NCBI GenBank assembly: GCA_964035545.1
Contig: OZ037768.1
Span: 21,545,119 to 21,609,118 of the forward strand
Source: Bugula neritina
Taxonomy: Eukaryota > Animalia > Bryozoa
Length of the DNA: 64,000 nt
Reading direction: 5' to 3'
Position numbers and translations under genes: made by a program. The notes under the pieces were generated by a model. The model had not been told where the DNA came from. It saw only the letters and a program-made list of their open reading frames with translations, and ran no database searches. Below, one piece after another: positions 1 through 64,000 of this stretch (positions are counted from its first letter, which is position 1; each line of letters opens with the position of its first letter).

Positions 1-109
1 TACATAGAAATTGACTTGTTCTCATGCATATTCTTTAAATATGTTCCAGAATTAGAACTTTTAGTTTTTGTCTTGAAATCACTGTCACCGGTTCTATTTT
101 CTACATTAG

Positions 110-2351
110 GTACTTCACTGTATTGTGGGGTTTGTTAGATCCAACCCCATGTTGACAGCCTTTCAAGTAGCCTCTAGAGTGTTTGTGGTGTGGGGCATAC
201 TACACTCCGTAGAGAACACTCAGACATCTATAGGCTACACCTTGCTGCTAGCTGCTTGGACTATCACCGAGATTATCAGATATCTTTATTACGTTCTCAA
301 CATAGCCAAAATTGAGGCATATCCTTTAGTGTGGCTCAGGTAGGCTGTCTACTGTATCCACCCTTAGAATGACACGTGAATGTTGGCTATATTGTTATGG
401 AGTCCTTAGGTTACATATGGCAAATATATTAAATGAAATTGTATATTGTAGTTTTAATCATTAATGTTTTATTGAAGTTTTTAGTTTGTTTTTGTTTGTA
501 GTTGTCAATGACTTTTTATAGACCGGGCAATTGTTGTACGGAACTGCACCCATGATAAGTAATACTAGTAATTAGTACACAGTCTTGTTTTGTAGATACA
601 CATTGTTCATCATTCTCTACCCTATTGGAGTCACTGTAAGTATTCAGCCACTAGGGGGAGTCTCGTAACTTTTATCAGTCATAACTAAAATATCTTCTAA
701 CTATAGACAAGCGTACTTTTATACTATAGAAACCTCGTAACAAGAGTTTGCTAAGTTTGCTTCCAGAACGTAAAAGTGATTTAACTGCCCAAACCAAAGG
801 TTTCTTTTTGTAACTGGGAGTTGTCTGCTTTTACTAAAATTGATAGCTTGATAACAATGCCTGTTTCTGATGATTATTTATTCTGCATCTGCACCCTTCT
901 TTACCAAAATAGTCACATTGAATAGCATTTACTGCTATGTATATTCAACTTCTACAACAGCTACACATCTGACGTTATAATATTTTTATAACTAGCAGTA
1001 ATTATTTTATGTTTTGTGGTTATCTTCTCTTTTAATTTTCTTTCTCGTTTTGCAGGGAGAACTTACCTCTATATATCAAGCTTTACCTCAAGTTGCTCAA
1101 ACTGGACTATATTCTATAAAGCTGCCCAATAAGATGAACTTTGCCTTTGACTACCAATATGCTCTTGTATTGATAATGCTCAGCTACATCCCCAGTGAGT
1201 TTATTCAATCTATGAATTACGTTGTACTGCTTACTTTTGTACGATACTGTGTAGGATTTCCATGCTATGTTTTTGTTCCGAGAAAAAACTGTTCAAACTT
1301 GCCTAAATATATTCTGTAGTCAGCTGTCTGAGTGTATAAGCTGTAACATACGCTGCTTGTTTTCTCTTTCTAGTCAATTTGATAAGCTTTGAAATGAGAT
1401 GAGCACCTATCTCTCCATGTTGTTCCCTCATTCTCAGTCTTAACACCAATTAGGGCTGAATTTTTCACTGCTTTATGGTCATTTGTTAGTCCCATATTCT
1501 GAATGTGCTTTATTGAATTGGCCGTAAAAAATTTTCACGTAAATGGATTAAATGTTTTAGAATTTTGGTATACACCTGTACAGTGTGCTGTTATCTTTAA
1601 CTGTTGAAATATACATTGTTGGGTGTAGCGTTACCTCTGCTGCAGCCATTTTAATTTCAATTTATTTAGTTTGTCTTGTCACTAATTCTCGTAGTTTTCT
1701 CTCCTCTCTTTACACGTCGCCCATTCTAGCACACACTGTGTTCAGTTTTAAAGACAAACTCAATTGTAGTGTTAGTTTTTTTCACTTGATCTGAGATGAT
1801 TTTCGGGCCGTTGAAAAGGAGGTGCCCAACATTATGTAGTACAAAGTCGTTGATCAAAAGTAAAAATTTTCATGTTTTTGAAATCAGTCGCCTTTATGCA
1901 AAGTTCCCACGTATATAATTTGTCCTAATTTTCAGAAGTTACATTTGATATGAGAATTTACACTGGTTACAGAAGTGTTAGTTACTTTATAATCACAATA
2001 CATTCTGTTTATATACAACCAAATCGAATAGTGCATTGCATTTAAATGTTTTCTCAAGGTCTGAGGCTAAAATATAAGTGTTGGGGTGCCCTAGTCCTAC
2101 GCCCTTGCTATAGTGCTATACAAACTATAAACTGTCATTTTACTAGACAACCAATTTATCTGCTCAGTTTATTAGTTTTGCCTGACAACCCTTGACAGGT
2201 ATTTAAGCTGCTTTAATTATTACTTTGAATGTATGACAACTCCCATAATTGTGCTGTCATTTGTCTTTTAGTTTTCCCTCAACTTTACCTCCACATGTTT
2301 GCTCAAAGAAAAAAGATAATAGGAGGTGCAGCAAAACCAAAGCCAGAGTAG
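110..2351 (+). CDS. HACD: Very-long-chain (3R)-3-hydroxyacyl-CoA dehydratase (HACD/PTPLA family), 3' part; 5' exons lie upstream of the window
   Basis: Exons 110-339, 596-635, 1056-1194 and 2272-2351 join through GT-AG introns in consistent phase. Translation includes [44 protein letters not shown] (catalytic Tyr/Glu motif of HACD/PHS1) and [18 protein letters not shown]. It ends KPKPE*, a KxKxx ER-retrieval signal. Paralog (HACD1 vs HACD2) cannot be resolved. Confidence 0.93.
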
Positions 2352-2925
2352 CAAGAAAATTCTTCAAATCAACAAAATTTACTTACGGTTTTTAATGGAA
2401 GCCCAGCTGTGACTGTATATAATCGTACCTACAGTGTTGTGATTGACACATTATTTGTAAATTGTATTGTTTGAAGTGTGTTATTAAAAAGGAGCCCCTG
2501 CCAAAGAGGTGTACTTTACAAAATTTGGTGAAGTAAATACTTTGATTTTATTTATATTTTTAACCAATGAAATGATTTGTAGGAAATAAATATAAATTGT
2601 TTTTTGATTTCAAATTATGTACAAATATTGTTACCATAGACCATCTTTCAGATCATAAATTAGGAAATGACACAAAATAGTTTATAACTTAAAAATAACT
2701 TATAAATAGCCTTATTCTATTGGCTGTCAGTTTTTTCCTTGAATAGCACTTCCTAGCTGAATCCATTGATGCAAGACTCAGTCACAGTTTTCATATTGAT
2801 GCAATGATTATGCACTCTACAGGATGCGGCCAGTGTACAGCAAGTAGAAATTTTAGTGCCCCAAATCAATCTTTACTGTCAAGTGAGATGTGGTCAAATA
2901 TGATTTCTCTCAACAATATCTGATG

Positions 2926-5900
2926 TCAGCATTCAGCTGTGGTATAGTAGAACACAGCTCTTTCTAACATAGGGGCTGTTAGGGAGCCTTCCTCATCCTC
3001 TCGCCAACCTTATATAATAATAAGAACTTCAGCTACGGTCTCATCACAATTACAGGCATAAACAGAATGTCCTTACAGAAAACTGCTTTACATTCAAAAT
3101 CAATTCCAATTTTGATTCAACATAAATAAATAGTTCCGTTTAAACTAAGTTACTTTGTCTGAAAAATAATATGTTTTCAGCGATCTGATTTTCTCTTCTA
3201 ACTGTAGCGTACCGCTATATATTGTTTAGTATAACAAAGTAAAATCATTCAGTATTTTACCATCAGTGCTCATTATATAACACAAAACTGAGAGTACCTG
3301 CACGAGTCATTCGACTGACTAAGTGTGAGTATGATTGGGGGAGATCAGGATTGAATTCTTCTACTTCACTTCCTGAAAGATCAGAGTTTGGATTAACATA
3401 GAATTTATAAATATGTCTGATGTTTACAAAATTTATTAGAGCAAACTTGTGTAGACTAGGGAAAAGTGATGGATATATAAATATTACAATGAAATTCCAT
3501 AACAGAAAATAAGACTTTCTCTAGTAGAGTTTACCCACGCATGCTAAAAAGAACTATCACATGGGAGCTGATATAAAATGCTAGTTGACTTTAGATTGTT
3601 CAAAATATTAACTTGAAGGCGTTTTATTAATATAATTCATTCAGTTATTTCTGTTTAGAAAACTGGAACAAACTCGGTACTGTGACTGATGGAGACATGC
3701 AGTACAGCCAGTGCATGATGATGCACATGTTAAAGATGTAAAAGCAGTGGTGTGAAAAGCATGAGTGTAGGTCTATATAGTGTGTGCTAATATCACCTAG
3801 AAAACATGAAGTTGCTAGAACATAGTAATCCGATAACACAGAACAATGTTGAGCTAATACTTCCTTTTTCAACAAAGTCACAGTCTTGTCATCGGAAAGC
3901 AGTACAGAGGTCAATGGTTCTGTTAGATATATTTATAATGACAACCAAAAGGCTCAATAAAGCAAGCATTAGCAAACTTGAACATAGTAAAGAAGTTGTC
4001 TGTCCTAAACTATGTTCTACATAGAAATATCGCACAAAAATTTATATAATGTCTAACATTAGTGCAGTGCTTCACTAATAATGAATCAAAATATACTTTT
4101 GTTACCTGAAGAAGCTGTCAGTGACATGCGCCGCAGGTTTCCTTGACCAGAAGAATTCCTACCTGAAATATAAGACAGAATGACTCATACATAGCCTATA
4201 TAAAAGATAACAATGAGGGAATATCCCTCACGGTCTATTCTCTCCTAGTTTGCATAAATATGGAAATGGCCAAAACATACCAAGTCAAAAATTAAAACTT
4301 AAGTTTTAATAACCAAGTGCATGAATAATACTCAAATAAAATCTTATCAAAGTTACAGATGCAAAATTTATGATTAATAGATTAACAGTGTGTGCAAAAT
4401 ATCTCTTTTTACTGATATTTCATAATTGCTTGCACCATAGCATTTGTTAATTCAGCCGTGAATATTTTGCTGTGACAAATATCATCATTTCGTAATTACT
4501 GATTAATTAGTAAAGATTGCAAAATAGATTGGCTAAGCACAAAGCACAGGCTATTCATGGTTGGGTGCTTAGTCTATACTCCAAGAATGTCTATTAAATC
4601 ATTTATGGAAGAGGGCTTCATATACGTAAAATGACGGTGCTACAACCAATGAGGGGGTGGTGGAACTCTGGGCCAATCATTCCCCACTTTTCAAAGCTCA
4701 ACATACTGTTACTGAACCACACTGCAGTAATCAAACGGGATAATAGTGTGGTTGTCATGACAACCAATGAGATAAATGCCTAAAATAGTTTTAACTATGT
4801 CATACCTGATCATGCTTCAGTTATCGCCTTATCTCATTTTGTTAAAACCAAAAACATAGCAAAGCATGGAGCAGTTGGAAGCATGTAAACTTCAGCTATG
4901 GAGGTCAACGTAACACTTAATACTACGAGCTCTAACTATACGAATATATCAACAGTGCCTACAGGAACCACAATGACTTCTTCTGGAATACCAAACTCCT
5001 CTCTCATTATTATAATAGCTAGTCTAGGGGGAACTGCTGTTGTATTAGTACTAATTTTAGCCGTCATCTTCTGCAGACGTAAAAGTCAAAAGAGTAACTT
5101 TGCGTCTGTTGAAGAAGTCTCGAATGAAAGAGGAGCGCATAGAAACCTTTCTTTCAACACAACAAACAGCGATGAGCTTCAAGAAAACGACGATCCAATC
5201 TATCGACCAACACCGAACATTGAGGCTGATAAAGAAAGTGAAGTGAAAGATAGTGTGTATTCAGAAGTGCTACCAAAAGAGCGCTTACCTAGTACTCAAT
5301 CTCAGAATAGTGACTATGAAAATGCAGAAACTATTGCACATATCAACTCTACAGCAAAAGACTTAGCTCCACCGCCTCTGCATAAGCGAGGAAGTGGCCC
5401 CATAACTACTAACCTTTTCAGACAAGGCACAAAAGCCTATCATTTGTACAGAAACGCATTACAAGATTATGAAATCGATCCGAAAAGTCTCTCTATGATT
5501 GCCAAAATTGGCAAGGGAAATTTTAGTACTGTGTACTCTGGTATGGCAACATCACTGCCGTACACTGATGCAAACAATCAGCTTGTGGCTATCAAAACTA
5601 TGAAGAGCTCCGCTTCAGATTCCGATAAACAGGAGTTTCTGTATGAATTTGAGATCATGAAACTGACCAACACTCTACAACACAAAAACATAACTAAACT
5701 GCTAGCCTCCGTCACTACCAGCTATCCCTGCATGTTAGTCTTAGAACTCATGCCAAACGGCAACCTTCGGAACTTTCTTCGAGCAACTCGGTCACAGGAT
5801 ATATACTACAATCTCCATAGCAACAGTAACAGTCTCAGTGAACGACAGCTCTTGCAATTCGGAATAGATATAGCAAGTGGCATGGAAGGTTTGGCGGATC

Positions 5901-8900
5901 TTCAACTCTTGCATAGAGATCTGGCTGCAAGGAATGTCCTGCTAGACTCAAACCTGACCTGTAAAATCGCTGACTTTGGATTCGCCAAAGACATATTAAA
6001 CAAGCCAGTGTATAGAAGCAAGTCAATACTTCACAGAGCTCGGCCTGTGAGGTGGCTAGCACCAGAATCTCTATTTTACTTCAAACACAGTATAATGAGT
6101 GACGTCTGGTCATACGGTATCGTACTCTGGGAAATTGTTTCTTTGGGAAACCTGCCGTATCCTGGCATGAACGTAAAAGAGGTAAATATACTTTTCAAAC
6201 TTGTATAACTACTGATCATTTCTCATGAGCTCTCTATATGCAGCCTTGACTGAATTTTATTTTCCGCCTCTATGACGGTTAGTTTGACACCAGAGGCTAA
6301 ACCAGACAGTTTTTAAAACCACAAAATAGTGTTGAAGGCGCAAAGCATTTTGAAACTATCAACATTTCCTCAACTATAATTTAAAAAAAGCTGTTCACTA
6401 TAATTATTGTCAGTTAAATTTAGGAGGAGCAAATTTTGAAAATCCTAACTACTAGACATGGTTTCACAAAACTATAACATTGCTTTTTAAAATATATGAA
6501 ACACTTTTTCTAAGTTAGAGCTAGTAGAGCTAGCTCAACCGCAATAGGCTAATAGGGATTGTCGAAGCCATTAAACCAGGGATTAGGTGAAAGATGAGCT
6601 GATTTAATTTAATTCTCTCAGTTGGACTTCTTGAAAAACTCAACAGCAATATAAGAGGTTCAGTTCAACATACTTGAGAGATAAAACTTATGACAAGTTT
6701 TCAGTAAATGACACAAATTAGTTTATTAGCAACTACATAGTTACTGTAGGGCGTAGGTCGTAGGAGGTATCATTTGCCTCAGCTGCAGAACTACTAAATA
6801 ACAGTAAATCTCTAGGTAATTTAGAAACACTTTTCTATGGATAATGACATTTTTATTTATTGCTACGAAACAGATCCTACTGCCATAAAATGCCTAACAA
6901 CTTAAGGTGACAACCCCCATCCATCATGACACTGACATTTTACAATCAGTCTCAGTGTGGGCTGACAAATGGCAAGTTGGAGCAGTGTTAGCAGGTGCCT
7001 AAGTCACACATTTCTATGATAATGATTGGTTTACAAGGAGTCATAAAGATACAATTCGCACTTCATGGTTGTATAATATTAAATATGGATAGGAGAAAAT
7101 TTCAGCAGTTCCTATAAGTCAAGTGTCCTGTAGGTTACGCATACTATTAACCAACGCCAAACAATTGGCACGGAAAACTAGCATTGCGTTTGTCGCAAGG
7201 AGGAAAGTTTTTGAGGAAAAGTTTTAGCCAAGCGGCGCAATTTTGAGTGAAAAGTTGGACATCAAAACAACGCAGTAGATCATACGTCACCGCAACACGG
7301 TGTATAATGTCATCATGCACTTTTAGAGTGGTAATGCAGCTGTGAGCTAAACATGATTTGTGTGCAGCTACATACACACAAGGGGAATACACTAGAAGTA
7401 TATAGTATATAACCTAAAGCACTGCCATATACTCGTATATTTTATACTTCCATCTCAATATACTATGCAAGTCTTAACAGTTTATATGTTAGTGTAATGC
7501 ACTTGAAAATATACATAAATTCTTGTAGTATATATGGCTAAGCTTTGTAGCTTACATTATTAAATTCTGTACTACATACTGTTGAAATTGGTAGCTCAAA
7601 CAGTAGTATATTCTGTTGAACTCTGTATTTCACATTGTTGAGATCTTCAGTTCACAATGTTCGACTCTGTTCAGTACAATGTTGAACTCTGTACTATACA
7701 CTGTTGTACTCTGTAGTTTACATTGTTTTACTCTGTACTGTACATTGTTGCAGGTTCCAACTCAACTGTCTAAGGGATACAGAATGCAGTGCCCGAAGCA
7801 CTGCTCGCCCGATCTGTACAGAGTCATGAGCTGCTGCTGGGAGGAGACGCCCAAGTCTAGACCTCCGTTCCACCAACTGGTTGATAAAATGAGACAACTC
7901 CTTGACCAGGCAACCAGACTCATAGATATGGGCAAGATAGAGGACGATGATGACTATATAGAAGTGCTACCTCCTTTGCACCAAGAGCTCTTCACCGAGT
8001 ACCCGACTGTAGAATCTAGTAGTGCAGATGAAACAGACTAGACTTCTTTGTATTTATTGCAATATTGTATATTTATTATTTCAAAGTTTAACAATGCCTT
8101 GAGGTATGATATAAAGATAACATGTATAACAATGCTGTTTGTATGAAATAGTCATGCGATATAACACAAACTGATAATTTAAAATAAGCCTGGGCGTATT
8201 ATAGTTCATGTAGGCGAGTAAAAAGTCACATGAAATCAGGCATATGACCTGGACATGTATATAAAAATGCTATTTATTATCATTCAATACACCTTATCAC
8301 ATTATTTCTCAGAGTCATTGGTATTTTCACCGCATTACCTTTTGTTTAAAATGATTGAATAGAGATAAAATTAGACATTTCAGTGATAAGTGCGGAAATT
8401 AGAGAAATGATAATTTATTCAGCCGTAATGACACATACAGTAAAAAGAAACATGTTTTAGTTATAACACAAAAAACAAATTTCGTTTTTTTAAGTCACTC
8501 AGCTACTAAAAACATTGTGTGTAGCAAAGTAATTACTAAAAAACATTTAAAAAGTTCACACTCGCAGCTAGTTGCAACCAGGAGAAACCAAATGCTAATT
8601 TTTAAATTTCATATCTTCTTAAAACATTACAAAAATGTGGAAACTAATAAATGAACTGTCAGTTTTTGTTATAATAAACACATTACCAATTAGTTTACAT
8701 TACTAATTGCTTCCTTTTGCATTGTATAGCTAATAATTGAAAGTATTTCTGTTGACAATTGATAGGGCTCTGGAAACGGATATTATTACTGGGGAAAAAA
8801 TCACCATGGAATCTGCTATAATAATGAAAATTATGCATTTAGAAATACTCAATAAAAAGTATACGAGAGAGATGAATCCAAAAGTAGAATAGAGGGAAGT

Positions 8901-11900
8901 CGTGGGAGAATATGCAACGTAAAATAGGCAGAATAAAGCAATAAAAGAAACAGAGGAAAAAAAGGGAGGAAATCAAAGAAAAACGCGAAAAAAAGAAGAT
9001 GAGAAGAAAAGATCATTGGCTAGAAATCACAAAACAAAAGTAGACGAGAATAGAACAGAAACACACAGGAAAGCAATCAATTGTGTTATGAAACAGCTGG
9101 GTGACTAGCATGACATATGCAAAGCCTCAGTGACTTAGTAGATATTTCGTCAGAGGATTTCCTTATACTGCAACTGAGTAAGTAGAAAAAACTGCTGTAT
9201 AAGAACCACTCTATAAACAGCTTCGTGTTGGGGGTGATTGAGTGCAATAATTTGAGATTCTAGAGTTTGGAGTTGGGGGCTCCAAGTTCCAACTTAAGCA
9301 CCCAAATCCAAACTGAAGAATCCCAAACTACTGCACTCAGCCACCCCCAAGTCAGAGCTGCTTATAGAATGATTCGTTGTAAAAGACTGAGCAGACACTG
9401 TAGAAGTATAAGTTACCATTGTAGTACTTGGAGAGCAAGTTCTCAGCAACGAGTCGGGTGGCAGTTGCCGCCACCCCTACTGATTCCATCAACTTGCGAG
9501 ACCATTTGAGAGCTTGAGGTGGAGGCAGGAGAGCCAGGCATTCTCCCTTCACTGGAGCCTTGATTATGTTTTTATCTGCCAAAAGAAGTTACAAATAATA
9601 GCTACAGTTACTACTAGCACAGTACTACTACTAGCTACAGTTACCGCTAGTATAGTTACCACTAGTATAGTTACTATTAGTATAGTTACTACTAGCACAG
9701 TTACCACTAGTATAGTTACTATTAGTATAGTTACTACTAGCACAGTTACTACTAGCACAGTTACTACTATCACAGTTACTACTAGTACGGCCATGGCTAC
9801 TATTACTTTTACTGAGACTAGAACCATATTATAGTGTATCCATTACAAGTAAATCAATCCAAACTAAGTCACTAACATAATAGTAGTCACATAGCTATTA
9901 ATGTGGTAGTCATGTAGTACTAACTAATATTGTAATGCATTAGTCATATAATAGTCATATATAGTAGTCATATTATAATATAACAATCATATAGTATTAC
10001 ATTAGTCATCAGTAATATATTAGTCACATAGTAGTCATATTATAATATAACAATCATATAGTATTACATTAGTCATCAGTAATATATTAGTCACATAGTA
10101 GTCATATTATAATACATATAATTAGCATATAGTTATAGTCATATAATAGTCATATAGTGATCATATATTAGTCATATTCTTTATACTGAGATTATGTCTC
10201 TCAGGTAAGAATGTGGATTGATATTACAAACAAGTGTTGAATATTAGGAAGTTTCTAGAACCACAAAACCAGCACATATTCAAGGAAATACCAGATTCTA
10301 CATTTTCTATGCAGTGTTTTAACCATAAAGAAAAAATTAACTTATCTGCAGAAGAAAAAGTTTATTTGCAGAAAAAACAATTTATCTGCAGAAGAAAGAA
10401 GAGTTTACCTGCAGAAGAAAGAGTTTACCTGCAGAAGAAAGAGTTTACCTATAGAAAAAAATTATGTGCAGAAAGAAGAGTTTACCTACAAAAAAAACAG
10501 TTGATGTACAGAAAGAAAAATTTACCTGCAGAAAGAACATCGAGAAAGCCGTCAGTCAGTTCAACTAGCCCACAATTCACGTACTGCATGAATTCTCTAC
10601 AAGTGTGTATTAGAAACAAGGTTATACATGAATGTATGCATTTCTGGGTGTCATTTTTATTAATTTAAAGCTTTAACTTTCACCCTAGTATACTGAAGGC
10701 AAATTATTATGCTTGGAGAATTCTAAGAACATTTTAAGAACATTGCGAGATGTGTGGATTACAATTCACATATATGAAAAAACAACTACTAATTTGAATA
10801 TCAAGTTTATACTGCAAAGCAACTGATAGAAATTGCCAATTATAAAAATTATTTGTGTTATATCAATTACTGTGTAGCTGTGTTCTATCACACTAAGTAA
10901 TGCCGAATGCTGTAATCTAATAATATCCCAGCTTGTGAACTTACTCAGGGGTATGACTTTGATAGGCCAGAGTAGTGAAAAGAGTAGCAAACTCTGCAAC
11001 ACAAAGAGTCCACAAGGTATCAATACAGTATTCACATCATAGTAATATAATATTTATATTATAGTAATATAATATTTACATTATAGTAATATAATATTTA
11101 TATTATATTAATATAATATTTACATTATAGTAATATAGTATCACATTGCAGTAACATATAATATTTATATTCTAGTAATATATAGTATTTATGTTGTAGT
11201 AAAATAGCATTAATTACATAATAATATAAATGTTTACATTACAGTACTATAGTATCTACATTATAATAATATATCACTTATATTGTAATATAGTATTTAC
11301 CTTATAACAATATAATCACCACATTGTAGTAATATAGCAATTATATTATAGTCATATATACTAGATATTTAAGTATATCACAGAAATGTAAGTGCACCCA
11401 TATGTTGCATAGTGCAGTTATACATGCTATACACACAGGTGATGTAGATTTCAAAACATGACAAAAACATCTAGTGCTATTCACATACTATGGATATTAA
11501 AACCTATTATAGACATCGAGCACTCACCATCTGGAAGAGGAAGGCCCAGTTTATTAACTGCAAACATGTATCTCTCTAACAGGTGAAAGGCTTTTAATAA
11601 GTTATCTGGTTGTCTGCAACATAAATTCTTCCATTAAAAGACAATTAGCTCATATAATACTTTATTTGTAAATGCAAGCATGTGCTGCGCATCAAACACA
11701 CATATTACACACATACATTACTGATTTGCAACATCAAAGCCAGTTTAAATATTCAGTTCATGGTAATTTTAGTATGGCTCATTAACTGCGCCTTTAGCCA
11801 CTTTTACTTCCCCACCAACAGCGCAAGGTAAATACAAGAAGTGACGCAGAACTGAAGGTCTTCATGATGTAATTCACATTTCCAGAAAATTCCAACTCAC

Positions 11901-14900
11901 ATGTGTCAGCAGCTTCAAATGAGTCATCGAAATCATCAGCAGTTGGACACGCAGACAGACACAAAGACACACAGACAGACATACAGATACAGTTAGACAC
12001 AAAGACATACAGACAGACATACAGACAGACACAGTGCAGAGGTATACACAGGTAGACACACAGACAGACATATAAAACAAAAAGACACACATGCAAACAG
12101 GTAGACACAAAGACACACAGAGTGACACACATAAAGACGTACAGACACACAGACAGACACACATTTTGCAGACAGACATACAGACAGACTAACCTGGCAG
12201 CATACTGCTTGTTATGCAGCTGATTCAACCCAAACACATTGTACAGATGATGAAGTAAGACTTTCACTTGATTCAACAGAATCTTAGCGTAGGTCCAGCA
12301 CATGGTAATCAGTTCCTGCTTCTTGATATCAACTGTGGAGAGGGGGCTGGCTTTCCCACCCTTAATACCTGAGATTTTACTTGATGCCAAAGGGTACACC
12401 TTCCTCACATATTCGTGTATAGCATTGGCAAGCTGAAAGGTGATTATACTATTTATGTATGTGCAATACAAAATAGTAAAACCAATAAATTTATGTGAAA
12501 GTCTGCTAAAATGAAAAAAAGCATCACGCCCCCACACCCAAATTATTAAAAAATTAGGATAAAACATAGAAAATCAAGCAAAATTAGAAAACAACCTTTC
12601 TTATTCTGTTGTATTGTTAATATTTTATCAGTTTAATGCAAGAAACTATGTATATTAGCGGCTAAACTGTGAAAAATGGCTAAAAACCAGAGATATATAG
12701 TGTGTAATAAATTAAGTAAAATGACCCTAATATACTATTAAAGTCATCCAGGAATTTTAGAAAACAGAGGGCTTGAACAACATATTGGAGATAATAAATA
12801 CTTACATTGGTTACAAATTTTTCATCTACATCTTCGTTTAGTAGAGAATCTGGAAAAGTTACAGTATTATAGGAGTAGAGTGACCCGGCCCGATCTCTTT
12901 CACTGAACTGTGTGCCACCAGTGGCTACACTCTGATTCCTACAACCAACATGCTTTAGGTTTTGATTATAAATAAAGTAGGAGTTGTCCTCTTATAATAG
13001 AGAGAGCAACTCCAATTTATACAGTTGAGAAAATTAGTAAGTTATTGCATCACAGTTAACTGTGTGACCAGTACATTAATCACCTGTTTGCTCCTATTAT
13101 TGAATTTTGATGATCATATTTCACACATTATACTAACTCTGGTAGGATAGAATAATTTGACTAAGAATACGATTTAAAGTATCAAAATATATAATTATTA
13201 TACAATACTGTACAATATCTGATGGTTGCTGTGACGATTTATATAATGATATTAGCAATATTTCATCACATATTAGTATATTGTAATATTCAGTGTGTAC
13301 TTGTATACTAGGTATTATCTACTGTGTACCTGTAGGCTACTGTGTACCTGTATGCAAGGTTTTACCTGATCATAATATTCCTCAGGGAGACTATAATAGA
13401 TGGAGTTTTCTTCTTTATTGCTGACTCATCACTCACCATACGTCTGCTAAGCTCTTCCACTCTGAGCCTTAAACATCACACAACATTGTCTAGAGATGGT
13501 GAGACAAATCAGAACCCACATTGCTGAGACACAGCATGTCAAAACAATCAGCTGGCACTTTAACATTAATTTCCTCCAAGTACTCATCACCTACTGACAC
13601 CTGTTAACACCTACTGACACCTGTTAGCACCTACTGACACCTATTAACACCTACTGATGAAAAGGCATCACATGCATATAAATCTATCACAAAGAAATAG
13701 CTGCTTTGAAATAAAACCTGAAGTTACTCACATCTACTAAAAACAAGTGTAGACCACAAAATTGGTATTTTATAACCAGAATTATACATCAGAGGGCATC
13801 AGCCATGTGAAGATAAACTCATCATAACAAGCTTTCAAGACACTGGCAGTGTGGTTAGGGTAGTGTAAATATTTTGTATATACAAATCAGAGCTGGACAA
13901 TTTATAAACTCATAAAATATTTCTCTTACATCAACTAAAGAAAAGTGTTTTTGATAACATTTGGGCTGAGATCAACAATGTCATGAGATAAAGAATTGTC
14001 CAGAATTATACAAAACTCTTTAAACATATATCATATTTCATCCAAACATAAATTGATTTGCTCTCAGGTTTAATTATAATATTTAAATCAATATATAACA
14101 ACTGTAGAGTATAATAAAATAATTATTGCAGAATAAATATAATTATACTGCAATCTGTTGCAAATTGTCTTATAATTACTAAAAGGAAGTTACTTATATA
14201 ATTTAGAGTTGTGTGCTCTTAGCTAAGTGTAGGCCGTGTAGCCCACAGGAAATAGCTGAACTACTAGTTTGATGACAAAAGAGGGCACCTGTAAGCAGTC
14301 TGTCACCGCAGAGAGTGGAGTAAAAATGGCGACACATATGGGTGTCAGATATTCAAGCACCTCCTTAAAATTGTCATCCATTTATGGTGCTTACAAAAAA
14401 ATGCATGAACTTTAGATACTTTTCATCTATATAATGCCATTATTTAATGGTGAGTTTAGGAATATTACATAATTAGTGAAACATTTCTTCTACTAAATCC
14501 TATTCCGAATCTCGGTACTAGAGTAGCAAATTTGGAGAATATGTATTCTTTCAATTCCCAAATATTCAAAAATAATTATAATCATTGTTGTTCTTATACC
14601 TAAAAGAGATTTTCCTGCTATAAATAGTTGCTAAGCAAACTTGTATCTATGATTTAGAGCAGAAAAATAGGCAACACCCTTCAATAGAAGATAACTCTAG
14701 GCTAGTTGCCTAGTTGCTCTACATGAAATCTACCAGCAACCCATTCATTAGATAAATTCAAACAATTATTTTGTGTCCTTATTACTTTGTGGTTGTGATA
14801 ATGATAATGCAAGACGGCAATACAATGCTATGCTATCACAACTCTAACATGCCCCATGTTCAAAAAAATTCTTTTCCAGGGTCTAGAGGGGTGAAGCAGC

Positions 14901-17900
14901 TTATTCTCAAGAAATATAACTTGTTTATTTAAATGACTTGATAAATATTTGTAAAAAATTGTACTGCCAAATGACCATCACACATGCTTTGTTTTTGACT
15001 TTCTGCCTGTTTTTCAAGGTCAGTGTTAGGGTCATTGTAATATTATTTTGCCATGAAAATCAATTTGATGACTCAGCTATCAGGATCTTGATTCACTAGG
15101 GTGTCCAATCTATATGCCTAGTTCACAAAATCCTGTTAGAACAAGTAAATTGGCAAATTGGTCTATCTGCTTCTCGATACCATAAAAATGGGGATGGTGA
15201 TTTTGCTGTACAAGCTAATGTATCTAATACTGGTAGTTAAATATGTATTCCACTGAATCACTATGTAAAATAATTCCCCCACAGGGATTCAAACCACAGA
15301 CCTCTGGCTTGCAAGCAGGGGCTACTGGGTAACTCAACACTACACACTAGTAGCAATGTATTTCACCTTTACCTCACCTTAAAGCTGAACATGTTTTGAC
15401 TAGAAATAAGTGAAACAGAAGTTTCATAAGAAAAATTACACAATATTAGATTTCACCGCTGTAGGCATGGATAGCTAATCAAATGATTAAAGCTACAGCA
15501 TGTATGGGTTTAGCAGAAGGCTTTCATGCATGCTTTATTTCGAAAGTCTTTTTATCAAAAAAAAAACGTAGCTCATATGGGCTAACCACAGCGACTGTTC
15601 ACATAACCACAGACAAGATGGCCCGTAACCCTCACCACTGGATACATCCCCAATCAATTAACTCATGTAGGAGCAGTTATAGTTCTTCAATTTTATTGTC
15701 AAATTTTAGTTTGGGGCGCGAGTTGAAATTCTCACGAGGACATAACTTCATATGCTACATTTCTAATTTAGAACACAGGCTTTTCTCAATTTCTCTATTA
15801 CTGGTAGGTTTTCAACCAGGCGGCCTATGAGATGGTCCTGTACAAAGTAATGTTAGACTATAATGTCCGGAAACTAGACTTAGCTGTTTAGAACTCTTGA
15901 GCAGCTCCTCAATACCACAGTCTGCACTCGAATTCCCCTCAGCATGAGAACAGTCGACCACAAAAAACTTTATCTGAAGTGGGAAAAATTCTGTAGCTGT
16001 TTGAATAGCCATATTGACAATTTCCTAACTATTAGTCTACCAACCAAAGTAATTGGTTACCAAATACAGCTTTCCACAATGTTAATGACCTCTAGAAAAG
16101 GGTAGTTTTCAAAAGTATAGTTTAGCTGGCTAAGATCAGGTTATAGGTGCAATAATGGAACAATTGAGAAAAGCCTATGTTCTAGACTAGAAATGAAGCA
16201 AAAGAAGTTATGTTCTCACAAGAACTTCTACCACTCCCCAAACCAAAATTCAATCAAAATATCAAAGAACTTCCAATAGCTCGATTTCTCCACTACTGCT
16301 CTTAAATGGAGCTAAGATCAGTCTTAGTCTGTACTAGAATCAATGCCAACTCCAGTAACTCATGGAGAGGGGGGGGGGTATAGGTGGGACTGCACTACTA
16401 TAGTTTCACATGACAACTTGACCAGCAGCATAGGTGACCAGGCCAACCCTTATATCAATGCTTACTCAAAGCTGCTTCTTTGTTCCACAGACAAACACGG
16501 CTAGGACAATCACCCTTGAATAACTATACCTAGTACCTCCATTTCTTTATGTTTTGATCTTAGATAGGGGTGGGATATACTAGTTAGCTAAGACACAAAC
16601 TGCGAATAAAACTTTTGGTTTTTAGTATCTACCCCTGTGAGAACCCCTGATGGTGTCTCCACCTCTGTGAGAACCCCTGATGGTGTCTCAACCCTTAATG
16701 ATATCTCTACCCCTGTGAGAACCCCTGATGGTGTCTCAATCTTTGAGAGAACCCCTGATGGTGTCTCAACCCTTAATGATATCTCTACCCCTGTGAGAAC
16801 CCCTGATGGTGTCTCAATCTTTGAGAGAACCCCTGATGGTGTCTCAACCCTTAATGATGTCTCCACCCCTGTGAGAACCCCTGATGGTATGAGTTTTTAT
16901 AAGCAGCATAGGCCTTGATTTTACTGTGGCACAGGGACAATTATGACAAACTAAAATGTGTTGAATATCGAGCATGACCCACAACTGTCTCACACTGAAG
17001 TAGCGTAAACACTGTGTTGGAATGATACATAATCCAATTATGCTGATTTTAAATTTAACTAATTTTTTTAGTACTAAATGACTCAACATGAATGAAAGAG
17101 GTAAATGCAGTAATGGAGAAATTAAGAAAAGCCTGTGTTCTAGATTAGAAATGTGGGAAAAGAACTTATTTTCAACTAGCACCTCAAACCAAAATTAAAA
17201 AGCTTAGGTTATTTCAATGTTTCCATTACTGTCCCTAAATCAAATAGAAACAAATGATTTCTTTAGTGTGGACAGCACTTACAATCAACAACTCTGTATA
17301 TTGTCCACTAAAGCAAGTTTGGTTTACCACAAAATGTCATATTGCATCAGTATTGTAAAACATATAATGTAGCAAAAAGCTAAGGGAAATTCAGTTGTAT
17401 TAATCTAAATGAACTGGCCCATATATTTTACATCAACCTAGCTTAGAGATTCTTGTGCTGATATAATGTACTGAATATACAACACAGACCTCTTCACAGC
17501 CCTTTTCCTCTTCAATAGATGTAGGAATGGAAAGAACTCAGAGTTTCTCTTCAAAGCACTCTCATTGCTGACTTCAATGTGCTGACAGCTACAGTTACAC
17601 GTCTGAATTGTTATTTGCTGCCTCTCATCTTTTCTTCCATCTCTTTCTTCAACTCCATTTCTCCTGCCAGCTCCCTATAACAGTCATCATAAGTTGAGCA
17701 ATTGTTTATGATATAATATAGCAATATTACTGTAATATAATATAATGTAATGTAAAAAAACATACCATAGTAAAATATTGTTATAATAATATAATAATGT
17801 ATTAATAATACAATATAATACAATATTATTAATATAATAGGCTTATAATATAATTATAATGCAATATAACAATAATATAACAGGCTGCCTATCACAACAC

Positions 17901-20900
17901 CAAGGTATGTTGACTGCCATTGGAAATTATAGTTAGAGGCTGTGAAATAGTGCCTTATATATACCTGCGTGTTGATTTTTGTTATTTTTGGCATAATATT
18001 CAAAGAACAGCAAATGGAATTAGTACCCTAACTGTGCAGCATATGAGAACGGGATTTCTGGCTTATTATATTTTATAAGCTATTCTTTCTTTCAGTTTTT
18101 ATAAAAAACGTGGCTAGTATGGGTCAGCAAGCTTTTAGAAACTAGTTCAAAGGGTTTTCTGAACAAGCAATAAGGAAGAATGTAGACTTTTTTTAAACCC
18201 TTCAATAATATTCTATTACATAAGAGAGATGTGAAAGAAATGTTGATAACACCAACAGGCGAAGTTAGTATTATTCCAACGAAAATTAAACTTATAAAAA
18301 AATGTTTCACTGCTTTCATGCATAGCCGAAACATTAGTATAAAAGTTGACATAATGCATAACAACTCTTGAAGACATGGCTACTAGTTTATCAGCCACAG
18401 ATCTGTTCTGAGGAGATGCTCTACTTCTGTGAAGGAAATCTGCAATAGCCCGTGAATCCCAAAGCATCTGTAATATGCTATAGTGAGAGGGGCATAGGGG
18501 GAGAGCTTCCCTAAAGGTCAATTTATCTGCCCACCAAGTAAAAAAACCATAAAAAGTACACATGCTAATTTCTATGGTTTGAGTTGATGCCCTTTAATGA
18601 CAAAGACAGATATAAAACCACAGAGACTAACAAGAAGTTTTTTCTAGCTTAAAACCATCTTTTGATGTTGAAGACAATTCTATTTTTTGAAGTTTATAAT
18701 TTCAAGGCTGAGCTGTATTTTGATTTCAGCTATATTTTAATTTAGACTTACTCCAAGGCCAGTTTGAACAATATTATAGGGTATTACAACCCACCCCCCA
18801 CCATATTGGAAAGTTACTGCCTTCTCTTTTTTTTATTATTGCAAGTCATTGAGAAATTTCCATTGAATATTTTACAATATTTTGCAAAAATTGATTATCA
18901 ACATTAACAACCATGAGCTCTTCACAATGATATAATAATTTTACTAAAATGCTAATAGCTAACAAAAAGGGAAGACACATGCACCCAGTGGCTGACAGTG
19001 ACTGAGTTTGTCTGCTACTGTCATCAGGCTTTGATTACTGCATTCCTGTGGTACCGGATACTAAATCAGCTGATGGGCTGTTAGCTAGTACTAATTTCAA
19101 CAGATTAGAATAATTTAATTTGTCAACCACTACAATATTATACAATCATAATGCTCTCACCCACTTATCATGGATGAAAAATTAATTTGGAACCAGCTGG
19201 TTGTTGGCAAAAATTGGGGGTCAAGGTGATATTTACTCTGGACAGAATTTTTGAAGAATTTTGTAGCAGTTTGAGATATTGTTTTAGTTAATTCATTACA
19301 ATTATTTTAAGGATTTATTTTTGGAAATTAAAAAAAAACAAAAACCTCATAAGTTTATAAATGGTAATTTTTCTTAATACCCATAGGGATGCAAAAAATT
19401 CCCATAATATTTATTTTAGAAAAGACAGTTTAACAAACATCCATTTGAATCCAAAGGAAGTTAGCAGCGTATACTACAGTAGATACTGTGCTACTAGTAG
19501 TTCTAGTATTATACTGCAGGATCATTATTTCATACTGCCAGCTACATTTACTACATAAGAGTGTTGCAATGCTGTTTTAGTAGTGTTATCCTTGCTAATT
19601 TAATACAAGGCTCTACACAATTACATGATATTAATGCGTTGGGTAATTTAACCAACGTAAACCATCCTTTCTGAAGGTTGCAACACACTAGTAACTGTTG
19701 CACCAGTTTAAAGCCCTCCAAGTTGATGGCAGAATCTGATGACACATAGTAACCCGAAATCAGGGTCATTCAAATGCTGCCTTGCTTTAGAATTCCATTG
19801 TTTATACAACCGCGGGTAGAGGGAGCAAAACACGAGGTGAAAGCATGTGAGAGACTAAGCCGGCTACGTACTTCGACTACTACGAGTATTGCATACCGGC
19901 GCGCTTCGCCTACCGTAAAACCTCATCATTTCCCCAGCTACTAGACAAGGTCATTTTGAAATTGCTTCAGATTTTGTAATCTGCCTATTGAGCCTGAGTT
20001 AATGATTCACATTAAACAACAAACAGAGCACTTTTTCAAACTCACAAACAAGAAAAAAATAGTTAGAAGCTTTTAAACCGGTTGCTTGAGTGCTATTCAA
20101 GTTGAAACCACAGACTAAGGAGAGTCTGAGTAGAACAAAATAGCACAAGGCACCTTCTTGAAATTATAATTTGTAACTGGCAGTTAGTAACTGAGAATTA
20201 TCGCGTAGAGAATTGAATTATTTTAGAAACTATACAAAGAAACAAAAACAAATCCACCTTATGCTACGGGTAGATGATTGGAAAAACAAGGTTGTTTGTT
20301 TGCTGGCATTTTTTATTATTGCAAGTCATTGAGAAACTTCCATTCAATATTTTACAATACTTGGCAAAACTTGACCATCAACTGTAACAACCATGAGCTC
20401 TTCACAATGATATAATAATCATACTGTTTATTACAACATGGTTTGTAGTAAGTCTCTTAAAACTTTTACGTTATGTAAAACTTAAATACTTTAACCACCA
20501 TTTAAACATATTATGTAAAGCAACCTTTGTGACCAAAGAAAAATTAAAGAGAAGTATGCATAAGAACAAAGCCAGAAAAAAACAAAGGCGCATAAACAAA
20601 AGATCCCCTAATAATATTTGCTGGCTAGCGTGGCATTTTATCGAGGTTATACTGTAGACAGTCTACTTTTGTTCTCGACTATGGTTAAAGACTGCTAAGG
20701 CAAACATCTAACCAATAGAAACGCTTGGCTCCACCCATTGTGAGGCAAAAACGAGTTCTTACTTTGACACGTGAATTGGAAAATCTTGATAGTCTGACGA
20801 AAACATAGAAAGAAATATATCTGAAGAAGCAGATACAGATACAAAGTTACCTAAAAGCTGGAATTTAGTAGGTTTGATAATATCATAAAAGAAATAAAAG

Positions 20901-23900
20901 AAAAATCTTCAGCATTTTCATCATGGGAGTTCGTCTACCTGAAAACTTTTGGGACCACGATGGCCCATTTTCATGGATCCTGCTAATTTTAATGGTATTT
21001 AACAGTACAATGGTGGGGTTACTATACACAGTAATAGCTGTGATGACCAACGAGTACCCTGAACTTCTTCACATCGACACAGCACAAGCAAATCTCGTAG
21101 GATCGGTGTTGCTGGGAACATTTCTAGCCACAGGTAAGCAGCTATTTGGTAACACGATTTATTATTTATTTTTACTACATAAAATATTATAAAATATAAA
21201 ATTGTAGGAACAACGACAGTCCAGTAATACCAATTATTTTTTTATTTTACCTATAACTCACACCATGGCTATAAAAAGTCTATAACTATAGTTCAAGTTT
21301 TCATACTTCAACCATAGTCAGTGGCATAAACCTGGATCTTAAAACAGTTAGGTGTTTTGTTAAGCATGCAGTAACTGAGTAAGTTAACAAGCAAACACAA
21401 TGGAAATAATACAACAGTGCTTTATGATGATATCTACTCTTTGTTTCAGCATAATTTACTCTATTTGATGTAGCTAGACCAGCAAATGTTTGCCCAGCCT
21501 AATTTGTAAGGTACTGCTAATAGTAATACTAAGAATGCAGTAAGTGTAAGTAAATTTACTAATTCCGAAAGCTTAGTACGAAATTATTCCTGCTGTAAAC
21601 TATAACAGTGTATAATTACTTCTAAGTGCAGTAGATCTTTTCGCTAAAATATCTTCACACAGAGAGGGGGTGTCCATACTAAAGGTTGTGGAATTATTCT
21701 AAGTCAATGGAGCTACAAGAATAAATTGATTTTCAAATAATATTTTTATGTTTTTTTTTTTCTGATATATTTACTTCCATTGGGTTACTCTTGAATGAAT
21801 TTAGTTGAAAATAAATGTGTGAGCTATATTTCACCGTCACAAAAAGAATAAATTACTAACTTTATGTTTCTGGTCATCCGGGAAATATAACGTATCTAAG
21901 TTTATAAGGTATGATTGTTGAACGCATATAATACCATAGGAATATCAAGGTTATGTATTTTTTGAGAGTACATGGAATTTTGTTGGAAAAGGTTGCATAA
22001 GCCAGTAGACACGAAGCCTAAAGGTCAACATAATGTCAAATGTCTAGTCACTCCCCAGCAGGCCAGGGAGATGCTTGGTAACCACAACTTAGATTTGTTC
22101 AAACAAAATTATAAGTGACAATCAACTCAGATTTAATTTTATCCACCTATCATAGGAATATGTCAAAATGGGAAACTTGTACACAATGGGACGTAACAGA
22201 GTCTTTTTAACATTGCGTCTTATAATTGCTGCAAAAAAAAACATTGACAATTTTTACCAAGAAACCTTGAAAAAGTATGTATGAGAAAAGCAGCAAATAA
22301 TTGTTTACATTCTGGGATACCTTGAAACATCCTTTGACTGTTGACAGTTAGGTTTGTTTATTTTGGGGAGGGGGTACAAGATGATTTAAATATGTTTGGG
22401 CTATTTTAATTTCTAAATATTTGTTTACCCAGGCCTCTTACGATCAATGGGTGAATATTTCTGAATTTACATCCAAAAAAAAAAACAATTCTTTAAAAGA
22501 ATTTTGTTGGTAAAATATTTTCTGTAGTAAGAAAATTAGAATTGCTAAGCATTAAATTCAATGGCTGTGGTCTTTTCGATAGTGGCTCAATAAGAACATG
22601 CATGCTATGAATCTATCTCTATGAAAATCTTCAACCCCAAACAGTGAAAAGATAACTCTAAAATCATCACTATACCCAAGATTCAACTAAGGTCCTAGCT
22701 CAACAAATATCAAAGCAAATTTCTGAACCTTGGAAACAAATTTGTGCAGTGCACGTAGAATGCAAAATAACTACACAAGAAATATAATTGGTTAGTTGAA
22801 GGAGAGATGCCTGCTGCTCTTACATGTACTGAATGACCTCAAAATTACACCAACTGCCCTCAATAGTTGTCATTCTGTTCTCACCTCTGTTACTATTAAA
22901 AGCATGTTAATGCAAGCTAAAAGGGTAAAGAGGGTAAAAAGATGAGGTAGGCTACGCAGGTGATGTTACTATGTAAATATTACTATACTGGTACTGTGAA
23001 ATTATTACTGCTAGAATACGGTTTAACCAACCGTTCAAATCCTGAGATTATAGCTGAATTTATTCTTCCCTAACTTATTAAATACAATTTATTTATTTCT
23101 TTTACGATAAGAGAGATAACTAATAAACCATGATAATAAAAAAAAACATAAAGCATTCTATAAATAGCCATGAATATAACATTTCATCAAACAATTTGTC
23201 AACAAAAAAAGCAATCAAGTTACAAAATTTATCAAAACATTCCATAAACTTAAGTTGAATCACTGCAAGACAGACATGCCTCATTTGTTTTAACATCAAA
23301 TTTTGTTTTGGATAACAAAATCAATTTCACGGAATTGTGATATTTCTACACTCTCTGACCAGGTAACTGGAAAGTTTTCCTATAAATACACATTTTCTGT
23401 GGTGCCAGTGCCACAAATCAACACATTTCCTCTACGAAGAAATTCCTACCAGGTTGGCATTATTTTAAGCCAGGTTATGAATGACTTGCCATCCTACAGT
23501 TGATATATAGTATGTGTTACGGTTGTGTGTGCAGCCCCATGCTGTTACCTTTCACTACTTATAGGATGTCATTATTACGAAAGTGTATATCTCTTAAGTT
23601 GCCAAGTTATGCAACATTATAGACATCTGTAGATTTATGCATATATTTAATGGCATATTGGTTTGATCACTTTTTGGCCCACGACTTTTGAGAATGAAAA
23701 ATGTTTGTTTACCAGAAAAGTTGGTCAACAAAGAAGTAAAATGGCTTTGATTATTTTAGACTGTTGATCAATTTTAGTTCATTGAAAAATTGGCAAAGGT
23801 ATATATAGCTGATAACCTTTTACAAGTTTAATAGCATTTCAAAAATATCGATTTTAAGATAAAAGTAAAAGTTCAGGGATTTTATAGTGTTTATCTAACA

Positions 23901-26900
23901 TGCAGACATGTTTTGCGTTGAAAATGCTATTTTAACAGCATTAGGTAGTATTTTTGATGCTAAATTTCTATTTTGCTTTATTGTAGTGCCAATAAACGCT
24001 CTGCTGGTGTCTACATTCAGCCTCAGAATCTGTTCTGGTGTGGGATCTGTACTAGCTATTGCCGGAGTTCTCTCCTCCGCATTTGCCTTCAAACTCTGGT
24101 TTCTAATAGTTGGATTCTCATTATTTGCAGGTAATCATTATAGATATTCTTTAGCTCATCTAGTAGTAGATATTTAGCTTGACTTTAGTAAAATGAACTT
24201 TATACTATGATATGATGTTTAATTTGAACAGGCATAATTTTCCACGTTTTTATTACATTTGAGTGTGCATTTACCACTTTCTTGAACAGATACAAAGTAC
24301 AAACTTGATATTAAGAATTATGTACTCATTGATGGGAAAGACAACTCTAATTTTGATTTTGGGTTTATACTTTAGATCACAGCATGCAATAACATTGTTG
24401 TTGCATTTTGTGAATGGCCCAATCTTGTCCATTTTTTGTGGTGCGAATGCAAAGCTATTTCAAAACCTACCATTATAAAAGCATGATTACGAAACTATCT
24501 GCTTTGTGTGTACCTAGACCGCCAGATGCTAGAAGCTTGAGTCATGACCATCTTGCATGCCAAGCCTAGCCAGAAATAAATAACTCGTAGGGATGACTTT
24601 ACAGTCACTTGTTCTTTAACATGTTAGTGATAAAAATACTCAAGTGAATGTTTCTAAACTGAGTGCTGGCCACTCCTGCCCATGTATTTGACATTGATAC
24701 GAAATTGGGTTTACATAGCTGCTTCTATTTTTATCCATAAACTTGTGAAAGTGTGGTGCTGTGATATTAATGCTAATAGTATATGCTGTTTGCCAACAGG
24801 TTATGGAGTGAGCATGCTATGGACTGCTACCATCAAAATAGTGCCGCACTATTTCAAGAAGAGGCAGAAAATGGCGTATATGGCAACAGGCATAGGCTAT
24901 GGCATGGGTAGAGCTATATTCCCCTTCATCATTGAAGCCATCCTAGAACAAACCACCTATAGAAACACAATGCTCTACACCACAATATTCTTTGGACTCT
25001 CCCTCACAGCTCCCATATTCTACAGGGAGCAGCTACCAAAAGAAAAACCGAAATCCGCTAAAAGTTTAATAAAATCCTACACGCACCCATTGAGAAGGTA
25101 TATAGCACCATTTCACCTGGCCAATGGCTACCTGTGGAACGCAGAGTTGACAGGGGTAGCTGTGATTCTGTTCACCTACATTGATCACACCACTGAGGGG
25201 GAGCGCGTCGCTGCCACTGTACAAACCATCAACGGTGTGGCGCAGATGGTTGGTGCTATCGGACTCACTCTGCTCCTCATGAAAGTCAAACTGAACCACT
25301 ACATCTTGCAGATTGTCTTCAACTTGCTCATTGGCTGCGTATGCTTCCTGATTGGTGCTTACAACAATGTCTACTCATTCTATGTTAGTGCCGGTATTCT
25401 TGGCCTTATGGAGGCAATAATGGTTGGCAACATTACGTGCGTCTGTCACCATTTGTATCCAGAGAAAGACGTTGTCTATGCATTCGGCTTCCATGAGACA
25501 ATGGGAGGCATTGCCGGGTTCGTGGCCCCCTACACTGCTGGACTTCTGCAGGAGAAATATGGATTTAATGTCGGATTCTATTACTTGGGCTGTAATTCTA
25601 TACTGGGTGGTGTAGTGTTTATCATCGCTGGACTCGGCAGGAAGTCAACGTGGAAACACAGGCCCGTGGAGAGCGAAGAGCCGAGCCCAACGGACACGGA
25701 GGCATCTACAGGGGAGCCGGAGAAAAAGAGTGTATCTGACATAGATGATTCATCCCCAGAAATTTCACCCAACGATGTCAAGTTTGTTGAGAGCAATGGG
25801 CACACGTCGACAGCGGAAGACACAGATTCGGCAGCCGATAAGACGGCAGCAGACAACCCAACATACATAGACGATACAACCAAACTCTGATAACCAAACT
25901 TTGTAATTGACAATCACGCTGACTTAGCGAAAGTGTATGCATTACCGTTGAAGGGACTTATGGGCTATGTAAAAGCATGAACATATGATATACCCGAATG
26001 CATAAACACTATCATAACAATATGAATAAAACTTAATAATTTATACACATAACCTGTTTCATTATGTTAAATTGTTTATAGTTTGTATAGAACTATGTTT
26101 CAAAAGATATTATGCTCAGTATAATAAAAATGTTTTCAATTTAATTTTGATATGTGCAAAAATAAAATATCTTAACACCTTATAAGTTATTATAAATGTG
26201 TACACCAATCACTGCAAAATTCTATTGTTTATTGTTATAGCAGACATTTTGGCAAGGTTTCAAACTGCCCAGGGTAACCCATTGCTCCGCTGCACAAATA
26301 CAACTTTAGGTGCTGAGGCTATAGTATAATTCTGCATAGCTCAAGTTCATAATTTTTGGCTTAGATTGTATAACTTCTCCTGCTACAACTATCTAATAGA
26401 ACTCTGGATATTTGAAAAATTGCAACTACCCTACTTTCACATTTAGAACCAATATTTATTTTAAATGTAATACTTCTTTAACAGATGGATATAATATATT
26501 ATAATGACAATTCACAAACAAATGAAATTAATTGAATGTTTACAACTATATTTTCATTTTTCAACTCTTCTGTTATTCCCAAAAATCAGAATACTAACAA
26601 CAATCAATAGCTAAGCTCCTAGAAGGGTGAGGTACATCCCCTCACCCTTCTACCTCCACCCCACCCTCCAAGTAGCAAACACTATTTTGGTGTATGACCC
26701 TACGCTATGAACTGAGACACACTGATGGCACATTAACCTATAACAACCAAGAGATGAAAGAGTGTTTGGTATTTCATTCAAGTGTTGGAATCTAGATTTG
26801 CCATCAAAAGATGGAGTTACATTAAACTTGAACAATTGAATGCAGGTATTAAGCTGAGGTATAAATATCCTGTGAATATTGTACCTTTTATTTTGTAAAC

Positions 26901-29900
26901 AAATCGTCAATGAGTGAAACACTTGGATGGAAGTAAAAGAATACCCCAGTTGTGTTTGCATGCAGTGCACTAACTAAACAGTCACTTTAAAAGGATAGTC
27001 AAAACATAGTTATGAAATAACAGATATCTATCATAATAAGAAGTCAATATTGGTACATTCCCACTAGGTTGGGCTTTGCTACATAGAATTATATCATACA
27101 TATTTCAAGGGTTAGATAGGTTGAAGGATAATGACACCAGATGTAGCGCATTACAATGTAAAAAATGAATTACGTATTTCTCACTGCAAGGTTCAAACAC
27201 TGGCCACTAGGGTGAAACCCTACTAAACAATAATATATAGTTGTATATTGTACAGAGCATTAGTGTATTGTACAGGTAGGTAAGGCTATACTTATTCAGT
27301 CTATTGTAAGTGAGCATGCAGTGAACTGTGAGAGTATACAAAGGACTAAGTGAATGCTGCATAACAATAATTACTTTAATTAAAAGTTCAATGGAGCCAT
27401 AAGCTTAACCCCCAAGAGAATGGAATTTCATTGTCTTTAAACTTTGACTGAGTTTATCTGAAGTGAAATATCTTGCACTGTAGTTACTTTTCAAAAGTTG
27501 AACTAACTTGATCAACATTTTATTTTAAGATTTTATAAAATAACTTAAGATGATGTTTGCAGCTTGAGCTTTAAAATTTTGAGCCTGAAAACCTTCAATT
27601 AGACACTATGTGGGTGGCTAAAAAGCATATAACTAAAATCCAATCTACACCAGCTAGAAGTAAAGTCTTGTGATAACACAGTAGGGCCAAAAATATATTG
27701 CAACAAAAATCACCTCCTAAAAAGAAATATTTAGATTTGTAAAATCTGCACTGGTCAGGAGTGTTTAAATTGAATAAATTATGTTGATACCAACAAAAAA
27801 TCGTTTTGTATGCTGTTTCAATGATCAAACTCATTTAATCAGGTTACAAGTAAGTAGTTACCATGAGAAGATAACTTTGAATAGAAGTATCATTATATTA
27901 TACATTATAAATTAACTATTATAAGAATAACAGCGGTATTGAGATTACCAAAACTTAATACTTTATATATACTAATTTGATAACTTTAAGGTGAAATAAA
28001 CATGATTGTTGTAGAGCATTGGTTGGTTGAGGTGTTAGTTTCTTTGCATATCTTAGTACACCAAGGCTATTAAATTAACAAGCTTGCTCTAATACAACAT
28101 GACTTGATGTCATAAAACATTCTACGCAATTTTCCATAGAATTGGGTATTAATGATGCAAACAGCAAATCAAGGAGAGTTTATTGGTTCTACAAAATTAT
28201 GTTTCAAAATGAGGTTAAAATACAGTGAGTTAACTCATTTTATGAGCTGATTACAGGACCTCACAATCTTTCATATAGCAATAACTTGGGGGGGGGGGAG
28301 GTGAAACCCATTCTATCGCCAGAAAGCCAGTAAAGAGAAAGCAGGGTGAAAAAACTATGTTAACACTGGAATATTTTACAATTATTTATATAAATATTTA
28401 AAGAACTGACAGCTTATGAACCAAATTTAACTTCCCAGGAATGCTGAAAGGTCAAATAAAGGTGATGTGTATATGGGTAGGCTGGTGATGTCACAGAGAT
28501 GGCCTTGAAGTGATGTGAGACCAAGATTTATAATGTAATATAATAGTAATATATTACATTATACTGAGTAATATAATATATTACATTAAACTGAGTAATA
28601 TAATATATTAGCAATATATCATTATATACTGAGTAATATAAAAATAATACACCATTATACTGAGTAATATAATATTATAAGAGTAATATATTATTGTACT
28701 GAGTAATATAATATTTTAGCAATATATCATTAATACTGAGTTATGTATTATAATAATTATACAATATACTCACACTGAGTAATACCTATAATATACTAGT
28801 ATTATATCATTATATTGTGTAATATAATATATTAGTGACATCTCGTTATACTGAGTAATATAATACACCATTATCAAATTAGATGATTAGTTTAGCATGC
28901 AGTTTATAGTTTGTTGATGAAGTGATGAGGGCCTATCAGTTATGGGTACAAATGTATGAGCATTGAGAAGGTCAGCTAGCGGTTAACCATTAAATCATAA
29001 CTGAACTACTGAAGGACTATATTATACTACTGAAATAATAGTACACTATATATATAACACAATATACACTGAAGGTAGTAATAGTTTCACATATATATAA
29101 CACAATATACACTGGAGGTAGTAATAGTTATATATTCATATAACGAACTAACATCACAACTCTTCTTAATTTTGAATGTTTTCTCTGTGTAGTTGCATTC
29201 TACAGTCACCCTAAATAACATCCTAACAATGTATAAAAGACTACACCGGTACCATTATGTACTTAGAATATATCACTGTTTGACTTCAAAGTCACCCATC
29301 TATTCCAAAGTATTCAGGAAGTAAAATACTGGGGTTTCCGCTTCGTTAATTACATAAATCAGAATATCATTTATGCATTAAATATAGTAATTATTGACCG
29401 AATTATTGTTAGTTTATGTCAATTTAAAACTAAATGACAATAAACACATTCATTTTACAACATGGCAGATATGGATAAGGCATTGAAAATAATTAGTATA
29501 CTATAACTATGAAAGACAACTCCAAATATGATGGCTAGATTTATTTATGCAGGTACAGCTAAATGATTGCGTAGTGAATACATATTGCATACATTTGGTG
29601 TTTCACAATAAGTATGACTTCAACACGTAGAAGGCCACATTGTTTACATAAACTAAAGTGGCCTTGTAATTGATTTTTATGAGGTTACAAAATTATGCAG
29701 GAAAAGTAATTATTTCATCATTTGCCAAAATTATGAAACAATTATTGTTTCCATGCAATGTGAGCAAGCTACAAATGAATCACTGATAACTGAATTTCTA
29801 TGTTTCAAATTTGTTTATTTAGAAAAGTGTTGAGTACTGTGATTACCAACTATAAAAATCCATTCTAAACAATAAATGCTGTAAATATGTCGAAGTTGCA

Positions 29901-32900
29901 TAAGAAGTTGCAGTTGGAAGCCACAGGTCTACCATGACAAGATTGCAAAACTTCAGTCATCAAAATTTTAGGAATTCGCTGTTTTGTGGTTAAATAAATA
30001 CAATACAGCTTTTTACTTAACCTTAGTCTTAAGAAAACTGATAATATAGTTTATAAAGGTTATGCTAGAGGGTGAAGCTGACCGAATGAATTACATAATT
30101 TCTATATTAAATTAATGAAGGGAGCAGCCGTGGTCTAGGGGTTAGAGTGTCTGCCTAGTAAGCACAAAGGTCATGGGTTCGAGCCCGGACAAAGGCCGTT
30201 GGTGATGTTAGGAAGAGCATGCAGTCATAATTGCTCATGTGCCTCATCTAAACAACCCCTTAGCCCGCTTTAACAAAAACTCTTTCTATCAGTGGTTTAT
30301 CACAGGGATATAGAGACTATAAACAAGGGTGAGTTTTTTATATTAAAATTAATGAGCACATTTTTATTCTATCAATGATAATATAAATATTATTTGAACA
30401 TAAATGGTATAGATACTGTTATGCAAAGCATTTCTTTCACAAACTTTTTAAAGCAGCATGGAACTTGTCGAGTACCTAGGAGGGGGACACAACTCTAGGA
30501 TGAAAGAATCAAGCAACTTCCAAAACTGCCCAGGTGTTCTTGTAATAATATCTAGCAAAGTTAGTTAGGTTTGGCATTCCGTCATAATTGCTCCTCATTT
30601 GCCACAATAGATAGCAAGTTTTAACCCGCTTATAAACCTTTTTCCAACAGGGGCTTCACACAGGGATGGCGACTATAAAACCGTCTGAGTTAATTTGGTA
30701 AAGTTAGCCGAAGCTCAATATAAAGCAGGCTTGAGCGAGACATTAGCAAGCACTGAATAATTATGTAAAGATGATGGGTGCAAGATGACATCATAAAAAC
30801 AATCAGAGAAGACAGGTGACTATAGAAGACATAATGAGGAAGGGATAATAAAACATACACGTGACCTGCAGCCGCCATCTTGTGAGATAGTCAAACCGTG
30901 CATCATTGTGACAACAAAAATGATTCTAATGAAAGATAAATATGAGCTCAGCTGAACGACATTTAGGAGCATAGACTGCATATAAAACTTGTAATAAAAA
31001 CTCTTAGACATGAATAAAAGGCATAGGTGACTTGAATATATCACCCCTACAGTATATTTTTCTTCATGAATATAAACGACATTTCTTCTCTCAAACAGAA
31101 AGACCAAAAGTGGCTAGAGGTGGGCTAGAGCAAGAGAAATAGGTGAAAGCTCCAGTTGGTAGCCACAGTTAAATATATAAAAGGCCTAAGTTCTTCAATG
31201 GTACTTTTGTGCAGCTTAAAAATCTGATGAGACATTTTTTTACTATATTTTTCATCTAAAACACAGAGCTGCCCCAATTTCTCCAATACTCCACTAATCT
31301 TATTGCTCAAAAACTAAAACTTATCCAGAAACTTTTAACATAAAATTTGTTCTTGGCATCCCAATCCATTTATACTCGTTTATATCAGATAAATCAAAGA
31401 ATTTTGGAAGTGGAAGTGTAACTGAGAAGGCGCCAACAAATTCTAAGCATTACACTTCCCAGTACTACGTGATATGCACCACACATACCCGTATTATAAC
31501 TTGTTGGCAATAGAAACTTGGCAACTCCGAACTTGGTATTTAGCCATATAGTTGGGAGGTGATTCGTCTCAGAAAAAGGTAGGTTGACGGAGCCAGCTAT
31601 GGCGTGAATATCTTATGGTTTAAAATTCGTCTACATAGTAAACCTATAGATTATAAAATAAAACAGATAAATGAAAATGCTGTTCAACATTTTTGGCAAT
31701 CTACAACTTTTATACAAAGTCTAACTCAAACCAATTGGATGTTCACCTCGGCAGTTGGATCAAGACTGTGTCGACTGGCTTGGCAGCATTTGAAGCAAAA
31801 TGTAGAATTACTGCTATTGAAAAACGATGGAAAGGAAAAATCTAAGACTTGGTCAATACAGAATCACCTCACCATTGGGTTAAATGCACTGAATTCGCTT
31901 TTCCTGCATTCGATACTTAGCCACCAACGTGCTTGTAAAAAATCTGATATGTTGTGTATACATTAGCACTTTTGTTTTTTGTTCCTGGTGCAGTTTATAT
32001 GCATACTTTCTTCTCATTAATCTTCAATCCCGAAGTTTTGCCTCATTATAACTTTTATAGCAATTTTTTGGTAAAGTAGTTTGTGTTCAGATAAACCGTA
32101 GACTATTAAATAATAAAAACCTACAAAATCCAATCCCAAACTTCTGAATAACTAGTTACATGTATCATCTTTCTGATGGAGGCACATTGATTGTTTAAGG
32201 CTTAAGCCAAAGGCTAAGAATAATTTTTCGAATTTTTTTAATTTTAATTAAAATCTTTACTCAATTAAAAAGTTTTGTATATAAAAAAAAATTTATGCCT
32301 CACTAGACTTCCTTAATGAAAAAATTAAATAATTTAGACTATTAGAATTTCTCCACTATACTGTACATAAACACTCAAGGTATGGTAAATTATACCATAT
32401 ATAATTTATGCAGCAGAAGTCTTAGTGAAATCAGTTTAATTGAAGATGCAGTCAGTAATATGAGTTGAAGAAACCCTAGATGAAATATCTTAGGAACTTT
32501 AGTATATAATTACATAATTGTAGAACCAAAATTTGTAGTCATATATAGTACATAATAGTATACGATGCATCTATATGTAAATTATATACCTTTGGTATAA
32601 GAACGTTTGCATACAGAAATGAAATCTACAATTACACAGCATACAAAATTATACTTGTATATCTAAATACATAACAACTATATTTGCTACTAGTTATATG
32701 GACATAGAACAAGCAGTACATTTACCTGAAATAGCAATTATGTGCCAAGTGCCTAAAATATATAGTCACCAAAACTCAATATTTATTACATTTTTAGGAG
32801 AAGGATTGGCATCTGTTTTGATTTACTACTTCTAAAGAATGTTAACAACCCATTTACCTCAACCATTGTCAAAATAATGTGAAAATGTAAACATAATAAC

Positions 32901-35900
32901 ACTATATTACATATATTATACTTTAGTATATTTCATATTCTACCACAACACATGCCATATACTATAACACATGTCACATTATACTATAGTAAATTTCAAA
33001 TTGTAGTGTAGTACAGTTGATGTTCTATTATAGTATGCATCATATTGTACTTTTGACTTCAATAGCAGTGAAACTGAAGGCGGTAGAATGTTTTAACAAA
33101 GTTTTAGCCATTCCACCTGCAACATGCAGGTATAACTATGAAGAGGCGTGTAGCTACATCAAAAGTCGGTCATTCAAATAACACGTGACATGAAGAACTG
33201 ACTGTTTCATCTGAGAACCAGCTAAACGTGTTTGCTCGCACGTTGAGTCTATAATATCTATTCATCCAATTAGAGCTCAGATAACAAAAGTTAACAAATG
33301 GGCTAGGAACTATCGCCATGCCGATAACATGGCACAGGAGAAATTACGATCAAATTACATATCACATAGAATCGAACACTACAACATGGCTTCTTTATGT
33401 TTCCAATAATATATTTGGAGTATAAGACTTAAAAGACAAACTAATTATACTGTAGAGTTTAGAGCAGGGGTGTACAACCTTTTCAGACCGAGGGTCACTG
33501 AAAGGGAATATTTTGTGGCGAGGGCCTCATTGTAAACTACAGCTTGAGCTGAGGGGCACAGCATCAGTATTTTTCAAATTAATTTGTTCCAAATTCTCAT
33601 GAAAAATTAGACAGTTTAGTCCCAACTGTTACTGCAGTCTGCATGTTTTGTAGCATGTGTAGGAAAAAGACATTTAAAATGTGGTTTTTCACTCTAATTC
33701 ATGTATATGTGTAAAAGCTAATCTTAGCTTTTTGCCTTAGAGGGCCACATAAATGTGGGCTGGGGGCCATATCCGCCGTGGGGTTGCCTGTTGGACAGCC
33801 CTGGTTTAGAGTATTGTTAATTATAGAGGTCCGTGTAGTAGAGCAGAGTTTGGTCTAAGAATAAACAGTCTATTGTCAAGTGTTACTACTAATACTATGC
33901 TACATGTACAAAGTGCACTAACTACATAAAGCTGAATAAGTATAAATGTATTTAAAAGTTTGCTACATTATATCATGTAACTATATTATTATATTTATAT
34001 AATATATATATAATTATATTTATTACTTTCTACTACAGAAACCGAAAGGTCATAACAATAACATCAGAGTGGCGTCAGCTTACTATTTACATATCAAAGC
34101 TAGCCAGGAAATTCAATGCTGGTACTTAGTGAAGAGGGAAGTGAAAAAGGTGTGCATCATGTATGACTGCACTGAGGAATGTCTAAGAAGTGTCTGCTGG
34201 TATGCAGAACACCTGACCAACGAGTTCTCCAACTTATAACTAGAAGTGATACGGACTTTCAGCTGAGTAGCGTTTAAAAATAGTACAGACAAAAAGTGCT
34301 TTCTAAATATAGTATTGATTATCCTTATATACAGAATATAATTGTAAAAAATTATCTTTGTCTCCCATAACACCATGGTAATGAAAATAAATAAATTAGT
34401 TAAATTCCGAAACACTTTTTTTGTAAAATTTCAATTTTATTAACATCTCAATTACCTAAAATTTATGAAAATTAGTTTTTAGTTTCACTAGTTTTACAAT
34501 TGCAAGTAGTTTAAAAAATGTAATAAAAGCATGTAGACTTCAAACGTTCTTTTTACCATCGAGTAAACTAAAACAGCAACTCATACTGTAAATTATACCC
34601 ATGATATTTTATTATAGTTCAATACTAACATATTTCTATCTTAGATTATCATACACAACATTATATACTAGGAGATACTAGCATATTGCTCTTACAGGAA
34701 ATGTCATCATTCTACTGCAATGATCAACTTTAATAAATTGAAGAAAAGTTGAAATATATATAAAAAACCAACTAAAACTTTTAGTCCTAAAATTGTTAAA
34801 ATCCAGTGCAATTTAGGATCTGTGTAGATTTGATAGTAACTATAACTGTTTTGAAGAACTGAAAACAAATAATACTGACACGAGAAGAAGTTTGATCAAA
34901 TTCTCAAACACGATAGGGAAAAGTAATTTGTTTATTTTTGTTAGGTAAAAAGATTTACCAATTAATGAACTGCATTAGATTAGTTACTGAGGCACTATAC
35001 AATTTAGTGAGTACAATTTTTGTTTGTTTGTATTTGCTTTCAATGAAGTTATACTTGATGTCCCCTCAACCAATTTAAATGTAGTTTTAACGCAACTCAC
35101 TATAAATGCAATGCTGGTTGATCCAAAGGAAATTTACCATTGTCAGCCATTCTCTACGCTTGTATTTGGCAGTAAACCACAAGCAAAATTAACTCTTTTT
35201 AACCACAAAAAACCTTTGAATACAACTTGTGTTACTCAAGAAACACTACGCAGTACACGTGCATGTAAATTTTGGAGTTGTTTACTGCTTATTTTTCCTA
35301 AGCTAAGATCATAACTCCAAATTGAATATAAAACTACGCTGAACATTTCTCAAATTAACAGATTTTTACTACACTTATATTTAACAGTTAACAGCTACAT
35401 AGCAAACAACACGGCAAAGCATAACACTAACTAAAGGCAGCAGTACAAAGGGGCAGAATTGACAAAAGCATACACTCACCACCGACACTTTGTGTGACTC
35501 TTGTGTTTGTGAGGACGTAAAAGGCAGAAGGCAGCAGAAAACTTTGATGACTTCATTCCGTCGGCTGGTGACAGCAAATGATGAGCCTGAGCAACAGCAA
35601 TAAACATATGAATTATCTCCACTTGAAATAATGATTTACATAAAAACTGCTAAGCATTAAACAAGTTATTACTTGTGCTGGAACTTAAGTTTGGACTTGG
35701 GTAACTTGACAATAATCTTAGTCTGAACATAAGACAGTAGTTCAACTCACCGAGTAGATATTCTGTAAGTATCTGGATACAGTCTGTACTGGCTGCGTCA
35801 TTCATCATGTAGTCAAACAGCTTAAACATTCAATTAGATGTATATGACATATTCCTATATGTATTTCAAGTTAGGAAGTTACTAAATGCTTTATCTATAA

Positions 35901-38900
35901 GCTGTATTAGAATATATTATCAGGTTTCAATTTACAAATGCAACTGTGCGCTAAATATGATATGAATAATTTCTGTAACACAGGAATATGCAAAAACAAG
36001 GAAGGTAACACTTCTGTATACATGCACACATACACGCACACATATATATATCTTATATTACTACAAATTAATGGTATAAAGCTACACATGCAATGACTTT
36101 ATACACTAACATATAAACAAAGCTTGACAGCACACACTTACCTTACGAGGTTTCTTAGCATCAGCAGTGGACTGCAAGACTTGCTGTAAAACTGCAAGCT
36201 GATTGGTCAATGAGCGAGGTGACACGGCAGGATAAGCATGCATTTCCTGCGGCCATTTCTCAGCAAACTTGGCTTCTATTGCTTGATCGTTGAATACGAT
36301 GTTGTAGATGTACATACTGTCACTATCGTACATGTACGTGCCTGTAGTTCGACAATACAGTAAGTACAATTGTAGTATGGTAAGTACAATTAGAGTATAG
36401 TAAGTACAATTGTAGTATAGTAAGTACAATTGTAGTATAGTAAGTACAATTGGAGAATAGTAAGTACAATTGGAGTAAAGTAAGTACAATTAGAGTACAG
36501 TAAGTACAATTGGAGTATAGTAAGTACAATTAGAGTATAGTAAATTCAGCTGAATCAGAGTACTAAATAGAATTGATGTATATCCTAGAGTATACAGACT
36601 AAAGGTAAATGCTGGCATATAGTAAACAGTCAAGTGTCTTGAGAAATATTAAATAGTAAGGCATGAGACGAGAAGTAGATTAGAAGTGGAGCTGACCTGG
36701 TTTAGTGTAGAGTCTAGAGAGATTGAGTCTACTTAGTGTGGACTTGCATTCGGCTACTCTGCTATGGCTTTCACCTTAATACAACAGAACAGTAGAGTAT
36801 ATAATAGAATAGTAGAGTATATAATAGAATAGTAGAGAGTATATAATATAATAGTAGAGTATATAATAGAATAGTAGAGTATATAATATAATAGTAGAGT
36901 ATATAATAGAATAGTAGAGTATATAATATAATAGTAGAGTATATAATAGAATAGTAGAGTATATAATAGAATAGTAGAGTATATAATATAATAGTAGAGT
37001 ATATAATATAATAGCAGAGTATATAATATAATAGTAGAGTATATAATATAATAGCAGAGTATATAATAGAATAGTAGAGTATATAATAGAATAGTAGAGT
37101 ATATAATATAATAGTAGAGTATATAATATAATAGCAGAGTATATAATATAATAGTAGAGTATATAATATAATAGCAGAGTATATAATAGAATAGTAGAGT
37201 ATATAATAGAATAGTAGAGTGTATATAATAGAACAGTAGAGTATATAATATAACAGTAGAGTATATAATAAGATAGAAGCATACAAGTACCTCCACAGAT
37301 AATGTTCAAGGCCCCAAGGTCTGCTATATCTTGAACATTGATCACATGAGTGAAGACATCAGGTAAATAAGCCACCACATAGTTGCCTACAACAACAGCG
37401 GATTGTTTATATGCAGAGGGAATTAATTACTTAACTATTTGCAAATAAAGTCGTGTTTATTTAGTCTTCACCCCTGATAGTTTTTTAAACGGGATAACGA
37501 CTGTGTCTTTTATTATGCTGGCAAAAGAGTTTTGAGGGCGTTTAGGGTAATTATTATCTAGGACCTTCTCAATATCCCCAATGACCTTGTTGAAATTCGA
37601 ACCGATGACCTACGGCAGCACGATAACCGCTAGACCACAGACGCTCCCTTGACAAGTTACAAGGATAAAACAGTTTAACTTCCCAGAGAACAATTCTAAA
37701 TATCAATTCTCAACATGAAATTTATTAAAAACAGTGTAGTGAAAGAAGGTAAACACTCCCTCCCTGACAATGGCACTGAGGCTAAATAGACAGTAGTAGT
37801 CTGATACCCACCAATCAGAGTGAAGTGAATGCACATCTTCCTCAGTTTGCTAGGGACATTAGGCACCGAAATGCGCAGAGATTTTTCTACAAAATACAAC
37901 AATCATTTAAAATAAATTATTCAAGTAAAAATAATTAATAAATAAAATCAGTTAAATTTGAAAATTTCTAGAAGCTAAAACCGTTTTTACAGCAAAATAC
38001 ATGAAAGGTAGATAAACTAACTACGCAATAAAAACAAATTAAAACTGTTTAGTCCAGCAGAAAAAATAATGCAAGCACTTTCTTAGTTATTTAATAGAAC
38101 TGGTAAAAACAAGAGGTAAATACTTCATCAATCCTTTGCTTGGGCTTTCACAATGCATTTATGAAATATTTTTGCTTTCCATATCATACAGTGTATATAA
38201 TGGAACAGCAGAGTTATTTTTATAATATTTTTATCTTTACACTAAAAAGATCTAACAAAGCCCTTTCCAAGGATATAAAACAGCAAAAGATGGCAAACAT
38301 GCTGTGAGATAAACCGTAGACACTGCTGAATCTTACTGAGCATACGAAGTAATGCTCACACAAAAATAATTAGAGTACTCATTAAAAGAAATGAATACAC
38401 GTTTACAGTGCAATGAAATCGTAATTACTTTATGTTAATGGTCAACTTGCATTTATAGCATGTCATAAATTTACCAGAAGTAAAGGGTTGTTTAATCTAA
38501 AAGCTTTCACAAACTATAAAATCGCCATAGAAACAGCGGCCCAGCAGGGAATACTAACTTCCTACCGTGAACAAAAGAGATAATCTCATAGGACAAGGTG
38601 AAAGGAAGGTCGGGCTCATTGGGATTGCGTCGTTTGTAAGGCTCCTGGTTACAGAGGCATAACACAGCATTGGTAGTGTTGTCATTGTTGGTTAACACAA
38701 CAATGTTTCTATCTATATAATCGAAGGATTTTCAAAATTATATAAAATTTTAACTTATATTAGCAAGTTTTATTATTCTTAGCTTAAAAATAGATATATT
38801 TACTGGTCGAGTACTTATGCTGTGTAAATAGATTGTGAAACTACACAAAGAATAATATGTTATAGAGTATTAATTTACAATTAGGAATATGGCTGAAGGT

Positions 38901-41900
38901 AACATTACACGGCTCATAATGTGATAATTTTAATAAATTTCCATGAGAAGATAACTTACCTTGACTCCTCTGCTCTAAATTAAACTTGGACAGACGAGGC
39001 CTTCTTGATGTATCAATCATTATGGGTATGGAGAACTGCAACATGGAAGACATGGAAGCCAAGATTATTAGCTTTACTATCCACTAACATGCAAAGAATA
39101 TTATCTACGGTAAACAAATTAAAATAAAAATGCAATGTTGGAGTTTATTGGAGAATAAGGAGTTATCTACTCCAACGGTTTTTTTTAAAAGATTCTATCT
39201 GAGATCACTACATAATTTTAGAATTATGTTCCAAATTCACACTTGGCCAGAAAAAAATTGCAGTCACATTAAAAATTATTTTTCTATTTCTTTTATTAAT
39301 TAGATTTGTTTCATTTGATGTAAAACTAACCAGTTTATCTAGAGTTGTCCTCTCTGAAGGCTGGTAAACATCAAGGAATCCTCCCATGTCAGAATTGTCA
39401 CATGTGATTGTGAAGAGATGTTGTTTGTCTACATCCCACTGATACCAGAAATGTTTGCCAATAATCCAATCAGGCTTGTATCTCTTTGCTACTTTATCTT
39501 TTAACTATAAATTCACAATTAATTGCATAATAGTAGGTAATAGTGGTAGCTGTATTACATAAGGGAGACAACTTCCAAGTACAATTAAATAGTGGTACTT
39601 GGTTAATAAGATGCATGTGTGCAATTATAGAAAACAAGAACTGTCAACAATTTTTTGTGAGAAAAATACAGAAATGTAAAAATAGAACTTAAAAATAGAC
39701 AGTGGGCCTACCTTCCCAGCACTATCCACAGCTAGTTGGACAACTCCAATATCTACAGAATAAGCATAGGGGGAAAAAGTAAGCAATATTACAATAATAT
39801 ACTTTGTAAATCTGACTTTGCTTAGGTAAAAATAAACTTAGATGATTTTGGCAGTTTGAAAATATTTTGCATAGAAAAGCCAATTGGTCATTTGGCAAAT
39901 TTCTATTTAGGTGTATAAAATGTGGTAAGAGTAATTTAAAAAAGATAAGTTTGTTTGCCCGCCAATTTGTATTTATCTACCAACTACTGAAATATCCAGA
40001 TAAAAAATCAAAAGGATATCAAAGAGACAACTCGAAAAAAATGCAAACTCACCATAGAGATACAATGAGCTATTTCATCATGTAAGGTCAGCTACAAAGA
40101 GTAAGTGCAGGGCCACACGACGGGTTTTACTCGCGCGTGACGTGCGAGAAATCCCGTTTAGCCCAAAAATTGGACGTCATGAGCGGGATTTTCATGCGAA
40201 TAACATGCTGAGCAAGAAATGCGTGTTTGATCTAATTGACTTATTATCATTTAGCTAGCATACTTTTTTATTTTAATTCACATTTTAGCTTTTAGCAAAC
40301 TGAATTAAAACAGTTTCATATAATTTGCATTTCCGCTTTTATAATATCTTTTATAAGTCACTTTGCCGATGACGTAGTTTTATAAACAAACATCTGTAGG
40401 CGAGCAGTAAATTTTAACGCTAACATCATTAGCTAATACATTTTTGCACTCGCAACACACACACTGCGTGTGGCAGGTCACTAGCGTGTATTCTCGCATG
40501 ACACAAACGTGTAAAAACGCGTGGTGTGACCCTACGCTAACTGTTTGAGTACTACCGGCAAATGATAACATATTATACTTACATAAAATATGCTATACTT
40601 ACATTAACTAAGTTATACTTACATATAATGTGCTATACTTACATATAATGTGCTATACTTACATATAATGTGCTATACTTACATATAATGTGCTATACTT
40701 ACATATAATATGCTATACTTACATATACTGAGTTATACTTACATATACTGAGTTATACTTACATATACTGTGCTATACATATACTGAGCTATACTTACAT
40801 ACAATGTGCTATACTTACACTATGCTATACATACATACTGTGCTATACATATACTGAGTTATACATACATATACTGAGTTATACTTACATATACTGAGTT
40901 ATACTTACATATACTGAGCTATACTTACATATACTGAGCTATGCTTACATATACTGAGTTATACTTACATATACTGAGCTATACTTACATATACTGTGCT
41001 ATACATACATATACTGTGTTATACATACATATACTGAGTTATACTCACATTCACTGTGCTCAAACACAACCAGTTTGACTTTTCTATCAGCTTGGTGAAT
41101 GAACTGTGCAGACTTGGTGTTTTCAAGACGTCCCGCTACAATCTCGAACTGAACTGTGTCTCGGCGAACACCGTGTTGCACGTCAGCCACGTAAAGTCTC
41201 ATCTCTATGTATAAGTAAAGATAAGCCGCATGCAAATTAATCATATTCTATAAAACACTATAACTTGTTACTATGTATGAATAATAAAAACAAGTATTAA
41301 AATAGTTGCTACTTTACGATTTTTTCAATTGGTTTTTTCTTAGGCGTTAAACACATATTATGCCATTAATATTTATGAAAATGATTAAACAAACCCATAC
41401 TCTCACTTCACAGGTTATGTTACATAATATGAGTTATTAGAGAAATGCTTTAGATATATAGATGTTTATAAAGCCTTAAGAAAGTTTTGAAGAAATCACA
41501 TTTTGAGACAAATTGTTTGTTGACACAAAATCTTACCTCTAGTAGTGGTTGTTCTGGCTTTGATTGGTCCGTCAGATGCCACACAAAATGCTACAAACAG
41601 CTCTATGGTTTAGAAATAATGATTCGTAACACATATTTCAGCTGTTTATGTATTCTACAGGCAAAGGCTTTTGAAAATCACAAAAAACAAAACAATTTTC
41701 GTACAAAGAATTTATTAGTGTGCCAAAATTTAAAATACTGAAATAATCACCAAAACAATTTATTATTGATGTTATGTAATATTTATACAGTACAACACAA
41801 GTTGTTTGAAAGTTATAGAGAGTGAAGATTAAAAGTTGTGGTCAGCTAAATAGCAGTAAAGAGAAAAAAGAAGTTACTAAATGAAATGTTTAGTTTACCT

Positions 41901-42841
41901 AAAAGAGTTTGTTGCTCGTTGACAGTACAGTGGATGATTTCTTCCTCTTTCTCAAGAGTGAGTAGCGTACGGACACGATTGTCCTGCAGACTGAATATAC
42001 CAATATGAGTTCTCTTTTTTAAACTTGGCATAGACTGATGACTCGGGGCCTAAGAAAGCCAGTATAAAAACAGAAAAGCTAGCAAATAGTGTTTTTACAG
42101 AAAAAATATGATCAACATATTCTGTGAATTTCTGAACCTTTGCTCAAAAATATCCTGTAATTTAAGTCTTCTATCTGAGTCCAGTTTATGTTTTTTAAAG
42201 AGCAAAAAATAAAAAATACAGAATTATTAAACATTTTCAGTAAATTCGTAAATAATAAAAGATAAATAACATTATATATTAGAAATTTGAAACCGTATAA
42301 ACATACCGCTCCATTTTGAGTAACACAACGGAACAGGAAAGAGCAATCACGCTCTTTACCCACAATGCACACCGAATCTGGTATAAGTATATCACCTGAA
42401 AACAACATAAAATAATTATACTTTTACTAAGCACATCTTCACACCTGGCTAGGAAATAATTATTACAAATTGTTATTGATAAACAAAATCACATAACTCT
42501 TTTAGGGAAAGATGAAATAAGAACCAAAGAGAAACCTGATGGTGCAATTTTTGCAATCATTTCACTCCAATTGCAGTATGTAACATAAAAATTGTTAGAA
42601 ATCAAACCCAATTAGCATAAAACTCAAAGCCAAATATAAAATCCAATTTCAACAAAACCTGTGTATAATTAAAAACACCAAATGTTGATAAAAAATTATT
42701 TTTGTAAATTGCACTAAATGATATTAGGACAAAAATATATATCGTCAACTAGACCTTACCTGAATGACTAATCCAACTTTCAGCATTTAGTCCTTTACTA
42801 ACTTCTTCTTTTAAGTTTATTATCTCATGAAACTGCAGCAT
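2926..42841 (-). CDS. GSAP: Gamma-secretase-activating protein / pigeon-like protein, 26 coding exons, ~944 aa
   Basis: Hand-spliced exons in transcript order: 42841-42760, 42395-42307, 42049-41899, 41590-41537, 41204-41049, 39752-39712, 39504-39331, 39035-38960, 38712-38566, 37886-37812, 37386-37291, 36774-36697, 36341-36142, 35820-35751, 35586-35480, 17674-17490, 13467-13366, 12938-12806, 12432-12194, 11613-11528, 10993-10945, 10596-10526, 9575-9417, 4162-4106, 3372-3298, 3008-2926. All are GT-AG and phase-consistent, totalling 2835 nt. Motifs match my recall of GSAP/pigeon: IIHCTVNEQQTLLA, HFWYQWDVDKQHLF, YVVAYLPDVFTHVINVQ, EYLLGSSF..LLPFTS, FHLLERY..LGLPLPDEFATLF..EFMQYVNCGLVELT, C-terminal TAPMLERAVFYYT. 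A few boundaries and the short low-conservation exons are less certain. Confidence 0.85.
4751..4771 (+). promoter_or_regulatory. Palindromic RFX X-box (GTTGTCATGACAAC) overlapping a CCAAT/Y-box
   Basis: Perfect 14-bp palindrome at 4751-4764 matching the X-box consensus GTHNYYATRRNAAC, ~135 bp upstream of the RTK ATG. ACAACCAATGAG also occurs at ~4642 and GGCCAATCA at ~4671. Confidence 0.6.
4898..8041 (+). CDS. Receptor tyrosine kinase (FGFR/RET-like kinase domain) with a very short ectodomain, ~523 aa, nested in a GSAP intron
   Basis: Exon 1 is 4898-6181 (GAG|GTAAAT) and exon 2 is 7754-8041 (TTGCAG|GTT), phase 0. One transmembrane helix LIIIIASLGGTAVVLVLILAVIFC is followed by RRKSQK. Kinase motifs: GKGNFSTVY, VAIK, FLYEFEIMK, HRDLAARNVLL, KIADFG, RPVRWLAPES, SDVWSYGIVLWEI, CWEETPKSRPPF. 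Confidence 0.93.
9203..9375. repeat. Imperfect inverted repeat (79-bp arms, 15-nt loop)
   Basis: 9203-9281 versus the reverse complement of 9297-9375: 63/79 identical with no gaps, by manual alignment. Confidence 0.9.
9595..9805. repeat. 15-bp minisatellite
   Basis: AGTTAC(T/C)ACTAG(T/C)A(T/C) repeats, next to the acceptor at 9576. Confidence 0.9.
10342..10540 (-). repeat. ~20-bp degenerate tandem repeat of a GSAP exon/donor junction, ~10 copies
   Basis: Plus-strand unit TTTACCTGCAGAAGAAAGAG. The rightmost copy is the real donor at 10525/10526. Confidence 0.85.
11950..12190. repeat. Degenerate (ACAGAC)n / CA-rich microsatellite
   Basis: Directly visible; starts at the GSAP donor at 12193. 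Confidence 0.9.
15275..15350 (-). mobile_element. Second SINE-like family copy
   Basis: About 45 bp nearly identical to 51310-51360, including the B-box-like motif. Confidence 0.5.
15700..16260. mobile_element. Dispersed repeat family; two ~110-bp inverted copies suggest a long-TIR non-autonomous DNA element
   Basis: The motif GAGAAAAGCCT(G/A)TGTTCTAGA.TAGAAATG..AGAAGTTATGTTCTCAC occurs inverted at 15700-15805 and 16145-16260, with further copies at 17100-17200 and 50505-50615. Confidence 0.6.
16620..16948 (-). repeat. SINE 3' fragment with internal tandem amplification (30/48-bp subunits, 78-bp higher-order unit)
   Basis: Seven copies of GAGAACCCCTGATGG at 16639-16888. The flank GGCACAGGGACAATTATGAC matches the SINE at 63609-63820. 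Confidence 0.8.
18829..20419. repeat. ~110-bp direct repeat pair 1480 bp apart
   Basis: TTTTATTATTGCAAGTCATTGAGAAA...CCATGAGCTCTTCACAATGATATAATAAT at 18829-18939 and 20309-20419, ungapped. Confidence 0.85.
20705..20775 (+). promoter_or_regulatory. Probable promoter of the nested SLC16-like gene (CCAAT box, E-box)
   Basis: AACCAATAG at ~20710 and CACGTG at ~20768, 150-210 bp upstream of the ATG. Confidence 0.35.
20923..25890 (+). CDS. SLC16/monocarboxylate-transporter-like MFS transporter, 3 exons, ~481 aa, nested in a GSAP intron
   Basis: Exons 20923-21133, 23987-24130 and 24800-25890 join through GT-AG phase-1 junctions (1446 nt). N-terminal DGPFSW is a variant of the MCT DGGWGW motif. HYFKKRQKMAYMATGIGYGMG matches the MCT loop 4-5 motif. 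About 12 hydrophobic segments and an acidic C-terminal tail. Confidence 0.88.
28530..28870. repeat. AT-rich degenerate tandem repeat
   Basis: Recurrent ATACTGAGTAATATAATAT. Similar low-complexity tracts lie at 9880-10180, 11040-11350, 17710-17880, 48335-48447 and 63845-64000. Confidence 0.8.
30119..30338 (+). mobile_element. tRNA-derived SINE, full length, with target-site duplication
   Basis: Pol III A box (GTGGTCTAGGGG) and B box (GGTTCGAGCCC), core GGTGATGTTAGGAAGAGCATGCAGTCATAATTGCTC, tail ACTATAAACAAGGGTGAGTTTTT. Flanked by TATATTAAA(A)TTAATGA at 30103-30118 and 30339-30355. Homologous copies occur elsewhere in the window. Confidence 0.88.
30565..30692 (+). mobile_element. 5'-truncated SINE copy
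   Basis: GGCATTCCGTCATAATTGCTC ... CACAGGGATGGCGACTATAAAAC.....GAGTT matches the core and tail of the adjacent full-length SINE. Confidence 0.65.
31490..31945 (+). mobile_element. Decayed 3' end of an RTE-clade LINE ORF2
   Basis: Frame-broken translations LVGNRNLATPNLVF, SWIKTVSTGLAAFEAKCRITAIEKRWK and ILSHQRACKK recall the C-terminal W..V..G...FE......EKR and L.SH.R motifs of RTE/BovB-like ORF2. Confidence 0.45.
33465..33803. mobile_element. Non-autonomous hAT (Charlie-like) DNA transposon / MITE, 339 bp
   Basis: Terminal inverted repeats CAGGGGTGTACAAC ... GTTGGACAGCCCTG, and a perfect 8-bp TSD GTTTAGAG at 33457-33464 and 33804-33811. Confidence 0.92.
36355..36543. repeat. 20-bp minisatellite
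   Basis: TAAGTACAATT(G/A)(G/T)AGTATAG repeated ~9 times, next to the acceptor at 36342. Confidence 0.93.
36785..37272. repeat. 20-bp minisatellite filling almost an entire GSAP intron
   Basis: ATATAATA(G/T)AATAG(T/C)AGAGT repeated ~24 times. It explains the three overlapping Tyr/Ile/Leu-rich ORFs. Confidence 0.95.
37450..37648 (-). mobile_element. Diverged copy of the tRNA-derived SINE
   Basis: The minus strand begins GGGAGCGTCTGTGGTCTAGCGGTTA..GGTCATCGGTTCGAATTTC (A/B boxes), and its 3' part resembles the family tail. Confidence 0.7.
40105..40537. mobile_element. PIF/Harbinger-like MITE, 433 bp
   Basis: Imperfect ~25-bp TIRs GTGCAGGGCCACACGACGGGTTTT / AAAAACGCGTGGTGTGACCCTACGC, flanked by TAA on both sides (40102-40104, 40538-40540). 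CpG-rich ends stand out from the AT-rich surroundings. Confidence 0.72.
40575..41050 (-). repeat. 20-bp tandem repeat carrying AT|GTAAGTAT donor-consensus copies
   Basis: Plus-strand unit ATACTTACATATACTGAG(T/C)T, in register with the real donor ATACTCAC|AT at 41041-41050. Confidence 0.9.
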
Positions 42842-44478
42842 CTTTATTTTACTCTAAAAATACTTTTGAATGATTTTCACAAAATCAAATATCAGAATTA
42901 CATCAAAATTATTACTTTGAGTAATACACCTAAAGCTTAAGGTTCAAATTAGTGATTTTAAAAACAATTAAGAGGCTGTTAAATCTATTGAACATAAAGT
43001 TCTCAGTTCTATATTTTTAAATTAGTTTTTATAAATACCTAAGTTAAAACTGTAAAATAAAATATATGCAGGCCAGAAAAAGCTTATGGTAGTTACAGTT
43101 GCATAAAATATACTCTTTGCTGTATTCATATTGTTTAAAATTAATGTATCAACTTACACACTATTATTCATTATTGATATCTGTCAAATAAAATCAGATT
43201 TATGGCAAATAGAAATAACTATTATTAAGAGCAAAATTATCATTATCAGGAAGTGATTTTGTGTATACTAGAAAAAAAAAACAGGAAGTCTAACAGTACT
43301 AGTAATACTAAACCTAGTACTGGTAAGTAATTGTAAAGCATTTAGGTCGACAATTAATATTATAAATATATGTTGTATGTACAAGTGTGAGTGCATGGAA
43401 GAGTGAGAAGTTAGATTGTAAAATAAGGCATCCGCAGTAGATGCAAGATGTAGCCAAATTTTCTAAACCGAGTTGTCTTAAAGTTAATATACTAATACTT
43501 TCATATTCACTTATAGTTTCAGTTGAGTTCGGCTGCCGTTGCTTTTACTACTTGGCACTTGCACAATCACAACGACTATGACTATGAGTGAATGACAAGC
43601 CACAATGACAATCACAATGACAATGAGTTTGACAATCACAATGCAATGATAACGCTATAAACATGAAACCAGATTTTAGTTAAAAAAAACAAATTTCATA
43701 TTACCTTACAGTTGCTACAATATAAGACTCTGGTCACAAGAATAACTAGTGTAACTTTTAGCAACTGCAAGTGTAGCCACTGTCAGTGAGTGTGTCAGGG
43801 TAATACTGATAGTGATAGTCTGAATCAAAGTGAAACTGAAAGTGGGCGTGACTCTGCTAAGTCGCATGGCATGCTGATGATCAAGTTCAAATTGTAAACA
43901 AGTCTGATTTAATTTAGCAACACTTGATATTTTTAGCACTTAAAATTGGTATGATTAACAAAAAATTGATATCAATTTGAAATATGAAGCATTGAGTAAT
44001 TCAGAAATTAGTCTGTGATGGTATTTTATTAGCTTTATGAACAAGGTTGTAAACAGGGATCACGAGGAGTGTTAGGTCAAGGTCAGTTTTGTTATGGATT
44101 AAAAAAAGTTATATATAATTTTTTAATCAGCTTATAAACGTAATTGCAATATTATTTTATTTAAATTTAAAAAATGAGCAATGCATTTAAGTGTTTTTAA
44201 ATCATTACTTTTTTTCAGTTTGAAGTACATAAACCGTTTACGGTTTTGTCAGAACGAGGCGTTGTTGACTGGTTGTTGTGGAAATGCGCATGCTTTCCTT
44301 CATTCGTTTCAGGTTCATTAGTTTACTGCTTAAACGTGCTCATGCTGACACATACTCTTAGAGTAAACGTGTGCTGCTTTTAATATGACCTGGTGTGCTA
44401 ATGAGAAAAATAACAGGTAGACTTGTTTAAATTCGTATGTGTTGCATAGCAGAGTCATACGCAAGTTAAGTTGCTAAA

Positions 44479-47400
44479 ATGAATTCGCGAATGGACGACA
44501 TTTTAACCCTGATACCCCAAGAGTTTTTGGCAGAATCAGAAGAAGAACTGCAAAAACTACTAAATGAAGTAAGAAATGAAATTGAAGAAAATGAAATGGT
44601 TCATGGTCTTCCTCTAAAAGTACCTAGGTAAGATTTTTGTTAGGTCATCTTAGCTTTCCTTAAGCATCAGGTTAATTGAGTTTTCAAATTCGGTTTGATA
44701 ACACTAATAATTGTTTATTTCAATTGCGTTTACTTATATTTTTATCAGCTTATGGATATCAACCAAACTTTTAATGCAACTAATAACTCAATAAGTGCTA
44801 AGAACTGATAATTCATTTATTGAATCAGTAAAGTTTTTATCATTATGTATTGATTTATTTGATTATCATTATGATAAAAGCGAAACAACAATTTTAGATG
44901 GCTGAACTTCCCAAAAAAAAAAAATCACTTTTTAGTAATAAATTTGGGTTTTAAAATTAATTGAATTTACTGCTGACTGTTTTAAGTTGTGTTTTTTGTG
45001 CAATTGGGACAAAAAGTGGCTTTTTTCTGATTGCAAGTAGGAAGTTATTTAGACACAAATTTCTGAAACAAAAAAGTTTCTGTTTATTTCTTACTTTAGC
45101 TTAGAATTTTTTATTTTGCTTGCATTTTTAGCACTGTCCCATTGCCAAAAGATGCCTCTTATTTTAAGAAAGAACGGAGCAGGGTAGTTGACAGAATGAT
45201 CACAGTATGTATGCAACCATTGCTATTCTTCTTTGTTCATTTTAACTAATGGCATTGTTAATTTGAAGTTTTATGATAAATTATAAAGATAATGAATATA
45301 AATAAAATAAACATAAATTTAAAAATGTATAAACTAAAGCGTTTTAAGGCTCCATAAAATATTTTATGATAGTTGAATAGAATTTAAATCACATTTTTTT
45401 TAAAAATTGATGTAAATTTAGGTAATAAACTATTTTTTGAATTGTATGCTGAAAATTAGATTCCAGAATGTACGATGAAAGTTATACAGGTTGAAAGAAG
45501 CATGTTGTAAAGTTGATATGGTGTTGTAGGTGTTGGCATGGAGTTTGGTTTTATTCAAATGATTCACATACTTCAACTGATTTAAACAAAAGTTTATATG
45601 GAGGCAATTTTCATGCCTTCTAGATTCTTCTAAGGCTTTTAAAATTTACATTGTTGTTTTGAGCTACAGTCAATGAGTAGGTTTATCTTCTTCTAAGTTG
45701 GCAACTGGCATTGCTAGATTTTCATGACTGGGACAGACCTATGTATATTAACTCAGTAGAATATAGTAAGAGCTTTAATACTGTCCATTTCTATTTATTT
45801 TCTTCCTCAAAAACGTTAGTTTGGAAGCCCTTGCACGACTGATAAAAGTTAGCTACAATGCTTTTTTTATTTTAGTGTATGCACTGTTGTGTTTAGTGCT
45901 AGTGCTTTAGAGTGTTTCTAAGTCAACTGCTATGTTAAAGTCTATTTTGCTGACAGGTGGGCCAGGCTAGACCAATCACAGTACAGGCTGACGTTCTCAA
46001 GGAGGAAATGTTGAACTGCCTGAAACCCGAATATTCAACACTCAGCCTGCCACTTCTACTACATGATGTTAGTTGTGGCCACTTCCTATTTGTTTATTAT
46101 GTAATAGCAAGTGATAAAGCGGTTAATAATATAATTACTAATTTGTTGATATTTCAAATGAAATTAGCTTATTAGAATTTCTATAGCAACTAACATTGAT
46201 ACATTTTTGACTTATTTGCCTAAATTACTTTCTAAAATGAGGGGTGAGTGTTTAGCAAACATTTTGTTAGGCTTCTTGAATGTTTTCTTGCAGTTAGCTT
46301 TTTAATTATAACGACAAAATTATATTTAACTATTCAATGTTGGCAATGTACATAATAAATAGTAGAAGGCTTTACTAAATTTGAATGGAAAATATATTTA
46401 CATGTAATAAATTTATGTGAAACACTATTAATGGCTTCTAAAAATATATTCTGTGTCAATATATTTTTTGCTGACATGTAAATGGTATTGTTATTGCTTT
46501 TATTTTCCCTTATCTAGTGGCAATGTAGTGGTGGATCTATTGTAGTACTTTGTGAAGCGTATGGGTGAACTGGTACAAGCTAAGTACCTTCACATGTTAC
46601 GATGGAGGAGGTTTTGTGAGCACACTAATGTGATAGAGTCACTCTACCCCTACTACCAGCGCAGGATACAGTTAGTCTTATTATTTCCTTTTTGTGCTGC
46701 TTGATTTTCAATTAAAAACAAGTTTTAGACGTGTAACTTTTCAATATAACATCACTTTCAACTTCAAGTAAAGTAACTCATAAATGTCTCTAATATTTTT
46801 CCATTATGTTTTGTTCAAATAAACCAAATCAAGTAACATGGTAAATATTTCTATTTCTATCATTATCTTAATTATATGATATTTTAAGTTAGAGATTTTC
46901 TATAATTCTGTATTTTAACAGTGAATGTAACTCTATTGGTAGCATTTTTGAAATTTAGAATGAGAAATTTTGTGTAAAGCAAAGAATCTTTAGATTTCAA
47001 ACTTATTTAAATCTAATATATTGAAAAATCTTTTTCAGTCAAATCAACGCAGAGTATACGGACTGCATGGAAAGAGCCCAAAGATTGTCTGTAGCCAAAG
47101 AGGCTTTATCACAGAACTCAAACTTTGCAGCTCAGTCCGTGAAAAGAGATGACCTCATCATATATCTGAAATGGCTGATTTGTCATCACCACAGCGTGAA
47201 AAGAGTCAACCAGTATCTCACAGTGTGTATCAACTTACTTCTTATATAATTAGAGTCAATTTGTATTTTTATAATTGATTTTAGGAAAAAATCCTACAAT
47301 TTATAGCATTTCAATGCACTGCTGCTCTGTAAATATTATATTCAGTTTCAAGAGTTAATAAACACATTTATTCTACTAAATAGTTAACCACTAATTTTTT

Positions 47401-50400
47401 CTCTGTGCAGCTCTTTATATTCCTTGGCTCAAAGTTTGTGTTGCAGTGGTTTGTAATGTGAATGGCAAGAGCAGTTAAACAGGATGCAGTTTTGTAAGAA
47501 TAAAGTTAAATCAAGTTTTAATCATTTTAACAAAATCAACAGCAGGAAGTCTCATCAGTAGCCTGAGAAATATAAAGTATATTGTGTTTATAATAATCAA
47601 TTAGCTTCAATACCATGTGGTTTCATCAAAAATCACTTTCCTGTCTGTCTGTTTGCAGTTTTTTTTTTGTTAGCAACAGACTTTGAAAAGCCGATGTTAA
47701 ATTTTGTACAGTGTGCTGCAATTAGCTCTATCATGAATCAGCTTAGATTCTATATTTCAGAAAAAATACAGTGAAAGAAGGAAGCAAAGGCTTCTCTAGA
47801 ACTTGTTATTTTACTTTCAGGTGTTGCAGTGGTTCCATGTTTCACATAAAAACCAGGTTCTTCCAGAAAGACATACTGAAGAGGTTGGTTGCATTACGTC
47901 CCATAAAATAGATATAATATATTGTAGTCTTGGGCTATATCGTTCAGCTGTTTAGTTACACATCTCTAATATTTATGTAACCAGTACTGCATAGGTTGTG
48001 GTGCTATTTTCACATGAAACCCTAATGATCTTAGTATGTTAATTTATGTTTATATAACTAGGAAACCACTGGACAGCAGGCTATGAATAAGTTCTCTCTG
48101 AGATACGACGATGTGGAGCCCGCTTCTTCTAAAGTCTCTAAACCTTTGGTGACTATAGCTAAGCCTACCAAGTCTTCTGTAATATCATCTGCAGAGAATG
48201 TAGACCCTACAGTACCACCTCCACCGCCATTGGTTAACCCTCAACTCTTCTCAACCAATCCCGTTCCTGCGTCTGCATTCCTCATGGCTGCTGCAGCTGC
48301 AGGTAGAATGTGACTCAAATCTAAAGATTTTAATAGAGTTTGTAGTTTAATAGTTGTATAGTTTAACAGTTGTATAGTTTAATAGTTTTATAGTTTAATA
48401 GTTGTATAGTTTAATATTTATATAATTTAATAGTTGTATAGTTTAATGGGTTTCTAAGTTGATTAGTATATAGTTTGTAATGAAGCTGCTAAAATGGAAC
48501 AGAGGAGAAGCAAACTATTTTTTCATATAAATGTAGGAGAAAGCTAGTAAGAGTTATGTGGGTTAGTTTATTATTACTGCAAGACATATGCTGCTGAAAA
48601 ACTCAGCAAATTGCTTTCCGGCTCAACTTAATAATATGTATAGTGTAGACCTGCTGATAGAGGGGACATAACTCTCAACTTACTGAATATTCTCCTAGTA
48701 TACTTGTATTAATAATATATGCTAGTAATTGTAGGTTAATAATGCTAAATCTGTTAGTGCTACCTGCTATTATAGTGCTACTAGCCTGCTAGTAGTGTGT
48801 TAGTAGAGTGCTAGTAGTCTGCTAACAATGCAGCAATGGTTTATTAACAGAATGCTATTAGTTTGCTAACTCAATGCTAACATAGTTGGAGTTGTCGCTA
48901 TTGTAATCATGTTCATTAATGTGATTATCTGGAACAGTTTTCTCGAAGTAAAATGTATATTAACTAAATATCTGTACGGTTTGCAGGTGGAGGATTGCCT
49001 GCAGATGATCCCCAAAGACTTCCACTGCACTGCAATGAGTTCCAATCACTAAAACCTCATATTCTATATTTGGCACATATTTACGATGTTGAGTCAGTGA
49101 GTGTTGATTCTGTTAATTTTCTTTTTTACATAAATTATTTCTTAATTAGTTACCATGAAATTTGAGAGTCCAGCATTTAGTATGTTTATTTGTTTACACT
49201 ATTCTGATGCATCTCGGCTTTTTATTTATAATTTATAGTACGTTAGCGCTTGGGCAAGATTGTTTGAAAAAACAATTTAACATCTCTTGAGAGCTGTTAA
49301 TAATTCAGCTTGCAAAAAGCTAATTTTACCCTCAAAAGCTTTAATTTGTCTTCAATTTTATAAAATGTTAAGATGATGGTTGCTATAGGTTTATTAAGTT
49401 GAGGAGATGTTTGGTTGTAATACCTATACTAAGCTGTTTAGTTCTAAGGCTGACAGCATGCACACATACACATGCTTTTTAAAACAAGTTTTTTACTGCT
49501 ACAAGAGATAAGCAATAGGGAAATTGATTGTAAGTTAACCATTCTGTTTGTATGCGTAACTGCATACATATGATTATATCGAACTGTTGTTTATACTAAA
49601 TTACATAATAAATATTATTTTCACATTTTAGTGTTTTCAAATTTACAATAATATTTATTTATAATTAAAATTATTCGTATAAGTAATTCATTACTCCTGT
49701 AATTCTAGCATTCAGCCAGCTGCACTTTGGTTAGTAGAACATATTCCATATACCTGATACAGGTTCAGCTCCTGAAGTCCTCCATAATATACACTGCCAC
49801 CCTCAGTCATGTACAACCCAAACACACTCATATGTTCCCTGTTACCCCATGTGCTGTTTGTATGGCAAATTCACTTCCATATACCATTATTACTAACTTA
49901 ACAAGGAATACACTACCACCACTATGTACTCCATCACTATATACTACTATCACTATACACTATTGCCACTATGTACTACCAACACTAGTAGTTATTACTT
50001 CTACTACTTCTACTACTACTACTACTGCTACTGCTATTGCTACTGCTACTACTACTGCCACTCCTACTACCACTACCACTACTGTTACTATTAGTATTAC
50101 TACTACTATTACTATAACTATGACTGTTGTTACTATAACTACTGTTACTATGACTACTGTTACTGTTGTTGTGGCTGCCATTTCTACTGTTGGGCAATAG
50201 ATACTATTTGCTCCTCTGCTAATACCACATCTACTTCTGTAGAACGTGGAGAATGTGACAACCACAGCTGATGAGATGGAGATGTATGCAGCTGTACTCA
50301 GAGTATTCAAGAAGGTCTACACCAGACAAGAAACTATGAAGACTTTCAAGATGTATGATTGTTTGGAGGTTAGTGGTGGTGTCTGGGATTTTATTTAGTT

Positions 50401-53400
50401 ATTGAAATAAAAAGAATTTGTAAGTTCTATAGTACTTGAATAGTTAACTAATATCCATGCAGTAGTGAAGAAACTGAGATAGCCTAAGTACTTTAATTTT
50501 TTATTAAACTTTGGTTTGGGGCACAGGTTTGAAGTTCTTGTGAGAACATAACTTCTTATGCTAAAGTTCTAATCTAGAACACAGGCTTTTCTCAATTTCT
50601 TCATTACTGCACCTACTTCCTAATATTGGTATTCAAGTGCCGTATAAATTTCTCTTGAAATCATCGAACTAGAGTTTTATTAAATTGAACATATTATTTT
50701 GTTGTGTGCTGTGCCGTATAAATTTCTCTTGAAATCATCGAACTAGAGTTTTATTAAATTGAACATATTATTTTGTTGTGTGCTGTGACCTAGCCACAGT
50801 TCAGAATTTTATTATACGAAAGCAGTTATTCGACACACGTAGTGAGTTTTTTAACGTACCTCTAGTTTAAATTTTGAGTGGACAGCATGAATACTTATGA
50901 ATAATTTCAGATATTTAGTTTTCCTTTTACAAAGTGCTTTGACTTTGCTACTGTTATAATGCTAAAACTTTCATTGGCACTAATTGCAATTGTGATTCAA
51001 TTGTTTTGTGGATAATTTTTCCGTTACTCCAGACTACCATTCATGGCTTGTAACTAAAATGTACTCAAAATTAACTTCTAGTATTGTTTAGAGATTATGA
51101 AGTGACTTTGATTTTGCAGTTTGATTCAAATGTTAGAATCTTTGGACGACTGGTTTGTATTCTTATTTGACATTCTGCTGTGACATAGACATACACTATG
51201 TTTGTTCGAATAGATGCTCTCTCAGGTTACATCGAATTAAAAACTACATTCTTCAATTTGTACAATGTTTGGTCCTCTTAACTTTATATGGGGTTGTCTT
51301 TATGAAACTTTTGCCCCCATTGGGATTCAAACCCGAGACCTCCGGCTTGCAAGCAAGCATGCTACTATTACACCACCAAATAAACTTAATAGTACTACAG
51401 TCTTTTACTAGAGGAGCAAAATTTAGTACGGATAGACTATCAAGGTGCAGGTTCTTCATTTTATTTAACCTGAATGAGCATTTATTCAAACAATGGAAAG
51501 GCAGTGATATCATAGGATGTATTAGCATATTAATAAGTATTTTTATTCCCCAATAAACAAATTTAATTTTAATAAATATGCAGAGCATATAAGTGTTATG
51601 ATTGGTTTGTGGATGTTGACGAGAGAGAGTGAACTCGCGTTTGCTTCTGATTCCCTGCAAGATGTCTACCATATCAGGATAGCTTCTTTGACCCACTCTA
51701 GTTCAGCATATCTTCTGCATCTTTCTCATGCTGTGTTTGAGCCGGATTTTCTCTGCGAGTTTTGTTCAGCTATAAAGTTGTGCCTCCTCTACTTAGCATT
51801 TATTGACTGATCAACTTGTTTAATTGAATATTGCTAAATTAAATATCAAGAAATTTTTTTCTTGGTAAAATGTTTTGGCAAGTTTATGGTCCATTAAAAA
51901 GCTCTAAATGTACTATTCCTAAATTTTGATATAATACATTCTATTTTGTAAAAAATAGATTTTACAACACTCAAAAAAAAACATGCTTAAAAAATGTAAT
52001 TATACATGCAAATAACACTCGTGCCATCTAATATCAGGAAATTGTTTTCTAATGCGCATGTATCCATATTTGGGTAAGATTAACAATTCTTTAACTTTTA
52101 TTGATACAAAAGTTACTTCTAGGTGACCAAACGAATTCCACAACATGACAATATTATAAACTAAATGTGTGGTGTGTGTATCCTGTGTAGATGGGCTCAC
52201 AGAACTGGGGCGCGGACCACTCCACCCACGCCTTGAAGAAAGACTGTAACTGGACTGACTTCATCAACTTCAAACTGGATGTTGACCCAGTGCAGGAGAA
52301 GGAGATGACGCGTCTGAGGCACCGCAATAATGTTGATGAGTTGCTTAGAACCCAGTCTAGGTTTCTGCAGATTGCAGATTCTGAGGTAATATTTGCTTGT
52401 TAGCCTCAGATCCACAAATTTATTAGTTTTTTTTTTAATATCAAATGAAAAGCTGTTGTAGATATTTTTTCCAGGAGTGACTCATAATTACTTTTTTACA
52501 ATTTTTATGTCAGTAATAATTTCTAGATTGCAAAATATGAAATTGTGATTTGAATATCATATTCACTTGCATTGAGTCATACAGGTAAACATATCGATCA
52601 TTAGTTTACCTTCCCCGTTACATAGAAAGTTCTAGATGTGCTCAGAGTTCACGCTACAACTGTGAAAGCCACTCCAGCTCATCGGGAGATTTCTGTGAGA
52701 AATAATAAGACATCCCACAATCCACTGCAAGTCCTTCAGAAGATTTATGCGAATCCCGACGTCTATGCCAGGTGAGATACAAACATCTCAGTATACATTC
52801 TTGTAAACTACGTTGTTGAGAATCCGGGTGACGCACAAAGTACACTTGAGTGAAGATTTTAATTTTATTTAAATTTGTTTTTATTTATTGTAAGTTTTGG
52901 TTCGAAGGTACAACTGTTTTACTTGGTAAGCAGTTATTTTCATTAGAAGCGTCATAAAACTTTTAAAGTTTCTGGCTACAGACTTTGGGAACTAGAAAGC
53001 AGATTTCCATAAACAAATAACAAACCAAAGAAAATAAGTCTTTAAATTCACGCCTACAATTATAGTTGAACATGAAAATCATTAAAAAAGACATGCTCTT
53101 TATCACTAAGATATTTTCATTGGTGCAACATCAAGTCATTCTTTATTTATTAGACATTAAACTTATATGTAGACCTCAATGAGAGCAGGTAATGGTTCTA
53201 AACTGAAAGCGTTACCCAAATATGTATATTCTGTAACTAAGGCTCTGATGCTGTGCAATGTCAAAGAGCATTATGTATTGCACAGCAAAGAGCATGCGGA
53301 AGATGGCAGACAGGGAAGTTTTGACCCTAGAGATGTGGAGACTGTGAAGTTGGGAACAAATAAGTCGAGAAAGAGGAAGGAAAGTTATGATTACTCTGAC

Positions 53401-56400
53401 ACTGTGCAGGTAAAGTACATTCAGTATCTCACACTGTGCAGGTAAAAATATTCAGTATTTCACACTGTGCAGGTATAAAATATACAGTATCTGATACTAT
53501 GCAGGTATAAAGCATACAGTATCTGATACTATGCAGGTATAAAATATACAGTATCTGATACTATGCAGGTATAAAATATACAGCATCTGATACTATGCAG
53601 GTATAAAGCATACAGTATCTGATACTATGCAGCTATAAAATATACAGCATCTGATACTATGCAGGTATAAAATATACAGTATCTGATACTATGCAGGTAT
53701 AAAATATACAGTATCTGATACTATGCAGGTATAAAATATACAGTATCTGATACTATGCAGGTATAAAATATACAGTATCTGATACTATGCAGGTATAAAA
53801 TATAAATATCAACTCAATTTCCTTGTGTGATTGAACTGGCTGAATATAATTGTAACAAGGTGAAGTCGCTTGTTTGAAATGAAGTTTAAACCCCTACAGC
53901 ACCTATGCTCCTAGCAATGTAGCATAAGACCATACCTGCAATAGCCTCAGAGCAACCACTGATGGCTCATCAGGTGGTTGGAGTGAATTGGGTAAGGCTG
54001 TGGGCACATACTACTTTCAAGCTATTAAAAATTCAGGGCTATACAGTTTCAAACACTGGGCTTGATAACTGCAGACGTTCAGAACTGTATTTGAATTGTC
54101 ATAGCAGTTTGGCATTATGTCATTTTGTGTGCTCGAGTAGATGCTAGGACTAGAGGAAGGAGGGAGTAAAGATGAGAACACATCAAGTGTTCAAGGAGGA
54201 TATCTTTCGTTTCTTTACCTCCGGCATCTAAGAATTCGAGATCTTCAACGGACCGTGAGTTTAAAACTGTTTGGGAATTTATTGAGATTGTTGCAATAGG
54301 TTTTTGTGTAGTTAATAGTGTTTACTCTTTGGTGACTGTGTTTATTGCTGCTATGGATCTGCTGCACGCTGTCTATGACTCATGTTTTAGTGTCTGGGGA
54401 TTCTAAACTACTTCAGGTCTATTGAAAGAACCATTACTATAAATAGCAACGGCTTAGCCAATGAGGCTGGAGTCCTACGTATCGCCACGTGAGTTACTTG
54501 CACTCCCAGCTCTGGCATACATGTTAATAAGCTAGTATCAATTTTTCATGTAAAACCTTACATGTTTATGTATATATTTATGTATTATTTATATAAAGAA
54601 GCATGTGTCTTCATTGCAGGCCACTGGGACACAAAGTAAACAACAGCAGTGAGAACATGGTGACTCCAGGCCTCAACTCTCACGCCTACATGCATAACAC
54701 CCCAGCTGACTACAAGCAAGTCCTCTCTCTACTTCTATTTTTTGTGCTACTATTACTACTGCTGCTGCTACTGCTGCTGTTGCTAGTGTTACCGTTGTTA
54801 CTAATGTCACTATTATTGCATATGCTTGTAACAAATCTCATATAACACTGCTAGTACTACTAATACTATCACTACCAATACTAATACCATAGGCACAATC
54901 CCAATTCCTTTAAAAATTATGATGACAAGAAGTTTTAAGCAGTTTATAGAGTTTGGTTAACTTATTCTGGCAGCGTGTCTTTGATGACTTTATGAGAAGT
55001 TACGACTGACAGCTCTGCCTGGCATTACAGATGCCTTTACTGAGATCTTATTCGATTTGCTTAATTTGTACTTCTGGCTACAAGACTACAGCTAATTTCT
55101 ACTGTTGTTACAATAATTTTTTCAACTGTTGATAATAAAAAAATATTAGAATGTATATATTACATGACAGGATTGCGGAGACAGAGTTCATGGAGTTTGC
55201 TGATATTGAGAATCACGATGACTTCTACTCAGTGGATGAGGGACGGGTACACGTGCAGGACCAGAGAGGTTACTATATCATGTATGAGAAGGCTCTACAG
55301 GACCTCAAGTACGTTTCTTATCTCATCTGTTAACTATATATATTCTTCTCTGTCAGCTGTTGACTGTAGATACAGTTTTAGCTAGTATTGACATAACCAG
55401 ATATAAATTAGTGTTGACATGATGAAATATACAAAAAGTTGTCTAGGAATTCAATTGAATAAACTAAAAATGGGAAAATTGTGATTTTTTTTTATCAATT
55501 TGGCTTCTCTTGAGTTTTAACTATTTTGCTGCTAAAATCTTTTCCTGACATATTTTATGCTGATTTTCATACAAGTTATTATGTTCATGTATGTATTAAT
55601 TGTCGAGAATGGATTTATAGAATGTTGAAGTTTATTAGTTTGAAATATTGGTTACAGTAAATATGTTCATGAATAAGTATGCAAACATAATTTGATCACT
55701 CTGTGTTGATGATATAACTCACGAGCTTTGATTGGGCAATCTGTGTTCACCAGATGAGACGCAGGTGTTGATTGGTCAATATGTGTTTAGAGTTATAAGC
55801 TTCGTTCTTTGCAGGGATTTGGAAGCAGATTTACTGCTGATTGCCTCTCATTTCATTGAAAAGGATATAAAAGTCCGTAATAGCACCAAAGTAAACAGAA
55901 CAAATTCTGCCAAATCAAGGGTAAACAAATACAAATCATATACCACTTAATTTACTAGCCGTAGTACTCGCTATGGTTATCTTACTGAAACAACTGCTCA
56001 AAGTCTGATAATAAATGAAATGTCTGGGTTATTTTCTTCCCACTTCATATTTAAAATTGTTTATTTTTTGTAAACCTGTGAAAATTTTTATTCAGCATTG
56101 CTACTAACTTAGTATACATAACAGGTGGAGTTTGCTACCAAAAAGTATTAACTCATGGCGAATATTTAACTCCACCAATCACCAGTAATGCTTGCCAATT
56201 TGTACCATGTATTTAATGCTGTTATTTATCTAATTGATTATTTGTCTGATTGATTATTGATCTGGTTGATTAGATCAATGCTACAAACACTCACTCACTC
56301 AGTCACAATGAAGTGGACAGATTTGCTGTCCTCCTTGATATGTGGACCAATGAAGCATGCTTTCTAGAGAACAAGAAGTTGGTGAGTAGCTCTCATTAAT

Positions 56401-59400
56401 TTGTTATTTATATTATCTATTACATATCTTATCTGCATTATCTCGCGAATATCATTGATAGGCTGCATAATGGGTAAGTTTTGTATTTGAAACTAACAAA
56501 TATTTTGGCTAAAATCGAGAATGATGGTGGCAACATACTATTAACTAAAGAGGCACTAATATTCTGTCACTCATTCCCTATGCAGTATGACTCATTGACT
56601 ATGTACCATGACTCATTCACTATGTATCACCACTTATTCACTATGTACCATGACTCATTCACTATGTATCACCACTTATTCACTATGTATCATGACTCAT
56701 TCACTATGTACCATGACTCATTTACTATGTATCACCACTCATTCACTATGTATTGCGATTATGTAATTCTACCCATGCCTTTAGTTCATCTGCAAATTCT
56801 CATTTCCTTTCAGCTGCTAGATTGTTACATGGAGGCTTACCAACACGTGTTTGACTCGAAAGAGAGAGGCGAACTCTCACAGATCATGTACTCAGTGATG
56901 AAACAGAGACCGAGGTTCGACTTTGAGGCTGGCTACTTCTTGCAGACGTACAGACTGGAGAGCATCTGCCTGAGAATGCAGGCTAGTCTGGTAAAAGGAG
57001 TGATGGATACTCAGGTTAGTTATACTTCTTGGTGAAGTTCTAAATTATTTATTAATTTTAATGTTTGAATTTGAATTATTGTAGAAAGAATAATTGTGTT
57101 ACATAATAAATGTCCTGTTATTTACTGCAGTTTTGATATTTTTTATCGCAGAGCAACTTGTCTTGTTTTTATCATCAAAAAGTTAAGTTTTACAAGTGTT
57201 TTGACTTGCTAAGAGTCACTTCTTTTAAATTTATATCATATAGAATGTACACTTATATGTTATTTATTGTATAATGCATACCATATGGCATATATGTTAT
57301 AAAGTGTAAATATTATATAGTTTATAATTTTATAATGTAATATAATATGACATGTATATGTTCACAGATTGAAGACTGTCGACAATTTATACAGAAAGCG
57401 TGCAGAGGGGTTGAAGGAAGCAGCGAAGTTGTGTTTGGACTTCCTTTTCCTGTCATACCACATCAACCGATTTCTCTCAACATGAGCATGTAAGTCTATA
57501 TAATAATATGTACTATCAGCATTTGTTTTACTGTTCTCTTTATTCCTAGTAATGAGCTGGTGGTTCTTATTTACCATTACACTGATGTCTACTAAATGTT
57601 GTTTACTTTTACATTGATGTCTACTGAATATTATTTACTATTACACTAATGTCTACTGAATATTATTCATCATTAAACTGATGTCTACTGAATATTGTTT
57701 ACTATTACACTGATATCTACTGAATATTATTTACTATTACACTGATGTCTACTGAATATTATTTACCATTACATTGATGTCTACTGAATATTGTTTACTA
57801 TTACATTGATGTCTACTGAATATTATTTACCATTGCACTGATGTCTACATAATGACACTACTGTATGTATATGCCAGGTCTGCTCTGAAGAACGTGTACA
57901 TGCTAGAGTATCACCCCTCTCTAAGCCTAGCTGCTAAACTCCCAGAGGCTCTTACTCATGCGTTTTGGGTAAGATTAGATGTTTACATGCAACTATTTTG
58001 ATTAATAAACTTTTTGGGATTATAAATCGGTGTTGTTTTTAATTTATGTACGTTATGGCTGTGGCGCACATGTTGTGTCTCACTGTATTGTCTTTTCATG
58101 CCTCCATGCTATGGTTTCAACCTTTCTGATTATGGAGAAAATTTGATAATATAATCCAATTTTTATTGTTTAATATATTATGTGATAATACATTACTATA
58201 TTTTAATATTATTATGTATTTTAATAATATAATATGGTAAGTAATATAACATAATATTATAATAATATTACCTCATATATTTTTATATATTGTAATACTA
58301 TAATATATCATTTATTATTTGCATTTTTATATATTATATTACACATATATAATAATTTTTATATATTATTTATAACATGTTGATATGTAGGAGCTGCAAC
58401 ATATTCACAAACCCTCATCCGTAACTGAAATAATAGAACTACAGAAGAACATTCTGGAACAAGCTGTCGCTGCCTGGCAAACATTACCTGTGTCTGGGAA
58501 TAGTTTTGCCCCTCAGGTTCAAAAAGAGGTTTGTAAACTCTATATAGCCTACATAAAACACTTGGGCAAAGACTGTTTGTCTAAGCTATGGTTATAAGAG
58601 ATGTAACTGCCTGGTGTGTATGGATGACTCCAACAGTGCTGTGATCGCATGTACTTGGTGTTTATGGCGTTTGAATGGGTGATACTAAAACATTTTATAT
58701 TCTCATTTGACTCTGCTATGTATAACTTACACCATGTTCAGTTTATGCGTTAGTATCGTAGGTAGGTCAACCAATGTCAAGTTTTCGATTCAGCTTCTTC
58801 TATTTCTCTGAGTTGCAAATTATTTTGTTTGGTTGCTTTCGAAGAGCATACAAGATCTTTTTTCTCCACGTCATTAGAAAAATCAAATCAGCAGTTGGTT
58901 TCCTGAGCTTACAGTTTTGTTTGCAAAAGATAAAATTTGTCAATGGTTTTAAAGATTATTTAATGTTGTTTTCTTATAGCACAACAGCAAAATAGTATAA
59001 TTTTGAAGTGTTTTAAATCACAATGAATAAACTTGTTGTGCTATTGTAATACAGGTTGCTTTAATCTGGCTGGCATTTTTCAACAACATTTTGTGACCTT
59101 TCAGTCGTAAGATTTTATACAGAGAATTGAATATTCTGTAGCTGTAAATCTCTATATTATATTATAGATGTTTTCCGGAGTGTTTATTGAAGACCCGGCC
59201 TATCTGTGTGAAGTAGCACTCAGTCTAGTCGAGAGACAGGAGCAGACTGACCAGAGAAAGACCAAGAAGGAGAGACAGGCGCTGTCAGTAGCCACCATCG
59301 GCAGCGTCATGGAACTGGTGACATTGCGTCATCGGATGCTGGAGGCATGCTGGGAGACAGAAGTCCTCTCTAATGTAAGTAATTTACTCCACAGTTTTGT

Positions 59401-62400
59401 TACAAGATTTTTTCTGGTGGCTATCAAAATATTTGTTTATTTTAAGCATTAGGCAATCATTTTAAAGTATAACATTTTTATGATTTACTGATCATTTTGT
59501 TGCAAGTGAATCACAGTTGAAAAAATTTATAGACTAAAATCTTTCAAGTGAATTCTTGAGAAGTGTTGAAAATTGACTGTCCAGGTGTAACAATTCTGTT
59601 TTGTATTCAATTGTCAGCCATCTTTAAAAAGTATGGTATTATTACTTGCCGGCAGTTGATTTTATCTCAATATAATAAAGTTAGACTACCAAATTTATGA
59701 CACGTTCAACTTGAGTTATCACCACATGCATATTAGTATATGTGCATTAGTAAATTTATATTAGTCACTATATTAGTACGTGTTTAAAGTTGAAACAGAC
59801 TGTGTCAGTGTTATATAATACTGCTTTAAAATTTATAAGCAAGACATATGAACTTCAAAACCTTCTGAAAAATTGAGCATATTATAAGCTGAAAATAAAT
59901 GATTTACAGATGGCCGTCTTCAGTACTTACTTTTTTTAAGTAGTAGAAATTTATCATTTGTATGTTCATAGAATAGCTTTTTATTTCATGACTCTTGTTT
60001 TTGTTTTATCAGTGCCGTGCAGTAAACCCACCCCTGTGTGTTGTAGATATACAAGCAGTTGGCTGTAGAAATGGGGTTTGATGAGTGTCACCTGTTTATG
60101 AGGTTCCTACAGTTTGACTATGCTGTATACAAAGAAGGGGCGGGCAAACCTCCACCCCAATTCATCACTGCTGTGCAAGATGATGATTCGGCTGTAGACA
60201 GGTTAGCTTTTCTATTCTATTCAATAGTTCAAAATGATTTGTCTTGTATATTTTTTAAGTGTTTTCAATCAAAAGATGTTTTTATGCTCAAAAAATATAT
60301 TATGGAATAAAAAAATACGAAATGTCGATAAATATATCACCAGGGGATGATTAAGTCATACATTCTCTATGGTAAGTTTTATCTTGACCACCCTTTTTTA
60401 TTACTCATCTCTGTTAGGTTTGGTACAAGTTCAGTAAATTTCACACTTTTTGACAGTTAAACAAAGGCTAGATGATGAAAACATATTTTATTATTTAAAA
60501 ACTATTTTTGATGAAGTTTTATGTACTGAAATATTCTAAAAAGTATATTCACAGTTGATTGATTGCATGGCAGATTATTTGTACATTAGGAAACTTACAG
60601 ACAATTTTTTTTTGCTTTGTAATAACTTTTGAGTTTTCAAACTTCATACATTACTTTAGTCATAACAGATATGACTGAAACTTCATGGAAAATAATGGGC
60701 TCTTTTCATTCATTCAAGCTGGTATTTTTTCATGATATAAGATTATGTATTTTTCTCTCTTAGACTGGTGCCAAAAGATATGCCTCTAGCTATTCATGAA
60801 CTTGATGAAACTGGAATCGGAAGATTTTCATTTAGAAGTAGGGAGGGTGTAATGAACCTCCTCAAATCCTCAGGCTTAGAGAATTTCAAAGTCATAGTCA
60901 TGTCTCAGGTCAACCACAAGAACGGGCTGATGTCAGCTGTACAGCAAACCCACGTCTGCGGGGTGCATATGAAGAGCAGTGGTGATGCTTTCAACATGGA
61001 AGGAACGTGAGTATTTCTGGTAGATCCTGGCAATATTCTAGAATCTTCTGGTAGTTTATGGAGTTTTCTAGGTTTGATCAGTAAAAATGCAAACCCATCT
61101 TTTACACTGACTCACAGCTGTGTTTGTTTTAAAATCACCAAAATATTTTGTGTACTGATGATATGGTACAAACTGATTAGGTATTTTCTGTTTTTAGTCT
61201 CAACAGCATTGCAAATGTTATTTAATGCAGCTATAACCATAACTCTAGTACTTATATATCATTATTCACGTGTAATTTATGCCATAGTGCATCTTGTCAT
61301 ATATATGTTTATTATATAACTCAAGCATAAATCCATGTGATTACAGCATTATACAGTTGTAAGCTATCAGCACTTTCCTATCTATTGTAGAGGTAGAATG
61401 AGTCCCACAGATACTAAGAGCGAGAAGAGCTCATTAACTATGCTAACTGGCTTCTCTGCTGGTACTAAGGGTAAGTAAAATTGAACCATATTGAAGTTTG
61501 TTATTGTAATACCTTGAAACTGGAAGCATTGGAATAAATTTATGTGAACTTCTGTTTTTTTTCAATAAAATAAAAAGTAGTTTTTTTGTATTTTATTTTA
61601 TTCTATTTGAAAACTACTAAATATTTGTTTGTTTTTATTAAGTTTTTTGGAGCACATTGTTTGACCAACAGAGTTTCAAAAGTCTATGTTTTTGCAAATT
61701 AATTTTGACAGTGATGTCTGCTGTTCCTCTTAAATCAGTACAATGATTCTCTTGCAGGTGACCCCACAACTGCTAAAGTGGTGCGGGACAGATCATTGAG
61801 GTCTCCAGAGGCCTTTGTATCTCTCCAGCTAGAGAAAGCTCCGTTCAGGGATATCATGTTGAATGAGTTTCTGGAAAAGAAAAGAACAATGGCTATGATT
61901 CTGAAAAATGTGGAAGAGGCAGACAAGCTTAAGAGGTGCTGTGTGCAGCTGTTTACTTTCTTCAATAATAGGAACCCCAGGCTTTTGTTAGTAGTTTCAG
62001 TCCATCTGAGCCCTGATGTCAAAGGTTTCTTATTGCCAAGTTTTGCTGGCTACAGTTGACCTCTATGACCTTGCTAATGGCGTTGCTAAAATTCAATCCA
62101 CTAGCTCAGCTTGTCAAGTGTCATAATAGAACAGCACCTTCTTCTACTTAACCTTCTCATGTTCTGTTGTGAATACACAAGTGTAGCTGACAGTGTTGTA
62201 TTATTTGAACTCATAAAGAACCAATATAATGTGCAGCCTTGCAACTTATAGTGCTGATTTTGTTAGAATTAATAATGTCTTTAGATTTGAAGTAAAAGTT
62301 TGCCATGCTAATTTTAAGAACTGCATGCAAGTGTTAGAGCAAAAAGACACTTTTTAAGCTCCTAAAATAGCACACAACCCCTAATCTGCAACCATTGAAT

Positions 62401-63542
62401 AAACTCATCAATGCAACTATGCTGTTTTTCAGTAACTAAGTTTAAATGAGTTGTTTTAGGAAATACTTCAAATTATAGTAGCATCTGCTTTATCGTAATT
62501 AATTTATTGTTTGCGAAGAATAAAATGTCGAAACAAATGAAAATGCACATGTATTTGATAACTAATGATAAAGTTTCACTCGAGAAGTTGTTTTGCTACT
62601 TTCAGGCAGCTGATTCTGAACTTCAACCAGAGATACAGTGAGCGTATTCTCCAGTACTCTCTACGTGGTCAGATTATTAATGATTACAACGGGATTCTGG
62701 CACTGCTCCAGCAGTTTCCTAACATCAGAGAAACGTATTTTATTCTCGGGGAGCCAAATGAGAAGAAAACTGAGCCGGACGGAGTCCAGTCACTGCAGGC
62801 CGACCCTCGGTGTGTGCTCAATGTTGTTGTTTGGAAAACTTCTACTGTTTTGAGTTTTGACATTTTTGAAGTTCCTTAATAGTGTTGTTATAATCACGGG
62901 AACAAGTTTTCAAATTGAAAATTATGAAATTTACTGTATTTTTATGTCTTTTAAAATTAGAGTAGTTTAAGTGGAAACTTTAGCTAAACTTTGTTTTTGA
63001 AGTCTAAATATTAAAATTAAATTATTTATTACTCTAATTATATTAAAAAAAGACTTTTGATGAGAGCTTAATGCAGTTTTGTATTAGTTTGCATCAGCTA
63101 GGTACATATTTTGTTAGATTGTCACTTATTGTGATCACACGAGACAATAGAATTATTTAAAAGCTCTTTGTAACTAATATTTGGAATCATTTTATGATTT
63201 AATCACAGCTTTTCATCATCTGTTTTCTAACATCTCAGTCACAATGTGTTACTATATTTAGCACTCTGAAGAGAAGGCCACGTAGAGTGATGACGGACAA
63301 CGGAGAGCAGTTGCTCAACCTCTGGTTCATACCTCACCACTCAGAGTTACTCATCATGTTCAAGCACCTGCCACACGCTGACTGCATCAGAGCTTTAGAG
63401 CACCTGTGTAAGGTGGCTGCCTCGCTGCATGACATCATGCAGTACCTGTGCGCTCATTCGAAGCTTGGCAGCAGTCAGGCCCTCCTTGGGTCACAGAAGT
63501 TGGAGTTTGTGTCAGCGGATTGGGGAGGCACCGAAGGCATTG
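44479..63542 (+). CDS. CCDC162: CCDC162 / C6orf183-like (DUF4549-containing) large protein; continues past the window end
   Basis: 29 phase-consistent exons: 44479-44627, 45132-45204, 45957-46067, 46546-46670, 47039-47222, 47821-47883, 48062-48302, 48987-49096, 50243-50368, 52191-52385, 52626-52771, 53286-53409, 54141-54254, 54391-54488, 54620-54715, 55171-55308, 55815-55920, 56274-56381, 56814-57014, 57368-57489, 57878-57968, 58391-58528, 59168-59374, 60047-60201, 60764-61006, 61391-61470, 61758-61935, 62606-62809, 63262-63542. The N-terminus STVPLPKDASYFKKER..VQADVLKEEM..EYSTLSLPLLL..KYLHMLRWRRFC..RAQRLSVAKE..DDLIIYLKWLICH matches my recall of DUF4549/CCDC162. Confidence 0.82.
49910..50170. 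repeat. Degenerate (ACT)n trinucleotide repeat
   Basis: Directly visible; explains the Thr/Val/Ser-rich ORFs. Confidence 0.9.
50637..50784. repeat. Perfect 74-bp tandem duplication
   Basis: GTGCCGTATAAATTTCTC...GTTGTGTGCT at 50637-50710 and 50711-50784. Confidence 0.92.
51310..51380 (-). mobile_element. Second tRNA-derived SINE-like head (related copy at 15275-15350)
   Basis: CCCCCA(TT/CA)GGGATTCAAACC..AGACCTC.GGCTTGCAAGCA occurs at both loci. The minus strand gives a B-box-like GGTTTGAATCCC. Confidence 0.55.
53395..53805 (+). repeat. 32-bp tandem repeat containing the exon/donor junction (GCAG|GTA), ~13 copies
   Basis: Unit GTATAAAATATACAGTATCTGATACTATGCAG. The first copy is the real end of the CCDC162-like exon at 53409. 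Confidence 0.95.
56585..56752. repeat. 21-bp minisatellite
   Basis: ATTCACTATGTA(C/T)CA(T/C)(G/C)ACT(C/T) repeated ~8 times. Confidence 0.9.
57575..57850. repeat. 31-bp minisatellite
   Basis: ATTACACTGATGTCTACTGAATATT(A/G)TTTAC(T/C) repeated ~9 times, ending shortly before the acceptor at 57877. Confidence 0.9.
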
Positions 63543-63608
63543 GTAAGAGGATAGAATCTAATGCTATAGCTAAGCATCTGCTGCTTTTACATAGTGCCTA
63601 ATGCTATA

Positions 63609-63820
63609 AAAACTCACACAAGTTTATAGTCGCCATCCCTATGAGAAACCCCTGATGGAAGGGTTTCTTTGGTTAAATTGGGCTAAGGACTTATTCAGAT
63701 GAGGCACAGGAGCAATTATGACTGGATGCTCTTTCTAACATCACCAATGGCCTTTTTTGAGTTCGAACCCATGACTTCTTGTTTACTAAGCAAACGCTCT
63801 AACCCCTAGACCACAGCTAA
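63609..63820 (-). mobile_element. tRNA-derived SINE (same family as 30119-30338) with 16-bp TSD
   Basis: The reverse complement aligns along its length with the 30119 copy. Flanked by AGTGCCTA(A/G)TGCTATA at 63593-63608 and 63821-63836. Confidence 0.88.
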
Positions 63821-64000
63821 AGTGCCTAGTGCTATACTTCAGTGTCTAATGCTATAGCATAATATATAGTGCTATAGCTAAGTATATAATGTAATAACAT
63901 AGTTAGGGTCTTATGCTATTATGTCTAATGCTATAGCTACTTTTCCAATGCTATAACATGATTTCTAACGCTATAGCTAAATAGCAAATGCTGTAGCAAA

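Follow-up and report, generated by a model that had tools for sequence, protein, structure and literature searches.

Can a gene that encodes a receptor tyrosine kinase with almost no ectodomain be complete, and if so, what kind of receptor does it specify and how might it be activated? These questions are raised by a locus of the bryozoan Bugula neritina within a 64,000-nucleotide stretch of contig OZ037768.1 (the window; all positions below are window positions on the plus strand). We find that the locus is an intact two-exon bryozoan gene (Bugula neritina complex) under strong purifying selection. We place at roughly 65% the probability of the full reading developed here, namely that the gene encodes a headless, catalytically complete bryozoan receptor tyrosine kinase of the Cad96Ca/Stitcher type, with the proposed origin, topology, activation and signalling described below.

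Inspection of the sequence shows that the reading frame opens at ATG 4898. Exon 1 (4898-6181; 428 residues) is followed by the sole intron (6182-7753; donor GTAAAT at 6182, acceptor TTGCAG ending at 7753) and by exon 2 (7754-8041; 95 residues), which ends with TAG at 8039-8041. A tandem repeat (22 nt x 6.2; 7614-7750) adjoins the intron acceptor. The splice junction, KE/VPTQL, is present in the GenBank model P0018, and an intron interrupts the Watersipora RefSeq model at the corresponding site. Read-through ORFs place the intron identically in 15 homologues, and this single intron at the same place is common to all family members. The gene is unusually intron-poor, a point missed by the earlier note made from this DNA. 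In the GenBank draft annotation, the Bugula gene is split into two broken halves.

Subdomains I-IX of the kinase domain (residues 199-428; 5492-6181) match PF07714 with E = 3.4e-65 (profile positions 2-211), while the exon 2 portion, comprising subdomains X-XI ahead of the C-terminal tail, matches with E = 6.6e-11 (profile positions 215-257). The catalytic core, which the earlier note had called intact, is so: VAIK (K233; 5594-5596), the alphaC Glu, HRDLAARN (D341; 5918-5920), DFG (D359; 5972-5974) and PVRWLAPE are invariant in 16 family members and align to FGFR1, which is also the best solved-structure match in a search of the PDB (163 bits). The Gly loop does contain the reported Ser, reading GKGNFS, and the activation loop holds the single tyrosine, Y372 (6011-6013).

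Between the membrane and the kinase lie a basic stop-transfer segment and a juxtamembrane scaffold (residues 60-198; 5075-5491) carrying Y102, Y121, Y140 (D-Y-E-N), Y181, Y184 (Y-R-N) and Y191. This region had been described as tyrosine-rich, which holds, and as ~130 residues long, which it exceeds slightly (about 140). AlphaFold2 assigns residues 70-170 a pLDDT of 25-33, which points to disorder; the model as a whole averages a pLDDT of 46 and is of low quality past the N-lobe. Two of the scaffold tyrosines, Y184 and Y191, are invariant, and a DYxN motif occurs in 12 of the 16 members. The previously listed motifs DYENA (Y140), YYNL (Y303/304) and DDDDYIEV (Y496, counted across the splice) are all present. 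So is SVYSEV (Y121), which fits the ITIM consensus ([SIVL]-x-Y-x-x-[IVL]); its reading as an ITIM is not supported, as the motif is not conserved. In orthologues the sequence is S-Y-A-E-[VIT], position -2 being E or G and position +3 in some cases T, and the tyrosine is absent from clade B, one of the two paralog clades described below. In the exon 2 tail, Y496 is followed by Y511 (F-T-E-Y), and a motif of the form D-Y-[IVC]-[DEN]-x-L-P-P ... [DE]-Y is retained in both paralog clades. Conservation across the family extends to the YxN sites, the activation-loop tyrosine and the tail motif D-Y-I-[ED]-x-L-P-P, as well as to a basic [KR][KR]-x-S motif before the kinase, a candidate input site for a Ser/Thr kinase.

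The start codon and the extracellular stub (residues 1-35) occupy 4898-5002. As had been claimed, the stub is Ser/Thr-rich (16 of its 35 residues, with no Lys or Arg) and contains five N-glycosylation sequons (NVT4, NTT8, NYT13, NIS16 and NSS33). A signal peptide is absent: no hydrophobic stretch precedes the transmembrane (TM) segment, the top 9-residue hydropathy there being 0.34. The stub has no Pfam domain and a pLDDT of ~30, and a folded ligand-binding ectodomain was not found in it. The TM helix (residues 36-58; hydropathy peak 2.92) and the Cys59 that follows are encoded at 5003-5074, and the sequence after the helix reads CRRKSQK; AlphaFold2 predicts a helix over residues 33-69 (pLDDT 78-87). 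L50 and C59 are invariant within this region, L43 and L54 occur in at least 90% of members, and small residues make up a motif [SA]-L-[GS]-[GA]. The protein is a single-TM, receptor-type protein that would be oriented by the positive-inside rule, with no basic residue before the helix and four after it. Because of this charge distribution and the sequons, we infer that the N-terminus lies outside, as in a type III, reverse signal-anchor protein. Comparative evidence agrees with the type III single-pass kinase proposed earlier, lacking both signal peptide and folded ectodomain, since the stub is 16-46 residues long in 16/16 aligned members, all without a signal peptide.

A protein of this architecture may not be a cell-surface subunit. 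It could be a constitutive kinase or scaffold tethered to endomembranes (endosome, Golgi), as reported for STYK1 and LMTK-type kinases, and regulated by expression level or cytoplasmic inputs. The lack of a ligand-binding domain would suit such a role, the conserved [KR][KR]-x-S motif could receive the Ser/Thr-kinase input, and the title of Ding et al. 2012, in the reference list of PMC4898815, places STYK1 together with EGFR in endosomes. Sequons and Ser/Thr richness, however, are retained in 13/16 stubs and fit secretory passage to the surface, although they are also compatible with an endosomal steady state. We consider the endomembrane location unlikely, while granting it an appreciable minority chance.

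The argument for a headless receptor depends on where the protein begins, and the short N-terminus is very probably real, judging from sequence comparison. The in-frame TAA reported 12 nt before the ATG was found at 4886-4888. The aligned first Met is invariant in 16/16 family members; in 8 loci, drawn from both paralog clades, position -3 is occupied by a purine and the nearest in-frame stop codon lies 12-69 nt before the Met. The Bugula start is shared by two Watersipora RefSeq models (XP_067934751 and XP_067931360/61). Directly 5' of this ATG is a conserved block (4646-4860) with 98-99% identity to a sibling Bugula lineage, compared with 81-92% in most far-upstream sequence and in the intron. 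A 1-nt indel relative to that lineage speaks against coding, and the block probably represents the core promoter and 5' leader. Three CCAAT boxes (4646, 4673 and 4764) fall within a span of 120 nt, versus 62 across 64 kb of the same strand. A 15-codon upstream ORF (4866-4913) overlaps the main ATG out of frame, and a minimal ATG-TAA (4883-4888) supplies the in-frame stop; both upstream ATGs and the TAA are retained in the sibling lineage, and, if they lie within the leader, these conserved ATGs would dampen translation.

An incomplete 5' end would change this picture: a signal peptide and one or more ectodomain exons, spliced into the TTCAG at 4891-4895 in every transcript or in a single isoform, would remove the TAA. 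There is indeed an acceptor-like AG 3 nt before the ATG. Moreover, the annotation of the Lingula relative P0033, the closest outgroup in our maximum-likelihood tree, misses Ig/fn3 and TM exons located less than 1.5 kb upstream, showing that split models do occur and counting against the short N-terminus. In Bugula, however, the TM helix is encoded within exon 1 itself, only 44% of the 18 nt before the AG are pyrimidines, and the upstream flank is occupied by a PTPLA/HACD gene on the same strand. Comparison with Watersipora (10 kb upstream there) revealed no conserved upstream exon, the 4.9 kb upstream of the Bugula gene gave no match to the ectodomains of the Lingula, arthropod or echinoderm relatives, and nothing in the whole genome matched residues 1-300 of P0038, a cadherin-bearing Cad96Ca. 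Together with the indel pattern and the shared start, these results make an incomplete 5' end improbable, and we retain the short stub as the protein's only extracellular part.

This stub, or the TM region, might itself sense a signal directly. Candidate inputs would be a lectin or galectin that binds the stub's glycans, or a lipophilic small molecule, the role claimed for juvenile hormone at insect CAD96CA. The sequon cluster does exceed chance (five in 36 residues; P = 1e-5 against random 36-mers of whole-protein composition, P = 0.007 against shuffles of the same 36 residues). Yet the stub sequence varies between species, the sequons range from 0 to 5 with three members having none, and the insect protein in question bears a cadherin ectodomain; direct sensing has only a slim chance of being correct.

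The integrity of the gene is evident from its substitution pattern. dN/dS is 0.055-0.066 for the Bugula gene, with 47-51 synonymous versus 11-12 non-synonymous changes, 0.076 for paralog B and 0.02-0.03 for the kinase domain; the ORF is intact in the assembly and in three independent read-set contigs, and six or more further taxa carry intact orthologues. The selection data already amount to a refutation of a decaying or unexpressed copy, for which the broken halves of the draft annotation could be cited.

What, then, is the kinase related to? The lineage-specific family suspected in the earlier note is bryozoan-only, with short stubs, a conserved start and upstream stops as described above. 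A search of the genome for paralogs returned one, making two genes, and these represent two old paralogs (clades A and B), both found in Bugula and Watersipora, which had previously gone unnoticed. In an exhaustive profile search of 1.84 billion proteins, only three full-length 50%-identity clusters scored above 600 bits, while outsiders with a single domain scored at most 261 bits. The kinase-domain phylogeny suggested as a check gave a bryozoan clade with support of 99/100, split into two subclades and subtended by a long stem branch (0.93). The tree, which includes bilaterian FGFR-type sequences, has a weak backbone: arthropod Cad96Ca, echinoderm, Lingula and bryozoan sequences fall together loosely, with support of 73/95, and Lingula as sister has 76/82. 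Grouping of the bryozoan proteins with arthropod Cad96Ca is allowed but not demonstrated by the AU test (p = 0.23). Membership of the FGFR clade was rejected by the same test against 12 bilaterian FGFR-type entries (p = 0.0145), and the bryozoan proteins have no Ig domains.

A reverse search of the genome with Cad96Ca returned the two paralogs at the top, with 208 and 185 bits versus 117 for the next match. The kinase also carries the signatures Y-x-N-L-H-G-x-S (kinase insert), D-F-G-F-A-[KR]-D, the single activation-loop Tyr and the D-Y-I-[ED] tail. Among 125 proteins compared, the first three of these are limited to the bryozoan family, Lingula P0033 and Cad96Ca-type proteins, and are absent from all Ig-bearing matches. 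Judged by motifs and by reciprocal best hits, this is a Cad96Ca/Stitcher-like kinase, an affinity that the earlier note did not recognise.

We propose that the family arose from a headed, Cad96Ca-like receptor that lost its ectodomain. One way in which this could have happened is through a 5'-truncated retrocopy, since the gene is nearly intronless whereas six introns interrupt the kinase region of the Lingula relative. Having no folded ectodomain, the protein could not bind a protein ligand itself, and activation would therefore be expected to occur by lateral association. This could proceed via the conserved TM face, either as self-association dependent on expression level or as pairing with a ligand-binding partner; Y372 and the tyrosines of the protein's own scaffold would then be phosphorylated in trans. 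The phosphorylated YxN sites (Y140, Y184 and Y303) would recruit Grb2/Drk, and pY-I-E-V at Y496 would recruit an SH2 protein of the PLCgamma, SHP2 or Src type. In function, the protein would unite a kinase with a transmembrane adaptor of the LAT/PAG kind. The co-receptor or lateral-activation mechanism is a prediction from sequence, as are topology, glycosylation, palmitoylation, dimerisation and SH2 docking.

On this reading, Bugula and its relatives possess a bryozoan-only branch of Stitcher/Cad96Ca-type receptors without a ligand-binding head, an architecture that has precedents. Stitcher itself is a Ret-like receptor that has a single cadherin domain and for which no ligand is known (PMC3720245); it recruits Src42A (PMC4876545), and Cad96Ca acts via PLCgamma (bioRxiv 10.1101/2025.06.02.657513). 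The bryozoan proteins share with this type the insert Y-x-N-[LM]-H-G-x-S, D-F-G-F-A-[KR]-D, the single Tyr in x-Y-[EK]-[RS]-K-S and the D-Y-I-[ED] tail followed by a second Tyr; they are also reciprocal best hits, and RefSeq calls the Watersipora orthologues 'Cad96Ca-like'. In contrast, they have no cadherin repeat, signal peptide or any ectodomain; no cadherin match was found in the Bugula protein, in P0002, P0014 or P0005, or anywhere in the window. They further differ in a long juxtamembrane scaffold with YxN sites of its own and in the absence of the arthropod tail Y-Y-N.

FGFR is similar in having a kinase-insert Tyr and a tail Tyr in a Y-[LI]-[DE]-[LV] context, the analogue of the latter presumably being FGFR1 Y766. 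The bryozoan protein, however, lacks Ig domains, and the Cad96Ca-type signatures are missing from Ig-bearing proteins.

KIN-15/KIN-16 proteins have short ectodomains, and with OLD-1 and FLOR-1 they form a lineage-specific receptor tyrosine kinase family, as the bryozoan proteins do. In PMC10523662, the KIN-16 family is described as specific to C. elegans, and the family members OLD-1 and FLOR-1 as epidermal and signalling independently of ligand when overexpressed. That nematode-specific family is expanded and includes pseudokinases, whereas the bryozoan one consists of two catalytically intact proteins.

STYK1/NOK and Lmr/LMTK resemble the bryozoan proteins by architecture only, in that a TM helix links a short N-terminus to a tyrosine-kinase-like domain; their ectodomain was probably lost secondarily (PMC4898815). 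They probably have a separate origin in a different kinase lineage. In the bryozoan proteins all catalytic residues are retained, and a tyrosine-motif scaffold of 140-200 residues is added.

Transmembrane adaptors have a tiny ectodomain, a submembrane palmitoylation motif and YxN sites (PMC3342071). Similarly to LAT, NTAL, PAG and LAX, the bryozoan proteins combine a very short ectodomain and one TM segment with submembrane Cys and a disordered tail bearing YxN (Grb2) and pY-hydrophobic (PLCgamma-type) sites (PMC3342071); where the adaptors have CxxC, most bryozoan members have a single Cys. The resemblance to LAT and PAG may reflect a mode of working, not descent: the adaptors have no enzymatic domain and rely on Src/Syk, whereas the bryozoan scaffold is fused to its own kinase.

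The headless kinase gene of the window lies on the + strand (exon 1, 4898-6181; exon 2, 7754-8041) and encodes a short N-terminal stub, a TM helix, a juxtamembrane scaffold, a kinase domain and a tail. Its reading frame opens at the ATG at 4898, is interrupted by an intron from 6182 (GTAAAT), resumes at 7754 after TTGCAG and closes with the TAG at 8039-8041, with 428 residues contributed by exon 1 and 95 by exon 2. Each exon was searched on its own, and residues 429-523 are numbered by arithmetic across the splice. PF07714 matches exon 1 at residues 199-427 (profile positions 2-211, + strand, E = 3.4e-65) and exon 2 at its residues 3-45 (profile positions 215-257, + strand, E = 6.6e-11); since the first match ends at position 211 and the second starts at 215, the two pieces abut exactly and make up one kinase domain. 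The splice junction KE/VPTQL is confirmed by the GenBank protein KAF6040239. Among solved structures, FGFR1 (163 bits) and CSF1R (162 bits) are the best matches, with every catalytic motif aligned. The Gly loop reads GKGNFS, and the activation loop has a single tyrosine (residue 372), as the earlier note had it. All catalytic residues are present and are invariant throughout the bryozoan family, and the domain is kinase-competent. We also note a tandem repeat at 7614-7750 (22-nt unit, 6.2 copies, 73% matches), which ends 3 nt short of the 3' splice site of the intron.

The Bugula genome holds exactly one paralog (contig C5), with a kinase 60% identical and the same design; no further paralog was found within the 64-kb window. 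In a maximum-likelihood tree the bryozoan sequences form a single clade on a long stem (support 99/100), which splits into two subclades, A and B, each with one Bugula and one Watersipora gene, and the duplication therefore predates those genera. A single intron position, after the [KR][ED] of subdomain IX, is common to all members. An exhaustive search of 1.84 billion representatives with a profile of 16 family sequences yielded, apart from some fragments, no more than three full-length clusters (622-728 bits), and single-domain proteins outside the family reached 261 bits at most. The long proteins that score similarly or higher, including Montipora and other entries (P0019-P0027, P0126-P0128 and others), are in every case multi-kinase fusion models and not close kin. 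The named members of the family are bryozoan only, and our literature search found no paper on this family or its architecture, or on such bryozoan RTKs.

The Watersipora subatra orthologue (OY755160 10001-13355) is nested, on the opposite strand, in a gene with a GSAP-16 domain, an arrangement not seen in the window. The third-best genomic match (L003, G000 C1:17108370-17112020) is unrelated to the headless family; it is an intronless, pseudokinase-like ORF of 454 residues (minus strand, 835-2199) with HKDIAAHN instead of HRD...RN and without DFG, and probably represents a pseudokinase from a different RTK family.

Comparative evidence is consistent with the short N-terminus being real. The alignment of 16 homologues starts with an invariant Met1, followed by stubs of 16-46 residues and then the TM helix. 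The in-frame TAA that the earlier note placed 12 nt 5' of the ATG is there, and an in-frame stop precedes Met1 by 12-69 nt in all eight loci examined (8/8), which cover both paralog clades and several species. The codons between this stop and Met1 are unrelated across the eight loci, each of which has a purine at -3. RefSeq models of both Watersipora subatra paralogs use the same start, in two isoforms for one of them. No other non-coding stretch is as well conserved between the two Bugula lineages as the 200 nt that precede the ATG (98-99% identity, versus 81-92% across most of the intron and the far upstream region). The conserved block, which holds three CCAAT boxes as well as a 1-nt indel, looks less like coding sequence than like a promoter with leader.

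The main rival, that ectodomain exons were missed upstream, could draw on a TTCAG at 4891-4895, which has a purine-rich run just before it and reads as a weak acceptor candidate. In a tblastx comparison with the 10 kb that precede the Watersipora gene no common exon was found, and the window and Watersipora share just the two headless kinase exons. Searches of the window with the ectodomain exons of relatives from Lingula, arthropods and echinoderms gave no match, and a cadherin-bearing Cad96Ca-type protein matches the whole genome from its residue 303 onward only. We regard missed upstream exons as improbable.

The same-strand upstream neighbor is a PTPLA/HACD (3-hydroxyacyl-CoA dehydratase) gene, whose terminal exons lie at 125-343 and 1014-1319 (+; PF04387, E = 3e-24 and 3e-9); their presence in the upstream flank likewise speaks for the short N-terminus. 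Downstream of these exons, the Bugula lineages agree at 95-98% over a block at 2656-3055 without a long ORF, which may be a 3' UTR or regulatory element. The probable leader of the headless kinase contains two upstream ATGs: a uORF at 4866-4913 (15 codons, good context), which runs across the main start in another frame, and a bare ATG-TAA at 4883-4888. Both are kept in the sibling Bugula lineage, and translational damping of the headless kinase is therefore possible. Farther away, an ORF of 402 residues at 24682-25890 (+), with many hydrophobic segments and located at the GC peak of the window (0.425), looks by eye like a major-facilitator or monocarboxylate-type transporter.

The nearest proteins come from Bugula neritina: GenBank KAF6040239 matches the C-terminal half of the headless kinase at 99% identity, and KAF6040238 is the N-terminal half of the same gene. 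Apparent frameshifts in the GenBank draft, after ...SASDS and close to the C-terminus (where it has ELFT-STRL for ELFTEYPT...), break the gene into two hypothetical proteins. At the DNA level, the contigs of three read sets (SRR4020080/82/84) match the window at 91-95% identity and carry the GenBank-type residues, and we therefore take the window to come from a sibling lineage within the B. neritina complex. Between these lineages exon 1 differs by 47-51 synonymous and 11-12 non-synonymous changes (dN/dS 0.055-0.066), with values of 0.02-0.03 for the kinase and about 0.2 for the stub, TM and juxtamembrane parts; paralog B behaves similarly (0.076). The low dN/dS and the invariant catalytic residues exclude, for practical purposes, a pseudogene. 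As a separate observation, dS in the kinase part (5492-6181, compared with the sibling-lineage loci L014/L016) is 0.28-0.32, about threefold higher than elsewhere (juxtamembrane 0.08; intron about 0.09 per site; paralog B 0.12; Fisher P = 0.003 versus the juxtamembrane part and 5e-7 versus the intron).

The nearest single-domain proteins outside the family are arthropod Cad96Ca-type RTKs, some with a Pfam cadherin repeat. In common with the headless kinases they have an insert Y-x-N-[LM]-H-G-x-S, the motif D-F-G-F-A-[KR]-D, only one tyrosine in the activation loop and a tail with D-Y-I-[ED]. Across the 125 proteins compared, these signatures are restricted to the bryozoan family, a Lingula relative and Cad96Ca-type proteins, and were found in none of the Ig-bearing FGFRs. 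When the genome is searched in reverse with a cadherin-bearing member, the two paralogs rank first (208 and 185 bits; next 117). In the tree, which was built without curated RET, Drosophila Cad96Ca and STYK1 references, backbone support is weak (loose Cad96Ca-like group 73/95; Lingula as sister 76/82). Grouping the bryozoans with arthropod Cad96Ca is not rejected by the AU test (p = 0.23), and an FGFR origin is rejected (bryozoans with bilaterian FGFRs, p = 0.0145). By its shared motifs and reverse best matches the kinase is thus Cad96Ca/Stitcher-like, and the automatic RefSeq name 'Cad96Ca-like' already indicates the right kinase group. In the strict sense it is not a member, as the defining cadherin ectodomain is missing.

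The Lingula relative (RefSeq 'Tie-1', 334 residues) sits behind Ig/fn3 exons that are unannotated or separately annotated, and a TM exon. In Lingula anatina LFEI02001070, one strand carries the Ig/fn3 exons (601-4406), a TM exon missing from the annotation (about 4780-4880) and seven kinase exons (5954-8536), and 'Tie-1' probably represents the 3' portion of a gene model that was split. Its kinase region has six introns, none at the bryozoan position, and other tyrosine kinases of the Bugula genome match in exon-sized pieces. The bryozoan headless genes have no introns from the start codon to subdomain IX. As a hypothesis, ectodomain and introns would have been lost together in a 5'-truncated retrocopy, which then acquired a promoter and, at a later stage, one intron.

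As the earlier note described, residues 1-35 carry five sequons, and we counted 16 Ser/Thr and zero Lys/Arg there; the chance of five sequons in 36 residues is P = 1e-5 given the protein composition and P = 0.007 in shuffles of the same residues. The cluster is not due to chance. The TM helix follows directly (hydrophobicity peak 36-58, then CRRKSQK), with no earlier hydrophobic segment. It contains a small-residue motif and is conserved in the family, with L50 and, just after the helix, Cys59 invariant and L43 and L54 kept in at least 90% of members.

AlphaFold2 gives the juxtamembrane region as disordered (pLDDT 25-33); the model, of exon 1 with a 16-row alignment (mean pLDDT 46), is usable for the TM helix and N-lobe only, the poor C-lobe probably stemming from exon truncation and the shallow alignment. 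The tyrosine motifs SVYSEV (121), DYENA (140), YYNL (303/304) and DDDDYIEV (496) are present. The family also has a juxtamembrane motif, N-L-F-R-x-x-T-K-A-Y. The proposed reading of SVYSEV as an ITIM does not hold, as its -2 and +3 positions vary among orthologues and clade B is without the site. Invariant tyrosines are Y184, Y191, Y303, Y304 and Y372; DYxN occurs in 12/16 members, every clade A member has two to four YxN sites, and two tail tyrosines (D-Y-[IVC]-[DEN]-x-L-P-P ... [DE]-Y) are kept in both clades.

From these features we infer an N-out (type III) topology, with the stub glycosylated and Cys59 possibly palmitoylated. Activation would occur through lateral association, be it self-association or pairing with a partner that binds ligand; the kinase would then phosphorylate tyrosines of its own scaffold, so that Grb2/Drk could dock at the YxN sites and PLCgamma, SHP2 or a Src-type SH2 protein at pY-I-E-V. 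This scheme fits the literature. Wounding activates Stitcher, whose ligand is not known (PMC3720245); the intracellular domain of Stitcher recruits Src42A (PMC4876545), and Stitcher drives PLCgamma-dependent calcium release (bioRxiv 10.1101/2025.06.02.657513); OLD-1, a KIN-16 family member, needs no ligand to signal when overexpressed (PMC10523662); and transmembrane adaptors combine tiny ectodomains with submembrane cysteines, YxN and PLCgamma sites (PMC3342071). As a long shot, the two headless kinases might provide the shared catalytic part of a split receptor system, recruited through TM/juxtamembrane contacts by ligand-binding, kinase-less membrane proteins with tyrosine-rich tails. If so, bryozoans would put 'head' and 'kinase' in different genes, an RTK analogue of immunoreceptor/Src-Syk signalling in which the transmembrane kinase has its own LAT-like scaffold.

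In sum, we describe an independently evolved RTK without an ectodomain, of which cheilostome bryozoans maintain two paralogs by strong purifying selection; both keep every catalytic residue and add a long, motif-rich scaffold. The pair lends itself to the study of how a transmembrane kinase is activated when it lacks a head for ligands, be it by TM-driven association, partner receptors or expression level, and of how an ectodomain comes to be lost, possibly via a 5'-truncated retrocopy. The analysis also corrects public annotation of the split B. neritina gene and of the likewise split Lingula relative. It establishes no new principle, since STYK1, LMTK and the KIN-16 family already show such kinases, and STYK1 and Lmr have been read as secondary ectodomain loss in short-ectodomain RTK-like kinases (PMC4898815). 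Beside these, the bryozoan headless branch is independent, old, conserved and two-membered, with an added adaptor-like scaffold.
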